From assembly GCA_963822945.1 (NCBI GenBank), contig CAWGJO010000021.1, positions 327,614 to 391,613 on the forward strand: a stretch of DNA of 64,000 nucleotides. Reading direction: 5' to 3'. Source of the DNA: an uncultured Gemmatimonadaceae bacterium. Its GTDB lineage: Bacteria > Gemmatimonadota > Gemmatimonadetes > Gemmatimonadales > Gemmatimonadaceae. The first letter of the stretch is position 1, and the number at the start of each line of letters is the position of its first letter. A program made the position numbers and the translations under genes. Positions 1 to 64,000 of the stretch are shown here, in pieces. The notes below the pieces were generated by a model. It saw only the letters and a list, made by a program, of their open reading frames with translations. It had not been told where the DNA came from and ran no database searches.

Positions 1-180
1 CGAGGTACCGTCCCCGTTGTCCGTGACGGAGCAGCTCGTGCCCGCCCCCGCCTCACCGGCCGGCCCGGCTTTGCCAGGCGCGCCGTCGTCCGCGGCGCAT
101 GCGCCGACCGCCAGTGCGCCAGCCAATACGACGGCCGCGCTGATGGGCCAGCCCACCATGGATGACTTGACCTTCCACAT
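1..180 (-). CDS. Lipoprotein, 5' part only (runs off window edge); signal peptide, Gly-X-X stretch and SCSVTDNGDGT motif
   Basis: Not in ORF track; manual translation from ATG 180: MWKVKSSMVGWPISAAVVLAGALAVGAC-AADDGAPGKAGPAGEAGAGTSCSVTDNGDGTS; lipobox VGAC; purine-rich GAGAAGG upstream. Confidence 0.75.
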   Translation of the reverse strand, partial: MWKVKSSMVGWPISAAVVLAGALAVGACAADDGAPGKAGPAGEAGAGTSCSVTDNGDGTS

Positions 181-387
181 TTGCCTTCTCCATTCGAGCG
201 CACGCAGCAATCGCGCGCGTGCAAGCACGTGGCTCCGCGCGGTAGCAAGAGTCGGGCCCACCAACACGCGAACCTTTCGCGCGTAATTCGCGCAGTCTTG
301 ACGTCGCGCTACGGAGCGCCGGCAAGCTTTGCTCGCACTTTGAGAAACGTGACGGCGGTCAAGCGGACAGGACCGGGCACGCGAAAA

Positions 388-1654
388 TCATTCGGTATTC
401 GCCGCGGGATCGTTGAGCAGAGAAATCGCGAGGGAAGTCAGCGCCGGAAAATCGTCTTCCAAGCTGGTGGCGTGCTCCGCGATGGCGGGAACCTCGGAGG
501 GGGCCAGACCGCGCCAGAAGACCTGCCAGCCGGGCAGCCGCAGCATGCCGTCGCACACCGTGAGGTACCAGGCAGCGGTGGGATTGCCGGCGCGGGTACG
601 CCAATAGAGCCGGGGAAAGTCCCGCGCCAGCGCTTGCCACAAGTCCCTGCCCACGCCCTCGCCCTGAGCCAGGGGCTCGACGGCGAACTTGGACAGATAC
701 GGAGCGCTGTGTGCCGGCGTGCACGACGGCCGCGCCGCGAAACTCTTGCTCCACGTAGACGGCCAAGGGTTGCTTGTCGAAGAACTGCGTGAGCAGCGGA
801 TGACCGAAGCTCGCTTCCAAGAGCGCACCCAAGCGCCGTCGGTCCAAGTTCTCGTAGCCATCACGACGCTCGATGGCGCTACCGCGCTTCACCAAGGTGC
901 CGGCACCCTTCACCGTGAACAACTCGCGCAGCAGGTCCAGCGGCGTGGTGATGCTGACCACCAACCGACTCGGCTCCGCGTGGGACAGGAGCTCTTCGAC
1001 GTGCGCGAGCAACCGCGCGTCGGACTTACCCAACAAGGAGGCGAGCAGCTCGTGATCCGTACGTAGGTTGACCAACGACAGGCTGCTGCCCTCGATCGGC
1101 ATCAGGTGGCGTTGCGCGACCTCTCGTCGCCGATCGCCGTGGACGTGCAGGCCTCCATGGCGGCGCAACAGCACGAGCTTGCGTGTCGCCAGCTCCGATG
1201 CCAAGCGCCCGACCCAAGCCAGGCGCTGTCGCATCTCCGTGCCTGCGCCGTCGTCGACCACGATCAACGGCGTGGCGCCCCGCTGCAAGCTCTCGCGCAA
1301 GGCGTCCGCCAGGCCGGGGTCGCTGGCAACGTGCCGAGAGCCGGACATCCGGGCGGTGGTCAGGCGTCGCTCCAGCCGCGCCAGGCTGGTCTCGGCCGTA
1401 TCCGGATCGAACAGCCCCACGAGCACCGGAGCGCACAACCCCAGCTCCCCGAGGAATCGGAGTTGCTCGACGAACCCGCCCAGTCCTTGGCGCACGACCG
1501 GCGCACCGGGCGCGATCAATGCGAAGCTCTCTTTGGGCAACCGGCGGAAGAGCTCGAGGTACAGCTCCGCTTCGGAGCGGCGCCCGACGCTCTCCAAGAA
1601 CGTCAGCACTGCGTCCGCGGCCGGAGCAGGCGGGGGCTGAGACGGAATGGCCAC
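388..1654 (-). CDS. Acetylglutamate kinase-like / N-acetylglutamate synthase (DUF619 GNAT) protein; frameshift near 706-713
   Basis: ORF 359..1654 has LLRELFTVKGAGTLV and 'L..LLEASFG' motifs; ORF 388..864 continues with PYLSKFAVEPLAQGEGVGRDLW...LYWRTRAGNP...WY...CDG...VFW, typical of DUF619-type NAGS/K. Confidence 0.8.
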
Positions 1655-1723
1655 GAAGTGACCGTACTATGCCGGTGCGGGGCCCCTCGTCCAAGCGCTG
1701 GCTTCCCGCTACTATCGCACGCC

Positions 1724-3487
1724 ATGCAGGTTGGCCTCGTCACGTCACCGGGGGTCCTCGGCCAGTTCGTCGCCCGAGCAATCGCGCCGGCGGGACACGA
1801 GCTGCACGTGGCCCCGGACCTCGAGGCCCTGATGGCGCAAACCGAGTCCCCACCCGAAGTCGTGCTGTTCGCACCCATTGTCGGGGGCGAGCCCGCGGCG
1901 CGCGCTCTGGCGCGGGCGGAGAAGGCAGGCCTGGCACCGGAGCGCGCGATATTTCTCGGACTGGAAGTCGCGGAATGCGAGGAGGCGCGACGCTCGGGGT
2001 TCTTCCAGTCGATCCAGATGCCGTTTCAAGCGCAGGAGTTGCTGCGCGCCATTGAAAGTTCGGCAGAAGGCAAGCTCACGGTGTTGCTCGCCGACGACAG
2101 CGAGCTGATCCACAAGCACACGGTTCCAATTTTGGAGGCGGCTGGCTACGTGGTGCAGCAAGCGTTCAACGGCAAAGAAGCCCTCGAGGTCATCGAACGG
2201 GAGCATCCGGACCTATTGCTCACGGATGTGGAAATGCCCGAGCTCGACGGATTTTCGCTGTGCCGCACGCTGAAAGAAGACGAGCGCACGGCCAGCATTC
2301 CCGTGGTGATCTGCTCCTCTTTGGGAGAAGCCGCAGATCTGGAAAAGGGCTTCGACGCCGGCGCGGACGACTACCTGGTAAAGCCGGTGGTGCCGGAAGA
2401 GCTCGTCAGCCGCCTGCACTCCTTGCTGGCCACGCGCATGGTGAGCGCGCGGGAGCGCGTGTTGGTCGTGGATGATTCCGCAGCGATCCGTCACCTGGTC
2501 GCCGATTGCCTGCGCCGCCAAGGATTCCGAATCGAAACCGCCGTGGACGGCCAAGACGGGCTGGAAAAGGCGGTCGCGGCACCGCCGGAGCTGGTGCTCA
2601 CGGACTATGACATGCCCCGCATGACCGGCTTCGAGCTGGTCCACGCCTTGCGCCACGACATCAAGACGCGCGACGTGCCGCTCGTCATGCTGACGGCGCG
2701 GGATTCCAAACGAGACCAGGCGCAAATGCGAGCGGCTGGGCTCACCAGCTACCTGGTGAAGCCGTTCACCACGGACAAGTGCATCGCCATCGTGGAGCGC
2801 GTCTTGGCGGAGTCACGCTTGTCCCGCTACAAGGAAGCGTCGCGGCTGTACATCAGCGAAGGGGCGGTTCGGGCGGCGGAAGAGCTGTCCATGAGCGGGG
2901 CGATGGGCGACATCCGCGCCAAGGAAGTCGACGCCACGCTGCTGTTTTCCGACATCTCGGGCTTCACCAGCATGAGCTCGAAGATGACGCCCGCGGAAGT
3001 CGTGGCGATCTTGAACGAGGCGTTCGACGCCTTGTGCATCGTGATCAAGGACCAGGGCGGCGACATCGACAAGTTCATCGGCGACGCCATCATGGCCGTG
3101 TTCGAGGACCGGCCGGATCTCGACGAGCCACACGTGCTGCGCGCCGTGCGCGCTGCTTGGGGCATGCAACGGTCGCTGGACGTCTTCAACGCCCAGCGGG
3201 AAAAGCCGCTGATCATGCGCATCGGTCTCAACTGTGGAAACGTCGTGCGCGGCGATATCGGCTCGCGTTTCGTGCGCCGGGACTACACCTGCATCGGCGA
3301 CGTGGTCAATCGCGCCCAGCGCCACGAGTCCAAGGCGCCCCTCGGAGGCGTGTTGATGAGCGCGTCCGTGTACGACCGCGTGGCCCCGCTGGTCAAGGCG
3401 GAGGAGATGACCGGCTTGATGTTCAAGGGCATCGACGAGCCGCAGAGCGCCTGGGTTCTGCAGGGATTCGTGGATCGCGAGTCCTGA
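1724..3487 (+). CDS. Multi-receiver response regulator with class III adenylate/guanylate cyclase domain
   Basis: One degenerate and two intact REC domains (LADDS..TDVEMP..KP; VDDS..TDYDMP..KP); cyclase motifs FSDISGF, DKFIGDA, DYTCIGDVVNRAQR; ATG 1724 chosen because the upstream ORF part overlaps the opposite gene. Confidence 0.9.
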   Translation: MQVGLVTSPGVLGQFVARAIAPAGHELHVAPDLEALMAQTESPPEVVLFAPIVGGEPAARALARAEKAGLAPERAIFLGLEVAECEEARRSGFFQSIQMPFQAQELLRAIESSAEGKLTVLLADDSELIHKHTVPILEAAGYVVQQAFNGKEALEVIEREHPDLLLTDVEMPELDGFSLCRTLKEDERTASIPVVICSSLGEAADLEKGFDAGADDYLVKPVVPEELVSRLHSLLATRMVSARERVLVVDDSAAIRHLVADCLRRQGFRIETAVDGQDGLEKAVAAPPELVLTDYDMPRMTGFELVHALRHDIKTRDVPLVMLTARDSKRDQAQMRAAGLTSYLVKPFTTDKCIAIVERVLAESRLSRYKEASRLYISEGAVRAAEELSMSGAMGDIRAKEVDATLLFSDISGFTSMSSKMTPAEVVAILNEAFDALCIVIKDQGGDIDKFIGDAIMAVFEDRPDLDEPHVLRAVRAAWGMQRSLDVFNAQREKPLIMRIGLNCGNVVRGDIGSRFVRRDYTCIGDVVNRAQRHESKAPLGGVLMSASVYDRVAPLVKAEEMTGLMFKGIDEPQSAWVLQGFVDRES

Positions 3488-3532
3488 GCGGGATGGAACG
3501 ACCGAAGCAGACGTGCTAGCCGACTGGTCGTC

Positions 3533-4147
3533 ATGAAGAACACGCGAGTATTGGCGCTCGTGGGCAGCGTGGTCAGCCTCGCCGCCGTGGGAGTGCTGTC
3601 CGTCCCCCGCGCCGAGGCGGATCCTGCGGATGCCAGCCGCTACCCGTACGATCCGGTATGTGCCTGGGGCCGCTTGGCGAACGGCAAGGGAATGTTGGTG
3701 CGCTGCATCAGCCGGGAGGAAGCCCAGAGCTTGGCCAAGAACAAGCCCCCCACGCCAACACCGGGCAAGCCGTCCGCCCCGGCCAGCGCCAGCGCTGAGC
3801 CGGACGCTCCCGCGGCGAACGCGGCGGTCTTGGCGTCCATCGCCGGCGTCGCCGCGGATCAAGGACAGCTGCCCTTGGCCGCAAAGAAGCTGAGCGTCGC
3901 GCGCGACAAGTTCGCGGACTGCGTGAAGAACAACGGGGGCCTGTCGCACGACAGCGGCGAGGTCCAGGTCCGCTTCCTGGTACGCGGACGAGGTCGGGCC
4001 GAAGGCGTCTCCGTGCAAAAGCGCGTCGGCGTGTCGTCGTCCGGTGCGCGCTGCGTCGCAAACGTGGTGGATCGTCGCTTCGTCGGCGTGCCGGAATCTC
4101 CACTCGTTGGCGCCACCGTCACGGTGAAATTCCGCACGAAGCCCTGA
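3533..4147 (+). CDS. Secreted hypothetical protein with Pro/Ala linker and TonB-C/AgmX-like C-terminal domain
   Basis: N-terminal signal peptide; PTPTP linker; C-terminal DCVK...GEVQVRFLV...GRAEGVSV...ARCV pattern. Confidence 0.55.
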   Translation: MKNTRVLALVGSVVSLAAVGVLSVPRAEADPADASRYPYDPVCAWGRLANGKGMLVRCISREEAQSLAKNKPPTPTPGKPSAPASASAEPDAPAANAAVLASIAGVAADQGQLPLAAKKLSVARDKFADCVKNNGGLSHDSGEVQVRFLVRGRGRAEGVSVQKRVGVSSSGARCVANVVDRRFVGVPESPLVGATVTVKFRTKP

Positions 4148-4194
4148 ATGCTGCAGCGCTAGCGGAACCGGGCCCGGCGTTCTATGGTCGGCTC

Positions 4195-5244
4195 GTGACC
4201 GTACGCGTCCTCATCGTCGACGACTCCGCGTTCATGCGTGGAGCGATCGCCCGCCTGCTGGGCGGAGATGCTCGCTTCGAGGTCGTGGGACAGGCCAAGG
4301 ATGGCGAGGAAGCCGTCGAGCTCGCGTCGGAGCTGAAGCCGGACGTGATCACGATGGACTTCAACATGCCGGGCATGAACGGCGCCGAAACGACGCGGGC
4401 CATATTGGATGCCCGCGCGACACCCATCGTCATGCTCTCGGCTCACACCCGCGAAGGCGCGACGGCCACGGTCCAAGCGCTGGCCGCGGGTGCGGTCGAC
4501 TTCGTGGAAAAACCGGACGGCGAGGTGAGCGCCAATCTGGCCAAGATCCGCGAGGCGCTGACGACGCGACTCCTCAGCGCCGCGGGCGCAAACGTCCAGA
4601 CCGTCGTGTCAGCCCCGGCACCGGAAGGCGCGACGTCGTCCCGGCGCATGGCGCGCGCGGCCCTACGCCCCATGCCGGCAGGCCTTCGGGTAGTCGTCGT
4701 CGCCGCCTCCACCGGCGGCCCGGCTGCTCTGGTGCGCCTGCTCCGCACGCTCGCCCTGGGCGACAACGCCGCGCTGCTCATCGTGCAACACATGTCTGCC
4801 GGCTTCACCGAGGCGCTGGCGGACCAGCTGTCGGAGTCCGCTGCGTTCCGCGTGCGGGAGGCGAGCGCGGGGCTCGAGCTGACTCCGGGGGTGGCGCTCG
4901 TCGCGCCCGGCGGTTCCCATCTGCTCATCGAGCGCAGTGGGCGCATCGCGCTTTCCGACGCCCCGCCCGTCCACGGCGTAAAACCCGCGGCGGATATCAC
5001 GCTCAAGTCCGCCGCAGCCGCTTTCGGCGCGCGCTCCGTTGGCGTCGTGCTCACGGGAATGGGGCGAGATGGCGCCCTGGGTCTGGCCGCCGTCAAGGCC
5101 GCCGGCGGTCGCACCATCGCCCAAGACCGAGGCACCTCGACGGTGTTCGGTATGCCCAAGGCTGCGGTCGAAATGGGCGTAGTGGACGAGGTGCTCGCGC
5201 TCGACCGCATCGGTCGCGCGGTGAGCGATCTCGTGGCGAGCTGA
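4195..5244 (+). CDS. cheB: Chemotaxis response regulator protein-glutamate methylesterase
   Basis: REC (IVDDSAFMR, TMDFNMP) plus methylesterase motifs ASTGGP, VQHM, LTGMGRDG, FGMP. Confidence 0.93.
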   Translation: MTVRVLIVDDSAFMRGAIARLLGGDARFEVVGQAKDGEEAVELASELKPDVITMDFNMPGMNGAETTRAILDARATPIVMLSAHTREGATATVQALAAGAVDFVEKPDGEVSANLAKIREALTTRLLSAAGANVQTVVSAPAPEGATSSRRMARAALRPMPAGLRVVVVAASTGGPAALVRLLRTLALGDNAALLIVQHMSAGFTEALADQLSESAAFRVREASAGLELTPGVALVAPGGSHLLIERSGRIALSDAPPVHGVKPAADITLKSAAAAFGARSVGVVLTGMGRDGALGLAAVKAAGGRTIAQDRGTSTVFGMPKAAVEMGVVDEVLALDRIGRAVSDLVAS

Positions 5245-5247
5245 ACC

Positions 5248-7104
5248 GTGCCCGAGCCGACGCAAAACCCCGTGGCCGAGCAGTACACTGCCCGAGACCG
5301 GCGCTTCAGTGCCGAAGCCGAATCTCTGGGCAAGCGCTCCCGCTTGATCTCCAACCTGAGGGGCGTGTCCTTCGGGGTTCTGGTGATCGCCGGTCTGTTC
5401 GCTATGTTCGGAAGCACGCGTGTGGTGCCCGGCGTGCTGTCGCTAGTCGGCGGCGTGGCGTTCTTGGTGCTCGTCATCGTCCACGCGCGCGTGATCGAGC
5501 GGGAGGACGAGAAGCGACGTTACGCTCGAGTGAATCGCGACGCCCTGGCCCGCTGCACGGGGCGCTTTCGCGAGCTGCCCGAGAATGGCGCCCGCTTCGC
5601 CGACGCGGCGCATCCCTATGCGGATGACCTGGACGTGTTCGGCCCAGGCTCGCTGTTTCAGCGGGTCTGCGTGGCTCACACACGCTTCGGCCAGGCTGCT
5701 CTCGCTCGCCACTTCGCCGAGCCGGCAACCTTGAAGGACGTACAGGAGCGGCAAGAAGCGGTGCGCGCCCTCGCTCCGGAGCTCGAGACTCGGCAGCGCT
5801 TTGAAGCTCACGCCTTGGCGGCGGTAGACGCTCCGGTCTCCGAGAACAAGCGAGCGCTCCGAGCTGCGCCGGACCCGGAGCCCCTGTTGGCCTGGGCCGA
5901 GGGGGAGCCCGGGCTTTCCGCGAGCCCGGCCGTGGTGTGGGCGGCCCGGCTCTTGCCCCCGATTACCCTCGCCGGCTTCGTCGCCTCCCTGGGCTTCGGG
6001 CTGCCCTCGTTGTGCTGGGCAATCCCGCTGACCCTCCAGATCTTGGTGAACCTGCGCACGCGGGCCGAGACTTGGCGGGTCTTCTCCGCCGTGTCGTCCA
6101 CGGAGGGTGCCTTCCTGCGCTACGGAGCGATGCTCGAGATCCTGGAGAACCTGCAGCTGCCGTCCAAGCTGCTGGGCGACATGCGGGAGCGCGTGAGCGC
6201 CGGAGGCCACAAGCCCAGTGAGTCGATGAACGAGTTTCGCCGAGGCGTCGGCTGGTTCGATTTGAGACACAACGGCTTGGTCCACCCCTTCGCCAACGCG
6301 CTGCTGCTCTGGGACGTGCACTGCTCGCTCAAATTGGAAGCGTGGCGGCGCCGCTCCGGGCGCAACGTACGAAGCTGGTTCTCGTGCCTGGGTGAGCTGG
6401 AGGCGCTTTCCAGCCTGGCGGGTCTGGCCCACGACGAGCCTCAGTTCGCGTTCCCCGAGGTCGTGGAAGACCAGGCCATCTTCGAGGCAACGGAGCTCGG
6501 CCACCCCCTGATCGACTCCAGCCATCGGGTCCCCAACGACGTCTCCCTGCCCCACGCCGGCACCGCCATGTTGGTCACCGGCTCCAACATGTCCGGCAAG
6601 AGCACGCTGCTTCGAGCCATGGGGCTCGCCGCCGTGATGGCCATGGCCGGCGCGCCCGTGTGCGCAAAACGCCTACGTGTCTCGCGCTTCGCTGTCCGCA
6701 CCAGCATTCGCGTCAGCGACTCGCTGGAGCGCGGCGTCAGCCACTTCTACGCCGAGCTGCGCAAGCTCAAGGCGGTGATGGACGCCACTGCTGGGGACCT
6801 ACCGGTGTTCTTCCTGTTGGACGAAATTCTGCACGGTACCAACTCGCGAGAACGCCAGATCGGTGCTCGCTGGGTGCTCGGGGAGCTCCTGGAGCAGGGC
6901 GCCACCGGAGCCGTCTCCACCCACGACATGGAGCTCTGCCGCCTCCCCGAAGCGCTGATGGAGCGCGTGCGCCAAGTCCACTTCCGCGAGAGCGTGGAAA
7001 ACGACAAGATGACGTTCGACTACCGGCTCCGACCCGGCTCCGTCAGCGAAGGCAACGCCCTGAGACTGATGCGAATCGTAGGACTTTCCGTGCCGCTGGA
7101 GTGA
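5248..7104 (+). CDS. Membrane-anchored MutS-family (domain V ATPase) protein
   Basis: TM segments, then GHPL, Walker A VTGSNMSGKST, SHFYAE, Walker B FLLDEILHGTNS, STHD. Confidence 0.88.
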   Translation: MPEPTQNPVAEQYTARDRRFSAEAESLGKRSRLISNLRGVSFGVLVIAGLFAMFGSTRVVPGVLSLVGGVAFLVLVIVHARVIEREDEKRRYARVNRDALARCTGRFRELPENGARFADAAHPYADDLDVFGPGSLFQRVCVAHTRFGQAALARHFAEPATLKDVQERQEAVRALAPELETRQRFEAHALAAVDAPVSENKRALRAAPDPEPLLAWAEGEPGLSASPAVVWAARLLPPITLAGFVASLGFGLPSLCWAIPLTLQILVNLRTRAETWRVFSAVSSTEGAFLRYGAMLEILENLQLPSKLLGDMRERVSAGGHKPSESMNEFRRGVGWFDLRHNGLVHPFANALLLWDVHCSLKLEAWRRRSGRNVRSWFSCLGELEALSSLAGLAHDEPQFAFPEVVEDQAIFEATELGHPLIDSSHRVPNDVSLPHAGTAMLVTGSNMSGKSTLLRAMGLAAVMAMAGAPVCAKRLRVSRFAVRTSIRVSDSLERGVSHFYAELRKLKAVMDATAGDLPVFFLLDEILHGTNSRERQIGARWVLGELLEQGATGAVSTHDMELCRLPEALMERVRQVHFRESVENDKMTFDYRLRPGSVSEGNALRLMRIVGLSVPLE

Positions 7105-7107
7105 AGC

Positions 7108-7629
7108 TCAGTCGGGCACGGGCAGGTCGAAGCGAACGACCACCCGATCCCGGAGCTTGATGGCGCCCAGGAGTGCCTTGAATGGCTTGATGCCCCAGCG
7201 GGATGGCACGAGCTCGACCTCGCCCTGGAGGCGCCCGTCTCGGGCTCGAGCCTCGAAAGCGACGGGATGCACCTGACCCACCATCCGGAGCGCGCCCTCC
7301 AGGTGATGCCCGGTCTCCCGCTCGCGCCCCTCACCCTCGAACGTCACTTCCGGATGCTCGTCCACTCGAAGGATCTTGCTGCGAATGTTGCCGGTGATCT
7401 CGCTCTTGTCGCGTTCGCCCAGAGTTCCTGGCTGGAGCTGCCCGTCCCGCATCGCGTCGACCACCACCAGACTGGCTGGGTAAAACCGGGCCGAAACGTG
7501 CTGACCGTCCGTTTCGACGTCGAAGCGCTCGACTCGAAGCAGCAGATCGTGGGCTACTTTCGACAGCAGCCCCTCCTTGAAGGTGAGTACTTCGACGACT
7601 CCACCCGACAGTGGTGCTAGGTCAGCCAC
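7108..7629 (-). CDS. YceI-like lipid-binding protein
   Basis: TFKEGLLSKVAHDL, HPEVTF, WGIKPF..LLGAIKL pattern; GTG start at 7629 assumed. Confidence 0.7.
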   Translation of the reverse strand: MADLAPLSGGVVEVLTFKEGLLSKVAHDLLLRVERFDVETDGQHVSARFYPASLVVVDAMRDGQLQPGTLGERDKSEITGNIRSKILRVDEHPEVTFEGEGRERETGHHLEGALRMVGQVHPVAFEARARDGRLQGEVELVPSRWGIKPFKALLGAIKLRDRVVVRFDLPVPD

Positions 7630-7861
7630 GCGCGGACCCTGACGCGAACGCACCGAGGGGTCCAGTCCGGCCCCTGGGCCCGCTAGCCGGGAGCGCCAGG
7701 TTGTGGCAATCCATGGGAAATGCCCAAGCTTGACGACAAAAAGTCCTGGGCGTTAGCCTCCCACGCGGGCGCTTGCGTGGCGAGGTGCGACGCGGAGGGG
7801 CCCCGGAAACCGATCGCAAGCTCATGGTTCTAGGCGTACGGCGTCAAGAGGCAATCCCTCC

Positions 7862-8761
7862 GTGAGCGAGTTCGACGAAAAGACACGAGTCACACAAGTC
7901 GTTCAGCGCCCGCCATCCGACGATGGGGATACGGGCAACGACTGCCTAGTAGTGATCTACACGAAGGAGCCCGGGCTGCTCGGAAAGCGCTTCGTGTTGG
8001 ACAAGAACCCGATGGGTATCGGTCGCGGTGCGGACAACGCCATCGTGCTCGAAGGCGACTCTGTTTCGCGCCGGCATTGTCACATCGAGCGGCGGGGGAA
8101 CCGTTGGTACGCCGTGGACGACGGTTCCACCAACGGCACGTACCTGAATGAAGAGCAGATTGCGCGGGAGGCGCTGCTCAACAACGGCGACCGCATCAAA
8201 GTCGGTCCCAGCATCTTGAAGTTTTTGACCGGCGCGGACGCGGAAGCCAAGTACCACGAAGAAATCTATCGGATGACGATCGTGGACGGCCTCACGCAGA
8301 TCCACAACAAACGCTACTTGTACGAAGCGCTGGAGCGCGAGGTGATTCGCGCGCGTCGCCACGAACGTCCAGTCAGCCTGATCATCTTCGACATCGACTT
8401 CTTCAAGCGGATCAACGACCAGTACGGGCACCTGGCGGGCGACTACGTATTGCGCGAGCTGGCACGGGTGGTCCAAGGTCGAATCAGGCGCGACGAAATC
8501 TTCGCCCGCTACGGCGGCGAGGAATTCGTCATCGTGCTGCCGGAAACGCCGCTGGAGGGAGCCACCTCGCTGGCAGAAAATCTGCGGGCCCGGGTGGCCG
8601 AGCACAGCTTCGTGTTCCAGGGGGAGCGCATTCCGACGGCCATCAGCATCGGCTGCGCCCTGCTGACGGAAAGCGACAAAACGGCCACGGATCTGATTCA
8701 GCGGGCCGACGAGAAGCTGTACGAGGCGAAACGCGGCGGCCGGAATCGCGTGTGCTACTGA
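7862..8761 (+). CDS. FHA-domain diguanylate cyclase
   Basis: FHA (IGR, VSRRH, GSTNGT) plus GGDEF domain (DGLT, DIDFFKRIND.YGH, RYGGEEF). Confidence 0.93.
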   Translation: MSEFDEKTRVTQVVQRPPSDDGDTGNDCLVVIYTKEPGLLGKRFVLDKNPMGIGRGADNAIVLEGDSVSRRHCHIERRGNRWYAVDDGSTNGTYLNEEQIAREALLNNGDRIKVGPSILKFLTGADAEAKYHEEIYRMTIVDGLTQIHNKRYLYEALEREVIRARRHERPVSLIIFDIDFFKRINDQYGHLAGDYVLRELARVVQGRIRRDEIFARYGGEEFVIVLPETPLEGATSLAENLRARVAEHSFVFQGERIPTAISIGCALLTESDKTATDLIQRADEKLYEAKRGGRNRVCY

Positions 8762-8776
8762 GCCCGGCCGGCTGGC

Positions 8777-10153
8777 GTGCTAAATGCGCGCCCCGTGAGC
8801 TTCAGTGAGCTACCCCCGCCGCCGGAGGAACATCCGGGTCAGGACGACCCCGCCCTCCGAACGCGTCCCCCGGGTCCCGCTTCCAGGACCTGGCTGACCC
8901 GCTTGGCGCGCACGGCGGCCCCCATGGGTCCCGCTGCCGAGCGAGGGCCCAAGGGCGGCATCCAAGCGGACGTGCCCCCGTGGACCATCGTCTACGCGAC
9001 GGCCAAGGGCAGCAACGTCCTGGACGTGGACGGCAATCGCTACGTCGACTTGGTGGCCGGCTTCGGCTCGCTGCTCCTGGGGCACGGGCACCCCCGCGTG
9101 CTTCGCGCCCTGGAACTGCAATCGTCGCGCCTCTTGGTGGCGCTCGGCGACGTGTACCCGGCCGACGCGCGCATCGCGCTGTCGGAGCGATTGGCGGCGC
9201 TTCACGTCGACCCGAACGCCAAAGTGATTCTCGGCCAGTCCGGCGCGGACGCCGTGACGGCTGCCCTCAAGACCGCCCAGCTCGCGACCGGCCGCCCGGG
9301 GGTGATCGCCTTCACCGGCGCCTATCATGGCCTCTCCTATGCGCCGCTCGCCGCTTGCGGCTTTCGCGAGAGCTATCGCGAGCCGTTCGCCGCGCAGCTC
9401 AATCCCCACGTCCATTTCGCGGACTTCCCCCACTCAGCGGAAACGCTGGATGCCACGCTGGAGCGGGTTCGCTCGCATCTGGCCCGGGCCGACGTGGGCG
9501 CCGTGCTGCTCGAGCCGATCCTGGGGCGTGGCGGCTGCGTGCTGCCCCCGGAGGGCTTCGCCGCGGAGCTGGGCCGCCTATGCCAGGAAGCCGGCGCGCT
9601 GTTGATTTCGGACGAGATCTGGACCGGGCTGGGTCGCAGCGGGAAGCTGCTGGCCGCGGGGCGGGACGGCCAGTTCCCGGACATCGTGTGCCTGGGCAAG
9701 GGCCTTGGCGGCGGACTGCCCATCAGCGCCTGCATCGGGCGCGGGGACGTCATGGCCGCTTGGCGCCAAGAGGGTGAAGTGGTGCACACGTCGACCTTCG
9801 CGGGCGCACCGCTGCCCTGCGCCACGGCGCTGGCCACCCTCGACGTGCTGTCCAAAGAGCGCTTGCCGGCTCGAGCATCGGAGCTCGGCGCACGCTGGCT
9901 CGGCGCACTCGAAGAGCGGCTGGCCTCGGCCGGCATCGAGGCCCGCGGAAGTGGTTTCATGATCGGCATCGACTTGAAGCGTCCCGGCGCCGCAGGCCGC
10001 TTGATGCACCGTTTGCTTCAGCGCGGCTACCTCACGAGCACCGGGGGCACGCAGCGCAGCATCCTGGTACTGACGCCGCCGCTCAACATCGCCGAAAATC
10101 TTCTGGAGGGGTTCACCGAAGCGCTATGTGATGCGCTGGAGACACCCACATGA
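8777..10153 (+). CDS. Class III PLP-dependent aminotransferase
   Basis: DVDGNRYVD, SGADA, AYHG, EPILG, SDEIWTGLGRSG, GKGLGGG, HTSTF motifs. Confidence 0.9.
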   Translation: MLNARPVSFSELPPPPEEHPGQDDPALRTRPPGPASRTWLTRLARTAAPMGPAAERGPKGGIQADVPPWTIVYATAKGSNVLDVDGNRYVDLVAGFGSLLLGHGHPRVLRALELQSSRLLVALGDVYPADARIALSERLAALHVDPNAKVILGQSGADAVTAALKTAQLATGRPGVIAFTGAYHGLSYAPLAACGFRESYREPFAAQLNPHVHFADFPHSAETLDATLERVRSHLARADVGAVLLEPILGRGGCVLPPEGFAAELGRLCQEAGALLISDEIWTGLGRSGKLLAAGRDGQFPDIVCLGKGLGGGLPISACIGRGDVMAAWRQEGEVVHTSTFAGAPLPCATALATLDVLSKERLPARASELGARWLGALEERLASAGIEARGSGFMIGIDLKRPGAAGRLMHRLLQRGYLTSTGGTQRSILVLTPPLNIAENLLEGFTEALCDALETPT

Positions 10154-11274
10154 GCGGACAACAGCTCGCCGAATCCGACGCCCTACACGCTCGCGTCCAG
10201 GCGTTCGTGCGTGAGCCGGGAGACCAATTCGACGAGCTGGCTCTGGCCATTGCCCGCCACCAGGCGCGCTACTGCCCCGGCTTTGCGCGGCTGGTGGAGG
10301 CCAAGAGCTCGGTCCTGGACACGGTCGCGTCAATCCCCGCGGTCCCGGCCGACGCGTTCCGCTTCTCGCGGGTGGCTTGCCATCCGGCGGAGCTGGACGC
10401 CGTCCGTTTCCAGACCAGCGGAACCACCGCTTCCGCCCGCGGCACCCACGCCCTTCGGCGCACCGACACCTACCGGAGGATTGCCATCGCCGGCGGGCGC
10501 CAAGCGCTGGTCACGTCCTGGCCCCAGCGGCGCGTCGTGGTGGCCCTGGCCCCGAACCCGGGCTCGCCGCCCAGCTCTTCCCTGGGTTTCATGATGCGGG
10601 CGTTCATGGAGGAACTGGATGGTCGGGCCCTGGTGTCCGACCCCACCGGAGCAGCGTTCGATCCCGATTCGCCCGCGCGCTGGCTCTCGAGCGCCCGCGG
10701 TATCGACATCCAGGGCCTGAGCCGCGCCGCTCTGATCGCCTTGGAGCGGCAAGAACCGCTCTTGGTGCTGTCCACGGCCTTCGCCCTGAAGGCGCTGCTT
10801 GACGAGCTGGGCGGCAAGAAGCTGCGCACGCCCAAGCAAACCGTGGTGATGCAGACCGGGGGCTTCAAGGGCCGCACCCGTAAGATCGCGCCCGAGAAGC
10901 TCCGCGCCCGCGTGGCGCGCGTTTTCGGCATCCAGAAGGAGCGCGTCGTCGGCGAGTACGGCATGACGGAACTGTCCAGCCAGCTCTACGAAGGCACCGT
11001 CCCTGGCGCAGAGCTCGCCGGCGAGCCCGACGTGTACCTGCCGCCACCATGGCTACGGGTCAACGCCGTCGACCCGGTCACGCTCCGCCCGGTGCCCGAC
11101 GGCGAGACCGGCATCGCCCGCTTCGTGGATCTGGGAAATGTGGATTCGGCCATCGCCGTCGTCACCCAAGATCGCATTCGCCACCGCGGCCTCGGCATCG
11201 AGCTCCTCGGCCGTCGCCCCGGCGCGCCCTTGCGGGGCTGTTCTCTGGCAACGGAAGAGCTGCTCGTCGGTTGA
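10150..11274 (+). CDS. LuxE-family acyl-protein synthetase
   Basis: FQTSGTT, SSLGFM, TGGFKGR, EYGMTELSSQ, TQD, LLGR...RGCS motifs; ATGA overlap with the aminotransferase. Confidence 0.87.
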   Translation: MSGQQLAESDALHARVQAFVREPGDQFDELALAIARHQARYCPGFARLVEAKSSVLDTVASIPAVPADAFRFSRVACHPAELDAVRFQTSGTTASARGTHALRRTDTYRRIAIAGGRQALVTSWPQRRVVVALAPNPGSPPSSSLGFMMRAFMEELDGRALVSDPTGAAFDPDSPARWLSSARGIDIQGLSRAALIALERQEPLLVLSTAFALKALLDELGGKKLRTPKQTVVMQTGGFKGRTRKIAPEKLRARVARVFGIQKERVVGEYGMTELSSQLYEGTVPGAELAGEPDVYLPPPWLRVNAVDPVTLRPVPDGETGIARFVDLGNVDSAIAVVTQDRIRHRGLGIELLGRRPGAPLRGCSLATEELLVG

Positions 11275-11355
11275 TTGCGCCAGCCGGCGCCGGCCCGCCG
11301 TTTCGCACTCAGGTCTCCGTTCTGGATCGCAGTAATCCGAACGAGGTTGTTGGGT

Positions 11356-11377
11356 TTGTTGGTTCGGCGCGGAACCG
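11356..11377 (-). repeat. Dispersed ~22-bp repeat, copy A
   Basis: TTGTTGGTTCGGCGCGGAACCG, reverse complement of consensus CGGTTCCGCGMCGGACCRACAA. Confidence 0.8.
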
Positions 11378-11800
11378 TTAGGTGCAGTCCATGTTGCACT
11401 CGAGGGTGTCGTCCGAGTCGCACCAACACGTGAGACTGCAACAGTCGGCACCGAAGCAGTCCTCGTAACAGACGTTGACGCCGCCGCACGCAACCCCGGG
11501 GGCGCACAGCCCGACGTTACCGCTGCCGCTGCCGCGCCCGCTGCCGCCCCCGCCGGCGCTGCTGCGCCCGCCAGCGCTGCCGCCCCCGCCAGCGCTGGCG
11601 CCCCCGCTGCCGGCACCCGCGGCGCCCCCGCCCGCACCCGCACCCGCGCCCGCAGCGCCCGCACCTGCGCCCGCGGTGCCCGCACCCCCGCTACCCGCAG
11701 CCCCGCCGAAGCCGTCGTCCGTCTCCCCGGCGGATCCACACGCCGCCGTCAGCCCAAGGCAGAACACCGCAGCCAAGCCCCAACCGGGTCTCCCGCTCAT
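11378..11800 (-). CDS. Gly/Ala-rich lipoprotein with small Cys-rich C-terminal domain
   Basis: Lipobox TAAC, GAG-rich linker, 10 Cys in the last ~42 aa; GGAGG RBS. Confidence 0.75.
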   Translation of the reverse strand: MSGRPGWGLAAVFCLGLTAACGSAGETDDGFGGAAGSGGAGTAGAGAGAAGAGAGAGGGAAGAGSGGASAGGGGSAGGRSSAGGGGSGRGSGSGNVGLCAPGVACGGVNVCYEDCFGADCCSLTCWCDSDDTLECNMDCT

Positions 11801-11825
11801 CGATACCTCCGAATAAGAAAGCTAA

Positions 11826-11852
11826 GGAAGCGCCTTTACGGCGTGCGCTTCC
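11826..11852 (-). terminator. Possible intrinsic terminator hairpin
   Basis: GGAAGCGC-N11-GCGCTTCC followed on the minus strand by TTAGCTTTCTTATT; downstream of the alpha/beta hydrolase. Confidence 0.35.
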
Positions 11853-12011
11853 CTTCTTCGCAAGTGACGTGCCACGCGCGGATCTGCCGGAGACCATCAC
11901 CCCCGCGGGGGCGCTCCTCTGATCGCGCTGTCGCGGTACTGGAGTCGCGCAACCACAGTCGACGCGGACCACGGGTCAGCCATCAAAAGAGCCGACCGAG
12001 TACGCGCTGGC

Positions 12012-12959
12012 TCAGGCACGGCCGTATTCGAAATCCGCCATCACATCGCTGTCGCGAATCACGCACTCTCGCGGTGCGATGGAGCTCAGCGGGATGCGAC
12101 GACCGTCGGCGACGGCGTCCAACGTCGCCAGCGCCTCCGCCCACAGGGTCTCGGCGAAGCGAGCACGGAAGAAGCCGAAATGCCCCACCTGGCGCTGGCC
12201 GAGATCGACCGGCGCCATGCGGCGATGCACGACGGGGGCGGAGCTCAGCGCCGCCAGCATCTTCTCGACCGACTGCCTGGGCGCATAGTCGTCGTCGGTG
12301 AAGCTGTAGAACACCGATGGGCGATCGAAGCGTGCGAAGCGCTGCCGAGCGTCGCGAACGTAGCCCATCAGATAGCTCGGATGCAGACACCAACGGCGCC
12401 ACTCGAGGGCCACGCCCGCGGGCAGGTCGCTGCCCAGGCCGAACTTGCCGGGCAGGTAGCCATAGGTGGCGGTGAGCGCGGGCACTGCCACGTTCCACAG
12501 ACCGGCCAGGCGCACCCGCGCCGCGAGCGGCCAGTGCCCGTAGTACCCGAGCTGAGCGCCAACCAGGAGCGCGGCGTTCACGTCTCGGAGCTCGTCACAC
12601 AAGCCGATGAGCTGGCCGCCGAAGCTGTGGCCGACCATGACCAGCGGCCCCTTTCCCGCCAGCTCGCGAGCCTTGTCGTGGGCGGCCTTGGCGTCGAAGG
12701 CCCAGTCCCGCATGTCGGCATCGAAGCCTCGGAGCTCCGGCGGCCGCGACTCCCCCACGCCCCTGAAGTCGTAGGTCAGCACGCGGTGCCCACGGTTCTG
12801 CAGGTACTGGGAAAACCCCCGGTAGTAGCGTTGCGGCGTGGCCGTAGCCCCGTGCAGCACCACCGTGCTCTTGGCGGCTATTGCCGGCTCGTACAGGTGG
12901 GCGCCGAGGGGATAGCCGTCATCCACGGTGAGCACGATGGTTTTCTCGACAGCGGGCAT
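12012..12959 (-). CDS. Alpha/beta fold hydrolase
   Basis: DFRGVGES, nucleophile elbow GHSFGG, TDDDY, VGHFGFF; AGGAGG RBS. Confidence 0.88.
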   Translation of the reverse strand: MPAVEKTIVLTVDDGYPLGAHLYEPAIAAKSTVVLHGATATPQRYYRGFSQYLQNRGHRVLTYDFRGVGESRPPELRGFDADMRDWAFDAKAAHDKARELAGKGPLVMVGHSFGGQLIGLCDELRDVNAALLVGAQLGYYGHWPLAARVRLAGLWNVAVPALTATYGYLPGKFGLGSDLPAGVALEWRRWCLHPSYLMGYVRDARQRFARFDRPSVFYSFTDDDYAPRQSVEKMLAALSSAPVVHRRMAPVDLGQRQVGHFGFFRARFAETLWAEALATLDAVADGRRIPLSSIAPRECVIRDSDVMADFEYGRA

Positions 12960-13000
12960 GGTCGCCTCCTTCCAATGACACCATTGGGCAGGAGGCGACC
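12960..13000 (-). promoter_or_regulatory. Hairpin covering the Shine-Dalgarno of the hydrolase gene
   Basis: GGTCGCCTCCT-T-CCAATG-ACAC-CATTGG-GC-AGGAGGCGACC; 11+6 bp stem ending immediately before the ATG. Confidence 0.5.
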
Positions 13001-13047
13001 GATCGCCCGCTGCAACACTGCAGGTCGAAACTGCAGATTCGCGGCGC

Positions 13048-14151
13048 CTACTTCGCCGGCGCCGGCGTCGTGTCCGGAGGGGTCGTCGGCGCGTCGTCGT
13101 AGGGCAGCTCGATGCTCGGCCCTGTCCAGGTCGCGTCCTCGCTCATGACTTCGGCTCGCGCGCGCCGACCATTGAAGCCGCCCGGCATGGGCATCGCTCG
13201 CATGTTGCCGCCGCCGCGTCGCATCGGATTCTGCAGCCGCCCGCCACGGCCGCGCCGCATGGTCGTCGCCAGCTTCTCGCGCTGCTCCGGCTTCAAGATC
13301 GCGGTGATCTGGTTCATCAGCGCGATGCGCGCGTCCATTCGCTCACGCATCTTCTTCGGGTCCGGCCCCATGGAAAGGTCCAGCTTTTTCGCGTCGAAAC
13401 CATCCTTCTCAAACGCATCCAAGAGGGCGGTCGTACGCTTTTCGGACTCTGCGCGGGCGTCCGCCTTGTTCTTCTCGGGGATCACTTCCTTGACCAACAG
13501 GGGCTCCAGCTTCTTCTGCTGGGCATCGTCGAGCGACAGGTCTTTCGTCATGCGCTCCAGCTTGTTCTTGGCGCGGGCCTTGGGCTCGGGCTTCTCCGGC
13601 CGGTCCTTCGGCGTGCGCTCCGCGCGGTCGGCCATTCGCTTTCGCACGGCCGCCACCACCGTCTTACGCTGCTCCGGGGTCAGCGCCGCGTACAGACCGT
13701 CGAGGGCCTCCACTTGCTTTTCCATGCGCGCCTTCATCGAGCGGTCCATGGATTCGTACATGGGCGCCAGCTTGTCGGTCTCGATCTTCCCGGCCCGAAC
13801 GCCCTCCATCACCGTATTCTGATAGTCACGCATCTCCTTCATCGCGCCAGACGCATCGCCCCTCATCTTCGCCTCGACGGCATCCAATTTGGCTTGCTGC
13901 TCCCCTTCGAGCTTCAAGTCGTCCGCCGCAGCGAGAAGCATCCCCACGGGACCGCTGCCTCCGCGACGACCACGGGGGCGGCGGGGGGTGCGCTGCCGTC
14001 TCGTGCTCGCATTCGGTGCTGGAGCGGTCTGGGCTGCCTGCGTCGCGCTAGTGGCCTCACCGCTGGGCTTGGGCTGCTCCTCGCAGCCGAGCAACAGCCC
14101 ACTCGCAAGAACCAGCGTCAGTGCGCTCGTCGAAAACCTCTTCATCGTCAC
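13048..14151 (-). CDS. Spy/CpxP-like (LTXXQ) lipoprotein
   Basis: Lipobox LLGC; repeated LTPEQR / LDDAQQ / LKPEQR helical motifs. Confidence 0.75.
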   Translation of the reverse strand: MTMKRFSTSALTLVLASGLLLGCEEQPKPSGEATSATQAAQTAPAPNASTRRQRTPRRPRGRRGGSGPVGMLLAAADDLKLEGEQQAKLDAVEAKMRGDASGAMKEMRDYQNTVMEGVRAGKIETDKLAPMYESMDRSMKARMEKQVEALDGLYAALTPEQRKTVVAAVRKRMADRAERTPKDRPEKPEPKARAKNKLERMTKDLSLDDAQQKKLEPLLVKEVIPEKNKADARAESEKRTTALLDAFEKDGFDAKKLDLSMGPDPKKMRERMDARIALMNQITAILKPEQREKLATTMRRGRGGRLQNPMRRGGGNMRAMPMPGGFNGRRARAEVMSEDATWTGPSIELPYDDAPTTPPDTTPAPAK

Positions 14152-14320
14152 GACCTCCTCGGAACGCGAAGCCTACACCCCATCCGTGCGCCTTCGTTAG
14201 CGTCCAAGTCGAGCGCGACAACCCCCGAATAGTACACGTGTTGTCGCACCGCTGGCCGCTCCGCGCCGCGAGCGCTAGGCTGCTCGGGCTCGGATGCTTG
14301 GGGGGTTGAACCCCACGCTC

Positions 14321-15202
14321 ATGCTCGACTGGAACGACCTCAGGACCTTTCTCGCCGTCCACCGCTCGGGCAGCCTGGCGCGCGCGGCCAGCGTGCTCGG
14401 GATTAACGCGACCACGGTTGGGCGGCGCCTGGCCGTGCTCGAAGACGAGCTGGGCGCGAAGTTGTTCGACAAGACGCCGGACGGCTACTTGATCACGCGA
14501 GCGGGGCGCGATCTGCTCCCGCGCGCCGAACGAATGGAGCGAGAGGCGCTCGCTGTGGAGCGTGAGGTCGTCGGAGCCGACCAGCGTGCGGCCGGGACCG
14601 TTCGCGTCAGCGTCACGGAGACCATCGGAACACGGTTCATCGCTCCACACTTGCACCGGTTCGCGAAGGAGTATCCCAACATCACCTTGGACCTCTCGTG
14701 CAACTCGCGCTCCGTGAGCTTGTCGCGACGCGAAGCCGACGTCGCGCTCCGGCTCGCCAGACCTCGCGAAAACGACGTCGTGACTCGCCGGCTGTCCAGT
14801 GTTCACCTGTCGCTATACGCGTCGAAGGGCTACGTCGCTCACCGTGGTCAACCCGCGGATCCGGACCACGACCTATCCGGCCACGACGCCATCCTTTTCG
14901 CGGACAGTCGGCCGTTTTCTCTGGAAAACGCCTGGTTTTCTCGGCGACTTGGCGGTGCCCGGGTGGTGCTCCGCTGTGACAGCGTGAGCTCCATATTCAG
15001 CGCAACGACCTCGGGCCTGGGCATCTCTCTGCTGCCCCGGAGCATCGCGGAGGCGGAGGCGGAGCTGACCCGCATCGAAACCGAAACCGAGCCCGAGCCC
15101 CGAATCATCTGGCAAGCCGTGCATCGCGATCTCGCTGCTTCCGCCCGCATCCGCGCCGTTCTCGACTTCCTGGGCAGCATCATCGACGGCGGCAGAAGAT
15201 GA
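14321..15202 (+). CDS. LysR-family transcriptional regulator
   Basis: DWNDLRTFLAV..GSLARAA..LG..TTVGRRL..LE..LG.KLF HTH; EADVALR. Confidence 0.93.
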   Translation: MLDWNDLRTFLAVHRSGSLARAASVLGINATTVGRRLAVLEDELGAKLFDKTPDGYLITRAGRDLLPRAERMEREALAVEREVVGADQRAAGTVRVSVTETIGTRFIAPHLHRFAKEYPNITLDLSCNSRSVSLSRREADVALRLARPRENDVVTRRLSSVHLSLYASKGYVAHRGQPADPDHDLSGHDAILFADSRPFSLENAWFSRRLGGARVVLRCDSVSSIFSATTSGLGISLLPRSIAEAEAELTRIETETEPEPRIIWQAVHRDLAASARIRAVLDFLGSIIDGGRR

Positions 15203-16257
15203 GTGAGGCACGGCAACAGCGAATCGACCGGGTGCGGCGCTTGCTGGAAGCAGCAAGGCGCATCGCGGATCCACAAGACGTCTTTGGCAAACGGGCACGG
15301 CAGGAGCTCCCGAAATCCACCGGCCTTTCCCCGGAAGGCGTCGAGCTGGCGCTTCGACACTGCCTGGAGGTCGACGCGACGGACGCCGAGCTCGAAGCCC
15401 TCGTCGCCAGCGTGGTACCCGCCACCCGCAGTCACGTACTGCTCGCCGCCAACGTATTCGTCGCACCGCTGCGCGCCATCGCGCTCGCTCTGGCCCAAGC
15501 GCCGCGCGTCGAGGTGCGCGCATCGCGTCGCGAGCCCGTGATGGCCGGACTGCTGGTGGAAGCGAGCCGTGGTGCGTTCCGTCTGACGGAGGAACTGGCA
15601 CCGTCGCCGGGAGACCACGTATGGGCCTATGGCTCGGACGAAACACTCTCCGCACTCCGAGGAGAGCTGCCCGCCGGCGTAGTACTGCACGGTCACGGCT
15701 CCGGTTTTGGCGTTGCTGTCGTGCAATCCCACGGCAGCGACCTGTCCGAGGCGGCGCGCGCCCTCGCGCTGGACGTGACCTTGTTCGACCAACGAGGCTG
15801 TCTCAGCCCTCGCGTCGCCCTGGTGGTGGCGGACGAGGAAGATGTCAGGCTTTTTGCTCGCGAGCTGGCCTCGGGTCTGTCCCAGCTGCACCACGACGTC
15901 CCACGCGGCAACCTGGGCCCGGAAGAAGCCGCCGACGTCACGCGTTACCGCGACACGATGACGTACGCCGGAGAGCTATTTCCGGCGGGCAAGGGCGTCG
16001 TGGGGCTCGACGTCGGCGGCAGCGTGCTGCTCGCGCCGGTCGGACGCAACGTCCACGTGGCGTGCGTCCAGGACGTGGAGCCCGCGTTATCCGCCTTGGG
16101 TGCGGCTGTAGCCGCAGTGGGTGTCGCCGGACCGGTGTCGGCGCTCACGGAGCGGGTGCTGCCCGGCGCGAGGCTTTCTGAGCTGGGCAAGATGCAGACA
16201 CCGAGACTGGATGGCCCTGTGGATCGTCGCCCGGCGTCACTCGGCGAAATCCTGTAA
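15199..16257 (+). CDS. LuxC-like acyl-CoA reductase
   Basis: HVLLAANV, AYGSDET, HGHG, ALDVTLFDQRGCLSP (catalytic Cys), LGKMQTP..DG; ATGA overlap with lysR. Confidence 0.8.
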   Translation: MSEARQQRIDRVRRLLEAARRIADPQDVFGKRARQELPKSTGLSPEGVELALRHCLEVDATDAELEALVASVVPATRSHVLLAANVFVAPLRAIALALAQAPRVEVRASRREPVMAGLLVEASRGAFRLTEELAPSPGDHVWAYGSDETLSALRGELPAGVVLHGHGSGFGVAVVQSHGSDLSEAARALALDVTLFDQRGCLSPRVALVVADEEDVRLFARELASGLSQLHHDVPRGNLGPEEAADVTRYRDTMTYAGELFPAGKGVVGLDVGGSVLLAPVGRNVHVACVQDVEPALSALGAAVAAVGVAGPVSALTERVLPGARLSELGKMQTPRLDGPVDRRPASLGEIL

Positions 16258-16304
16258 CCCCTTCCCACGTTGACCGCGGCCCAAAGCTCGATTCCCATGC
16301 ACTG

Positions 16305-18272
16305 ATGGTGCGGCTGCCACGCTTTGTCGTGCCTTGGCTGACGGGCCTCACGGTCGCGGGCATCTTGGTCGGGGCATGGGCGCTCCTGCGGGGGGCGGAG
16401 TCGCGCACGCTCGAGCTATCCACCAGTGTGGCGGCCAGTCAGGCCGCTCCACGCCTTGCCGACTACGTGGCCGCACGACTGACAGTGGTATCGAGCTTGG
16501 CCGGCGAGCGAGCTCAGCACGACGAGATGACCACCGAGGACTTCGTTCGGCTCGCACAGATCTTGGAGACGTCCTTTGGCGGCCTCCTGGCAATCAATTG
16601 GATCGATGCAGACGGGGTGATCCGCATCGCCGTCCCCGAGGCCCGCAATCGCCCGGCTCTCGGGCGCAACGTCCGTAATCATCCCCAGGCAGCTCCCTTC
16701 TTTCTCGAGGCGGAGCGAACCAGGAAGCCGATTCTCACGACCTCCCTCGACCTGTTTCAAGGCCCACGCGGCGTGGTGAGCTACTTTCCCGTTCACCGGA
16801 AGGGGCATGTCGTTGGTTACGTGAACGGCGTGTTCGACTGCGACGAATTCGTGCGCAGCTGCCTGCGAGAAGGCGTGCTGGATTGCTATCTGTTGCGAGT
16901 TTCCGACGAAGGAGGCCGCATCTTCGAGTCCCCCGGCTTCGGTCGCACCGGCAGGCCCGTGGCCAGGGCCGAGGCGCGGGTCGCGAATCAGACGTGGTGG
17001 GTCGAGGTGGAGCCGGGGCCGGCTCTACGCGAGGCCAGTCATTCTCGAAAGACGGATCTCCTGTTCGTGCTGGCGGCGGTGCTCGGCGGGGCGGTGTCGG
17101 CACTGACTCGCAGCTGGCTCGAGCGACGTCGCGCCATGGCCAAGCTCGAGGAGGAACGCCGGCAGCTGGAGCAGCAGATGGTCGAATCGCAGAAGCTCGA
17201 GGCAATCGGCCGGCTGGCGGGGGGAGTGGCGCACGATTTCAACAACCTGCTCACCGCGATGATCGGCCATGCCGAGCTGGCCAAGCGCACCAAAGGCTTG
17301 CCCGAGCAGGTTCAGGAAGACCTCGGGGTGATCGTCGACGCAGCACGACGCGGCGCGGAGATCACGCGAGACTTGCTGACGTTCTCCCGCCGAGACGTGG
17401 TGCGGCCGGGCGCCATGGAGGTGACGAAGGAGGTAAAGCGGCTCGTGCCCATGCTCGAGCATCTGCTGCGAGAGGACGTGTCCCTCGAGGTCGAGCTCGA
17501 CCACCAAGCCGGCACGGTGCACATGGATCCTTCCCAGCTGGAGCGCGCATTGATGAACCTGGTCGTCAACGCGGTGGATGCCCAGCCCGACGGCGGCCGC
17601 GTCAAGCTCGCCGTTTCGCGGGAAGGGGACTCTTTCGTCCGCGTGGCCGTGACGGACGACGGTGAAGGCATGTCTGAAGAGGTCGCGGCACGCGCATTCG
17701 AGCCGTTCTTCACCACCAAGCCGGCCGGCAAGGGAACCGGGCTCGGCCTCGCTTCGGTTTACGGCACGGCCCGTCAGGTGGGCGGTGACGTCACCCTCAC
17801 CACTCGACCGGGGCACGGCACGACTGTCGCCTTGCTGCTACCGGCCGTGACCGAGGTCGACGACGAAGTTCCCCAGCGCAACGAGTCCGCCAAGTCGACC
17901 GAGCGCCTGAAGCTGCTTTTGGTGGAGGACGACGACGCGGTGCGCGGACTCGCCCGTCGTATTCTGGGCTGGGCTGGGTACGATGTCACGGTGGCGACAG
18001 ACGCCGCGCAGGCCCTGACGCTGGTGGAGAACGGAGCCGAGCCCTCGATTCTGGTAACGGACCAGGTCATGCCGGGCATGCGCGGCCATCAGCTGGCCGC
18101 CAAGCTCCGCGACCGGCTTCCGGAGTTGCGAGTGTTGGTCTGCTCCGGGCATGCCGGCGACCTCGTCGACGAAAGCGCGATCCAGGCCCTCGAAGCGAAA
18201 TTCCTGCAGAAGCCCTACACCCCGGACCAGCTTCTCGACGCGCTAGCCGAGCTTTCGCAATCCCGCGGTTGA
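16305..18272 (+). CDS. Hybrid sensor histidine kinase (extracytoplasmic sensor, kinase, REC)
   Basis: Two TM segments; GGVAHDFNN H-box, NLVVNA, DDGEGM, FFTTK, GTGLGL; C-terminal REC (VEDD, TDQVMP, QKP). Confidence 0.93.
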   Translation: MVRLPRFVVPWLTGLTVAGILVGAWALLRGAESRTLELSTSVAASQAAPRLADYVAARLTVVSSLAGERAQHDEMTTEDFVRLAQILETSFGGLLAINWIDADGVIRIAVPEARNRPALGRNVRNHPQAAPFFLEAERTRKPILTTSLDLFQGPRGVVSYFPVHRKGHVVGYVNGVFDCDEFVRSCLREGVLDCYLLRVSDEGGRIFESPGFGRTGRPVARAEARVANQTWWVEVEPGPALREASHSRKTDLLFVLAAVLGGAVSALTRSWLERRRAMAKLEEERRQLEQQMVESQKLEAIGRLAGGVAHDFNNLLTAMIGHAELAKRTKGLPEQVQEDLGVIVDAARRGAEITRDLLTFSRRDVVRPGAMEVTKEVKRLVPMLEHLLREDVSLEVELDHQAGTVHMDPSQLERALMNLVVNAVDAQPDGGRVKLAVSREGDSFVRVAVTDDGEGMSEEVAARAFEPFFTTKPAGKGTGLGLASVYGTARQVGGDVTLTTRPGHGTTVALLLPAVTEVDDEVPQRNESAKSTERLKLLLVEDDDAVRGLARRILGWAGYDVTVATDAAQALTLVENGAEPSILVTDQVMPGMRGHQLAAKLRDRLPELRVLVCSGHAGDLVDESAIQALEAKFLQKPYTPDQLLDALAELSQSRG

Positions 18273-18281
18273 GACGAGCCG

Positions 18282-19862
18282 TCAGCGCTCGAGCGCGGAC
18301 ATCACGGTTTTTTTCGGGCGCACCCGGTAGAGCAGGCTGCGCAGCGGGGCCTCCGCCATGATGCCTTCCCAAGTCCGACGTCGAGGCCGCTTCATCTGGT
18401 CGGCGAGGGCGTCCGGAAAACCGGTTACGGGATCCGTGTCCTCGATCAAGATGGCGTGTTGGTGAATATTGCCGTCGCCCTTGCGCCCCTGAATCGCCAC
18501 CACGTCTCCGGGCCGAAAGCGGTCGGCGTGCTCCACCAAAAACGAGAAGAACCGCTTGCGCTCCGCGAACTTCACACGCTCTTCCTGGGGAAAGCGAAGA
18601 TGATCGAACACCTCGGGACTTTCTTCGGCATACTTCTCGAAGGCGAGCACGCCTCGGCGGTTCTTGATGCCCAGCTCGTTGAAGTCCAGCGACCCGACGT
18701 CGCGCGCCGGCTCCTCACCGCGTGGACGGTACCAAGTGCCCGACGCGCGCTCGTAGCTGTCTAGCACGAACTCCACGCAAACTTGTGGCGGGTGCGGGCG
18801 ACCGCTCGCGTCGTACACCGGGTAGCTTTCTTCGTCGAAGCTGAAAGCGGACTGGCCATTCAGGTACGCCCAACGCCACGCGGGACGGAGCTGGCCGTCG
18901 CGGTCCGCGGTTTCTTCCTGCCGCGGCCGATCAAAGGGCAACGCCTCGCTGAGCTCGTGATCCACCGCCCCTCGCAGCCGAGCCAAGGCCCGCCGGTGAG
19001 GTGCATCGGAGGCGATCCACCGCTCGAAACGCTTGCGACGCGCGGCGGGCTCCGCCAGACAGCCCAAGGACAGCTTGGCGCCGTCACTGTCGAGCAGCGC
19101 CGTCGCCCACTCGCCGCTGAAGCGCAGCTCGGCGATCAACCCGCGCTCGGCGCGCCACGTGATGCGCGCGCGGTCGAAGCCGAGCTCGTGAGCCAGCCCA
19201 CGGAAATCACGATGTACCGGTGCATCCAGCGCCGACCGAGTCGTCGCCACGCGATCGCCAAACAGTAGCTCGGCCGTGCGCCCGTCGGCGTGGCGATAGC
19301 GTGGCCTCTTGCCGTCCACGCGTTCGAGCTCGAAGACCTTCGCGCCGCGGGCCAGGTAGATCTTGTCTTCCTCGAACAGATCCGGGAGCTCGAGCCGCGT
19401 CACGAGCGCCAGGGCTTCGACGGGGTCGTCCGAGTACACGTACCCCTGGCGCAACAGCAGTGCGCGCAGCGTCGCTTTGTTGGCGCGATGACGTAGCTTC
19501 GCGCCACGCACGCGCCGAAAGGGCGAGCCCTTGGCGAACGCGCGCCGCGTCTCCCTCGCTGCCTCGGGGAGCTCCGAATCCGGCGTCACGGCGGGCTCGC
19601 TCACGAACACCATGGGCTCGCCCCGCGCCCGGCCGAGCACCTCCGCGCGCCGCGCGTCGAAGCCCGGAGCTCCGGGCAGCTGGGGCTCGCTCCGGAGCTC
19701 CGCCATGCGCGCCCGGCAGTCCAAAAGCTCACTGTCCACCGGGGTGGCCGAGCTGGACGCGGCAGGCGCCGCGTGGGCACTGCCCTCGGCCCGGTCCGGC
19801 AGGCTGCGGCAGCCCGCCGAGGTGACGGTCAGGGCGGCGATGGCGAAGACGGCTCGGCGCAT
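18282..19862 (-). CDS. Hypothetical lipoprotein with possible papain/NlpC-P60-like C-terminal domain
   Basis: Start MRRAVFAIAALTVTSAGC (lipobox); C-terminal QVCVEFV ... FRPGDVV ... HAILI. Confidence 0.6.
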   Translation of the reverse strand: MRRAVFAIAALTVTSAGCRSLPDRAEGSAHAAPAASSSATPVDSELLDCRARMAELRSEPQLPGAPGFDARRAEVLGRARGEPMVFVSEPAVTPDSELPEAARETRRAFAKGSPFRRVRGAKLRHRANKATLRALLLRQGYVYSDDPVEALALVTRLELPDLFEEDKIYLARGAKVFELERVDGKRPRYRHADGRTAELLFGDRVATTRSALDAPVHRDFRGLAHELGFDRARITWRAERGLIAELRFSGEWATALLDSDGAKLSLGCLAEPAARRKRFERWIASDAPHRRALARLRGAVDHELSEALPFDRPRQEETADRDGQLRPAWRWAYLNGQSAFSFDEESYPVYDASGRPHPPQVCVEFVLDSYERASGTWYRPRGEEPARDVGSLDFNELGIKNRRGVLAFEKYAEESPEVFDHLRFPQEERVKFAERKRFFSFLVEHADRFRPGDVVAIQGRKGDGNIHQHAILIEDTDPVTGFPDALADQMKRPRRRTWEGIMAEAPLRSLLYRVRPKKTVMSALER

Positions 19863-19894
19863 GCTCTCACCCAAAAACGCCGTCGGGCGCCGGC

Positions 19895-20605
19895 TTATTC
19901 GCCGGCGGCGCGTTCGGCCTCGAAGCGCGCGAAGTGCGGCTCGAGCGCCTCCATCACGCCGCCCGCATCGTCGACACACACCGGGATCTTCATGTCCTGC
20001 GCGTTGGCCAGACCTGCCTCCACCATATTCTTCTCGGCCCACACCACGAGCTCGCGCCACATGTTCCCGACGAAAATCAGCGGCACACCGGATACGTGAC
20101 GCACCTGCAAGAGCTGCCACACCATCATCGTCTCCAGCGTCGTTCCGATGCCGCCAGGCATGATCACGAAGGCGTTGGAGAGGCGCATGAACTGCGCGAG
20201 ACGCGAATAGAACGTGCGGTGGGTGTACAGCTTCTCCACGAATGGATTGGCGCCCTGCTCGAACGGCAGCTCGATACGAATACCGATGGACCGCGTGCGG
20301 TTCTGCGGATCGCCGAGATTCTCCCCCTCGTTGGCAGCTTGCATCAGTCCGGGACCTCCGCCGGTGACGATGTCTGCTCCGCGCGCCGAAAGCCGGGCCG
20401 CGAGATCCTTGACCTGCTCGTACGCGGGAGTGTCGGGCTTCGTGCGCGCCGAGCCGAAGATGGCGACGCGAAAGAACTCCTGCCGCTCCGGGCGAATGCG
20501 GCTGAGGTCGTTGACCACACTCCAGAGTTGGTCCACGGCGTCTTCCACGACTTCCATCGTTTCCTGCGTGGTGCACACCAGACGGTTGAGCTCTCCGTTC
20601 TTCAT
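19895..20605 (-). CDS. LOG-family protein
   Basis: VAIFGSAR, TGGGPGLMQAAN, LPFEQ..N, PGGIGTTLE; AGGAGG RBS. Confidence 0.88.
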   Translation of the reverse strand: MKNGELNRLVCTTQETMEVVEDAVDQLWSVVNDLSRIRPERQEFFRVAIFGSARTKPDTPAYEQVKDLAARLSARGADIVTGGGPGLMQAANEGENLGDPQNRTRSIGIRIELPFEQGANPFVEKLYTHRTFYSRLAQFMRLSNAFVIMPGGIGTTLETMMVWQLLQVRHVSGVPLIFVGNMWRELVVWAEKNMVEAGLANAQDMKIPVCVDDAGGVMEALEPHFARFEAERAAGE

Positions 20606-20617
20606 GCCTTCCTCCTG

Positions 20618-21382
20618 TCAATCGGCAGCGATCCGCACCACACCGCCGCCGACGGGGCGGTCCAGCGCGCGGCGCAGTCCGCGGCGCGCTTGCTCGAACG
20701 CCCGCGCCCCGCGCTCGAGGCGAAAGGGACCCACCCGCGTCAGCCCCTCCACCACCACGGCCACGAGCCCCGGTTGCTTGGGTGCGTCCAGCGCCGGGCT
20801 GTTCTTCTTGCGCCACGGCGAGCGCGACGCCAAGTGGTGATGCAACACCCGCGTGCCCGGCGGCAGCCCAGACAAGCCCGGCCGATCCAGAATCCCGCCG
20901 TCGAGCAGCGGCCTCCCCTCGTGCCAAGTGGGGTGGAACAGGCCCGGCAGCGTACAGGAAGCCTGGATCGCCGGAGCCAACGGTCCCGAGGCGATCACGC
21001 GAGTGCCACGGCCGAGCACGTCGTACACCGACAGCGCCGCCGGCACCCGACAACGCGCAAATTCCGTGACGGGCAAAAGCCCCTCCAACCGCGCTCGGAA
21101 CAGGCGCCCGCGGAGCAATCCGAGACCGGGCCGCGGATCCCAGAAATCCTCGCGCCGAAGAGCGAAGAGCTCATCCCGCAGAGAGGTCGCGTCGAGCCCC
21201 GCGGCCCACAGCCCGCCCACCAGCGCCCCCGCGCTGGCACCGGAGATCCGCTCCGGAGCAAGCCCGGCATCCTCCAACTCGCTCACGAAACCAGCGTGGG
21301 CGAAGAAGCCGAAGAACCCGGCGGACATGGCCAAGGCGAACGGCTCTTGCTGGAGCCACTCGCGCAGCGTCGGCTGAGCCAA
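20618..21382 (-). CDS. Patatin-like phospholipase
   Basis: [29 protein letters not shown] start at 21382 after GGAGG. Confidence 0.85.
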
Positions 21383-21384
21383 GC

Positions 21385-22685
21385 TCAGTCCTCCGGACGC
21401 CGCTTGGAAAACGGAGGTGGGAACAGGCGCTGAGTGCTCTCGCCGCTGAAGTCGAGGCCGTCCCTGCCGCCACCCGGCGCCCGGAGCAAGAGCGTCGCTT
21501 CGTCCAGCCTCAAGCTCTGCACCTGACCCAGGCGCCACAAGAACTTCACGCCGATCACGGGGTTCGCCTGGAACAGCGGATACACCGCGTCCTGGTCGAG
21601 GACCAAGAGCCGCGTTGGCTCCAGTGTCTTGACCGTGGCGGTACGCGGTCGATTGGTGAGCAGCGCCATCTCGCCGAAGTGACTCCCACTCGACAGCGTA
21701 GTCAGCCGTGCGCCGCCCTTTTCCACACTCACGCGACCCGCCGCGATGATGTATAGCGCCTTGCTGGCTTCCCCCTCCGCCAGCACCGTGACGCCACCCT
21801 CCAGCTCCTCGGTGCGCAGGGCACTGGCCACCTCCAAGAGCTCCGGGTACTCCAGCTCCCCGAACAGCTCCATGGCGGAGAGCGCGGAGAGATCCTCGTA
21901 CACCCGGCTCAATCGCTCTTCCCCGGCGGCGTCCTCGGCTTCGATGTGCACCACCACGGCGGTGATGTTGTCCTCACCGCCGCACTGGTTGGCGTAGTCC
22001 ACCAGGCGATCGGCAATGCCCTCGCCCTCGATCAGGTCCCCGAGGCCCTGACTCGTGTAGTCGAAGTAGCCGTGCAGTCCGTCACTGCACACCAGGTAGG
22101 CATCTCCCGGCAGCACGTCGAACTCCAATGTGTCCACCTGAACCCGTTCCTGCGGCCCTACCGCGCGCATCAACAGGTTCGACGGGAACGCCTCCAGCGC
22201 CTGCTCCCGGGTGTAGCCGCGCATCATGGCATCCGCCACGAAGCTGTGATCCATGGAAAGCTGGTGAAGCTGCCCGCCGCGTTTCAGGTACAGCCGCGAA
22301 TCCCCCACGTGCGCCAACACACCGCGCTGCCCGCGAATGGACAGCACGGTGCAGGTGGTGCCCGCCCCTCGCGCTTGTGGATCCCGTAGCCCAAGCGATG
22401 CACCGCCGTGTTGGCGGCCTCGACTGCTCGGCGCAATACCTCCACGACGTGCGCCGCCTTGAACGGATCCAGCGGCTCTTCGTGGCTTTCCGCCTTGCCC
22501 AGCTCCGAGCGAACGGTTTCTTGGATTGTCTCGGCCGCCAGCGCCGAAGCTACTTCCCCCGCAGCGTGCCCGCCCATCCCATCGCACACGACATAGAGGC
22601 CGAGATCGTCGTCGACGAGATAGCGGTCCTCGTTGTGGTCTCGCCGCCGACCGACGTCGCTCTGCGCCTCCGCTCGGATTTTCAC
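21385..22685 (-). CDS. PP2C-family Ser/Thr phosphatase with C-terminal cNMP-binding domain; frameshift at 22390-22392
   Basis: [18 protein letters not shown] in one frame; [34 protein letters not shown] in the other; adding one G to a G run joins them ([14 protein letters not shown]). Confidence 0.88.
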
Positions 22686-22756
22686 GGACACAAGATAGCC
22701 GACGCGTCTCGACGCCCAAAGCATCGCATCCGGATGCGGAGAATTCGGGGGTCTTT

Positions 22757-22778
22757 TCGTTGGTCCGGCGCGGAACCG
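22757..22778 (-). repeat. Dispersed ~22-bp repeat, copy B
   Basis: TCGTTGGTCCGGCGCGGAACCG; 22759-22779 is a perfect 21-bp inverted repeat of 24607-24627. Confidence 0.85.
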
Positions 22779-22841
22779 ACGGGGTCCGCGGATAACGGAT
22801 GTGCGCGGGCGAAGCGCGACGGTTATCCTCGCCTCGCATCG

Positions 22842-24602
22842 ATGTGGTGGAGGCAGAGGCGCAGGGACCCACCCGGCGAGCTGGCACGTGCGCTCGCGTC
22901 GGCGACCCGCGCGCGGATCATCGAAGGCGGCGTGGCCGATGGCAAGGCCCTGGGCCAGCGCGTGGCGCTGGAGCTCGAGGGCGAGCAAGCTCGAACGCTC
23001 GCAGAGTACCTGCGTGTCGTTCCTGAACAGCAGCCGTTTTACTGCATGTGTCGTGGCGACTGGGGCATCGAGCTGTACGCCGGCAATTCTCGTCTGGTGA
23101 CCATCGGCCTGCATCACGGCCGCTCCATCCGCGTGGACACCTGGAGCTCCGACGCTCTACTGGCCGACGGCGAAGGGCTGCTCCGGTTTCTCGCCCAGCG
23201 CGGGCTCCGCGAGCCGCTGACTGCTTTCGAAGCGGATCGCGCCGCGGCGGCTCGCTTCGCCGATGCGCGCGCGCGTTGGCTGGCCGCGACCCCCAAACCG
23301 CTCGTCGACTTGCTGAGCGCCCTAGAAGGCGCAGGCCTGCTGAAGCCCAAGAGTGAAGGGGTGCTGGAAGCCCTGAAACGACTGGAGGATTCTGGCGCCG
23401 AGCCGACCAGCGCGCTGCTCGCCTGGTACGCAGCGGGGCTCGGGCCGTGGAACGGCTTCCCCAGCTACGAGGGCGTGGCCTGTGCGCTGCTGGCGGGGCT
23501 CGGCGCTGAACGCGTCGCGCGCGCAGCCGAAGCGACGACCAACGAAAGCGAGCTGTTTGCGGCGGCGCGCTTCTTTGCGCGCTGGGGCGCGCCCCCGAAA
23601 GAGCGCCGACTACTGACCCCGGCGCTGGCGGAGCGCCTGCGCGCGGTCACCCAGGCGCGCGGCGATGCCGATGCCCAGACCCGGATCCAGGCGGCACTCG
23701 CGCCCCTGGATGTGCCGGCAGACGGCCCCAGCCTGGGACGCGCGGAAAACGATCGGGACTTCGCCTTCGTGGTGGCCGTTAACCTCCCCACTCCCCGTCC
23801 GGCGCTGGTTGTCCTCGACGGCAGCGAGCTGGTGCTCCTGGAAGGCGGACAGCGTCGCGTGCTCCTAACCGGGCTCCGCTCCGTCGGGGCCGTCGCCACC
23901 AGCGGCCCCCGCGTCGTCTTGACGCGACTCGACCGCTGCGAGGTCGTCATGGTGGATCCGAAAAGCGGCGACGCAGAGACCTTGGCGGAGAACGTCTCCG
24001 AAGCTCGCTGCCTGGCGGTTTCGGGCGAGCGCGTGGCGTGGATTGAGAAACGGAACGGCTGGCTGGTCCGCGAGCTGGGGCGCGACCAACCCTGGGCCAA
24101 GGTGGACGATCGCGCTTGGGATTTGCGGATCGCGGGCGCCGCCCCGGTGTGGGGGCGCGCGTACTCAGGGGTGTTCGGAGTTGGCCAGCGCTACGAGACG
24201 GAAATCGTCACGGTCGGCTCCCGGGGCAAGGTCAAGACGCTGGCCCGCTTCACCGGCGACGAGAACTACGTGTATCCGCGGTTCGATGCCGACGCGACAC
24301 GCATCGCCTGCCTCACCGGTCGCGAGGTGACCCTCGTGGATCGCGTGAGCGGCACGCGGCGGCCCTTGGGACTGGCGCGCCGGGTGGAGAGCGTGGCCCT
24401 CGACGGCAATGCGCTGTGGGTCATCGCCCTGACTGAGGACCGCTACGGCGGCGAGCTACTCCGCATCGACCTGCGGACCGGCGCCAGCGACAGCCGGCTG
24501 AGCTACCGCCGGATGCTCTACCATCAAGAGAGGCTGTCGCTCGCGGCCAACCACGTGGGCTGGAACGTCGGCGGCACGGCGCTGTGCGTGCCCCGCGGCT
24601 GA
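22842..24602 (+). CDS. Hypothetical protein (helical N-half, probable beta-propeller C-half)
   Basis: ATG 22842; long ORF with GC3 bias; C-half has repeated short beta strands. Confidence 0.65.
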   Translation: MWWRQRRRDPPGELARALASATRARIIEGGVADGKALGQRVALELEGEQARTLAEYLRVVPEQQPFYCMCRGDWGIELYAGNSRLVTIGLHHGRSIRVDTWSSDALLADGEGLLRFLAQRGLREPLTAFEADRAAAARFADARARWLAATPKPLVDLLSALEGAGLLKPKSEGVLEALKRLEDSGAEPTSALLAWYAAGLGPWNGFPSYEGVACALLAGLGAERVARAAEATTNESELFAAARFFARWGAPPKERRLLTPALAERLRAVTQARGDADAQTRIQAALAPLDVPADGPSLGRAENDRDFAFVVAVNLPTPRPALVVLDGSELVLLEGGQRRVLLTGLRSVGAVATSGPRVVLTRLDRCEVVMVDPKSGDAETLAENVSEARCLAVSGERVAWIEKRNGWLVRELGRDQPWAKVDDRAWDLRIAGAAPVWGRAYSGVFGVGQRYETEIVTVGSRGKVKTLARFTGDENYVYPRFDADATRIACLTGREVTLVDRVSGTRRPLGLARRVESVALDGNALWVIALTEDRYGGELLRIDLRTGASDSRLSYRRMLYHQERLSLAANHVGWNVGGTALCVPRG

Positions 24603-24607
24603 GGGCT

Positions 24608-24629
24608 CGGTTCCGCGCCGGACCAACAA
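24608..24629 (+). repeat. Dispersed ~22-bp repeat, copy C
   Basis: CGGTTCCGCGCCGGACCAACAA. Confidence 0.85.
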
Positions 24630-24824
24630 TCTCTCGATCCAGGACCGAAAAGGCCTCGCGCCGGCTGCTGCGGCGCCAGGGTCGAGAAAAGCAAGACGTC
24701 GGACGTGGGCGGCTGAGGTCAGGGCGCCTTGGCCGGCCCCGATGCCGCCGCGGCCACGGCCGTCGTCACTGCTGCGGAAACCACGACGAGAACTGCAACT
24801 GCCAATGCCACGGGGCTGTTCCTT

Positions 24825-26027
24825 TCATCCAGGGCGCCCATCCACGCGCGGTGAGAGCAGCATGGGGGCGTAGCTCACGAGGTACGCTGCGAAGGACAGC
24901 GCCCACAGACTGCCCGCGATGGCGAGCAGCGAGATTTGAGAAGTGCCGGAGAGCGGCGCGATGACGCGGAGCACGGTGGCCGCGGTGATCACGGCAAAGG
25001 CCACGGCCACGGGCTTGGGTGCCGCCAGCATGCGACCGGTGTGACCCAGGGACACCCGCGCCATCATGCCCAGGGTGAGCGCACCAATGGCGCCGGCGGT
25101 GAGGGCATGCAGGCCCATGCTGGACGGAACCGCGTCGGAAAAGACGCTGACGCCCCGGAGCACGAGACCGATGGCCAACCAGGCATGGCCCAGGTGCAGG
25201 ATCCACAGCAGCGGAGTACCGAGGGTATGCCGCGCACCCCAGCGCCAGGCGCGAGCTGCGACCACGACACCGGCCAACAAGGTGAAGCCGCCGGCGAGCT
25301 CGGAACCGGGCTTCAGAACGTCGGTGGCGATCACCAGAACCATGGCGGCGATGGCCGCGCGATCCAGAACCGGAATGTTCGCGATGCCTTCGGCGCGCGT
25401 TGCATTACGCGTGAACATGGGGACGACCCGCGCGCTGACGATCACGATGACGATAGTCACCAGATCCACGCCCAGCAGGCTGCCAAGGCGCTCCCAGCCC
25501 GGCAGGATGCCGAGCGCGCCCAGATGCACGCTGAAGTTGGCGGCGAACAGTGCCGTCAAGATCGCGATGAAGCCGTAGTTGCGCCGGTTCTTGGACAGCA
25601 GGATTGGCCGCGCGCAAGTGGCAGCCAGCGCCGGCAGAAACGCCAGGTCGAGGGCCGCGGGTAGCTGTCGCGGCAACCTGTCCGCGAACAGCACCGCGAC
25701 CCGCCCGGCGAGCCACAACGCGCACAACAGCGCCAGTGGCATTCCCACGGCCGTCTCGCGTTTGGTCCAGTTGCCCACGGCGGTGAGCAGGAAGCCGGCG
25801 ATCACCGCGACCGAGAAGCCGAACACCATCTCGTGGGCATGCCAGCCCATGGCTCCGAGGTACGCGCCAGGATCCAGCTTGCCGTACAGCACCAACACCC
25901 ACACCGGCAGGGTCACCACGGCGTAGGCCGCCGCGAGCAAGAAGAAGGGACGGAAGCCCTTCGCCAAGATCGCAGGCCGCGCCGGGTCGGCCTCTAGTGT
26001 GGGGTGGATCAATGAACGCTGCGGCAC
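24825..26027 (-). CDS. nnrS: NnrS-family membrane protein
   Basis: GFRPFFL, WHAHEMVFGF, GFLLTAV.NW, N.RN, RVVPMFT, H.LT.G, MMARVSLGHTGR, PRVDG. Confidence 0.93.
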   Translation of the reverse strand: MPQRSLIHPTLEADPARPAILAKGFRPFFLLAAAYAVVTLPVWVLVLYGKLDPGAYLGAMGWHAHEMVFGFSVAVIAGFLLTAVGNWTKRETAVGMPLALLCALWLAGRVAVLFADRLPRQLPAALDLAFLPALAATCARPILLSKNRRNYGFIAILTALFAANFSVHLGALGILPGWERLGSLLGVDLVTIVIVIVSARVVPMFTRNATRAEGIANIPVLDRAAIAAMVLVIATDVLKPGSELAGGFTLLAGVVVAARAWRWGARHTLGTPLLWILHLGHAWLAIGLVLRGVSVFSDAVPSSMGLHALTAGAIGALTLGMMARVSLGHTGRMLAAPKPVAVAFAVITAATVLRVIAPLSGTSQISLLAIAGSLWALSFAAYLVSYAPMLLSPRVDGRPG

Positions 26028-26221
26028 AGGGAACGCGCCGCAGTGAGCAATCCGCGTTCCATGCGAAATCCCCGATAACTCACGTTAGGGAACGAACTTT
26101 TAGCGCGCCCGCGCGGGTCCAAACATGACCAAGCGCAATTTTCGCGTGGTCTTGTGCGAGGGGGGGTAGCCAGTGCGCCGCCGCCCCGCACCTCGATGAG
26201 CGCACTGGTAGGCTGCCGCCA

Positions 26222-27118
26222 ATGGTCCGGCACCGCCTGCTGCTCGCTGCGTGGGTCTTCGCCCTGCTGCTGGCCTGCCGCCACGCCAAGAAGCCCAGCG
26301 ACTGGGATGAGGAGCCCGTAGAGCCCGGGCACTTCTTGATCGAAATCGACGGCACCGGCGACAACGACGTCTGGGTGCTCAGCAACAGCGCCACGTACCA
26401 CTACGACGGCGGTCGCTGGAGCGCGCACCATCTGGTAGCGCGCAAGCTCTCCGCAGTGGCACCGGACGACGTCTGGTTCGGCGGCTACATGGGGACCGTC
26501 GTCCACTACGACGGCAGGAAGTTCGAGAGCTTCACCATCGAGCCGGCGAAGAAGGCCTACCGGGACGTCTCGTCGGTCGCGGCCTGGCCTGGCGAAGTGT
26601 GGGTCGCGTTCAATGAACCGGGCTACTACCGGCACGAAGGCGCCGACTGGGTACGTGTCGAGCCGAGCGCGCTCCGCGGCTGGAAGATCGACCACTTCTG
26701 GGGAAAGACCAAGACGGACGTGTGGGCCGCGCTCAACCGGCCGGGAAGCGCGAAGGTCGCTCACCTCGAAAACGGAACTTGGACCATCTACGACAAGCCT
26801 GGTGGCAGCGTGTTCGCAGGATCAGCGACGGACGACGTGTGGTTCCGAAGCGTGGGCGGGATGGTGCACTGGGACGGCAGCAAGCTGACGGACCATGCCA
26901 TCCCCCAGCCGAAGGCGCGCCTGTACGGGATCGCGGTGCGTTCGCCGAAGGATGCGCTGGCTGTGGGCGCTCGCGGTGTCGCGCTGCGTTGGGACGGCTC
27001 GAGCTGGAACGCACTGCCCGCGGTCTCCAACTACGAGCTCGTTCGCGCGTTCGTGGCGCCGGGCGCACGCTATCGGGCTCTGTTCCGTGGCAGCGTGCTG
27101 GTGAGCAACAGGCCCTGA
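26222..27118 (+). CDS. Hypothetical lipoprotein with repeated 'DVW...H(Y/W)DG' blades (beta-propeller)
   Basis: Lipobox LLAC; recurring NDVW/DDVW/EVW/TDVW and HYDG/HWDG/RWDG motifs. Confidence 0.75.
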   Translation: MVRHRLLLAAWVFALLLACRHAKKPSDWDEEPVEPGHFLIEIDGTGDNDVWVLSNSATYHYDGGRWSAHHLVARKLSAVAPDDVWFGGYMGTVVHYDGRKFESFTIEPAKKAYRDVSSVAAWPGEVWVAFNEPGYYRHEGADWVRVEPSALRGWKIDHFWGKTKTDVWAALNRPGSAKVAHLENGTWTIYDKPGGSVFAGSATDDVWFRSVGGMVHWDGSKLTDHAIPQPKARLYGIAVRSPKDALAVGARGVALRWDGSSWNALPAVSNYELVRAFVAPGARYRALFRGSVLVSNRP

Positions 27119-27125
27119 GCCGGCG

Positions 27126-28421
27126 CTAGCGCCCGGCGGCTCGGGCGGCGCGCCGATAGAACCAACCCGAGAACGGTTGCGTTCCGCCGATGGGCACGTA
27201 CGCCGCCTTGTTGTGGAGCAGCACCCCGTCGGCGAAGTAGGTGTGCGGCGGATCCACCGCAATGTCGAATACCGTTGCCGCTGCGATTTCCCTGGTGACG
27301 GTCGCTCGGGCGATTCCCGTCGGTGTCACCAGCTCGGCCCCCGAACGAACGTCCCGCGCAAGAACCCACTGCCCGTCGGCGTATACCGGATGATTGCCGG
27401 TGACTCGCAGACGACCGATCGCCCACAGCCTTTCGGCGTATGCGGTCTGGATGCCACGCACCAGGCTCGTGGTCCGGGTGTGCGACGTCTCGTCGTAGCT
27501 GACCACGAGATCGCCCACGCGAAGCGCCTCCACCGGGACCGGTCCGGAAGGAGTCGCTATGCGCGTCCCGCCGGCCACGCACGTGAAGTGCTGGAACTCG
27601 TCGACGAAGAGCTGCTTCCCGGACGGATTGGACAGGACCTCGACGACGTTGACGTCGTAGCGCTCTCGATCGTCTCGCAACGTGAAGCGCATCCAGCGGT
27701 TGCCGTCCACGTCATCCACGGTGGGTGCACTCGGCTTGGGCGGTGCCGCAAGGGAGTGGCTCTTGGCGACCGCTTTTGCCGTCAGGGCCTCGAGCTCGTC
27801 GATGCTCTTCATGGCGTCGCCGCGCTGCTTCACTTCGAACCGAAGTGGCTTCGACGAGACGGCAATCACGCGCTCCTTCGTCTTCAGCTCGCCCGCCAAG
27901 GCAAACGAATACTTGCCGGGGGTAGCGAACAACCCTGTCGCAGGCTCGTTCCACTCGCGATCCCCCAACCCCTTGTCGCCAACGCTCAGGTTTTGGACCA
28001 AGCTGGCCAGCGGCCAAGCCACCGGCCGTTCTTTCTTCGGCGCGACGCTGAGCTTTCTCGTCTTCCCGTCCGGGCCTTCGATCACGAACACGAGACCGAG
28101 CACGGCTTCGGACCAATCGAGTTGCTCCCGGTACCAAGGAGCGCTGCGCGCGGGTTTGACCGACGGGCGAAATTGCAGCGCGACATGCAGGGGCTCGCCG
28201 GTCGCAATGGTGCTCACCAGCAGTCGAAGCTCCGTGACGACTCCCGCCCGGACCTCTCCCCGCGCCGAATTGTCCCGAATCGGAGGGCGACTCGGGGCGG
28301 GCGGAGGCGCAGACGGTGGAGGGCGGCTCGAACGCGCGGACCGTGTGGTGCTCACGCGGGCTTTGTCTTCACAGCCGGACAAGGCCAAGACGAACACGAG
28401 CCCCATGGCCAATCTGCGCAT
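27126..28421 (-). CDS. Lipoprotein with C-terminal Hint (intein-like) domain
   Basis: Lipobox LSGC; Hint motifs CVAGGTRIATP...EALRVGDLV, LRVTGNHP, VFDIAV..HTYFADGVLLHN at 27210-27581. Confidence 0.85.
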   Translation of the reverse strand: MRRLAMGLVFVLALSGCEDKARVSTTRSARSSRPPPSAPPPAPSRPPIRDNSARGEVRAGVVTELRLLVSTIATGEPLHVALQFRPSVKPARSAPWYREQLDWSEAVLGLVFVIEGPDGKTRKLSVAPKKERPVAWPLASLVQNLSVGDKGLGDREWNEPATGLFATPGKYSFALAGELKTKERVIAVSSKPLRFEVKQRGDAMKSIDELEALTAKAVAKSHSLAAPPKPSAPTVDDVDGNRWMRFTLRDDRERYDVNVVEVLSNPSGKQLFVDEFQHFTCVAGGTRIATPSGPVPVEALRVGDLVVSYDETSHTRTTSLVRGIQTAYAERLWAIGRLRVTGNHPVYADGQWVLARDVRSGAELVTPTGIARATVTREIAAATVFDIAVDPPHTYFADGVLLHNKAAYVPIGGTQPFSGWFYRRAARAAGR

Positions 28422-28455
28422 GCGCCAACATACCAACAATCGGGGTACTTGGTTT

Positions 28456-28477
28456 TTGTCGCTGCTTCGCGGAACCG
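28456..28477 (-). repeat. Dispersed ~22-bp repeat, copy E (degenerate)
   Basis: TTGTCGCTGCTTCGCGGAACCG, 3 mismatches to consensus. Confidence 0.6.
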
Positions 28478-28490
28478 TCGCGGCCACCCC

Positions 28491-30002
28491 TCACGCGGCC
28501 GCGGACTGAAACAGCCTCGCCTTGAGCGCCGAGAGCAGAGCCAGCGCCGGCGAGAGCGCCGTCCGTTCGAGCGCCGGCGAGACTCCATGCAGCGCCCGCG
28601 AGGTCTCGAACAGCGCGCGCTTGGCGACCCGCGCCGGCCGCGAGCTCTTCTGCAAGTCGTGGAGCCACATGAACTCGAACACGTCTTCGATCTTCTTTCG
28701 CACGTCCGGCACGTAGTGGAAGAAGTCCGCGTCCATCACGGCGCCGCGGGTAAAAAGCTCTGTCTGATAGTAGGCGTGACGGTGGCGGTCGGGCGCGTCG
28801 AAGCTGCGCTCGCGGCTCAGCCACCAGCCCTCGAGGTCGTACGCATCCTTGTGGTCGTCGTAGATCTGGGTCCCGGGGAACGGGATGAGTATCGAGGCGA
28901 TGGCCGGATGGAAGCGCGCCACGTGGGGCGCAAGCTCCCGCATCAGTCGCTGGGTCGCGTCGATGGACTCCACCGTGTCCCAGGGGAAACCGAGGATGAA
29001 GAAGACACAGGTGCGGATCCCGCTCGCCGCCGTCAGCTCCACCATGCGACGCGCGCGAGCCACGTCGTGCGGCTTGTGGATCTTCTTGAGCGTCTCGGGG
29101 TGGCCGCTCTCGATTCCGTAGTCGATTTGTACGCAGCCCGCGCGCGCCAGAGTGCCCAGCAGGTCTTCGTCCACCCGATCAACGCGAGTCATCATGCTCC
29201 AGGTGAGGCCCAACCCGCTGTCCATGAGCCCCTCGCAGATCTCGAGCATGCGAGGACGGTTGACAGTCATCGCGTCATCCATGAAGTGGAAATGGCGCGT
29301 GCCATAACGCTGGTACAGCTCGGTCATCTCGCCCAGCACGCTGGCCGCCGAGCGGAAGCGGAAACGCCGGCCAAACAGCCCCCCCGCGCAATAGGCACAC
29401 TTGGCAGGGCAGCCACGAGACGAGAACAGATTCATGTGCAGCGCGGGGTTTTCAGGACCGCCGTATTCGTCGGCGTCCACCAAATGCCGGGCCGGCGCGG
29501 GCAACGCATCCAGATCCGCCACGGGCGGGCGCGCGGCACCATGGACGATTCGTCCCTCGTCGTCGCGGTACACCCAACCCGCCACCTGCTCCTTGGGCAT
29601 CTGCCCGGTGAGCGCACGGACCGCCTCGACGATGGTCGGCTCGCCCTCGCCCACGACGGTCGCGTCGAAGCCGTGCTCCAGGGGCTCTTCCGGGAGAAGC
29701 GTGGCGTGGGGACCTCCAGCCAAGAGCTTGGCGCCGCTGCCGGACAACAGCGAGGCCAGTCGATACGCCTCGCGCGCGATGGGCGTGACCAGCGTCACGC
29801 CGATCACGTCCGGCCGCTCCGCATGGGCAACGCGTGTGATTTCCTCGCTGCTTCGCTTCCGTGCGGTAGCGTTCGCATCGAGCAGTCGCACCTCGTGCCC
29901 TGCGCCCTCGAGGACCGCGCCGAGCATCGTCAGCGCTGCCGGACAGCTCTCGTGGAATTGAGTGCGAGAAGGCGGGTAGACGAGCAGGATTTTCTTCGGC
30001 AT
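28491..30002 (-). CDS. Cobalamin-binding (class B-type) radical SAM protein
   Basis: ILLVYPP, GGPHAT, VGEGE, SSRGCPAKCAYC, FMDD, GIESG, FILGFP, PFPGT. Confidence 0.92.
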   Translation of the reverse strand: MPKKILLVYPPSRTQFHESCPAALTMLGAVLEGAGHEVRLLDANATARKRSSEEITRVAHAERPDVIGVTLVTPIAREAYRLASLLSGSGAKLLAGGPHATLLPEEPLEHGFDATVVGEGEPTIVEAVRALTGQMPKEQVAGWVYRDDEGRIVHGAARPPVADLDALPAPARHLVDADEYGGPENPALHMNLFSSRGCPAKCAYCAGGLFGRRFRFRSAASVLGEMTELYQRYGTRHFHFMDDAMTVNRPRMLEICEGLMDSGLGLTWSMMTRVDRVDEDLLGTLARAGCVQIDYGIESGHPETLKKIHKPHDVARARRMVELTAASGIRTCVFFILGFPWDTVESIDATQRLMRELAPHVARFHPAIASILIPFPGTQIYDDHKDAYDLEGWWLSRERSFDAPDRHRHAYYQTELFTRGAVMDADFFHYVPDVRKKIEDVFEFMWLHDLQKSSRPARVAKRALFETSRALHGVSPALERTALSPALALLSALKARLFQSAAA

Positions 30003-30141
30003 CCGAACCCCTCCGCGTGGACGTCCCGGCTCGATGCGCGCAAGGTTCGTACCATCGCGCGGTCGCGATTGTTCGCGCGCGCCTACGACACGCTGGCGCA
30101 ACGCAGGCGGGCGCCGCCCTCCGGCCGGCAATTTTCGCGCG

Positions 30142-32015
30142 CTAGAGCGAGACGAGCCGCAGCCGCCGGCGGCCATCGGGCAGCGGGGGCAGCACCACGC
30201 TGCCGGAGCTCTCCGGAAGCGGGAGCTTCTGGTTCTTGGCGTACACCGGGTGCTTGCCGTGCTCCTTGAACCACTCGGCGACGCTCGCCGTGCGGTGGAT
30301 CTTCTCCACGATCTGCCGCCAGCCCACGCCGGTGTTGTAGGCGCAGAAGCTGATCTCCCCCATCTGCGTGCCGTACGGGATGATGCACATCTCGGTGCGC
30401 CGGAAGTCGTAGTTGAACAGATCCTGAAACCACATCCCGGCCACGAATAGAAAGCGCCACTCGAAAGCGTCGGCGTCGCCTTCGCTGGCGCCAATCGCAT
30501 CCCCCTTGGCTCCCATCTGGCTCAGCACCTGACGAACCATCTCCGTGAGGCCGTAACCCTCCGGTGCTCGTTCAGGATGGAAGTTCCTGAGCAACGCCAG
30601 CGCCAGAGCCGCCATCGTGATGGGCTTTTCCCGGCCGGCGTCCGCGACTTCCTGCAGATCCCTGAGCAGCTGATCCACGTCCACGAACTGACTCACCGGC
30701 ACCCAGCGCTTGGTCTTCTTGTGAACCAACAGCACGGTTCCGATGCCGCAGTTGGGATGACAGCCGCACTTGAGGGCCCCGAACTCCGCGCTTTGCCCCA
30801 GCAGGTGGTCCACCACGTCGCTGAAGGGGTTCATGGCCGAAAGCGGAAACCAGTCTCTCAGCGGTTCCGTCGCGCCCAGCTGTCCCTTCACGTCGTGGGC
30901 CAGGTGGCTCAGGGTGTAGCGCTGAGCTTTTCGCACCTCGTCGCTGACGTCCTCGTCCCGGCCCGTGAAGCTCACCGGCTGAAACGACACCACCGTGATC
31001 TTGTCGGCGTTGTCGATGGCGAACTGGACGATGGGCCCCACCTGGTCGTTGTTCACGCCGTTCACGATAGTGACGACCAGCACCACGTCGATGCCCGCTG
31101 CGTGCAGGTTCTCGATGGCGCGAAGCTTCACATCGAACAGATTGCCCACCTTGCGGTGACTATTCGCCTCGTTGGTGACCCCGTCGAACTGCAGGTACGC
31201 CAGCCTCAGCCCGGCGCGCTTGGCCTCCTGGCAAAACTCCGGCTCTTGCGCGAAGCGGATACCGTTGGTGGCGCACTGCACGCAGAAGTAGCCGATGTCC
31301 CGCGCGTAGCTCACCGCCCGAAGGAAATGGGGCTCAGGGTGGGCTCGCCACCGGAGAACTGCACGCTGAGCTGCCGCCGCGGCTTCACACCGAGGGAGTC
31401 GTCCAGGATCTGCTGGATGTCCTCCCACTCGAGCTCGTGCACGTAGCCCACCTGGTTGGCATCCATGAAGCACGGGTCGCACATCATGTTGCAGCGATTG
31501 GTGAGGTCCACCGTCAGCACGGAGCCGCGGCCGTACTTCACGCTGGAGCTGCCGTGTTCCCTGAGGGAGGTCTTGGGCGCCAGATAGTCCCGACCCGGAA
31601 ACAGCTCCTCGATGCGGGCGAGGAAAGCGGGGTCGATGCTCATCACGTCTTCGAAGGGGCCGTGCTTCTCGCACTTCTTCTGCATCACGATGTGACCGTC
31701 ACGCTCCACGATGTGCGCCTTGATCTCGCCGGAGTGGTCCATCAGTGCGCCCAGGTTCGCTCGCCCCGACAGCACGGCCTTGCGCACTTCCTTCACGCAT
31801 TCGGGGCACAGCGAGTCCGTCTGCCGCGGCCAGCCGAGCTTCGGGAAGGTTCGCTCCTGTTTTCGAATCAGTGGCGCGGGAGCCCACTTCGGTTGCACCC
31901 GTGCGCCCGGAAAGCGCTCGCCCAGAGCGCGCACCAACGGCCAGGCGGCACGGGCGCTCTTGGTGAGCAGCTTCTCGGCGAGCACGGGCAGCCCAGAGCG
32001 CGAGGTCACCTGCAT
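30142..32015 (-). CDS. tes: Radical SAM protein of the tetraether lipid synthase (Tes / GDGT-MAS, MJ0619-like) family; frameshift at 31329-31332
   Basis: SLCPEC and KKCEKHG metal site; DLTNRCNMMCDPCF; QFSGGEPT; ATNGI; YLQFDG; FQPVSFTGR; CHPNCG; MWFQDLFNYD..R..C.I; ISFCAYN. Adding one C to a C run joins the two ORFs (GGEPTLSP-HFLRAV). Confidence 0.8.
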
Positions 32016-32083
32016 AGGCGGCTCACAATAGCGGCCACGCGCCGCGGGTAAAGAGGTGAAACGCCCCGCCTATCGCAGCGAGC

Positions 32084-32104
32084 CGATTCCGCGGCGAACC
32101 AACA
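32084..32104 (+). repeat. Dispersed ~22-bp repeat, copy F (degenerate)
   Basis: CGATTCCGCGGCGAACCAACA, 18/21 identical to copy C. Confidence 0.65.
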
Positions 32105-32112
32105 TCATTCGA

Positions 32113-32454
32113 CTACAAGCTTTTGGCCTTGATGATGAGATAGCGGAGGGGCTCGGAGGGCGACAGGTTCTCGATGGAAAGGGTCTCGCCCAGCGGCAAG
32201 AAGACTGCCGTCCCCGCGCCCAGGGCGACCGCCTTGCCGGAAACCAGCGCCTGCCCGCGACCTTCGATCACGATGACGCTCTCCGGGTACTCCGTTTGCA
32301 CGTGCTCACCCACACGTCCACCCGGCTCCAGCTCGCAGGCGAGCAGTGCGGTGAACGGCTCCATCGGCGTGAGCGCCAGACTCCACACGCGTACCGCCTT
32401 TGCCCCACCGAACAGCGCCTCGCGGCAATCGTGACTCGCGGATCGATCCCACAT
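32113..32454 (-). CDS. Cupin-domain protein
   Basis: LEPGGRVGEH...E..IVIEGRG...LGAG..VFLP..N. Confidence 0.75.
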   Translation of the reverse strand: MWDRSASHDCREALFGGAKAVRVWSLALTPMEPFTALLACELEPGGRVGEHVQTEYPESVIVIEGRGQALVSGKAVALGAGTAVFLPLGETLSIENLSPSEPLRYLIIKAKSL

Positions 32455-32461
32455 CCGTGCC

Positions 32462-33112
32462 TCAGGGTGCGCCACATAGCGAGTACGGCGGCGCTTCCAG
32501 CACCGCACAGGCTTCTTCGCCGGTGACGCAGGCGTCGGCGATGCAGACTCGCGCGACAACCGCGCCGCCGCAGCAACACACCTCAGGACAAGTCGCCTCG
32601 GCGCCACACACGAGCTCGCCCAACCCGAGCTCGGTACCGGGCTGACACGCACACTGCGGCCAGGCGTAGGTCAGGGTGTACGGGCGCTGATCGGACGTCG
32701 TGCCTAGCCCCGTCAGGCCGCCCGCCAGATCGCACTCGGTGCCGTCGCACGAATCCCAAACCGTGCGCTCTGCATCGCAGCCCTGGATGTCTTCCATCGT
32801 GCTGCCGTTGCAAGTCAGATTCGCGGTTTTGATCAGGCACGCCGCGTAGCGATTCCATTCCTCCGTGCAGCCGTCCATGACCGCCAAGGATTGAGCCTGG
32901 TGGCAGCTGTCCAGGCAGCCGCCCGGTCCCTGCTGAGTCGCGCCCCCAGCCCCCACGCTGGTCGAAAGCTCACAGCCCTTGGCCTGCAGTTGCTGGCACA
33001 AGCTCGAGCAATCGACGGGCTCATCCGGCGCGTCGCTACTGCAGCCCGGCGCCAAGCCGACGGTCCCAAAAATGATGCCCAAGGTGGCTACGACGTCTTT
33101 CGGTCGTCTCAT
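32462..33112 (-). CDS. Cys-rich hypothetical lipoprotein
   Basis: Signal ending APGC; many spaced Cys. Confidence 0.7.
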   Translation of the reverse strand: MRRPKDVVATLGIIFGTVGLAPGCSSDAPDEPVDCSSLCQQLQAKGCELSTSVGAGGATQQGPGGCLDSCHQAQSLAVMDGCTEEWNRYAACLIKTANLTCNGSTMEDIQGCDAERTVWDSCDGTECDLAGGLTGLGTTSDQRPYTLTYAWPQCACQPGTELGLGELVCGAEATCPEVCCCGGAVVARVCIADACVTGEEACAVLEAPPYSLCGAP

Positions 33113-33170
33113 GTTCGACCCCCGCACTGAGCTTACAACACCCACGGCCTTTGTCCGACGCCCTGGGCCC

Positions 33171-34754
33171 CTACGGTTCGTCGCCTTCCAGCAATACGCC
33201 GGAGCTGAGCTCGCTCACCTTGCTGAATCGCTCCACCAGCCGCTTCATGAGAGCCGCTTCATCCGCCACGAAGACGAAGGCCACCGGAGCCGTTGCTCGC
33301 GCCACCACGAAGGCGCCGGGCTTCTTGGCGCGAGCGAGCACCGCGGTCACGGTATCTTCGCCAACCGCAGCACGATACCCCGAAAGGTTTTCGAGATCCG
33401 CCCGCCGGAGCATGATGACCCGCGTCCAGCGCGCTCTACTTTCCAGAATATTGTTGGTCCGGCGCGGAACCACACTGCTCTCGCTGACCGTCATCGGCGA
33501 ATGGGCAATTTCGCCGAGAGCCTCGTAAGCGCTCTCCAAACTGGGCTGGTACAGGCAGACCCAGGGGCGGAGGTACGCGCGCGGCGGCAGCCCGTGAGGG
33601 AAGGACTCGTGCACCAACGCCAGGTAGGTCTGGAACAACTCGTCGCTGAACAGGCCGCCCTCGTTGTCCAGCAGCGCCGGCAGCCGTGGGAGCAACTTGC
33701 GCGCGACGGGATCGATGAATTCGTCGGAGTACAGCCCGTAGGGACGCGCGAGACGGCGCTGAAGCTCTTTGCTATCGAGCTTTTCCAGCACCATGCCGTT
33801 GCCGAAGGCTGCCGCCAGGGATTCGTCGAGCAGACCCCAGGCCGGGTACGCCAGCGGGTCGTCGCTTTCGGCAAAGCGATTGGCGAGACGAGCTGCGTCC
33901 TGCCGTTTGGCGGTGGCGAAGAAGAAGTGAAACAACTCGTGCATCACGACGGCGAGCCGCGGGTCGGCCTTTTCCCCGGGGACGATCTCCACGAACGAAA
34001 CGCGGCCGCGGTTCTGCCCGTAGGACGCCGAATCGTGCTTCGGTCGCGAAAGCAGCTCGAACGTCAGCTCCGTGTGGGGCGGCAAGTCGCTGCCGTAGAA
34101 TGCAGCCACGCGCTCCACCAGCGCGTCGAGTTGGGCGCTGCGGATGCGCTCGGCAAGCTCGCTGGCTTGGGCGGCGAGGGTGGCGTCCTTTTTCTCGTAG
34201 GCCCGCGCGTAGCGTGCGGAAAAGCGCGCGATGATGGCGGCCGACTCGTGCACGTCGGCGGGCTCCATGAACAGTCCGACGGTGCTCGGGTAGCGCTCGG
34301 GCCCGGCGGCGGCATAGGCGGCGAGACGGATGTGGGCTTCTACACCGGTAGCACCGCGGGGGATCGGGAGCTCGGGCTCCTCTACGCCGGACTGAATCTC
34401 TATGCGACCCTGGTAGCGGTAGCGAATGGATCGCCAGCGCGCGATCGCCGCTCGATCAGCCTTGCTCAGCCCGCCCAGCTGCTGCGCCCACTCGAGCTCG
34501 TACGCCGCGACGGAGCAGGGCATCAGGTGCGCGAGGCAGTCGAGCTGATACAGCAGATTCGACCAGCGGGAAGCACGGAAGACGAAGCTCAGACGCTTGC
34601 CATCGACGCGAGCTTCGTGCGCAGGCCCCGCAACCGATGCATCGTTCGGAGCCGTCGACGCGGTCGTCGGGCAGGGTGCCGCTGCCTGCCGCGCCGAGCC
34701 ACTGCAGCCCAACGCCACGAGGGCGACCAAGGAGATTCCGCGACGAACCGACAT
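33171..34754 (-). CDS. Hypothetical lipoprotein with HExxH zinc-peptidase motif
   Basis: Lipobox ALGC; VVMHELFH and downstream LLDESLA (possible gluzincin third ligand). Confidence 0.65.
   Translation of the reverse strand: MSVRRGISLVALVALGCSGSARQAAAPCPTTASTAPNDASVAGPAHEARVDGKRLSFVFRASRWSNLLYQLDCLAHLMPCSVAAYELEWAQQLGGLSKADRAAIARWRSIRYRYQGRIEIQSGVEEPELPIPRGATGVEAHIRLAAYAAAGPERYPSTVGLFMEPADVHESAAIIARFSARYARAYEKKDATLAAQASELAERIRSAQLDALVERVAAFYGSDLPPHTELTFELLSRPKHDSASYGQNRGRVSFVEIVPGEKADPRLAVVMHELFHFFFATAKRQDAARLANRFAESDDPLAYPAWGLLDESLAAAFGNGMVLEKLDSKELQRRLARPYGLYSDEFIDPVARKLLPRLPALLDNEGGLFSDELFQTYLALVHESFPHGLPPRAYLRPWVCLYQPSLESAYEALGEIAHSPMTVSESSVVPRRTNNILESRARWTRVIMLRRADLENLSGYRAAVGEDTVTAVLARAKKPGAFVVARATAPVAFVFVADEAALMKRLVERFSKVSELSSGVLLEGDEP
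33451..33471 (-). repeat. Dispersed ~22-bp repeat, copy D (inside CDS)
   Basis: TTGTTGGTCCGGCGCGGAACC, identical to copy C over 21 nt; read as VPRRTN in the host ORF. Confidence 0.8.
34734..34753 (+). repeat. Dispersed ~22-bp repeat, copy G (overlaps start of CDS 33171..34754)
   Basis: GATTCCGCGACGAACCGACA. Confidence 0.6.
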
Positions 34755-34818
34755 CAGGTCGGGTCACTTTATAGCGAACGCGGCGGCGCGACGAGCCGAG
34801 TGCTATTGTCACCTGACG

Positions 34819-35373
34819 ATGGGCCGGGCAGTACTATGGGTCGCGCTCTCGATCATTCTCTCGGCGAGCAGCGCGCGGGCAGCCGCGGGCGGCAACCAAC
34901 GTGCGAGAGTGTCGGCGCACGGCGCGCAGGCGAAGCGAGCTTCCGCGCCGCACAAGCGAAAGACGGCATCGAAGGCCGCGGCGCGGCGCCCGCACGAGAA
35001 GCAGAGTGCGGCCGCCATGAAGCGTGCCGCCGCCAAGCGACATGCCGCCGCCAAGCGACATGCCGCCGCCAAGCGACATGCCGCCGCCAAGCGACATGCC
35101 GCCGCCATGAAGCGTGCCGCCGCCAAAAAGCGCGCCGCCGCCATGAAGCGTGCAGCCGCCAAGAAGCGTGCCGCCGCCAAGCGACATGCCGCCGCCAAGC
35201 GACATGCAGCCGCCAAGAAGCGTGCAGCCGCCAAGAAACGCGCCGCCGCCAGGGAGCGCGCAGCGGCCAGGCGGCGCGCAGCCGCCAAGAAGCGCGCCGA
35301 CGCTCGGAAGAAGGCGCGCGCGAAAAAACGGAAGGCAAAGAAGGAGCACAATCGGCCGAAGCGCCGGAGCTGA
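34819..35373 (+). CDS. Highly basic Ala/Lys/Arg-rich repeat protein (histone H1-like composition) with signal peptide
   Basis: MGRAVLWVALSIILSASSARA, then (AAAKRH / AAAKKR / AAAMKR)n. Confidence 0.6.
   Translation: MGRAVLWVALSIILSASSARAAAGGNQRARVSAHGAQAKRASAPHKRKTASKAAARRPHEKQSAAAMKRAAAKRHAAAKRHAAAKRHAAAKRHAAAMKRAAAKKRAAAMKRAAAKKRAAAKRHAAAKRHAAAKKRAAAKKRAAARERAAARRRAAAKKRADARKKARAKKRKAKKEHNRPKRRS
35009..35298 (+). repeat. Imperfect 18-nt coding tandem repeat (GCCGCCGCCAAGCGACAT)
   Basis: About 15 consecutive 6-codon units visible in the DNA. Confidence 0.85.
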
Positions 35374-35406
35374 CTCCTCCTGGCAGTCTCGTGCGATAAT
35401 GCCCGC

Positions 35407-35964
35407 ATGCGGGTGAAGGGAACTGCGTATCACGCGCGGCTCAATCTGCTGCGCAGCAAGTGGGGGGAGGAAAAAGTGGAGGCGTTTCTGACGCGGTTCC
35501 ACGAGGAGCACCCGTCGTTTCCCAGGAAGGTGCTGGCCACGACCTGGATGCCAGCAGAGGAATTCCTGCAACTGAACGACGCCATCGTCGACGAGGTCTA
35601 CGGCGGCGATATGGAGTCGCTCTGGGAGCTGGGGGAGGCGAGCGCTGCGTGGACGTTGAAGGACGGCCCCTACAAGAACCTATTGGTGACCAAAGACACA
35701 CGGCGGTTCGCCAGCATGGCACCGGCGATGTACGCCAACTTTTTCGATACCGGCGCAGCCCGCTCGGCGTACTCGGACACCCGCGTGGATCTTTGGATCG
35801 ACGGGATCCCGGAGCCGCTGCGTCACCTGTACTTCGAGTACTCGGTGGTCGGCTATTTCCGACGCGGGCTGGAGCTGCTCGGCGAGGACGTGCGCGCCGA
35901 GTGTGTGGAGGGATTCTCCAAAGGCGACCCGCGGGCGTACTACAAGCTCCACCTCGGCGGGTGA
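35407..35964 (+). CDS. Myxobacterial hypothetical protein (DUF2378/TIGR02265-like)
   Basis: VKG, ATTWMP, ELG...A, YKNLL, FDTG pattern recalled from this family; tentative. Confidence 0.5.
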   Translation: MRVKGTAYHARLNLLRSKWGEEKVEAFLTRFHEEHPSFPRKVLATTWMPAEEFLQLNDAIVDEVYGGDMESLWELGEASAAWTLKDGPYKNLLVTKDTRRFASMAPAMYANFFDTGAARSAYSDTRVDLWIDGIPEPLRHLYFEYSVVGYFRRGLELLGEDVRAECVEGFSKGDPRAYYKLHLGG

Positions 35965-35974
35965 CGAGCGGGGG

Positions 35975-38324
35975 CTATTTCTTTTCGGCCTTCAGACGCG
36001 TCTGGATGGCCGAGGAAGCCTTGCGGAAAGCCGCCGCTTGTTTGGCGCACGGTGGTGGACACGGTGACCGCTTGCGCCGACCGCAACCGCGCTTCGAGCC
36101 GGTCGCCAGCGACAACAAAGCAGCAATCGTGCGGGTATCGCCCTCTTTGGACGCGCGCGCCAAGAGCGGCACCCGCGCCTCGCAGCTGGACGCGGTGCGC
36201 AACTCGTAGGCGATTTTCAGCTCCGGAGTGAAACGCGACTGCACGTCCTTGTCGTCCAGTCGCTCACGGGCCGAGCGCCTCAGGGTCTGGCTCGTGAGCA
36301 TCAAGTCGTAGAGCAGGTCCGGACCCACCTGGCCCATGCGCTGGGCCATCAGATCCAGCGCCTGGATCGACGACTCCGCCGGCCCCAAAGCAATCTTGAC
36401 CACCAACGTGGACAGATCTCGATCGAGTACGCGGCTGGGCGCGACGGTGAACAGATTGCCCAACACCTCGATGGTCTGGGTGTACGTCGCCGGGTCCCGC
36501 CCCAACGCACGGGCCAGCGGCTCGAGCACTGCCGGATCTTTGGGATAGCTCTTGCGCAGCTCCGCCAGAGCAGCGGGCCCCTTGGAAATGGCGTCGGCAA
36601 CCTGGTCGGTAGGTGCGCGCTGAATGATCACGCTGGCAGACGAGGGCGGAGCAACGCTGGCCTCCGGCGCGGCAGAGCCGGTGGCGGGGGCAGCCGGCAG
36701 CTCCGCGCCCGCGCTCGCAGAGGGGGCGGCCGAAGCCGAAGGCTCGGGGGCCAGCACTGGCCGCTGCGAGCGGGCGCGGCCGAAGCCGATCAACACGATC
36801 GCGGCCAAGGTCACGGTCCCGAACACGCCGGGGCCCGCCAGCAGGCGCCGCAGAAACCCGTTGCTGGAACTCGACAGAAGGCGCCTGCGCACGGCCATGC
36901 CCACGGCCGTGATCAGAGCGATGAAGAACAGGATCGGTCCCCAACCGGCCCAACCGGACAGATTGGGCGCCAGCGGAGCCGTGTTCAGGGCACGACCGAA
37001 TCCGTCGAACGCGCGCCCCAGCAGCGTAATGCCGCCGTACACGGCGAGCGCCATGATCAACGGGCCGCGCAGCCTGGGGATCAGCTCCACGATGCGCACG
37101 CTGTTGTTCCACAGCCGGCGACGGATGAAGCGGATGGTGAGCAGCAACGGCGTGATCAGCGTTCCGATCACCACGGCGAGAACCAGGATGAACTCCGTGG
37201 CGGAAAGCTGCCGCCCGCCCCAGAACAGGTCTTGCAGCCCAACGATGGTCGTCACCAGGCCGAGCAGGCCCAAAAGCACGGCCAGCACCAGCAATAGCGC
37301 CAGCTCCACGCGTGCGGTGCTCACGTCGACGTCGTCGGCGCTCGAGCCCACCCGTGACATGAGCGCGCCGCGGGGCGGGCGGGCGCCGGATTCCAAGCGG
37401 CTGTAGCTGTCGAACAGCTCCAGTGCCGCATCCAGCTCCGCCATGAACTGGTAGCGGTCCGACGGCTCCCGGGCCATCGCCCGCTGCACCACCAGCTCCA
37501 GCTCTTCCGGCATGGTGGGCGCGTACTTGCGGGGCCGCTCCGCTTCCGAGCTCATCACGGCCAGCACGGTTTGCTGGGGAGACTCCTCGTTGAACGGGGC
37601 GCGTCCGGTCAGCGCCGTGTACAGAATGGCGCCCACTCCGTAGACATCCACGCGATGGTCAGCGCGTTCCCCCTTCGCCTGCTCCGGCGACATGTAGGCG
37701 GGCGTACCCATCACCAATCCGGTGCGGGTGACCGTGTTCCCCGTCACCTCCGTGAAACGCGACAGCCCGAAGTCCAGGACCTTCGCCTTGGGGCGATCCA
37801 GGGGGCCGACCAGGTAGATGTTCTCGGGCTTGAGAATCCCGGTGGATGACGCCGGCTTCGTGCGCCGCCTCGAGCGCGTGGCACACCTGCCGAGCGATGT
37901 ACACGGCGAGCTCAGGTGACAGTTGCCTCTGCTGCTCGATGAAGTCGCCGAGCTCGAGGCCCTCCAGGTACTGGTTGACGATGTAGGGGCGGCCGTCGGC
38001 CGTGTACCCGAAGTCGTGTACGCCGACCACGTTGGGATGGTCGATGCTGGCAGCGGCGTCGGCCTCGCGCTGGAAGCGAGTGCGCACCTCGGCGCTGGAT
38101 GCCATTTCCGCGCGCAGCACCTTGATGGCGTAGCGCTTGCCGGCGATGCGAGTGTGGTGCGCCTCGAACACCAGACCCATGCCGCCCTCGCCGAGCAGGC
38201 GGTGCAGGATGTAGGTATCCTGCAGTGTCGTGCCAAGCAGACTCGCCGCGGCCTCGTCGCGCTCCACGTCGACGAGTCCAGGGGTGTCCAGCTTGGTAGG
38301 TCTTTCGGGAGAGGAGCTCGCCAT
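35975..38324 (-). CDS. Membrane-associated Hanks-type Ser/Thr protein kinase; frameshift at 37835-37836
   Basis: LGEGGMG.V, AIK, HPNVV, IHRD | LKPEN, DFG, GTPAYMSPE, DVY; one extra base splits HRD from LKPEN; multi-TM C-half. Confidence 0.9.
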
Positions 38325-38419
38325 TACGTGCTGCGATTTGGCCCTAACGTGCTGGGCGCCGCGAGCCGCGAAGGGTCATCCTAGCTCCCTCGGCGGCCCG
38401 GGTCGACACGTCTCGAAAG

Positions 38420-39220
38420 CTAGCTTTTCGCGCGGGGCTTGACCCGAGTTCCGGCATGGAGCTTGGACTGAAAGCGATTCGTGCTGGTGACGAGGGAGGG
38501 AGAGGCGCCGGCCAGCCCAAGGGTTCTCAGGCGAGCGGCCATGGGGTGGTCGGAAGCGCCAATCTCCAGCCTCACGCTGCCGGATCCGTGAATGCGGATT
38601 GGCCCGCGTACGTCCACCGGCGTTCGGATCAGCTCGCCTTCGAGGAAGGTGTAGGTCGCGAGCGAGAGCGGCGGACCTGGGATGCCGCGACCGGCGTCAC
38701 CGTGGAGCCGAAGGATGCGGCGCTGGCCGTCGGGATCCATCACCGAGCTGTCGAAATGCCGCCCGGCGAGCTCGAAGGGGATGGACGTGACGAACTTTGG
38801 GTAGCCCCACAGCTCGCGGCCAGCCGCGTTCGCCAGGGGCGTGGTAACCGGCAGGTCCACGACGTACATCCCGATGCGGCGCGTGCGCGGCGAGCGCATC
38901 AGATCCAAAAGCCCCACCGCCGGCGGCGTCTCGCCCTCACGCAGCACCAAGAGGGCGGTGCCCACCTCGTTATACACACCGACGGAGGTATCGCGGTACT
39001 CGTAGAACGCAATGGCGCAGGCTGCGCGGTCGTGGCGCACCATTGCCGGCACCAAGTGCGTGCCTTCGAGCAGGCTCTCGGCGCCCCGCCGCGGCACCTC
39101 GAAGAACGCCACGACACACCGGACGTCGAAGTACAGGATGGGCAGGTCCACGAGCCCCGCGCTGGTCCGGTGGGTCGTCAAGGGAACCCGAAAGAAACGG
39201 TCTCGACTTGTCAATTTCAT
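38420..39220 (-). CDS. Acetoacetate decarboxylase-family protein
   Basis: FYEYRDTSVGVYNE, LPVT, GRELWGYPK. Confidence 0.82.
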   Translation of the reverse strand: MKLTSRDRFFRVPLTTHRTSAGLVDLPILYFDVRCVVAFFEVPRRGAESLLEGTHLVPAMVRHDRAACAIAFYEYRDTSVGVYNEVGTALLVLREGETPPAVGLLDLMRSPRTRRIGMYVVDLPVTTPLANAAGRELWGYPKFVTSIPFELAGRHFDSSVMDPDGQRRILRLHGDAGRGIPGPPLSLATYTFLEGELIRTPVDVRGPIRIHGSGSVRLEIGASDHPMAARLRTLGLAGASPSLVTSTNRFQSKLHAGTRVKPRAKS

Positions 39221-40593
39221 GGCAGGAGCTTTCCGAGCCAGGCAGGCGGGAGGCGCACCGCAAGCTCGTGTTGCAGATCCTCGATCACTGCGAGCCGGTT
39301 GATTTCGTTCGTGCCTTCGAAAATCTGGGTCAATCGCGCGTCACGATAGGCCTTCTCCACGAGCGCATCGTGACGGACCGCGTGGTTTCCGAGCAGATCC
39401 ATGGCGCGCGTGCAGACTCGAAGGGCCGTATCCGTGGCGTGCTGCTTCGCCGCGGAGGCTTCGTGCTGCACCACCTGCTTTCGCTGGGCGGCTGCCCAGA
39501 CCATGGCGCGGGCTGCCCGGGTTTCCGCAGCCATGCCTGCCAACTCGAGCTGCACGTCTTGGTAGTCGATCAGCCGCCGGCGCCCCAGCCGATAGCTGCA
39601 GCAAAAGTCCACGGCCTGCTCCAGGGCTCCACGCGCGAAGCCCACGCCCATGGCGGCCACGGGCAAGCGCGACATGTTGAGCACCGCGCGGTTCAGCGCC
39701 CAGCCCCGGCGCTCTCCGACGAGCACGTGGTCAGCCGGCACGAACACGTCTTCCAACAAGAGCTCCGCGGCCCCCGAAGCGCGCATCCCCATCTTCAGCT
39801 CCGTACGCACGACGGATAGCCCCGGAGCGGAGTGGGGCACGACGAACGCGGTCCACGACTCCATGCCCTCGCCTTGGAGAGCGGCGAACACCACCGTCGT
39901 TTTCGCGATGTCACCGCCGGAGATGTACAGCTTGCGCCCGCTGAGGCGATAGCCGCCGGCCGCGGGGCGCGCCACCACACCGGGAACGTAGGACTCTGCG
40001 CCGTGACCGTCCTCCACGTCGGAGCCTCCGGCGGGCTCGGTGATGGCGTAGGCGAAAACGTGGGGGGCTCCGGCTCTACACTGCCGGTAGGCGGGCAACA
40101 CGAAACGGCGGATGGCGCGGATGCCGCCGAGGAGTATGGGCGCGACGCCGAGACCGGTGGCGCAGAGCAGCAGCATCAGACCGCCGTCGACGGCGGCCAA
40201 CTCCTCGGTCTTCAGCGCTTGGGGCAGCGCCAGCGGATGCGCCAGCAGCGCCGGATCCTGGGAGCCGAAGGGCCGCGGGAGCAGGTCGCTCAAGAGCCCG
40301 GCGCGCGACGCGAGGTAGAGCACCTCACGAGCCGGAGGCGACAGCTCGCCCGTGGGCGGGTGCGGGGCAGCGTCGGCGGCCAGGGCTCTGGGGGCCAGCT
40401 CGGCCCGGGCGAAGTCGCGGATGCGCCGGCGATAGTTGGCCAGGGGACGAGCCAGTGTGGCGGTATCCGCCTGCCACAGGGTGCGGGCCGGATAGCGCAC
40501 CAACGCCTGAGCCAAGCGGCCCAAGTCAGCGAAGGCCCGGTCCGGCGAGAGCGGATGGTCGACCGGAAGCTGTCCTTCGATCCGGTCAGCCAT
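39217..40593 (-). CDS. Acyl-CoA dehydrogenase
   Basis: YAITEPAGGSD, LSGRKLYISGG, KMGMRAS, EKAYRDARLTQIFEGTNEI; start MADRIEG. Confidence 0.92.
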   Translation of the reverse strand: MADRIEGQLPVDHPLSPDRAFADLGRLAQALVRYPARTLWQADTATLARPLANYRRRIRDFARAELAPRALAADAAPHPPTGELSPPAREVLYLASRAGLLSDLLPRPFGSQDPALLAHPLALPQALKTEELAAVDGGLMLLLCATGLGVAPILLGGIRAIRRFVLPAYRQCRAGAPHVFAYAITEPAGGSDVEDGHGAESYVPGVVARPAAGGYRLSGRKLYISGGDIAKTTVVFAALQGEGMESWTAFVVPHSAPGLSVVRTELKMGMRASGAAELLLEDVFVPADHVLVGERRGWALNRAVLNMSRLPVAAMGVGFARGALEQAVDFCCSYRLGRRRLIDYQDVQLELAGMAAETRAARAMVWAAAQRKQVVQHEASAAKQHATDTALRVCTRAMDLLGNHAVRHDALVEKAYRDARLTQIFEGTNEINRLAVIEDLQHELAVRLPPAWLGKLLP

Positions 40594-41665
40594 GGATCCG
40601 CTCCCAGCGGGCAGCGACGGCCGACAGCTCGGCCGGACTCGCGAGGTAGCGACGCAGGTGGTTTTGGTCCCGGACGATCTTCTCGAGCCCGGTGTCGCGC
40701 ATGTAGCCGAGGCCGCCGAACACCTGCAGCGCCGCATTGGCCGCATCTGCCAGGCGGGGATGCGCAGCGGCGGCCAACGACAGGGCCGAGATCGCGCTGG
40801 CTTCCGTCGTCGGCAGGGCGGCGTGCAGCACGACCTCGGCGGCAACGCCGGACAGCACGACGCTGGCCACCGACAGCAGCGCCGAGACGGCTGGGTGCTC
40901 GGCGATGGGCGCTCCGCCCTGCTGCCGTTGCTCGGCGAACTGCCGAGCCATCCGCGTGCCGCGACGGACGGCGGCGGCGCCCACGACCACTGAGGCCAAC
41001 GCCTCGGCGCGCAGCGCGAGCAAGAAGGCGGCCCGCGCGCGGGCGCCTTCCACGCGTGCCTTGACGGTTCCCCGCGCGGACACCTGGAAGGTGGCCAGCT
41101 CGTCGAGCCCGTGGGCACGGGGCAAGGCCACGACCTCCGGAGCGACGACCCAGAGCTCCAGGTCTCGCTGCCAAATCGGCATCAGCAACGCCTCGGGGGC
41201 GGCCGCTGCCGTGACGACGCGTGAACGCTCGGCGGCGTACACGTCGGCGAGAAGCGCTTGCGACTCTGCGCTCGGGTCGCCAGCCAGCCAATCCGCCAGG
41301 GCAGCGCGCCCGACGCCGTAGTGACCGTGAGCTGCGACCAGATCGACGCCTTCAACCGCGGCCAACGGTGCGACGCGCGCAGCCAGAGCGCGCTGGTGGA
41401 TCGCGAGTGCGACTCCGGCGCTGTGCTCCGCGACGGTCGAAAGCAACGCAACGGATGCCACGACGCCGCCCGACTCCGCCCACAGCCCGCCGCCGGCGCT
41501 CGCCAGCCCGAGGCCGTCGGCCTCCGCCAGCAACTGCGACAGCGCGACGGCGTCAATGGGGCGCTCGTGCCGCTCGGTCTGCGGCGCGACGCGGCGCGAC
41601 GCGAATCGCCGGACCTCGGCGAGCGCGACGCTCAGCTCCCCGTCGACGCGGTCCGTGATCCACAT
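40586..41665 (-). CDS. Acyl-CoA dehydrogenase-like protein (degenerate partner subunit)
   Basis: C-terminal RQQGG.PI.EH, ALQVFGGLGYMRD.GLEK..RD; lacks TEP..GSD and IFEGT motifs. Confidence 0.8.
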   Translation of the reverse strand: MWITDRVDGELSVALAEVRRFASRRVAPQTERHERPIDAVALSQLLAEADGLGLASAGGGLWAESGGVVASVALLSTVAEHSAGVALAIHQRALAARVAPLAAVEGVDLVAAHGHYGVGRAALADWLAGDPSAESQALLADVYAAERSRVVTAAAAPEALLMPIWQRDLELWVVAPEVVALPRAHGLDELATFQVSARGTVKARVEGARARAAFLLALRAEALASVVVGAAAVRRGTRMARQFAEQRQQGGAPIAEHPAVSALLSVASVVLSGVAAEVVLHAALPTTEASAISALSLAAAAHPRLADAANAALQVFGGLGYMRDTGLEKIVRDQNHLRRYLASPAELSAVAARWERIHG

Positions 41666-41808
41666 GCAGCGCCAGTCTGCCGTGCTTGGCCGGCGACGGG
41701 CAGACCCGGGGCTGATACTTCGCAGGTGCGGGCGGATCCCGCGGTAAAAGCGCCTCGCTAGCGGCACCATGGCGGCGCTATCCTGGAGACCGAGAGCGAG
41801 GTGAGCCC

Positions 41809-42024
41809 ATGACCGACAAGCACCTGAGGCTCGAGCAGCTGCGCTGCCGGCGCACGGGGCAGATGTACTCGGTGGCCGAGCACGCCGAGTGCCCGTATTG
41901 CGCCGAGGCGGCGGACGTAATTCGCAAGACCGGACGTCACGAGGACTTCTGCGATTACAAGCCGGGAGAAGATTCCGTGAGCTTCGGTTTTCCCACGAAT
42001 ACGTCGCGCAACCAGTCGCGCTGA
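41809..42024 (+). CDS. Small Cys/His-containing protein (71 aa)
   Basis: GAGGTG RBS; C..TG...H..CPYC...H..FC; strong GC3 bias. Confidence 0.75.
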   Translation: MTDKHLRLEQLRCRRTGQMYSVAEHAECPYCAEAADVIRKTGRHEDFCDYKPGEDSVSFGFPTNTSRNQSR

Positions 42025-42101
42025 CTCCATGACGCCGGTCACCCGCGCGCGGGTGGCCCGGGGGCTAGGCTCCAGGCGGACCTACCGGGAGGGTCTCCGC
42101 C

Positions 42102-45100
42102 ATGAGCCATCACGCTCGACACAGCCAGGTCGAGGGCGCCGCGCTGCAGGAGGGTTGGGTCATCGCCAACCACATCCTGGTTTCGTTTCACGTCGCCTTC
42201 ATCTCGTCCGTGCTGGCATTGCCGGCCACCTCCATCCTCAAATGGGAGGTACTGAAGTTCGTGTTCGTGAGCCCGGAGACATTGGTTTCCGCCGTGTTCA
42301 TGGGCGTCAGCTTCCATCTGGGGATCGCCCTGCACGAGATGGGGCACTTTCTGACGGCCGCACGCCTCAACGCGCTCAACGACTCCGTGCTGCCCGAGGT
42401 GAAGCAGCGACTCGAGGCTCCGTGGCCGTCACGCTGGCTGTTCTACTTGACGATGATCGCGCGTATCCCGTACGGCGCGGCGCCAGGGGTGAAACGAGAG
42501 GGACTGAACTACTACCCCGACGCCCCCTACAACCTAGCGGTGGCTGCCGCCGGGCCCCGGGCCAGCCGGAACGTGGCCCTGGCCACGCTGCCCATTGCCA
42601 TCGCGCTGTTGGTGCTGGGGCTCTCCTCCGACATCGTGTGGGCCATTTACGCCGGTCGCCTGCTGCTGGGCATTGGTGTGGTCTGCTTCCTGGACTTCCG
42701 CCTGGCCGATCCGGGCAAGTACCGCGCGTTCCGAGAGCGTGAGCTGGCGGCGGCGGACAAGGCCAAAGCCGTAGGAGAGGTCTCCGGTTGGCTGGCCCTC
42801 GCCGCGAAAGCCAAGGCCGCCATGCTGGAAGGACGCATGCAGCGGGCAACCCATCCCGTGCTCGGCAGCGTCACCGCCCCCTGGCAGTTCCGCAACTCCG
42901 GCATGGGCGGACGTCACACAGAAAAGGAATACCCAGAGTCGAACGTCAGCATGCAGGAAGCCATGTTCCTGATCCTGCGTGCCGACGGCTACCGCGAGGC
43001 GCAAGAGCTGACCGTCCGGCTGCAGAACCGACTCAAAGAGATCATCGAAGGAGAAGAGGGTTGCCGCGTGATGGGCATCGGCCTCGAGGGTGGCTTGGCG
43101 CCGTACATCGACAAGGGCGACTTCCCGCTGCCGGAGATGCGGCTGTGGGCAATGATGAAGCGCGCGATCGCGGAGTGCGGTTGCCGTCCCGGGGAGGACG
43201 TCGCGATCGCCCTCGATCCCGCGGCCAGCGAGCTCGAGATCGCGTATCGCGAGGAGAACGCCGTCCCAGACGCCGTGGGCAGCTACCTGTTCTGGCGGGA
43301 CAAAGCCAAGACGGTGCTCGACCGGGACGCTCTGCTGGAAGTGTACGTCACCGCCATCGAAAAGTACGAGATCCCGCTGTTGTCCATCGAGGACGGCTTC
43401 TCGGAGAACGACCACGAAGGCTGGCGATTGCTGAAGGAGCGCCTCGGGGAGCGTCTGTTCATCATCGGTGACGACTTGGTCACCACCAACGACAAGACCA
43501 TCGAGATTGCGGCCGACGCCGGGCTCATCAACTGCGCCCTGATCAAAGCCAATCAGATCGGAACGCTGTACGAGACCTTGCTCGCCATGCTCGTGGCCCT
43601 GGGGAAGAACCTGGAGCTGGTGGTTTCCCACCGCTCCAAGAGCCCCAACGACGACATGGAGGCGCACATCGCGCTGGCGGCAAACGCCCTGGGACTGAAG
43701 GCAGGCGGCGGTTCCAATACCGAGCGCCTGGTGAAATACCAGGCCGTTTCCGAGCGCCTGTTGGCACTGGACGAGGGCGAGCAGCAGGGCGGCTTGGGCG
43801 AAGGCGAGCAGGCGTTGGTGCGGCATCTGCGCGCCTACGAAGAGCCGACCAATGCCGGCATTCCGACCGTGGGCGCCACCGCAGAGCTGACCCTATCCGG
43901 CTCCGGCGTGATGCTGGCTCTGCGCGGCGCCACGCCGCTCGGCACCTCCGCCGGCAGCGGCGAGGCCATCCACCTGGTCGACTCCACCATCGAGCGCGCG
44001 GAGTACCGCGAGGTGATCGAGCGCCATCCCGCTCTGTTCCGCGACGTAGAGCTGGGCGTCCACGCGTTCAAGAAGGACGTCGACGAAGCACGCATTCGCG
44101 CGGAAAACGACCCAGAGCTCCTCGCGCTATTCCAGCGGGCCCGGCGCTACGGCGGGAAGGGCTGCTTGAACGCCGTGGAGAGTGTCACGCACATCGTCGC
44201 CCCCTACTTCCAAGGCAAAGACGCGGCCTCGCTGACGCTTCTGGATCTAGATCGCGCGTTGCTCAAGCTGGAGCTCCAAACCGCGAAACGACGGGGCAAG
44301 CTGGCGGAAGACGCTGACGAAGCGGAGTGCGTCCGCGTGATGCAGCGCAAGCAGAACCTCGGCATGAACGCGATCTTGTCGGTGTCCCTGGCGCTCGGGC
44401 GCGGCATCGCGCGGGTGCACGGCAAAGAGCTGTTCGAGCTGCTTCGCGAAGAAATGATGGCGGTGATAGACCGCGTCGCCGCCAGCCACGACGTGGCCAT
44501 CAGCGGCGGGCGATTCGAGGACTACGTGCGGGCGCTTGCGGAGGTCGCGGGCAAAGCCGAGGTCCCGCTCCACCAGCTGCTGCGCGATGCTTCAGGGCTG
44601 TATGGCGAAGCGCCGAAGGCGGCGGTGCGCCGCGCGCCCAAGGCTCCCAATGTCGAGCAAGAGCCGGAGATCGTCGCCGAAATCGTACCGCCCCACGCTG
44701 CGGCGCAGGAGGTCCTGCGGGCCATCGCCGAGCGGCTCGGCAACGGCTACGAGCACGACGTCCATCATGGCCTCAGGCACGCGCGAGATCTCCTGGCGCG
44801 GGCAGAAGCCTTGGCGACGGAGCTGGACGTGGCAGAGCGCGTGGACTGGCGCGTACTCGCCGCCGCGGTGTCCCTGCACGACGTCGCGGCCGCCGAGACG
44901 ACCAGCCACGGCAAGGCCGGCGCCGAGCGCGCTCGAGAGCTGCTCGGCGAGCTGCCGGGCTTTTCGCACGACGCCGTCGAGCGGGTGGCGGACAGCATCG
45001 TGCTGCACGAAGACAAGAGCCTCACCGGGGTCGACCGGCGCAAGGGCGCCGGTCTCGAGGCGCAGCTGCTGTACGACGCGGACCAGCTCGATGCCTTCGG

Positions 45101-48100
45101 GGAAAAGGGCATCTATCGCTACGTTGCCGTGTACTCCCAACGAAACACTCCGTTGGAGCGCATCGCCGTGGACGCCAGGGCGCGCTACCAGACGCTGTCC
45201 TTCGACGTCACGCGGGCGCACGCCTCGCGCGACTTCGACTTCACCATGAGCTTCGTGGATCGCCTGGCGGAGCAAGCACCGGCGGACGACCGAATGGTCG
45301 GTGCCCACGGCGTGGCGCGCTTCATTCAGAATCACGCCACCGAGGATCCGGTGAACATTGCCGAGCTGGCTCTGGCGGAGCTATCGCGCGCGAAGGACGA
45401 CAGCGCGGACTACCGCTTCGCGGTGGAGTACTTCCGCGCCCTGTACGAGACCTACGCGGGGCGGCCCCCCGCGGCGGAAGAGAGACCTCTGCCCAGCGAC
45501 GAAGACGCCCTGCTCGAACAGCTGGACGCGGAGCTGTTCGCGGCCTTGGTCGGCAAAGACCCGCCGGACATCGCCGGCGCCATTCGCCCCTACCTGGTCG
45601 CCAAAGCTCGGCTCGGCCGCTGGGAGCGCCCCTTCGGCGTGGTGAACAATCGTCTGTTCCTGCAGGGCGACGTGCTGGTCGTTCCCTACGTGCTGGGTCC
45701 GGACATGGTCATCCACGTGCTGGAAGCCGGCACGGCCCGCGCGCCGGTCGTCCATCGCGCTCCGCCCGGCACGATCTTCACTGACGAATACGTTCTGGGG
45801 CTGGCCGGCGCCAGCGGGACGCCCATCGACCTGGAGACGCCGCTTTACGTCTTCGACCCAGACACCACCCCGCTCACTCCCATCACGCGCATTCGGCAGG
45901 CAGCGGATCTCTTGGAACGCGTGAACGAGACGACCAACCGCAATCAGGCGGTGTTCTGGCTCCGCTCGCTGGCGGCGCGCCTGTGCAGCTTGTCCGTCAA
46001 GGACATGCTGGGGGCGAAGAACCTGCAGCCCGAGATTCGCGACTTGTCCGTCCAGCTCACGCGGTTCTTGAACGGCCCGCTGCGCAAGCGGCTGCTGGTT
46101 CTGTCTCGCCTGATCGTCCGAAACCTGACCAGTCTACTGGGCAAGCCCAACGTGATCGATCGGCTGTGGAACGACACCATCGACTTGGCGGAGATCCACA
46201 TCCAAGGCAGCGCCATCGTCAACGAGCTTCGGCGGACCAGCCACCACGCGCTGGGAAAACGCACACTCCAGATCGCCGAAGCGTATCTCGCGTACTTGAA
46301 GAACGGTGAGACCGGCGCGCTGGAGGCGCTTGGCTTCGCGGCGCCGAGCAAGGCCGACGTCGACGCCCGCAAGCAGCCGGAGAACACCGTCATCCTCGAG
46401 CGGGTGATCGAGGACCTTCAGCGGCTCCTGGGGACGTCTCAGATCGTGACGCGCATCGAGGAGTGGAAGGAAACCTACGCGGAGGTGCTCCTGCGCTGCG
46501 AGTTCGGCAAGAGCATCGAGGACGAGCTCGCCACCATCGTGAGCGACGGCATCGGAGAGCGAAACCGCTGGGTGTACCTGCACCATTTGCGCATCCTCCG
46601 CGACAAGGTCGACAGCTTCCGCCAGCCGGCGGACATGGGGTCGGAGCTTCGAGCGCAGCTCGACGAGGCGGTCAAGGAGAAACCGGACGCCAAGAGCTTC
46701 GACCCCGGGCCCGTGACCCGCGCCTTGGAACAGAGCGTGCGCGGCTTCGTAGCGGAGCTGCGTCATGCCCATGAGGAGCCGCTGTTCGAGGCGCTAGGCA
46801 GCGTGATCGAGAGCTATCGATCCGGGCGGAACTACGAGGTGTTCGACAAAACGCGGGCGCTGCGCGGCCGCGTGGTCGCCATGATCGAAAACGCAGGCTT
46901 CGACGAGCAGCGGGACTACCTGTGCCGCCTCGAAGGGTTGCTCGAAGAGATGGGCTACCTGGCGCTTCGGCACGTGGCTTCGCGCTACCAAGAGAAGGGC
47001 GTAGACCTGGCCGAGTGCCTGCAGATCGTTCGCTCCTGCACCTTGAACCTTCGCTACGACGGGCTGTTCAGCCGAGAGCTGATCGACTTCGCCGAGATGC
47101 TGACGGACTCGACCCGCACGGACGACGAGCTCCTGAACGTGCTGGAGAACATCGAGCGCGTCTACCACCGCGTTCGCCAACGCGTCACCGTGCCGTACGA
47201 GAAGATGCAACAGCGCTTGGGCTTGGACGACCACGAGCTGCGCCTGATTCTGGCGAACATGCTGCGCTACATGCACGACTTGAACAGCATGGTTCACTTC
47301 GCAGACATTGCCGCGACGACCATCCGGGAACAGCAGGCCAAGGGCAAGGTGTTATTCGGCCGGGAGCACGAGCTCGCGTTGGCGGACGTGGACGACCCGG
47401 TGCTGCACATCTCCCACCGGAGTGAAATCGCCCGTTGGATCGAGCAGCGCGACAAGAGCCTCAGGGATCGCTACGGCGCCAAGGGCAGCGGCTTGCTCTA
47501 CATCAGCTATCTGAACCTGCCCACGCGCGACGGGTTCATCCTACCCACCACCTACGGACGCGCCGCGCTGCATCGCGCGGCTCCTGCTCGACTCCGGGGG
47601 GAGCTCGAAGATCACTTGCGCACGTTGGAACGCGACATCGCCCAACGCACGGGCGTGGAGAAGCGGTTCGGTGGCGGGGAAAACCCCCTGGTGTTGGCCG
47701 TGCGCGGCGGCTCGGTGTTCAGCATGCCCGGCATTCTCTACACCGTGGTGTTCGTGGGCATGAACGACGAGATCGCAGAGCGCCTGGCTCAGGACGGCCC
47801 CTGGCGCGCCTACGACTCCTACCGCCGTTTCCTCGCCTCCTACGCGACAGCGGTGTGGAACGTGGATCTGGAGCAGTACGACTTGGTCGACAAGGCAAAG
47901 CAGCGCCACGGTGTCCGCTACAAGCAGGAGCTTCCGTGGCAGGCCATGAAAGAGGTCGCCGAAGAGTCGAAGCAGGTGCTGCGGGAGCTGGGCCTGGGCA
48001 AAGAGCTGGATGCCATCTTGGCGGATCCGTTCAGCCAGCTCGTGGGCGCGGTCAATGCGGTGTTCGACTCCTGGGAGACGGACACCGCGGCGCGTTTCCG

Positions 48101-48968
48101 AGACATCAAGGGCATCTGCCACAGCTGGCATACCGCGGTGAGCGTGCAAGAGATGGCCTTCGGCAACCGCACCAATGCCAGCGTGGAGCCGGGGCTGGAC
48201 GAGACCAAGGCGTCGCTCACGGGCGTCATCCCACGCACGTTCCCGACGGACGCGGGCGTGCGAGCATTCGAAGGCGAGATCAAGTTCTCGGCTGCAGGCG
48301 ACGACCTCGTCAGCGGCATGACCTACTCCGATTCCTTCCGGTCCATCGGCGAGCTGGACCAGCTGATGCCGACGCTGGAAACCCGGCTCAAGCACGCCGT
48401 CGCCAAGCTGCGGCGCTTCATGGGCACGGATCAAGAGGTGGAGTTCACGGTGGAGCGTGGCGTGCTCTCCGTGCTGCAAACGCGACGCGCCGAAGCCCGC
48501 CGAGATCAGGCAACGGACCGCTTCTTGGACCCAGGGGATCCCGCCACTCGCGGCTTGGGCGTTCGGGGCGGAGGCTTCCGCGGCATGGTGGCCTTCGACG
48601 ACGCCGACCTAAGCGAGCTATCGGCGGTGGATTTGACCGAGCGGGACGACGTCGACGGCGTACTCTTGGTGATCGAGAACCCCACACCGGCGGACATCCC
48701 GATGATCATCTCCGCGGACGGTCTGCTGACGGCCCGCGGAGGCTCCACCTCGCACGCTGCGGTCGCCATCAACGGTATCGAGAATCGAGACTACTCCGGC
48801 GTCGTGAGCGCCATGAACCTGGACGTGGACGTCGACCGCCACGAAGCAATCATCCGGGGAGATTCGGGTGAGGTGCTGTACCGATTGAAGACGGGCGACG
48901 TGGTCAGCATCCACGGCACCACGGGAGACGTCTACATCGGCTCCCGCCGCATTCAACGCACCAACTGA
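42102..48968 (+). CDS. 2288-aa fusion: HExxH membrane domain, circularly permuted enolase, HD domain, unknown region, PPDK-like ATP-grasp and phospho-His domains
   Basis: HEMGH/AAAGP; enolase C-domain motifs GGRH, QE, EGG, LDPAASE, SIEDG, GDDL, LIK.NQIG, SHRS; then enolase N-domain motifs PTV, GTSAG.GEA, GKG, LGMNAILSVSLA; H...HD...DAD.LD; GAKG, VR.G...SMPG, YRRF, VQ.M.FGN, G.D.VSG, QEVEFT.E, LQTR, GGSTSHAAV; GGAGG RBS. Confidence 0.88.
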   Translation: MSHHARHSQVEGAALQEGWVIANHILVSFHVAFISSVLALPATSILKWEVLKFVFVSPETLVSAVFMGVSFHLGIALHEMGHFLTAARLNALNDSVLPEVKQRLEAPWPSRWLFYLTMIARIPYGAAPGVKREGLNYYPDAPYNLAVAAAGPRASRNVALATLPIAIALLVLGLSSDIVWAIYAGRLLLGIGVVCFLDFRLADPGKYRAFRERELAAADKAKAVGEVSGWLALAAKAKAAMLEGRMQRATHPVLGSVTAPWQFRNSGMGGRHTEKEYPESNVSMQEAMFLILRADGYREAQELTVRLQNRLKEIIEGEEGCRVMGIGLEGGLAPYIDKGDFPLPEMRLWAMMKRAIAECGCRPGEDVAIALDPAASELEIAYREENAVPDAVGSYLFWRDKAKTVLDRDALLEVYVTAIEKYEIPLLSIEDGFSENDHEGWRLLKERLGERLFIIGDDLVTTNDKTIEIAADAGLINCALIKANQIGTLYETLLAMLVALGKNLELVVSHRSKSPNDDMEAHIALAANALGLKAGGGSNTERLVKYQAVSERLLALDEGEQQGGLGEGEQALVRHLRAYEEPTNAGIPTVGATAELTLSGSGVMLALRGATPLGTSAGSGEAIHLVDSTIERAEYREVIERHPALFRDVELGVHAFKKDVDEARIRAENDPELLALFQRARRYGGKGCLNAVESVTHIVAPYFQGKDAASLTLLDLDRALLKLELQTAKRRGKLAEDADEAECVRVMQRKQNLGMNAILSVSLALGRGIARVHGKELFELLREEMMAVIDRVAASHDVAISGGRFEDYVRALAEVAGKAEVPLHQLLRDASGLYGEAPKAAVRRAPKAPNVEQEPEIVAEIVPPHAAAQEVLRAIAERLGNGYEHDVHHGLRHARDLLARAEALATELDVAERVDWRVLAAAVSLHDVAAAETTSHGKAGAERARELLGELPGFSHDAVERVADSIVLHEDKSLTGVDRRKGAGLEAQLLYDADQLDAFGEKGIYRYVAVYSQRNTPLERIAVDARARYQTLSFDVTRAHASRDFDFTMSFVDRLAEQAPADDRMVGAHGVARFIQNHATEDPVNIAELALAELSRAKDDSADYRFAVEYFRALYETYAGRPPAAEERPLPSDEDALLEQLDAELFAALVGKDPPDIAGAIRPYLVAKARLGRWERPFGVVNNRLFLQGDVLVVPYVLGPDMVIHVLEAGTARAPVVHRAPPGTIFTDEYVLGLAGASGTPIDLETPLYVFDPDTTPLTPITRIRQAADLLERVNETTNRNQAVFWLRSLAARLCSLSVKDMLGAKNLQPEIRDLSVQLTRFLNGPLRKRLLVLSRLIVRNLTSLLGKPNVIDRLWNDTIDLAEIHIQGSAIVNELRRTSHHALGKRTLQIAEAYLAYLKNGETGALEALGFAAPSKADVDARKQPENTVILERVIEDLQRLLGTSQIVTRIEEWKETYAEVLLRCEFGKSIEDELATIVSDGIGERNRWVYLHHLRILRDKVDSFRQPADMGSELRAQLDEAVKEKPDAKSFDPGPVTRALEQSVRGFVAELRHAHEEPLFEALGSVIESYRSGRNYEVFDKTRALRGRVVAMIENAGFDEQRDYLCRLEGLLEEMGYLALRHVASRYQEKGVDLAECLQIVRSCTLNLRYDGLFSRELIDFAEMLTDSTRTDDELLNVLENIERVYHRVRQRVTVPYEKMQQRLGLDDHELRLILANMLRYMHDLNSMVHFADIAATTIREQQAKGKVLFGREHELALADVDDPVLHISHRSEIARWIEQRDKSLRDRYGAKGSGLLYISYLNLPTRDGFILPTTYGRAALHRAAPARLRGELEDHLRTLERDIAQRTGVEKRFGGGENPLVLAVRGGSVFSMPGILYTVVFVGMNDEIAERLAQDGPWRAYDSYRRFLASYATAVWNVDLEQYDLVDKAKQRHGVRYKQELPWQAMKEVAEESKQVLRELGLGKELDAILADPFSQLVGAVNAVFDSWETDTAARFRDIKGICHSWHTAVSVQEMAFGNRTNASVEPGLDETKASLTGVIPRTFPTDAGVRAFEGEIKFSAAGDDLVSGMTYSDSFRSIGELDQLMPTLETRLKHAVAKLRRFMGTDQEVEFTVERGVLSVLQTRRAEARRDQATDRFLDPGDPATRGLGVRGGGFRGMVAFDDADLSELSAVDLTERDDVDGVLLVIENPTPADIPMIISADGLLTARGGSTSHAAVAINGIENRDYSGVVSAMNLDVDVDRHEAIIRGDSGEVLYRLKTGDVVSIHGTTGDVYIGSRRIQRTN

Positions 48969-48980
48969 GAGGCCGATCTA

Positions 48981-48996
48981 TTGTCGGTCCGGCGCG
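48981..48996 (-). repeat. Dispersed repeat, copy H (partial)
   Basis: TTGTCGGTCCGGCGCG, 12 nt after the stop of the giant ORF. Confidence 0.55.
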
Positions 48997-49031
48997 AGCA
49001 CGACGCGCGGCGGAGTGAGCCGCAGTTCAGC

Positions 49032-49565
49032 TCACTTTTTGGGTGAAAACTTCCAGCCGTTCTCCGTCCTGAAGAACGGCCGCGCCATCCACGGTGCTTC
49101 TTGTCCGTCGCGTCGCAAGATGGGCCGCACCAGCGCAAACTCTAGATCGCGCGTAATCTTCTCGTTCTCTTCGGTGCGCAGCACCCCACGCTCCACCACC
49201 TCGACGCGCACCACCTCGGTTGGCTTCATTTCCGAGTCGTGGGGCTTGACGAAGTCGCGTAGCGCCGCGTCGAATTCATCACGCTTGATCGGCTTCTTCG
49301 TCAAAGCGCGCATCTCTTCAAACGTGATCGCCAGCTTGGTTGCCGTTTCGGTGTCGCCAGCGAACATGGCTCGATAGAAGCGCAGCGCGACGTCTTCGAT
49401 GTCTCCGTTCTCGCTGGCGGGCAGGGTGGAGGGTGGAGCCGCGTCCATGATTTCGGCGCTCGCCACTGGTTCGGCGACCTCCACCGGTGGCGCCGGACGC
49501 GCGCGGTGCTGCTCGGAACCGCAACCGAACACCAGCAGCAAGCCCAACCAGCACGGGCTGCGCAT
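49032..49565 (-). CDS. Hypothetical lipoprotein
   Basis: Lipobox VFGC; Pro-rich linker; GC3 bias. Confidence 0.7.
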   Translation of the reverse strand: MRSPCWLGLLLVFGCGSEQHRARPAPPVEVAEPVASAEIMDAAPPSTLPASENGDIEDVALRFYRAMFAGDTETATKLAITFEEMRALTKKPIKRDEFDAALRDFVKPHDSEMKPTEVVRVEVVERGVLRTEENEKITRDLEFALVRPILRRDGQEAPWMARPFFRTENGWKFSPKK

Positions 49566-49572
49566 GTTTGAC

Positions 49573-49923
49573 CTACTTCACCGGCCACACGGTGCCGCAG
49601 CGCACCAGCGGCCCGATCATGGCTTTGAAGTAGGTGTTGCTCTGGTCCTTGTGAGGCTTCATCAAGGACTTCCGCTTGGACTCGGACAGGGCCTTCCAGC
49701 GCGTCGTGACCTCGGTGATCTTGGCGGAGTTGGCTTTCTCCCAGTCCATGATGGCGCCCGTCAGCTCGCCGCAATCCGTGTGCTCGCCCGCTAATTTGGC
49801 CTGGGCGCCGAGCAACTCGACTCGGTCCTTGGCCAGGGCCTTTTCTTCGGGGCTGGCGCAGCCGCCGAGAGCGATCGCCGCGAGTAGGGGCAGAGCGAAG
49901 GGGGTTCGAAGATGTGTCGCCAT
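49573..49923 (-). CDS. Hypothetical lipoprotein
   Basis: MATHLRTPFALPLLAAIALGGC; GGAG RBS. Confidence 0.7.
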   Translation of the reverse strand: MATHLRTPFALPLLAAIALGGCASPEEKALAKDRVELLGAQAKLAGEHTDCGELTGAIMDWEKANSAKITEVTTRWKALSESKRKSLMKPHKDQSNTYFKAMIGPLVRCGTVWPVK

Positions 49924-50000
49924 GATGCTGCTCCAAAGAAGTAGTAGGGGCACGGCTTGGCCGCGCCCCTACTACGCCGCGGGCAGGCAATTCTTCCGGC

Positions 50001-50600
50001 TCAACCCCCGGGCTGAAACTTGGCGCGCTGCTCGCGGTTGGAAAGATCCGCGCCCGTACGATAGGGGCGACGATTCGTGTAGGTGATCGTCACCTTGTCG
50101 TTGTCCAGGGTCTGCGGAACCTCGAACAGGATCCAGCCCTTGGTCTTGTCACCCTTGGCCAGGCTGTTCGACTTGAGCGTGGGGCTGCAATTGCTCCCAG
50201 AACGCGTGGTGGCGCGATAGGTCAGTCCTTCGGGCCCCGTGGCCTTGAAATTCGACGTGGAGACCAGGTGGTTCTTTTCGAAATTGCCCTCGAACAGCGC
50301 GAGAGCTCCCACCAGCTTCTGCTTCTTCTTCGATAGGCTTCGGCGGCTGTAGAAGTTGTCGAGTCGACACTCCTTGTACTCCTGGAGGGTGATGGTCACG
50401 CCATCCAGCTTGGCCTCTTCGTTCAGCTTGAACGTCTGGGTGGGCGTCGGGGGCTCGACGGCCTTGGGTTTGGTGGTGGCAGTCGCTGTGACTGCGGGTA
50501 CCGAACTGGTCGTGGATTTCTTCTTCTTGCACGCTAGAAGCGCTAGCCCGACGACGATGATTGCGGGCACGAGCGCCTTGGCCGAAAGCCGGAGTCCCAT
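50001..50600 (-). CDS. Lipoprotein, DUF4352-like Ig fold
   Basis: LLACKKKK; L.KGDKTKGWILFEVP motif; AGGAGG RBS. Confidence 0.7.
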   Translation of the reverse strand: MGLRLSAKALVPAIIVVGLALLACKKKKSTTSSVPAVTATATTKPKAVEPPTPTQTFKLNEEAKLDGVTITLQEYKECRLDNFYSRRSLSKKKQKLVGALALFEGNFEKNHLVSTSNFKATGPEGLTYRATTRSGSNCSPTLKSNSLAKGDKTKGWILFEVPQTLDNDKVTITYTNRRPYRTGADLSNREQRAKFQPGG

Positions 50601-50732
50601 GCTACCTCCTGCGGTTGGAGCGAACTGATCGACTCCGAACCCTAACGGGTGAGGGCGCATAAGAAAACCCCGCGCCGACGCGTGCGGCCCCATCCGGGCG
50701 CCGAAAATATTGCGTGTCCGCCGCGCGCTTGC

Positions 50733-51512
50733 TCAGAACGTCTGGTTGTCGAAGCGAAACAACAAATAGTGAGGCGTACCGGTGGGGTTCACGACGATCG
50801 CGCCATCCGGACCCGAATTGTTGCGATGGACGAGATGCGCGCTGCTCGCGTAGCTGCCGCCGGAGCTGACGGCGAATACCGAGATGGGCGCGCCCACCTC
50901 GATCTCGGCCGCCACCTTGACTACCAGCTCGCTCATGGGGATCGGAACGAACTCCGCGCTGTGCACTTTCAGCATGCCCGGATAGTCGAGGTCCACGTTG
51001 GTGTGCCAGCCCTCGGACCACGGGCTGCCACTGAGCTGAGCGTCGAGCTCGAGGAAGAAGACCTGATCGACGTTGACCACCATGCGATACACGGCGCCGT
51101 TCATCGTCACTTCGATCACCAAGTGGTCGTTGTTCACCAGCGGGCACTGGGTGTCCGACGGCGCGACCAGAGCCAGCACGGTGCCGTCGAGGCGACCAAA
51201 GCTGTCCGTCAGGGCGTCCCCGAAGGTATCGGTGCAGAGCGCCGCTTTGTTGCCGCCGCCAGCCGCGCCGCCAGTGGACGCATCCGGCGGGCCCGCGTCG
51301 AGCTGCGTGCTGCCGGCCGAGCCGCCCGGTCCCGCGCCGGCAAGACCCCCAATCCCACCCGATCCCGACGCGCCACCGCTACCGGCCAGGCCGGCACTGG
51401 CTGCCGCGCCGCCGGAGCCACCCGCCGCGGACTCGGACCCGCCGCAGGCCACCGCAAATGCCCCCACCAGGCTGAGAAACAGCGCTGTTCTGCGATCGGC
51501 GCACCCTTTCAT
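50733..51512 (-). CDS. Hypothetical lipoprotein with Gly-rich linker
   Basis: Lipobox AVAC; Gly/Ala linker; globular C-domain. Confidence 0.72.
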   Translation of the reverse strand: MKGCADRRTALFLSLVGAFAVACGGSESAAGGSGGAAASAGLAGSGGASGSGGIGGLAGAGPGGSAGSTQLDAGPPDASTGGAAGGGNKAALCTDTFGDALTDSFGRLDGTVLALVAPSDTQCPLVNNDHLVIEVTMNGAVYRMVVNVDQVFFLELDAQLSGSPWSEGWHTNVDLDYPGMLKVHSAEFVPIPMSELVVKVAAEIEVGAPISVFAVSSGGSYASSAHLVHRNNSGPDGAIVVNPTGTPHYLLFRFDNQTF

Positions 51513-51607
51513 CGCGGGCGAAGCTAGCGCGAATGCGCGAGAGCGTCATGTCGGGACGGCCTCAGCCGTTGCCGTGCCGCGAAAGCCGTGGCATCCACGA
51601 AAGTCTG

Positions 51608-52171
51608 ATGGGGTCTTTGGAAGTGGATCTGACGAGCTTCGGGGCGGACCAGCTCCGGACCGCCGTACAAACGGCCCTGGAGGGGGCTGGCGGCGGTTCC
51701 CTACCCTCTGTCGACCGGCTGCGTGAAGGCGCCAGTGCCACCCTCGAGAGTCGCGACGCCGAAGTATCCACCTACTTCACGTCGATGCTCGAGATTGGCT
51801 ACCTGATCGCCTCGGCGGACGGGTTTGCCGAAGAGGAGCGCCACGCGCTGGCCAACCTGCTGGAGCAGGTGACGGGCAAGACGGTGGGTCACGACGTGCT
51901 GGAGCTCCACTTCCGCGATCTGGACGACGCGGTGGAGATGCTCGGCCGGCGGGAACGGCTGCGGCGCGCCGCCGAGGATTTCGTGGGGGGCATGGGTGAA
52001 GAAGAAGCGTTGGGCTTCGCGGCCGTGGTCGCCATCGCGGATGGCAAGCTGGCCGAACCGGAGGCGAACGCTCTGCTGGAGCTCGGGGGGCATTTTGGAT
52101 TGACCCCGGAGCGAGTCGCTCAGGTGATCGATGGCATCGTGGCGCGCCTCAAGGCGCAGCTCGAAAACTGA
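51608..52171 (+). CDS. TerB-family protein
   Basis: LIASADG..EEE and VAIADGKLAEPE..L..L...FGL motifs. Confidence 0.8.
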   Translation: MGSLEVDLTSFGADQLRTAVQTALEGAGGGSLPSVDRLREGASATLESRDAEVSTYFTSMLEIGYLIASADGFAEEERHALANLLEQVTGKTVGHDVLELHFRDLDDAVEMLGRRERLRRAAEDFVGGMGEEEALGFAAVVAIADGKLAEPEANALLELGGHFGLTPERVAQVIDGIVARLKAQLEN

Positions 52172-52180
52172 GGCGCGAGG

Positions 52181-52762
52181 ATGAGCTTCATCAATCACAT
52201 GTCCAAAGAGATCAACTGCAAGGTCGTGTATTACGGCCCCGGTCTCTGCGGCAAGACCACGAATTTGCAGTACCTGTTCGAGAAGACGAGCCCAAACGCC
52301 AAGGGCAAGATGATCTCGCTCGCGACGGAAACCGAGCGGACGTTGTTCTTCGACTTCATGCCCATCGACTTGGGCACCGTGAAGGGCTTCAAGATCCGAC
52401 TGCACCTGTACACGGTGCCCGGCCAGGTGTTTTACGACGCGAGTCGCAAGCTGATCTTGAAGGGCGCGGACGGCGTGGTGTTCGTGGCGGACTCCCAGAT
52501 GGAACGGCTGGAAGCCAACCAGGAGAGCGTGGACAACCTGCGCGCCAACCTGATCGAGCACGGCATGAATCTGAGCCAGATTCCCTATGTCGTTCAGTAC
52601 AACAAGCGCGACCTGCCGAATCCGCTGGACGTGGCGGAGCTTCGGGCCGCGGTCAATCCGACGGGGGCGCCGGATTTCGAAGCCAGTGCGCGCACCGGCC
52701 AGGGCGTGTTCGAAACCCTCAAGGGTGTTTCGCGCGGCGTGCTGCAAAAGCTCACGCGCTAG
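52181..52762 (+). CDS. mglA: MglA-family small GTPase
   Basis: MSFIN...[50 protein letters not shown]. Confidence 0.92.
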
Positions 52763-53617
52763 ATGAATCCCGCGCGCGCCGTCACTGGGGACGTCAGCGG
52801 AAAAGTCTGCATCGTCACCGGTGCCAACACGGGCATCGGTGCCGTCACGGCGCGGGAGCTCGCGCATGCCGGCGCCCACGTGTTCTTGGCATGTCGGTCG
52901 CAGGAGCGGACAGCGCCGGTACTGGAGCAAATTGCCGCCGAGTCCGCCAACGCAAAAGCGGAGTTCCTGCCGCTGGATCTGTCGGACCTGAGCAGCGTTC
53001 GCGAGTGCGCCAACGCCTTCCTCGAGCGCGACCTGCCCTTGCACATCTTGATGAACAACGCCGGGATCGCCGGGCAGCGCGGCCTCACCAAGGACGGCTT
53101 CGAGCTCGCCTTCGGCGTGAACCACTTGGGGCACTTCTTGCTGACGAAGCTGCTCTTGGAGCGCCTCGAGGAGTCGGCACCCGCGCGCATCGTGATCGTA
53201 TCCAGCGGCAACCACTACAAGGTGGACGGCATCGACTTGGACGCCGTGCGCCAGCCCACCAAGAGCGTTTCTGGTCTGCCGGAATATAGCGCCAGCAAGC
53301 TGGCCAACGTACTCCACGCCAAGGAGCTGGCGCGCCGCCTGCCACCGAATGTGACGACCTACGCACTGCACCCGGGCGTGGTCGCTTCGGACGTGTGGCG
53401 CCGAGTTCCCTGGCCGGTGCGCTCGCTCATGAAGCTGTTCATGATCACGAACGAGGAGGGCGCGCGCACGTCCCTGTACTGCGCCACGAGCCCGGAGCTG
53501 GCGAGCGAGAGCGGCAAGTACTACGACGGCTGCCGCGAGAAGCGCCCCAACCGCGTCGCCAACGACGAGAGCTTGGCCCGCGAGCTGTGGGACAAGAGCG
53601 AGGCCTGGACGAGCTGA
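52763..53617 (+). CDS. Short-chain dehydrogenase (retinol dehydrogenase-like)
   Basis: TGANTGIG, NNAG, NHLGHF, YSASK, HPG. Confidence 0.92.
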   Translation: MNPARAVTGDVSGKVCIVTGANTGIGAVTARELAHAGAHVFLACRSQERTAPVLEQIAAESANAKAEFLPLDLSDLSSVRECANAFLERDLPLHILMNNAGIAGQRGLTKDGFELAFGVNHLGHFLLTKLLLERLEESAPARIVIVSSGNHYKVDGIDLDAVRQPTKSVSGLPEYSASKLANVLHAKELARRLPPNVTTYALHPGVVASDVWRRVPWPVRSLMKLFMITNEEGARTSLYCATSPELASESGKYYDGCREKRPNRVANDESLARELWDKSEAWTS

Positions 53618-53691
53618 GCCCACATTTGTGGGACTGCGGACGCGATTGCCTGATCGTCAGCGACGCGGGACACTGATGAGGGTGCGTCGAC

Positions 53692-55110
53692 ATGACTAAG
53701 ACGGTTTGGATCGCTGTCGTCTCGCTCTTGGGGCTGGTCGCCTTCGCCTGTGCCAGCTCGGAGGAGGACGGCGGTCCGCCGGGCAGCGGCGGAGCCCAAA
53801 GCGACGCGGGTAGCGATGGCAGCGGAGGCTCCGGCCTGGGCAGCTCCACCTTCCCCAGCTGCAGCGACGGCAAGAAGGGGCAAAGCGAGACGGACGTGGA
53901 TTGCGGCGGCGGCTGCCCGCCATGCGACGACAATCTCCACTGCGAAACCGCGGAGGACTGCAAGATCGGAATTTGCTTCGGCAACGTTTGTGGCGGCTGC
54001 GACGCGACCAGCCAGTGCCCGACGGATCTGCAGTGCATTGCTCACTTGTGTCAGCCATGCACGAACAACTCCCAATGCGCCGCCGGCGAAGCCTGCGTGA
54101 ACGGCAAGTGCGGCACCTGCGGCGGAGCCCAGGCGTGCGCCTCGGGCCAGGCTTGTGTCAACGGCACCTGCGGCCCGTGCACGCAGTTGGAAGACTGCGG
54201 CGGAGGGATGATCTGCACCAGCGGCGTGTGCGGCCCCTGCGGGAATTCGTCCCAGTGCGCGCCGGGGCAGATCTGCGAAGGCGGCGCTTGCGGGCCGTGC
54301 GCGGATGCTTCGCAGTGCGACACCGGTCAGACTTGCAAGAACGGAAAGTGTGGCCCGTGCAGCACCAATGCCGATTGCGGCGGAGGAGAAGCGTGCGTCG
54401 GGGGTGCCTGCGGCGCCTGCACGTCGGCCGGCCAGTGTGAGGGGGACGAGGGCTGCGTGAGTGGGGCGTGCGGCGCCTGCACGCTAACCTCCCAGTGCGA
54501 GAGCGGGGAAGTTTGCGACTTCGGTCGTTGCCTGGCAGGCACCGAGGTGCAGATGTACCAGTGTCCCGGCGTCACCTCGCTGGGTGGCGGCTCCTGGGGT
54601 TTCTACGGCTGCCAAAACCAGATCGCCAGCACCAGCACCTGCCACGAGATCGAGTACCCCACCCAGAAGGATTTCCCCTGCACTCCGGTGGGCAAGCTCG
54701 CGCTGGTGACGGCTTCGGCGCCGGCGGCTCCAGGCACGTCGCAGGTGCAGATGTACCAGTGCCCCGGCATCACCTCGCTGGGTGGCGGCTCCTGGGCCTA
54801 CTACGCCTGCCAGGGCCAGCTCTCCAGCACCGCCACCTGCCACGAGATCGAGTACCCCACCCAGAAGGACTTCCCCTGCACTCCGGTGGGCAAGATGTCC
54901 TTGGCGGCCTCGCCTCCGGCGCCGCCACCCGGGGGCAAGGTCGTGCCCATGTATCAGTGCCCCGGCGTCACTTCCCTCGGCGGCGGCTCTTGGGCCTTCT
55001 ACGGCTGCCAGAGTCAGCTCGCCAGCACGCCGACCTGCCACGAGATCGAGTACCCCACTCAGAAGGACTTCCCCTGCACGCCCGCGGGGTCGATGGTCCT
55101 CGGCCCTTAG
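53692..55110 (+). CDS. Cys-rich repeat lipoprotein
   Basis: Lipobox AFAC; CSDG..ETDVDCGG motif; nine 20-aa Cys repeats; three 66-aa-period C-terminal repeats. Confidence 0.82.
   Translation: MTKTVWIAVVSLLGLVAFACASSEEDGGPPGSGGAQSDAGSDGSGGSGLGSSTFPSCSDGKKGQSETDVDCGGGCPPCDDNLHCETAEDCKIGICFGNVCGGCDATSQCPTDLQCIAHLCQPCTNNSQCAAGEACVNGKCGTCGGAQACASGQACVNGTCGPCTQLEDCGGGMICTSGVCGPCGNSSQCAPGQICEGGACGPCADASQCDTGQTCKNGKCGPCSTNADCGGGEACVGGACGACTSAGQCEGDEGCVSGACGACTLTSQCESGEVCDFGRCLAGTEVQMYQCPGVTSLGGGSWGFYGCQNQIASTSTCHEIEYPTQKDFPCTPVGKLALVTASAPAAPGTSQVQMYQCPGITSLGGGSWAYYACQGQLSSTATCHEIEYPTQKDFPCTPVGKMSLAASPPAPPPGGKVVPMYQCPGVTSLGGGSWAFYGCQSQLASTPTCHEIEYPTQKDFPCTPAGSMVLGP
53989..54528 (+). repeat. Nine 60-nt coding repeats (CxxCx5Cx5Cx4)
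   Basis: CGPCADASQCDTGQTCKNGK-type units in exact 20-aa register. Confidence 0.8.
54547..55100 (+). repeat. Three near-identical coding repeats, 198-nt period
   Basis: Units begin at 54547, 54745, 54943: MYQCPG.TSLGGGSW..Y.CQ.Q..ST.TCHEIEYPTQKDFPCTP.G. Confidence 0.9.
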
Positions 55111-55553
55111 AAGCGGAACTTCGTGTGACAGTCGGTGCAGCCCTCGAGCACCCGTCCCAGCTCGCGGGTGGCTCCGGGCAAATCCCTCGCCTTGGCAGCG
55201 TTCATCAGCTCGACGAGGCGCCCATGGAACTCCGCGTCTTGTTTCTCGAACTGGTCGATGTCGGCTGAGTTCTTGGGCGGATGGTAGCGGCCGCTCTTCA
55301 ACGCCTTCTCGGTGATCTCGCGCGCGCCGTGCACCTCTTTGATGCCCTCGGGGATGGCGGCCAGATTGTTGTTCGCGATGGCAGTGACCCAGCCCTTCGT
55401 CGCTTCGTGCAGCACGCGCATCTCGCTCTTGACGGGGTTGGCCTCCACCGGCGGTGAGGAGGGAGCCGAGGTTGGCTGGCTTGTGCTGGCCGCATCGTTC
55501 TTGCAACCGAACAGCAGGCCCGTGGCCAGCAGGGTGATTAGCGCAGCCCTCAT
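55107..55553 (-). CDS. Cytochrome c'-like (class II) lipoprotein
   Basis: Lipobox LFGC; helical body; single C-terminal CTDCH followed by KFRF. Confidence 0.8.
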   Translation of the reverse strand: MRAALITLLATGLLFGCKNDAASTSQPTSAPSSPPVEANPVKSEMRVLHEATKGWVTAIANNNLAAIPEGIKEVHGAREITEKALKSGRYHPPKNSADIDQFEKQDAEFHGRLVELMNAAKARDLPGATRELGRVLEGCTDCHTKFRF

Positions 55554-55736
55554 GACGGTTCTCCCTCGACTCAAGGGTAGCTCCGAGTGCCCGGCGTCAG
55601 CGCGTTCCAAGGACGCTCTCATGACGGCGCGCATTTCGCGCCGCCCCCCGGAGAGGGCTTGGCATCCGGGGCATTTTCAGCAAGAAATCAACCGTTTCGA
55701 GCGTTGGCGGCCGCTCACGCTATGCTCCGCGGACTC

Positions 55737-56891
55737 ATGCGACGGACCCTCGTGCTCGCCGACCTGCACCTGGCCCACGAGGGCACCCTGGCCGCAGGTG
55801 ATGATCTGGCCCGTCTCGTGCGCCGGCATGGCGGAGACGAAATCGTGCTGGCCGGCGACAGCTTTGATCTTTCCGTGGATCCGCCATCGAGGGATCCTCT
55901 CGAGTCGCTCTTGGCGCTGCTGCGTCCTCAACGAGAGCTCCGCGACGCGCTCCACGCACACCTTTCGGCCGGCCACCCCGTGGCGCTGCTGGGCGGCAAC
56001 CATGATGCGGCATTGAGCAGCGACATGACGCGCGCCGCGTTGCTGCAATGGCTGGCCCTCGACTCATCAGCGCCGCTGTCGCTGCCCCCGTGGTTCGTGC
56101 GGCGCGGACCCGTACACATAGAGCACGGTCACGTCTTCGATCCGGACAACGCTCCGGCCCATCCGCTGTCGTCCTGGAGCCCCGCGACCGAGCCCCTGGG
56201 CATCGCACTGACGCGGCGCTTCCTCGCGCCCAGTGGCGCGCTGGCCTTCGCCCACGCCCACGAAACCACTCCCCTCGCCGGCTTTTTGCGCACGTTCCGC
56301 TTGTACGGTGCGCGCGCGCCCGTGGTGGTGGCGCGCTACTTTGCCACGGCCATCAGCCTTTGCCTGGAAGCGGGCAAGCAGCCCGGCCTTTCGGAGGAGC
56401 GCACCAGCGGCGAGTCGCGCTTGCCGGAGTTCGCCGATAGCCACGGCCTTTGCGTGGACGCCCTGTCGGAGCTGACGCGCGCGGTACCCAAGCCGCGCCA
56501 CCACGAGCCGAAAGAGACCTTCGAGCGGCTGTACTTCGATCGTATCGGCGCCGCCGTGCTGACCACCGCAGCGGGTATCGTGGCCCTGGGCGGAAGCGCG
56601 CCAGCGGCGGCCATGGCCGTGGCCGGTGCGGCATTCCTCGGTTACAGCGTGAGCAAAGGCGTGAGCCGCTACTCCGGGGAGCCGGAGCGGCGCCTGCGGG
56701 ACGGGGCGGAGCTGGTCCGCAGCCTGACCGGCGCCCGCCACGTGGTGTTGGGACACACGCACCGGGAGGACGAAGCCCCCGGCTACTTCAACACCGGGTC
56801 CTTCGCGTTTTCCCGGGCCATGGGGCGGCCCCATCTGTTGGTCGACGCCGATGGCAACATCGAACGTCGAGTCTTCCCCGCCGCGGTGTGA
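55737..56891 (+). CDS. Calcineurin-like metallophosphoesterase
   Basis: ADLH, GDSFD, GNHD, EHGH, GHTH, NTGS. Confidence 0.85.
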   Translation: MRRTLVLADLHLAHEGTLAAGDDLARLVRRHGGDEIVLAGDSFDLSVDPPSRDPLESLLALLRPQRELRDALHAHLSAGHPVALLGGNHDAALSSDMTRAALLQWLALDSSAPLSLPPWFVRRGPVHIEHGHVFDPDNAPAHPLSSWSPATEPLGIALTRRFLAPSGALAFAHAHETTPLAGFLRTFRLYGARAPVVVARYFATAISLCLEAGKQPGLSEERTSGESRLPEFADSHGLCVDALSELTRAVPKPRHHEPKETFERLYFDRIGAAVLTTAAGIVALGGSAPAAAMAVAGAAFLGYSVSKGVSRYSGEPERRLRDGAELVRSLTGARHVVLGHTHREDEAPGYFNTGSFAFSRAMGRPHLLVDADGNIERRVFPAAV

Positions 56892-56940
56892 GCTGCGATA
56901 GGGTCTTCGGCACGCTCGTCGAGCGAGATTCGGAGGACGC

Positions 56941-57906
56941 ATGAGAGGGACGTTGGGACTCGTCGCGGTAGCGACCATCGCGCTGGCCAGCCTGGGCTGC
57001 GCCACCACCTGCATCGAAGGCGCCAACGGCGTCACCTGCACCGCCAAGAGCCTGGCGCGCTTCGACGGCGCGCCGCCTCCGCCCCAAGCGCTGAACCGCG
57101 CGCCCGGCGCACCCCTCAACATCGACGTGCAGTACGGCAACGTGGTGCTCACTCGCAGTAACACGCCCAACGTCGTGGTGGAGTTCCGTCCCTTCTGCTA
57201 CGCGGGCCACGACGAGCGCGCCTACGCGCAGCAGCTGTTGGCCCAGAACCTGCGCACGACGGCCACGGCCGCCGGCGCCATCACGGTCGTGGTCGCGCGC
57301 AATGGGGGTAGCAACGGCCTCGGCTCGGACGTGATCGTGCGGGTGCCGGATACCTTCGATGGGCCCATCAACGTGCTCAATCGCGGGGACGGCCCGGTCA
57401 ACGAGTTCGGGCTGAAGATCGAGTCCGTGGGCCGAGCGACGGCGTTGACCGCCACCAACCAGGCTCTGCTTGGCAGCTGCTGGATCCAGGGCAGCCCCAC
57501 GGTGCGGAGCACCACGGTGCAATGCAGAAAAGGCATCAGCGTGTTCGACGTCAGCGACGCCGTGAACATCACGAACACGGATGCGAGCCACGATAGCGCC
57601 GCCCCGGCCATTACCCTGCGCATGGCGGCCATCAACCCGGGCAGCCCTGGGGGCACCGTGACGGCCGCCTCCGGCAGCATCGACGCCACCTTCCCGCGCA
57701 CTGGCGGCTACGTGATCCAGGCCCAGAGCCCAGTCGCCGGCGCCGTGCAAGAAGGCAACGTGCCCCCCGGCTGCCAGCTCAATGCCGCGGCCCCCAACAA
57801 CAAGACATTGAGCTGCGGCGGCGGCCCGACCTATAGGCTGATCGCCGGCGCGCGACCGGACACCATCGGACCACCGAAGCCGGCCAACGTGATCTTGAAG
57901 TTCTGA
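56941..57906 (+). CDS. Hypothetical beta-rich lipoprotein
   Basis: Lipobox SLGC; GGAGG RBS. Confidence 0.72.
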   Translation: MRGTLGLVAVATIALASLGCATTCIEGANGVTCTAKSLARFDGAPPPPQALNRAPGAPLNIDVQYGNVVLTRSNTPNVVVEFRPFCYAGHDERAYAQQLLAQNLRTTATAAGAITVVVARNGGSNGLGSDVIVRVPDTFDGPINVLNRGDGPVNEFGLKIESVGRATALTATNQALLGSCWIQGSPTVRSTTVQCRKGISVFDVSDAVNITNTDASHDSAAPAITLRMAAINPGSPGGTVTAASGSIDATFPRTGGYVIQAQSPVAGAVQEGNVPPGCQLNAAAPNNKTLSCGGGPTYRLIAGARPDTIGPPKPANVILKF

Positions 57907-57993
57907 AGGTCTCGGAAAAAGAGTGTCCAACGCGAGGGGGCCCGCGCGTCATGGGTCATAGGGCGATGGATGGCGCCCGGACAAGGAGACAGC

Positions 57994-58327
57994 ATGCCCA
58001 AGTACCTGTGCCTGCAACGAAGCCTGCAAGGTGGTGACGGGGAGAAGCCCTCGCCCGCCCAAATGCAGGAAATGTACGCCAAGTTCGAGGCCTGGAGAGA
58101 GAAGTTCCAGGACAGCCTGGTCGACCTCGGCGGCCGGCTGGGCACCGGTAAACTGGTGACGGAACCCACCGCCGATGGGCCCTTCGTGGAAGTGAAGGAG
58201 CTCGTGGGCGGCTACATGATCGTCACGGCGGAGAGCCTGGAGCAGGCCGCTGAGGTCGCGCGGCAGTGCCCGGGACTGGTCCGGCCCGGCTCGGGCGTCG
58301 AGGTCATCGAGAATCCGCACTTCTTGA
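57994..58327 (+). CDS. YciI/DGPF-family protein (appears fused to the downstream sigma factor through a probable 1-nt insertion)
   Basis: DGPFVEVKELVGGY motif; AAGGAG RBS; removing one A at 58312-58313 gives ...VEVIEIRTS* with TTGA overlap. Confidence 0.78.
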
Positions 58328-59583
58328 GCGCTCCGAAGCTCGTAGAGCACTTCTTCCGGCACGAGTATGGCCGACTGGTCGCCACGCTCTCGCGTCGCGT
58401 CGGCGTGCGGCACGTGGAGGCCGTAGAAGACGCGGTGCAGTCGGCGTTGATGACGGCCCTCGAGCAGTGGACGACCGCGGGCCTGCCGGACAATCCGTCA
58501 GCCTGGCTCTTCCGCGTGGCGTACAACGACCTCGCGGACGAGCTCAGGAAGGGCACGCGCCGCCGCCGCATCCTGGAGCAGAACGCCGAAAAGGACGACG
58601 CTGCCCCCCGCGAAGCTCCGGAGGCCTTCCTTCCGGGGGAGGTGCCCGACGATCTGCTCAGGATGCTGTTCGTTTGCTGCGACGAGCGAATACCCGTTCA
58701 GTCCCAACTGGTCCTGGCGCTGAAGACCCTGTGCGGCTTCGACGTGCGAGAAATCGCGCTTCGTCTGTTCACCAACGAAGCCAACGTCTACAAGCGCCTG
58801 ACGCGAGCCCGCAGTCGCCTGCGAGAGCTTTCTCCCCCCACGGACGAGCTGAGCAGCGAGCAATATTCTTCGCGACTCCCGGCCGTGCATACGGTCCTCT
58901 ACTTGCTGTTCACCGAGGGCTACCTTTCCTCCCACGCGGAGACGGCAATCCGACGCGAGCTCTCGGACGAGGCGATGCGGCTGGCCACCATCTTGGCGGA
59001 GCATCCCGTGGGCCGGACGCCCGAAACCTTCGCGCTGCTCGCGCTGATGCATCTCCACTGGGCGCGAACGGGCGCGCGCCAGGACGCCGCCGGTGGGCTC
59101 CTGTTGCTGGAAGAGCAGGACCGGCACCTGTGGGATCCGGCACAGATTCAGCTGGGCCTTTCGTGGCTGGCGAAGTCCGCCCAAGGCGACGTGTTTTCGC
59201 GCTACCACGCCGAAGCCGGAATCGCCGCGGAACATTGCCTGGCACCGTCGTTCGAAGCGACGCGCTGGGACAAGGTCGTGGAATGCTACGCTTTGCTGGA
59301 GCGCGTCGCACCGTCGGCGATCCACCGGCTGAACCGCGCGGTCGCGGTAGCCGAGTGGCGGGGTGCGGCCGAGGGCCTCGCCGTGCTCGACGGCTTCGCG
59401 CCGCCCTCCTGGCTTTCCGGCTCTTACCAATGGGCCGCAGTCCTGGCCGATCTGCATCGGCGCGCCGGCAACGGCGAAGATGCGCAACGCTATCGTGAAA
59501 CGGCGCTTTCCTCCGCACCCACTGCCGCGGTGCGCGAGCTGCTCGAGCGACGGTTCACTTCTCTTGCCGGTCGAGATCGTTGA
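58324..59583 (+). CDS. ECF sigma-70 factor with C-terminal TPR-like extension (ECF42-like)
   Basis: FRHEYGRLVA, EDAVQ, P.NP.AWL..VA.N, DDLLRMLFVCC, LYLLFTEGY, L.EQDR..WD, LNRAVA. Confidence 0.88.
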   Translation: MSAPKLVEHFFRHEYGRLVATLSRRVGVRHVEAVEDAVQSALMTALEQWTTAGLPDNPSAWLFRVAYNDLADELRKGTRRRRILEQNAEKDDAAPREAPEAFLPGEVPDDLLRMLFVCCDERIPVQSQLVLALKTLCGFDVREIALRLFTNEANVYKRLTRARSRLRELSPPTDELSSEQYSSRLPAVHTVLYLLFTEGYLSSHAETAIRRELSDEAMRLATILAEHPVGRTPETFALLALMHLHWARTGARQDAAGGLLLLEEQDRHLWDPAQIQLGLSWLAKSAQGDVFSRYHAEAGIAAEHCLAPSFEATRWDKVVECYALLERVAPSAIHRLNRAVAVAEWRGAAEGLAVLDGFAPPSWLSGSYQWAAVLADLHRRAGNGEDAQRYRETALSSAPTAAVRELLERRFTSLAGRDR

Positions 59584-60436
59584 TCCGCACCGTACGGGCA
59601 CTGCCCGCGCGGCCAAGCTCGCTGACCTCACGGTCTATGACGGGGACTACGTCGGCGAACATTTTTTCACTCATGCGCTCACCCACGCGGGTGTTCAGCA
59701 GGCTCCTCAGCCAGTAAATGAGCCCCACGGACCAAGGCACGAAGATGCGCGCGCGCCGCTTCTCGATTCCGTCGACGATCGTCCGAGCGCACTGTTCCAC
59801 GGAAATCGTGGCGTTCATGGGCCAGGTCAAGTTCGCGCGCAGCTGCCGGAAGGACGCGAGGTCCTGCTCGGCTTCGCGCACGAGATCCGTGTCGATCCAG
59901 CCGGGATGGGCCGCTCCGGCTGCCACGCCACGGAAGCCGACCTCGCCGCGCAGCGCGCGCACGAAGTTTTCGACTCCCGCTTTCGAAGCGCAGTAGGAAG
60001 ACATGCCGGGCAGTCCCATCAGGGACGCCACCGACGCGACCACCAGAACGTAGCCGCGTCGCTCGAGCACGTGGGGCAACGTCGCCTGGACGGTGTGAAA
60101 TACGCCGTTCAGGTTGACGTCTATCGTGCGAGTCCACACCTCCGGATCGATGTGCTCGATGGTGCCGTAGGTACCAATGCCCGCATTGGCCACCACCACG
60201 TCGATGCCGCCGAGCTGCTCCGCGGTGGCGGCAGCCGCGGCGCGCAGTGAAGCCCGGTCCGTCACGTCCGCCTCTTGCCACAAGTGCCCGTCGCCGAGCT
60301 CGCGAGCCCGCTCACGCAGCTCGTCGGCCTCCAGCCCGACGAGCGCCACCCGCGCACCGCGCCGAGCCAGCTCGCGACAAACCCCCGCGCCAATGCCGCG
60401 GGCGGCTCCCGTCACGAACGCGACCTTGCCCCTCAT
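59555..60436 (-). CDS. Short-chain dehydrogenase/reductase
   Basis: TGAARGIG, NAG, YCASK, PGWIDT. Confidence 0.92.
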   Translation of the reverse strand: MRGKVAFVTGAARGIGAGVCRELARRGARVALVGLEADELRERARELGDGHLWQEADVTDRASLRAAAAATAEQLGGIDVVVANAGIGTYGTIEHIDPEVWTRTIDVNLNGVFHTVQATLPHVLERRGYVLVVASVASLMGLPGMSSYCASKAGVENFVRALRGEVGFRGVAAGAAHPGWIDTDLVREAEQDLASFRQLRANLTWPMNATISVEQCARTIVDGIEKRRARIFVPWSVGLIYWLRSLLNTRVGERMSEKMFADVVPVIDREVSELGRAGSARTVRINDLDRQEK

Positions 60437-60470
60437 TGGCGTCAGGCTATCACGGAGAGCGGAGGGCGCT

Positions 60471-61190
60471 TCACAACGATGGACACCCGGGGTCCGGCGG
60501 TGGCACACCCCCGCCGTCGTACGCGGGAGGAGCGCACGTGCAACGAGTGAGGGGATCACCCGTGGAGGCTTGGGACCCAGGGAAGAACGTGAACTGAGAC
60601 TCGCTGTAGACGTATCCGGGCAGTGGAACCGCAGAGACGCCGTTCGGGTACTGTTTCATCGGGCAAGAGAGCAACGCCGCGAAGTCGAAATCGTAGGCCG
60701 CAAACGAGCTGCCATCGGCGCACTTGATTGCCATGCCATTGGCCGAGGACGTGTACTCCACCGTTCCCGACTTGGTCGTGAGCGTCACGACGGACGGCAA
60801 CGCCTGCGACCCGGTTGCTGGTGCTTCGAACGTGAAGCACGGGCTGCCGTTGCGCGTCGCCTCGATGTAGAAATCGTCGTGTCCGTTTCCCGCCGCGTCC
60901 AGGGTGCGACCGTTACTCCCGTAGACGTCACTGTCTCCGTTCGGATACTCGCACGAGAGGTACTGGTCGCCGAAGTAGCCCTCCCCGGATTTGGGAACCG
61001 AGCAGCTGACGTACGCTTCGTCGACCGCTGCCTGCCAGCAGTTGTCCGGACCTTCGAGCCAATCGCAGGTCAACGTGCCGCCCACCGGAGTGCCGCCGCT
61101 ACCGGCCGTACCGCCATTGTTTTCGTTGCTGCTGCAGCCGGCCAGGCTGAGAACGAGAACGAGCCCGGCTAGCGAGGAGAGGGGGCGCAT
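60471..61190 (-). CDS. Hypothetical lipoprotein
   Basis: MRPLSSLAGLVLVLSLAGC lipobox; Cys-containing ectodomain. Confidence 0.7.
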   Translation of the reverse strand: MRPLSSLAGLVLVLSLAGCSSNENNGGTAGSGGTPVGGTLTCDWLEGPDNCWQAAVDEAYVSCSVPKSGEGYFGDQYLSCEYPNGDSDVYGSNGRTLDAAGNGHDDFYIEATRNGSPCFTFEAPATGSQALPSVVTLTTKSGTVEYTSSANGMAIKCADGSSFAAYDFDFAALLSCPMKQYPNGVSAVPLPGYVYSESQFTFFPGSQASTGDPLTRCTCAPPAYDGGGVPPPDPGCPSL

Positions 61191-61277
61191 GGCGGGGTAT
61201 CGTACGCCAGGGGCAGCGCGCTTCTTCCGCCCGTCCCATTGTCGCAACTGGGTTGTGCAAGAGTTGCACAAGTTGTC

Positions 61278-61299
61278 CGGTTCCGCGACGGACCGACAA
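61278..61299 (+). repeat. Dispersed ~22-bp repeat, copy I
   Basis: CGGTTCCGCGACGGACCGACAA. Confidence 0.8.
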
Positions 61300-61309
61300 A
61301 AGAAGACGA

Positions 61310-61870
61310 TCAGCGACAGGCGGCGGCGATCCAACCACCTTGGAGATCGGCAATGCCTTCGTGCTGGTGCAGCCAACGCTTGACGTCCAGGCCGCCGGAA
61401 AAGCCTCCCAAGCTGCCGTCGGAGGCAACCACGCGGTGACACGGGATGAAAACCGGAACCGGGTTCTGTGCCATGGCGCCGCCGACGGCACGGGCCGCAC
61501 CCGGTTTGCCAAGACGCGCAGCCAACTCGCCGTAAGAGACGAGCTTGCCGAACGGGACGCGGCGAAGCGCCGTGAGCGCCTCGCGTTGGAATCCGGTGGC
61601 GAGGCTCAAGTCGAGCGCTGCGCGGAACGCCTGTCGCCGTCCGTCGAAATACTGGCGCAGCTCCTTGGCGGCCTTCGAGCGCTGCGTCAGCTCAGGCTCC
61701 ACGGCGCGACCCAAGCGCGCTTCCAGGCGCCGCACGGCGGCCTCCACGCTGGGCGCCGTCAGCTCCACGGCGATGACGCCGCGGTCACTCTCGAACACCA
61801 CGACGTTGCCGAAAGGCGCGGTGACCTCGGATACGGTGAAGCGACGCTCCCCCTCACGAACGACTCGCAT
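61310..61870 (-). CDS. ogt: Methylated-DNA--protein-cysteine methyltransferase
   Basis: [29 protein letters not shown]. Confidence 0.92.
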
Positions 61871-61939
61871 GCCCACGCATTTTGACGCGACCGGTGGCCG
61901 CGTCAATCGGCCTCGCTACGCCCTGCGTTCGGCAGGGAC

Positions 61940-62650
61940 TCAGGGCTTGATGACCTGCGTGCCCGCCGGAGGCTTGAATTTGAACTCGCCCGCGGGAACC
62001 TTCTCGTTCACGGCAGGGCTGAGGAAGTCGAACCGGTTGCGGTTGCCTTGCGCATCGAGCAAGAGCACCCGTCGCACCTGATAGGTATTCGCGTCGACGT
62101 ACAGCAGGAGCTTGTTGTAGGCGGGCGTCGCCTTCTTGGGCACGCCTTCGAGCACGTAGCCCCCTTCGAACTTCATCTGCTTGGCGTTCAGCATGCGGAG
62201 CTTGAACTCCTTGCGCAGGTTGCCACCGCCCACCAGGAAGGCCAGCGCCGCAGGGTACTGGCTCTTGCCCATGGTCTGCTCGTACATCTGCTTGTTCTCG
62301 GCCTCGTATACCTGGATGTGCTTGCCGTCGGAGACGACACGATTGCCATTGTTGGTGTAGCGCCAGCTCATCTTGCCGGGCTTCTGGAAGATGACGCTGC
62401 CCTTGCTGTCCTTCTTCTTGTTGTAGGCCTTGACCCAGTAGCGCTGCTTGAAGCCGGCCTTGAAGCTCTTGGTCTTGTCGTAGAACTTCTGGACGTTGGT
62501 CGCGACGGTATTGGCCGACGGCTGGCCCTTCTTGGGCGTGGCCTTCTTGGGCGCGGCCTTCTTGGGCTGGGCACCCGCGTCCGTGGCGACGAGGGCGACC
62601 GGCGTAGCCAGACCCACGAGCAGGGACAGGGCGAGATGCTTTAGCTTCAT
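61940..62650 (-). CDS. lolA: Outer-membrane lipoprotein carrier protein LolA
   Basis: Signal peptide; F.A.F.Q, KPGKMSW.Y, VSDG, F.FKPPAG. Confidence 0.85.
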   Translation of the reverse strand: MKLKHLALSLLVGLATPVALVATDAGAQPKKAAPKKATPKKGQPSANTVATNVQKFYDKTKSFKAGFKQRYWVKAYNKKKDSKGSVIFQKPGKMSWRYTNNGNRVVSDGKHIQVYEAENKQMYEQTMGKSQYPAALAFLVGGGNLRKEFKLRMLNAKQMKFEGGYVLEGVPKKATPAYNKLLLYVDANTYQVRRVLLLDAQGNRNRFDFLSPAVNEKVPAGEFKFKPPAGTQVIKP

Positions 62651-62849
62651 GTGCGTGACTTCCTCGGGAGAACAAACGGGGCCGAAGTACTGTTCCTTGC
62701 AGTGCCGCTTGGGCATCGGGACAGACGGCCCGGAGGCGGAAAAGATTCGCGATAACGCCTGGAAAATCCAGGGGCGATTGCCGTTTTACGTTCTCGGCCG
62801 CAGCGGCATTTCAGAGCGCCCCGGGGCCCGGCAAAAACCCGGATTTCCC

Positions 62850-63422
62850 TCAGATTCCGTTGCCGACACCCCGGCGCCGCTTCCGGCCCTTGGACCGGCC
62901 CGCCAGCGCCGCGGCCAGGGCCGGGGGCAAGGACCGCTGGCCCAGGCGCTCCGCCACTGGCCCGAGGCGCAGGTGGGTGATGGCCAACGCCAGCGCGTCC
63001 GCGGCGTCCGCGGGTGGCAGCTCGGAAAGGCCCAACATCGCTCGGACCATCAGCGCGACCTGCCGCTTGTCCGCCTGACCACCCCCCGCGATGGTGCGCT
63101 TCACTTTTGCCGGCGCGTACTCGCCGATGGGCACGCCGGCCCGAGCCAACGTCAAGAGCACTACGCCCCGAGCATGCCCCAGCTTCGCGGCAGCCTGAGC
63201 GTCCTTGTGAAAGAACAGAGACTCCACGGAGCTCACGTCGGGTCCGTGCTTCGCGATCACTTGATCCAGACCGACCTCGATCCGGCACAGCCGATCCGCC
63301 AGGGCGAGCTTGCTGTCCAGCTTGATCACCCCGTGCGCTAGGTGCGTCAGCCGATTGCCGGATCGCGACACGACGCCCCAGCCGAGGCGCAATGTGCCGG
63401 GATCGATGCCGAGCGCAATCAC
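62850..63422 (-). CDS. ruvC: Holliday junction resolvase RuvC
   Basis: LGIDPG, VE..F, LGHARG, EY.P..VK, G.ADK.QV, DAADALALA; GTG start assumed. Confidence 0.93.
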   Translation of the reverse strand: MIALGIDPGTLRLGWGVVSRSGNRLTHLAHGVIKLDSKLALADRLCRIEVGLDQVIAKHGPDVSSVESLFFHKDAQAAAKLGHARGVVLLTLARAGVPIGEYAPAKVKRTIAGGGQADKRQVALMVRAMLGLSELPPADAADALALAITHLRLGPVAERLGQRSLPPALAAALAGRSKGRKRRRGVGNGI

Positions 63423-63521
63423 CCTTACAGGCGTACCAGGGCCCGCTCCGGATGGAAAGATCTTCGTGCCTTTCGCGCGGATCCGCCGGACAGCGGGGTG
63501 CATGTAAACTAGGCTCGGCAT

Positions 63522-64000
63522 GTGAGCGACCCGGACGCGGTGGTGGTGGGCTCCGGCCCCAACGGGCTCGCGGCCGCATGCCGTTTGGCGCAGCGTGGCC
63601 TGCGCGTCTTGGTGCTAGAAGCCAATCCGCGACGCCCCGGCGGAGCACTGGGCTCCGTAGAAGCGACCTTGCCGGGATTCGTTCACGACGTCGGCGCCGC
63701 GTTCTTCCCGTTCGGTAGCACCAGCCCGGCGTTTCGCGAGCTGCGGCTCGAGCGCTACGGGGTGGAGTGGCTCCACGCCGACATCGAAAGCTGCCACCCG
63801 GCCCTCGACGGCAGCGTGGCCTACATCTCACGAGATCCAGACGCTCGAGCTGCCGGCTTCGGCTCAGGGCGCGACGGTGAAACGTTCCGCCGCCTCGCCG
63901 AGTGGCATGCGGACGTAAAAGAGCATCTGCTCCCCGCTCTGCTCCTGTCGTTCCCCACGGTTCGCCCACTGCTGGCATTGGGCTTGTCGGGCTTGTGGCG
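63522..64000 (+). CDS. Phytoene dehydrogenase-like FAD-dependent oxidoreductase, 5' part (runs off window)
   Basis: Not in ORF track; manual translation MSDPDAVVVGSGPNGLAAACRLAQRGLRVLVLEA...GG...TLPGFVHDVG. Confidence 0.88.
   Translation, partial: MSDPDAVVVGSGPNGLAAACRLAQRGLRVLVLEANPRRPGGALGSVEATLPGFVHDVGAAFFPFGSTSPAFRELRLERYGVEWLHADIESCHPALDGSVAYISRDPDARAAGFGSGRDGETFRRLAEWHADVKEHLLPALLLSFPTVRPLLALGLSGLW

Follow-up and report, generated by a model that had tools for sequence, protein, structure and literature searches.

The 64,000-nucleotide stretch of DNA analysed here, referred to below as the window, carries two adjacent radical SAM genes that are probably best explained as functionally separate neighbours, one of them derived from the tetraether lipid synthase Tes and the other encoding a B12-binding enzyme of unrelated context, with the frameshift in the former being an error and the repeats around the pair being genome-wide. 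This explanation is built on homology, ligand conservation, the fold of an intact relative, distribution, the non-conserved adjacency of the two genes and collinearity with a sister genome (G299); every enzymatic step considered below is inferred. Re-analysis confirmed the two genes and the motifs described in a first-pass annotation, together with the frameshift, which amounts to one base, and the repeats on either side of the pair (E and F); the next co-oriented gene is indeed of the cobalamin-binding radical SAM type (PF02310 and PF04055). Two points escaped that annotation, the lack of the [Fe4S4]N ligand motif and the chimeric make-up of the contig. The features are located as follows.

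32015 to 30142, minus strand: Tes-like gene, whole, in two frames; 624 aa if read across the break
31330..32015, minus strand: Tes-like N-terminal frame, 228 aa, with the amphipathic N-terminal helix, the rubredoxin-type CxxC...CxxH site and the SAM cluster motif CxxxCxxC
30142..31329, minus strand: Tes-like C-terminal frame, 395 aa, with the remaining barrel, C423/C544/C558, M528, Y548 and C417/C419
31329..31332, minus strand: single-base frameshift at a short run of C (minus-strand reading), a gap relative to the intact G299 gene
30003..30141, minus strand: intergenic spacer, 139 bp (G299 counterpart about 134 bp)
28491..30002, minus strand: B12-binding radical SAM gene, 503 aa, PF02310 and PF04055
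28453..28476, minus strand: repeat copy E, degenerate, 20.9 bits
32085..32108, plus strand: repeat copy F, strong, 33.7 bits

The B12 radical SAM gene starts 139 bp past the Tes-like stop on the same strand. An Rfam search of the window gave no matches, no sigma-70 promoter-like site was seen in it, and its terminator-like sites (8 vs 4.3 ± 1.8 in shuffles) are in no clear excess. The window itself is Polyangiaceae DNA that was joined, probably by misassembly, into a Gemmatimonadota contig. Its genome had been called myxobacterium-like, which agrees with its closest relatives being Polyangiaceae and with its collinearity with G299. The myxobacterial block extends over 248 kb within the Gemmatimonadota genome record and would lead astray surveys that look for lipid producers by their genes. 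A search of the contig's nominal relatives returned 3 weak matches (best E 5.5e-15) in 60 genomes and none in the 16 genomes of the genus, a near-absence that is due to the chimeric contig and not to transfer of the pair.

By alignment and modelled fold, the first gene is a descendant of Tes. Its product has a rubredoxin-type site, C70xxC73...C115xxH118, with a spacer of 41 residues and not 20 (a 21-residue insert), followed by the SAM cluster motif C175xxxC179xxC182 and by the C-terminal motifs CGCHPNC (C423), EMCIIPY (C544, Y548) and SFC (C558), of which C423, C544 and C558 can be read off the alignment as the putative ligands of the C-terminal cluster. In the same alignment, M528 and Y548 are the equivalents of Met439 and Tyr459. 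The rubredoxin, SAM and C-cluster ligands together with these two equivalents are found in 35 of 35 aligned rows of a clade of long bacterial proteins (the long clade), as is a clade-specific CxC pair, C417/C419, beside the C-terminal cluster. The [Fe4S4]N ligand motif (C73, C77, C80 and His) occurs in none of the 35 rows, the window protein included. All 3 bacterial Tes have it, as do 13 of the 21 archaeal rows; hence it is not strictly universal in archaea. As the N-cluster His sits in a loop of the N-terminal domain according to Lloyd 2022, no ligand swap is claimed for H154, C417, C419 or H420.

The fold was compared using the intact nearest relative (P0123) and not the split window protein; its model matches GDGT-MAS (7TOM) with Z 37.9 and rmsd 2.5 over 479 residues at 33% identity, the second-best structure entry reaching Z 16.8, and the ESM Atlas gave generic cluster names only. 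In a careful tree of 31 rows, made with no mixture model and with 34 rows omitted, including the longest branch (L100), the long clade is supported at 100/100, lies within the Tes group at 97/97 and is sister to bacterial Tes at 90/98; a quick tree agrees with it. The archaeal rows are almost all from Thermoplasmatota and long outgroup branches were flagged; the stem of the long clade measures 1.16 changes per column in the careful tree and 2.69 under the mixture model in the quick tree. The phylogeny called for by the first-pass annotation thus puts the protein inside, and not outside, the Tes group. Membership of Tes in the strict sense is not supported at the sequence level, since the motif of the N cluster is lacking and the intact relative, with 346.5 bits, stays under the NCBIfam cut-off of 450 (NF045702); on the same model, the window halves score 90 and 238 bits and four control Tes-like proteins 464–565 bits. 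Of the originally proposed Tes-like identity, descent is upheld by fold, ligands and tree, and strict identity is not: as judged from its sequence, the gene belongs to a separate bacterial clade with Tes ancestry, whose proteins have about 600–700 aa.

In Polyangiaceae the gene is near-core: 173 of the 251 genomes have a match at E<=1e-60, nearly always as a single copy. The long clade is also present in about 115 of 251 genomes of Acidobacteriota. In some Acidobacteriota it coexists with a bacterial Tes above the cut-off, and at further acidobacterial loci it likewise stands beside N-cluster-bearing copies. Among 116 Tes-like loci, many with flanks of only 1.5 kb, the commonest neighbour is a metallophosphoesterase gene (24 loci), which is not a lipid gene, and LuxC- and LuxE-like genes are nearby in 7 and 5, respectively. 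Such bacterial Tes homologues are already listed as candidates for branched GDGT (brGDGT) synthesis in the available portions of Zeng 2022 and Halamka 2022, with entries from Sorangium (sce6491), Labilithrix, Chondromyces, Minicystis, Sandaracinus and Anaeromyxobacter as well as Solibacter Acid_2410 (714 aa, 30%, 4e-62); from their taxa and level of similarity, the myxobacterial proteins among these appear to be long-clade members. The Tes-like gene is real, but it comes from a common and already listed bacterial branch, for any member of which a literature search found no assay; nor did a tested bacterial Tes turn up in the literature.

As to function, we consider it slightly better than an even bet that the product of the first gene acts on membrane lipids in the manner of GDGT-MAS; for the long clade, joining of lipid tails through a terminal C(sp3)–C(sp3) bond is a putative activity suggested by sequence and model. 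In the mechanism proposed, the amphipathic N-terminal helix would dock the enzyme onto the membrane, and cleavage of SAM would give 5'-dA radicals that abstract hydrogen at a terminal carbon; the first radical would be parked on the C-terminal cluster, for which three Cys and the Met are conserved, until a second radical closes the C–C bond. The likely substrates would be iso-branched acyl or alkyl chains, and, with the N cluster motif lost, electrons would have to be supplied differently than in Tes. The wider suggestion that the cluster-less clade provides aerobic soil bacteria with their missing enzyme for tail coupling is a tentative one, and we lean against it; it arises from the fact that most Acidobacteria with iso-diabolic acid have neither Mss nor a strict Tes match, yet about 115 of 251 Acidobacteriota carry the clade. 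In the accessible part of the source (PMC13159169), Sahonero-Canavesi 2022 is given as finding strict-threshold Tes in no more than 3 of 14 Acidobacteria that produce iso-diabolic acid, and as favouring another pathway for this lipid.

A different and rather unlikely course of events would be that the long clade has changed function, retaining the Tes scaffold for another radical reaction on a lipid or hydrophobic substrate by means of the new CxC pair. The long stem branch and the exchange of the N cluster motif for C417/C419 in 35 of 35 rows are in line with this, and coexistence with a cut-off-passing bacterial Tes in some Acidobacteriota suggests a division of labour; reports of membrane-spanning lipids in Polyangiaceae likewise did not turn up in a literature search. 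However, all catalytic ligands named by Lloyd 2022 are invariant except for the surface N cluster, and Edaphobacter aggregans, which makes brGDGT, is listed in the available section of PMC8941075 with one Tes homologue (32%, 4e-61), whose score would be typical of the long clade. A GDGT-MAS-like activity on membrane lipids stays the preferred reading of the first gene.

The partner has both expected domains (PF02310, E 4.5e-20; PF04055, E 9.7e-21) and is most likely a cobalamin-dependent methyltransferase. The combination of B12-binding and radical SAM domains is common to thousands of unrelated enzymes. The protein scores under the cut-off of every NCBIfam model that it matched (ApyD 185 vs 750, BchE 167 vs 481, HpnJ 143 vs 578, HpnR 71 vs 650), HpnP is absent among these 23 matches, and the comparison with HpnJ that had been proposed therefore yields no HpnJ identity. 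Its best structural matches have a TM of about 0.63 at 19–22% identity, and its model ends in a long amphipathic helix. The family was found in 6 of 251 Polyangiaceae genomes (5 close orthologues). Across 36 contexts, comprising 35 close loci and the window stretch, a Cys-rich protein of 170–210 aa recurs 11 times and a GNAT_6 protein 10 times, together with genes for Asn synthase, GT2/GT4 glycosyltransferases, a deacetylase and exosortase; about two thirds of the loci, the Polyangiaceae ones examined included, are orphans without glycan genes, and no lipid genes recur next to the partner in the loci examined. The family, which has no name of its own, is patchily distributed and, where its context recurs, this is one of exopolysaccharide tailoring.

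These data bear on the two-gene lipid module envisaged in the first-pass annotation, in which the Tes-like enzyme would couple lipid tails and the B12 enzyme would then methylate or cyclise the product in the manner of archaeal Gmm/Grs. Such a module is improbable and was not borne out by gene order: a Tes-like neighbour is present at none of 35 close partner loci (50–79% identity, flanks of up to 8 kb, some shorter) and none of 36 distant ones, and the partner adjoins 1 of 116 Tes-like loci, 95 of which had at least 1 kb downstream, the one case being G299, also the only such case in the 251 Polyangiaceae genomes. A further 29 acidobacterial Tes-like loci were likewise without the partner, the profile used there having recovered 35 of 36 control loci. 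Among 35 genomes with the partner family, 6 hold the long clade elsewhere and 29, all MAGs, gave no long-clade match, with 3 more of the same 35 MAGs having a Tes above the cut-off; in Polyangiaceae the partner's 6 of 251 genomes stand against 173 for the Tes-like gene. What speaks for a module is that the genes are co-oriented and 139 bp apart and that they are kept in G299 (79% nucleotide identity for pair and spacer) while the slots on both sides differ, which would allow for a lineage-specific operon; that in archaea both Grs and Gmm belong to the B12 radical SAM enzymes, with gmm found beside gms in the available text of PMC13459092; that the partner model terminates in an amphipathic helix; and that a DUF2229 domain, as in PlsA/Ger-type ether-forming enzymes, occurs in a 1466-aa frame of G299, with 4 of 5 Polyangiaceae genomes tested having the domain. 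With adjacency this rare and lipid genes not recurring at its loci, the partner looks like a local neighbour and not a fixed partner, which would have come beside the first gene in the common ancestor of this organism and G299. That this lineage also recruited it to methylate the coupled lipid is, in our estimate, very improbable.

The frameshift is, from comparison with its homologues, very likely an assembly or consensus error, and the possibility of a genuine frameshift raised earlier is probably to be set aside. Alignment with the intact G299 gene places a one-base gap near 31330, and the judgement draws on the nearest relative being unbroken at 624 aa; two further collinear window genes are broken likewise. 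Of the 28 frames of G299 that match the window at 65% or higher, a set that includes shadow frames, 3 are split there. Three DNA sequencing runs contain this DNA at shares of 0.06–0.09, and their contigs are short or from relatives; no RNA run is listed as containing it.

Repeats E and F do bracket the pair (20.9 and 33.7 bits), the sites at 28476 and 32085 being assumed identical to those first named, but they represent a genome-wide element and not the ends of an island. The repeat is dispersed and 20–24 bp long, with 11 pattern matches in the window against 0.91 expected, and six copies lie between 22.7 and 34.8 kb of the window, one of them within a coding frame. Exact copies number 447 in G299 and 1122 in a second relative (G062), and none were found in G061, G200, G009 or the reversed-sequence control; 320 kb of host DNA has no site of at least 14 bits. 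With a general repeat finder (seed 11, minimum 25) the E/F family was not among the 20 largest, and a myxobacterial REP was not found in the literature. Folding of the repeat as a hairpin was considered and rejected, four copies folding no better than shuffles. The possible mobility once inferred from the bracketing repeats is not supported, the gene being near-core and the region collinear with G299. It is highly improbable that E and F delimit the pair as a mobile cassette, or that this strain carries the Tes-like gene as a true pseudogene. For the cassette, E and F face away from the pair, each no more than about 70 bp from a gene end, and G299 has no repeat copy at these positions; against it, the pair lies inside the collinear region (70–82% identity) with the flanks as the variable parts, base composition is flat, and copies are multiple nearby and number hundreds per genome in two relatives. 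For the pseudogene, the frameshift is present in the assembly; against it, the halves are free of stops and show 83% and 92% identity to the intact protein.

The makers and enzymes of branched GDGTs are unsettled, which limits a widely used palaeoclimate proxy. The locus does not provide a synthase-plus-modifier module; it draws attention to a clade derived from Tes that can escape strict BLAST thresholds and that is near-core in Polyangiaceae, common in Acidobacteriota and represented in culture. Soil Polyangiaceae as makers of membrane-spanning lipids are a testable idea; if it is true, iso-diabolic acid or branched GDGTs would have in these myxobacteria a source that has gone unrecognised.

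Compared with known systems, the long clade shares with GDGT-MAS/Tes (M. jannaschii MJ0619, 7TOL/7TOM, NF045702) the fold, the rubredoxin-type site of three Cys and one His, the SAM cluster, the C-cluster ligands and Met439/Tyr459, but lacks the C73/C77/C80 motif of the [Fe4S4]N cluster, has two extra invariant Cys and carries a 60-residue N-terminal extension with an amphipathic helix as well as the 21-residue insert in the rubredoxin site. The homologues in the available portions of Zeng 2022 and Halamka 2022 match the long clade in taxa and in their level of similarity to archaeal Tes; there, the cluster-less long clade is not separated from bacterial Tes proper (Acid_5929, 545 aa, 40%). 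Radical SAM coupling of fatty acyl tails is proven in bacteria for Mss of Thermoanaerobacter and Thermotoga (PMC13159169 and PMC13459092, in part), an enzyme set apart by the accessible text of PMC13159169, which describes it as no more than a distant relative of Tes that is restricted to anaerobes and was not detected in Acidobacteria. For the second gene, the B12-binding and radical SAM architecture is held in common with GrsA/B, Gmm, Cgm/Pgm, TsrM, MgmA and AprD4, the likeness to GrsA/B (Saci_1585/Saci_0240) and Gmm/Cgm/Pgm being one of domain architecture, and none of these having a structure or model among the PDB or NCBIfam matches; HpnJ, HpnR, BchE and ApyD have the same architecture, but the partner falls far under each of their cut-offs, and its family, unlike these named B12 radical SAM enzymes, has its recurring setting in exopolysaccharide loci.

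The two radical SAM genes are real, and every motif that the first-pass annotation listed for them was found in their sequences, GDGT-MAS being the sole PDB sequence match for each half of gene 1; they do not, however, make up a conserved module.

Gene pair and surrounding features (window coordinates, last line excepted; G299, sister Polyangiaceae genome)
32015 to 30142, minus: gene 1, radical SAM gene, split in two frames (228 aa + 395 aa)
30002 to 28491, minus: gene 2, B12-binding radical SAM gene, 503 aa, 139 bp downstream of gene 1
27126-28487, minus: protein predicted to be secreted, Hint domain at its C terminus; slot differs in G299
about 22380: PP2C-type phosphatase gene, single frameshift against the intact G299 frame
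about 37835: Ser/Thr kinase gene, single frameshift against the intact G299 frame
34945-35358: 18-bp tandem array coding a Lys/Ala/Arg-rich histone-like tail
11376 (-), 22777 (-), 24609 (+), 28476 (-, copy E), 32085 (+, copy F), 33471 (-), 34734 (+), 61279 (+): copies of a dispersed repeat
G000:C21 about 143,900-144,900 (= L079:11900-12900): junction of two DNA types in the contig carrying the window

The closest database protein to gene 1, P0123, is an intact 624-aa protein encoded in G299, to which the two halves are 83% and 92% identical. The alignment of the window with the G299 gene has a gap of a single base near 31330, at a short run of C. Of the 28 G299 frames with a match of at least 65%, shadow frames being among them, three are broken in the window (gene 1, the kinase and the phosphatase). 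Given the intact P0123, the gap at the C run and the three split frames, the interruption of gene 1 would most simply reflect an error-prone consensus.

Gene 1 was not found in the genomes searched from the window's nominal genus (0/16), and 60 genomes of nominal relatives gave three weak matches. The composition of contig C21 shifts at about 143-145 kb; the part left of this point has its matches in genomes from the nominal genus, while from about 144.9 kb and through the window the tested stretches are collinear with contig C11 of G299, a member of the Polyangiaceae family sample, the middle of the block lying outside the alignment; the earlier description of a myxobacterium-like genome is thereby borne out where tested. 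The composition shift and the genome matches on its two sides, together with the host 16S, which we take to be Gemmatimonadota-looking, indicate a Polyangiaceae block in a Gemmatimonadota contig. The Polyangiaceae part spans about 248 kb. Misassembly in a stretch of low complexity is the likeliest cause of the join; a huge transfer is formally possible. The chimera is invisible in the quality figure of the assembly (0.79% contamination), and other findings from the Polyangiaceae block of C21 are to be taken as myxobacterial.

The proposal that the genes form a two-gene module for membrane-spanning lipids did not withstand examination from either side. Near gene 2 relatives, a Tes-like gene was seen in 0/35 close loci (from Polyangiaceae, Planctomycetota, Acidobacteriota, deltaproteobacteria and two archaea) and 0/36 distant loci, with the long clade, i.e. 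the bacterial Tes-derived clade that includes the window protein, occurring elsewhere in six of the 35 partner genomes. Conversely, the partner was found at one of 116 Tes-like loci, many with flanks of 1.5 kb only, namely in G299, a further weak match (L199) having no Pfam match, and at 0/29 additional acidobacterial Tes-like loci with a profile that recovered 35/36 controls. The partner occurs in 6/251 family genomes and adjoins gene 1 only in G299, and no pairing appeared when 20 kb was read at three Tes-like loci and at two partner loci of the family. A point against this reading is that G299 retains both genes and the spacer at 79% identity, with different sequence on either side; another is the shortness of the flanks at many Tes-like loci.

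Possible mobility had also been suggested, on the grounds that the pair is bracketed by E and F. The 20-24-bp motif (consensus GGTTCCGCGnCGrACCrACA plus an A-rich tail) has seven strong copies in the window in addition to the weak copy E, one of them within a coding frame; copies lie on either strand and often near variable gene slots, with some forming tight inverted pairs and others falling inside genes. An exact 18-mer is present in 12 copies in the Polyangiaceae block of G000 and none in the remainder, and in 447 copies in G299 and 1122 in G062, both Polyangiaceae genomes; it is missing from genomes G061, G200 and G009, two other Polyangiaceae genomes among them. Since copies are genome-wide, and G299, which has the pair in the corresponding position, carries no repeat at either E or F, the bracketing is no sign of mobility. 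For the element, of which a literature search found no description, a REP-like repeat, an uptake-like sequence and a recombination site are all conceivable identities; it is possibly more novel than the gene pair.

Gene 2 scores under the cut-off of every NCBIfam model, and its structure model is about equally like TsrM, AprD4, OxsB and MgmA. About a third of its family's loci share a context of asparagine synthase, glycosyltransferases, deacetylase and exosortase, with GNAT_6 proteins (10/36) and a Cys-rich small protein (11/36), the rest, including the Polyangiaceae loci examined, being orphans. The Cys-rich protein (170-210 aa; L015:9510-10034 plus 10 homologues, alignment A3) accompanies the family in exopolysaccharide loci and, at the thresholds applied, matches neither Pfam nor NCBIfam. 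Our best guess is that gene 2 would be a radical methylase acting on a sugar or glycan substituent.

The commonest neighbour of long-clade genes is a metallophosphoesterase (24/116 loci); LuxC-like acyl-CoA reductase (7/116) and LuxE-like (5/116) genes lie convergent to the long-clade gene (L119, L121, L123, L125, L135, L140, L146). In two Acidobacteriota loci, L301 (G484:C18:52000-66000) and L302 (G567:C14:16000-28000), a long-clade gene and a Tes-like gene that has the N cluster motif lie on one strand, 3.5-5.7 kb from each other, with a Vps10/BNR-repeat gene between them, which hints at local duplication or shared function. At the acidobacterial L298 (G535:C213:2000-9000), a Tes-like gene with the N cluster motif is convergent to a DUF4070-bearing B12 radical SAM gene unrelated to gene 2 (27%); this may be a better spot for seeking a Tes plus B12 pair.

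Gene 1 is a candidate of an already known kind. Zeng 2022 (PMC8941075) describes 456 bacterial homologues, names Sorangium, Labilithrix, Chondromyces, Minicystis, Sandaracinus and Anaeromyxobacter among their holders, and proposes a role in brGDGTs. Halamka 2022 (PMC10087280) proposes Tes plus Grs homologues in Solibacter. In the relevant passages, Sahonero-Canavesi 2022 (PMC13159169) reports no Mss and few strict Tes matches in iso-diabolic-acid-producing Acidobacteria, and its elb/agps passage backs myxobacteria as ether lipid makers; Boukhchtaber 2025 (PMC11868695) names Myxococcota as candidates for production via Mss/Ger, and calls bacterial Tes unconfirmed. Neither an assay of the long clade nor a description of the gene pair was found in the literature covered, subscription journals being mostly outside it.

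Matches to gene 1 occur in 173/251 Polyangiaceae family genomes (E<=1e-60) and 148/251 Acidobacteriota genomes (E<=1e-50), about 115/251 of the latter at long-clade level (best E<=2e-150, hand count), both Acidobacteriota tallies taking in the unpublished genome G367. In two trees with narrow archaeal sampling, the window protein groups with Polyangiaceae inside the long-stemmed clade (100/100), which itself falls within the Tes group (97/97), with bacterial Tes next to it (90/98). The P0123 structure model (pLDDT 85.8) matches 7TOM with Z 37.9 and rmsd 2.5 over 479 residues (runner-up entry 16.8), but P0123 scores 346.5 against a Tes cut-off of 450 that four control proteins exceed. The claimed Tes clade membership thus stands as to nesting and fold, and not as to the cut-off and the missing N cluster motif. 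It is possible, though less likely than not, that the long clade joins lipid tails in aerobic soil bacteria, among them Polyangiaceae. The sites described for GDGT-MAS in Lloyd 2022 (PMC9433317) are rubredoxin, N-terminal cluster (C73, C77, C80, His), SAM cluster and C-terminal cluster with a labile Met439, plus a conserved Tyr459. Like GDGT-MAS, all 35 long-clade rows keep the rubredoxin, SAM and C-terminal cluster sites and the Met439 and Tyr459 equivalents; unlike it, none has the N cluster motif (present in 3/3 bacterial Tes and 13/21 archaeal rows), and all 35 have gained two Cys (417, 419) relative to Tes. Judged by this anatomy, gene 1 appears Tes-like in its working, yet fails the strict Tes tests.

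Follow-up and report, generated by a model that had tools for sequence, protein, structure and literature searches.

Background

Enolase (EC 4.2.1.11) is near-universal and its domain order is regarded as fixed. Enzymes and regulators that resemble parts of the protein reported here have been described. VadK (Rv1127c) is a 50-kDa stand-alone pyruvate phosphate dikinase (PPDK) without the barrel, which autophosphorylates on a His and regulates enzymes of central carbon metabolism, specifically those of the methylcitrate cycle (PMC13400623). Rifampin phosphotransferase and related dikinases unite an ATP-grasp domain with a His swivel domain at the C-terminus and a separate non-barrel domain, and PPDK-type kinases exchange their acceptor domains (PMC4844700). 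Site-2 proteases with C-terminal cytosolic CBS domains form a large group in which the role of this domain is unsettled, and cleavage by SpoIVFB does not require its CBS domain (PMC11486902). Finally, Omnitrophota giant proteins are large membrane proteins that string sugar-metabolism domains together, among them glycolytic and PPDK domains (bioRxiv 2023.11.21.568195); enolase has 0 occurrences in the main text of that preprint, and a 2026 Omnitrophota preprint names it once, as a KEGG match. Within the literature searched, which covered few subscription journals, neither a natural enolase permutant nor the family treated here is described.

Overall architecture of the gene

The window, i.e. 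the whole stretch of 64,000 nucleotides that was analysed, carries an open reading frame (ORF) that encodes, in one piece, a protein of 2,288 residues, here referred to as P0001, which encloses a permuted enolase module (Table 1). From the N- to the C-terminus P0001 comprises an M50-like membrane domain with an HExxH motif, the permuted enolase, an optional HD domain, a helical domain, a PPDK ATP-grasp domain and a phospho-His swivel domain; the stop codon follows directly after the swivel domain and the PEP/pyruvate barrel is absent. A sequence-only reading had placed a permuted enolase at 42876..44445, and such a module is indeed found there, but this interval is not a gene: it corresponds to residues ≈259-781 of the ORF, and the enolase, which had been considered alone, is one domain of a membrane-anchored multidomain protein. 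Promoter and terminator scans gave no signal exceeding shuffles, and the survey of sequencing runs listed no RNA run and four DNA runs with small shares.

Table 1. Positions in the window of the P0001 gene and its predicted domains
Feature	Position	Strand	Evidence
Whole gene, multidomain protein P0001	42102..48968	+	Single ORF, ATG start; domain order same in 115 homologues
M50/site-2-protease-like membrane domain, about four hydrophobic helices	42156..42719	+	Sub-cut-off Pfam match, conservation, model, hydropathy
Enolase barrel (normally C-terminal)	42867..43766	+	Pfam Enolase_C; residue map to E. coli Eno; model
New linker between the helix of the canonical C-terminus and the canonical N-terminus	43767..43811	+	Conserved length; low confidence in model
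Enolase capping domain (normally N-terminal), lid Ser616 at 43947-43949	43812..44456	+	Pfam Enolase_N; alignment
Optional HD-type phosphohydrolase domain (YedJ/PRK10119-like)	44751..45281	+	Sub-cut-off profile matches
Small beta-containing region and large helical domain, NELRRxxHHA at 46221-46250	45429..47351	+	Model, conservation
PPDK-type ATP-grasp domain	47439..48506	+	Pfam PPDK_N; phmmer against PPDK structures, E = 1e-51
Phospho-histidine swivel domain, His2218 at 48753-48755	48522..48965	+	Pfam PEP-utilizers

Enolase domain

In P0001 the Pfam Enolase_C match (residues 269-548, E = 6.7e-45, over the cut-off) precedes that of Enolase_N (residues 586-725, E = 1.3e-9; 49.8 bits against a 35-bit cut-off when scanned alone), and the motifs quoted in the sequence-only reading are all present in one frame and in the order it gave. 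Each half was aligned separately to E. coli Eno (sequence from an annotated genome, numbering with Met1); identity is 33% across 291 columns for the barrel and 37% across 145 columns for the N-domain. The earlier suggestion that the catalytic residues are retained also holds: 12/12 active-site residues match E. coli Eno (S616=S42, H272=H159, E286=E168, E329=E209, D372=D246, E430=E290, D457=D317, K482=K342, H510=H370, R511=R371, S512=S372 and K533=K393). The catalytic roles of some of these residues are given in PMC8495383. All 12, lid S616 included, are invariant in the 116/116 rows of an alignment of P0001 and 115 of its closest homologues (four tandem-repeat proteins left out), a figure that overstates conservation in the wider family because the rows are the closest matches; several catalytic residues are lost in the distant relatives P0163 and P0170.

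P0001 has the barrel fold, both domains and the 12 residues in common with canonical enolase (TIGR01060; E. coli Eno, B. subtilis 4a3r). It differs by the reversed order, by SHRSKSPND in place of SHRSGETED and TNAG in place of DSRG, by its fusion to a membrane domain and by being accessory to a canonical copy, as well as by two insertions in the capping domain of ≈50 and ≈23 residues, close to the earlier estimates of ≈50 and 20. These insertions are invariant departures from the canonical enzyme, as are R16 to A and G373-E374 to K-S. The sequence SHRSKS is located in the barrel (43626-43643); KS follows HRS in 158/169 proteins of the permuted family, many of which are fragments, compared to GE in 42/53 canonical enolases; SHRSKS is a signature of the permuted family and may, as suggested in the sequence-only reading, alter specificity. 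Of 120 proteins examined, 117 matched both ERLxKY and E-x-x-TNAG, and in 112 of these the two patterns are 33 residues apart; joining the tail of E. coli Eno directly to its head would leave 36 residues, which fits a permutation that would have arisen by tandem duplication and subsequent trimming.

The barrel is the best conserved part of the protein, with a mean identity of 81% compared to 67% for the membrane domain (115 homologues). The whole-protein TIGR01060 score is 206-212.5 bits against a cut-off of 300 bits, noting that a linear model cannot fully score a permuted order. In the model of residues 1-838 (mean pLDDT 76.8, pTM 0.68) the loops with His272 and Ser616 have low confidence, the lid loop falling below pLDDT 50, while the barrel aligns to enolase 9no2 with Z = 23.5 and rmsd 2.8 over 271 residues, the best structural alignment covering the barrel only. 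As judged from the alignments, and the reversed order apart, the domain is an enolase with both domains and a full catalytic set, and it represents a natural circularly permuted enolase that is probably active or at least ligand-binding.

Membrane domain

Residues 19-206 comprise about four hydrophobic helices together with HEMGH (42333-42347) and an AAAGP segment, and in the model HExxH lies in a membrane helix (helix 58-88). The HExxH residues (H78, E79 and H82) are kept in 113/113 rows that have a residue at these positions, and D198 and D203, in the context LDFxxADxG, in 114/114. Pfam Peptidase_M50 matches with E = 0.0014 and 18.4 bits (25.4 bits in the best relative), i.e. the cut-off of 27.2 is not reached. 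The membrane-domain model aligns to RseP (Z = 8.4, rmsd 5.3, 126 aligned residues) and to M. jannaschii S2P (Z = 7.9, rmsd 6.0, 118 aligned residues), where Z ≈8 is within the chance range for helical bundles, and phmmer with the membrane domain against the PDB gave 0 matches at E 10, with no solved S2P found. In canonical site-2 proteases the third zinc ligand is an Asp in an NxxPxxxxDG-type motif. The HExxH in a helix, AAAGP, a conserved downstream Asp and a weak fold match are common to P0001 and the M50 site-2 proteases (RseP, SpoIVFB, M. jannaschii S2P), whereas the third-ligand loop of P0001 is shorter and is without the usual Asn-Pro pattern, the cytosolic partner is an enolase instead of a CBS or PDZ domain, and no substrate gene was found.

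The membrane domain is positioned directly N-terminal (≤70 residues) of 40/40 permuted barrels that are preceded by at least 120 residues, and we therefore consider the membrane domain plus the permuted enolase to be the core unit. HExxH is kept in P0163 and P0170 despite their decayed enolase residues; P0154 retains SHRSKS and has no HExxH match.

PPDK-type half, HD domain and helical domain

The C-terminal half shares the ATP-grasp and swivel domains, the nucleotide-site residues and the phospho-His with PPDK (TIGR01828; 1kbl, 9pzl). It deviates from PPDK in that the PEP/pyruvate barrel is lacking (no PF02896 match in P0001), a helical domain of ≈480 residues lies ahead, and the score is 249 bits against a cut-off of 843. 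The nucleotide-site residues K1794 (114/114), R1868 (115/115), E2114 (112/112), Q2126 (112/113) and R2128 (113/113) are kept, as is the phospho-His position H2218 (112/113). In the phmmer alignment the counterparts of PPDK K22, R92, R135, Q240, G254, D280, E323, Q335, R337 and H455 are conserved, while the counterpart of D321 is mostly Glu and that of E279 mostly Asp. On these sequence grounds the PPDK part is predicted to be capable of the nucleotide half-reaction only.

P0001 resembles VadK in having an ATP-grasp and a His domain without the pyruvate barrel. It matches model PRK05878, to which VadK belongs, with E = 2.8e-52, but remains below the cut-off (178 vs 456 bits); moreover, VadK stands alone, whereas the corresponding module of P0001 is fused to helical, enolase and membrane domains. 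In combining an ATP-grasp and a His swivel domain with a separate non-barrel domain, P0001 also resembles rifampin phosphotransferase, although its ATP-grasp domain is PPDK-type and not PEP-synthase-type; the RIF-binding domain is absent from the fold-match lists of the helical domain, for which a model of 683 residues can miss single domains. A predicted complex between the enolase part and the swivel domain scored 0.00, which carries no weight either way.

The HD domain matches NCBIfam PRK10119 (E = 6.4e-5) and Pfam HD (E = 7e-4), both below cut-off. This insert is present in 22/116 proteins, with H889, H926, H936, H969 and D994 kept in 22/22. For the helical domain (within residues 1110-1750), the model of residues 1091-1773 is confident (mean pLDDT 87.8) and no clear fold match emerged: Foldseek gave no match at E 0.001 or better, the best VIA match (Z = 10.9 over ≈100 residues) was to generic bundles, and the ESM Atlas gave no usable match. 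Its invariant residues are R1377, R1378, H1382, R1588, E1615, E1616, R1722 and D1726. Several HPt bundles overlap the conserved H1494-H1495 at Z 8.0-8.4, but for helical bundles such values lie within chance and give no ground for an HPt role.

Distribution and relatives

The enolase region as query retrieved 325 proteins, 1,258-4,004 residues long, 120 of which were listed and examined. The scan of species genomes gave 76 loci, all in metagenome-assembled genomes (MAGs), from Acidobacteria, Myxococcales, Planctomycetota, Aminicenantes, Gemmatimonadota, Gammaproteobacteria and others. The parts are present in one ORF at 50/76 loci and within the locus at 55/76; one locus (L008) shows a clean two-gene split and the remaining loci are cut by contig ends or frameshifted. 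Among the 76 loci no neighbouring target gene or regulator is conserved, and the largest real neighbour cluster consists of 11 loci, mostly from related Gammaproteobacteria. A quick, midpoint-rooted tree was built from 44 canonical and 49 permuted barrels (93 in total), omitting short barrels and including only 13 of the close fusion proteins. A branch with SH-aLRT 99 separates all permuted barrels from the rest, the placement of the long row P0262 being unsure, so that a single origin of the permuted enolases is possible.

Parts of P0001 also occur separately or in other combinations. The helical-PPDK half alone forms proteins of ≈1,180 residues (32 complete-looking among 69 matches), and two such loci have no enolase gene within the fetched flank. 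In a clade of stand-alone membrane-enolase proteins a PAS/HisKA_3 histidine kinase lies directly upstream at 4/9 loci, which are close kin and not independent. Giant relatives of 2,300-6,000 residues carry the permuted enolase module; in one of these (P0155) it is fused to a complete PPDK, barrel included. In another (P0160) a barrel-less PPDK is positioned in front of the enolase, i.e. in the opposite order to P0001, with no detectable helical domain. A second barrel-less PPDK family, present in 38/151 genomes of one sampled phylum, adjoins a divergent GAPDH in 11/30 loci (1.5-kb flanks) and has a weak motif in common with the helical domain of P0001 (BLAST E = 7e-4, hhalign probability 2.6%). 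Like the Omnitrophota giant proteins, P0001 and its relatives are large membrane proteins in which sugar-metabolism domains are lined up; P0001 differs in having a fixed compact architecture across many phyla.

Housekeeping copies and the genome of the window

Housekeeping enzymes were counted in 50 of the 76 carrier genomes, a subset selected for spread and for the length of the contigs. Canonical Enolase_N at full length and PGK were found in 50/50 each, and PPDK over the cut-off in 41/50, with three more having PPDK in pieces. Replacement of housekeeping enolase, PPDK or PGK by P0001 is thereby ruled out in the 50 carrier genomes searched, and P0001 is an accessory system beside canonical enolase.

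The bin of the window has a frameshifted canonical eno on contig C4 and a PEP synthase, with no second PPDK_N match, and permuted enolase was found in 0/60 genomes related to the bin, of which 16 belong to its genus and one (G022) is unpublished. The contig of the window (C21) shows a composition shift at ≈144 kb, followed by a foreign stretch of 248 kb. Held-out 5-kb windows beyond this point score +0.8 to +2.2 versus -2.24 (sd 0.59) elsewhere, where 3/693 windows score above 0, and long matches to same-genus genomes end at ≈143.9 kb. The foreign part carries a second secA, 65% identical to that of a Myxococcales MAG compared to 60-61% for same-genus genomes, together with distant duplicates of what we take to be pilM, ruvC and mglA (the last label being backed by Arf/Ras matches only). 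MglA does not separate the lineages well: its identity is 72 and 70% for two MAGs of myxobacteria and 40% for another one, and two genomes of the same genus reach 67-68% across a shorter span. Close named homologues of P0001 are present in a Polyangiaceae MAG and a Myxococcales MAG. Contig C21 is likely a chimeric join to myxobacterial DNA, while the foreign part may instead represent a very large transfer. Since the window lies on this foreign stretch, the eno on C4 likely belongs to another organism and it is unsafe to regard it as the canonical copy of the host of P0001; the check for a separate canonical eno, proposed with the sequence-only reading, thus has a positive outcome for the bin that is confounded for the gene.

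Function

We consider P0001 likely to be a sensor-regulator of the carbon/energy state rather than a glycolytic enolase, the regulatory role being favoured because the carriers already own canonical enolase, PPDK and PGK. Specifically, we give a probability of roughly 40% to P0001 being a membrane-bound PEP/2-phosphoglycerate sensor that joins an autophosphorylating kinase of VadK type to an output resembling a site-2 protease. The enolase domain would bind and interconvert 2-phosphoglycerate and PEP with Mg and, depending on whether it is occupied, would govern the adjoining site-2-protease-like domain, whose substrate would be a membrane-tethered target. His2218 would receive phosphate from ATP through the ATP-grasp domain, as in VadK, and the swivel domain would carry this phosphate on, either to an acceptor at the helical domain or to a partner protein, providing a second input or output, while the optional HD domain may strip phosphate from a related signal. 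This sensor is consistent with the membrane domain upstream of every permuted barrel that has room for one, with HExxH outliving the decayed enolase residues in P0163 and P0170, with the fusion of enolase and barrel-less PPDK in two orders (P0001 and P0160), and with the histidine kinase upstream of some stand-alone membrane-enolase genes, close kin as these are. VadK offers a precedent for a barrel-less PPDK that regulates metabolic enzymes (PMC13400623), as do site-2 proteases for a C-terminal cytosolic domain of ligand type; the latter analogy is loose because SpoIVFB does not depend on its CBS domain for cleavage (PMC11486902). Against it, no conserved target gene or regulator adjoins the gene, the M50 match is sub-cut-off with an altered third-ligand motif and chance-like structural scores, and P0154 retains SHRSKS with no HExxH match. 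The high conservation of the barrel is equally compatible with catalysis, and the existence of stand-alone helical-PPDK proteins means that this half can function separately and resembles an enzyme.

As a close and only slightly less probable alternative, P0001 may be a metabolic enzyme assembly, in which the dikinase half would shuttle phosphate between ATP (to AMP and PPi) and a product or substrate of the tethered enolase, a small anionic metabolite. In this case the helical domain would bind the acceptor and be new in this role, much like the corresponding domain of rifampin phosphotransferase, and the membrane domain would only anchor or process the protein. The invariant Arg, His, Glu and Asp residues of the helical domain do resemble an active site, acceptor domains are exchanged among PPDK-type kinases (PMC4844700), and related arrangements are seen in P0155, with its complete PPDK, in the second barrel-less family beside GAPDH, with its weakly shared helical motif, and in the glycolytic and PPDK domains of the Omnitrophota giant proteins (bioRxiv 2023.11.21.568195). 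However, the carriers already possess enolase, PPDK and PGK, the invariant HExxH and Asp residues of the membrane domain are left unexplained, and P0160 combines enolase and barrel-less PPDK with no helical domain detected.

It is quite unlikely that the enolase domain binds a phosphorylated acid without turning over 2-phosphoglycerate, or uses another substrate. The invariant departures at R16 and G373-E374, the two insertions, the decayed relatives and the low-confidence active-site loops of the model would be in keeping with this, but every aligned row preserves the general base K482, the general acid E329, E286, H272 and each metal ligand; a pure binder is disfavoured because some catalytic residues would be expected to be lost.

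Even less credible is that the enolase barrel replaces the missing PPDK barrel, such that the phospho-His docks at the enolase site and pyruvate to PEP and 2-phosphoglycerate (or the reverse) are handled at one site, the permutation freeing the capping domain and admitting the swivel domain. A PEP-binding barrel is repeatedly fused to a PPDK without exactly that part, and a new invariant Lys (K513) lies beside the phosphate-binding Arg-Ser. Nevertheless, the lid Ser and the capping domain, which in enolase bury the phosphate, are fully retained, stand-alone helical-PPDK and stand-alone membrane-enolase proteins both occur, and P0155 has a PPDK barrel and a permuted enolase together.

Finally, it is barely conceivable that errors of assembly or sequencing produced the reversed order, although frameshifts are numerous in the bin and its contig C21 is probably chimeric. 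The barrel precedes the capping domain in 120/120 homologues listed, and the order recurs in one frame in genomes of many phyla; by this and by the single-ORF loci, misassembly of the P0001 gene is ruled out. The suspected join in C21 is ≈225 kb away from the gene, and a contig from an independent run spans 43620-43827, which includes the end of the barrel and the linker, without a gap and with 20 differing letters.

Returning to the sensor, its fullest version, in which a permuted active enolase that reads the PEP/2-phosphoglycerate pool gates an intramembrane protease, and ATP/AMP/PPi are read by a histidine kinase that derives from PPDK and has a newly folded helical domain as acceptor, would amount to an undescribed signalling system of uncultured bacteria that ties glycolytic flux directly to regulated intramembrane proteolysis; taken as a whole we regard it as less likely than not.

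Implications

The permuted-enolase family is real, conserved and apparently undescribed, and with its highly identical barrels it spans many uncultured phyla. It also points to a wide family of barrel-less PPDK proteins, which are labelled 'enolase' or 'PEP/pyruvate-binding domain protein' in databases and can inflate pathway reconstructions. The soluble part of 530 residues suits immediate expression and assay. If P0001 is an enzyme assembly, the helical domain would represent a new phosphoryl-acceptor fold; if P0001 is a sensor, a central metabolite would be tied to intramembrane proteolysis.

Contig C21 and the canonical eno gene

The window is part of contig C21 of the bin and lies entirely inside a 248-kb stretch (C21, approximately 144,000-391,613) whose composition is foreign to the bin, and which carries a second secA together with genes of myxobacterial look. 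On the same contig this stretch adjoins bin-typical DNA, and C21 is probably chimeric; the bin contamination figure of 0.79% probably overlooks this join. The canonical eno gene of the bin resides on contig C4 and is interrupted by a frameshift, which is likely a read error since frameshifts are numerous in this bin.

Other genes in the window

Among the remaining features (see table), the repeat ORFs possibly encode a histone-like protein. The gene readable in two frames, which we take from its motifs to be Ser/Thr kinase-like, is probably frameshifted.

Coordinates of the canonical eno gene and of other features in the window
Feature	Location	Strand	Remarks
Low-complexity repeat region	window 34597-35408	both	Ala/Lys/Arg-rich ORFs, AAAKRH-type units
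Gene readable in two overlapping frames	window 35975-38324	-	
TerB-like gene, then MglA-like small GTPase gene	window 51533-52762	+	
Canonical eno of the bin (loci L006, L001)	C4:2391-3640		frameshift near C4:3011

Relatives of the membrane-enolase protein

The module with the permuted enolase, which in the window protein is fused to an M50-like HExxH membrane domain, is also present in three giant proteins of 2,278-6,041 aa (P0155, P0133 and P0138), where one carries HD and a complete pyruvate phosphate dikinase (PPDK) and one has a weak GPI cupin match. At four loci (L093, L095, L096 and L098) a multi-PAS HisKA_3 histidine kinase gene is located directly upstream of a stand-alone membrane-enolase gene. 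A second family of PPDK proteins without the PEP/pyruvate barrel (approximately 1,400 aa; L091:5695-10021 and L102-L131), with a conserved helical N-terminal part, is present in 38 of 151 genomes sampled from one phylum, and its genes often adjoin a divergent GAPDH gene.

Four proteins have two membrane-enolase units in tandem, with enolase copies that are 100% identical in P0003, P0004 and P0005 (reflecting either a recent duplication or an assembly repeat) and 88% identical in P0006. The permuted enolase domains are doubled or decayed in the distant relatives P0178, P0180, P0206, P0163 and P0170, most of which keep HExxH. Finally, in P0177 (888 aa) a decayed barrel is followed by an intact canonical enolase, the sort of tandem that could give rise to a permutant.
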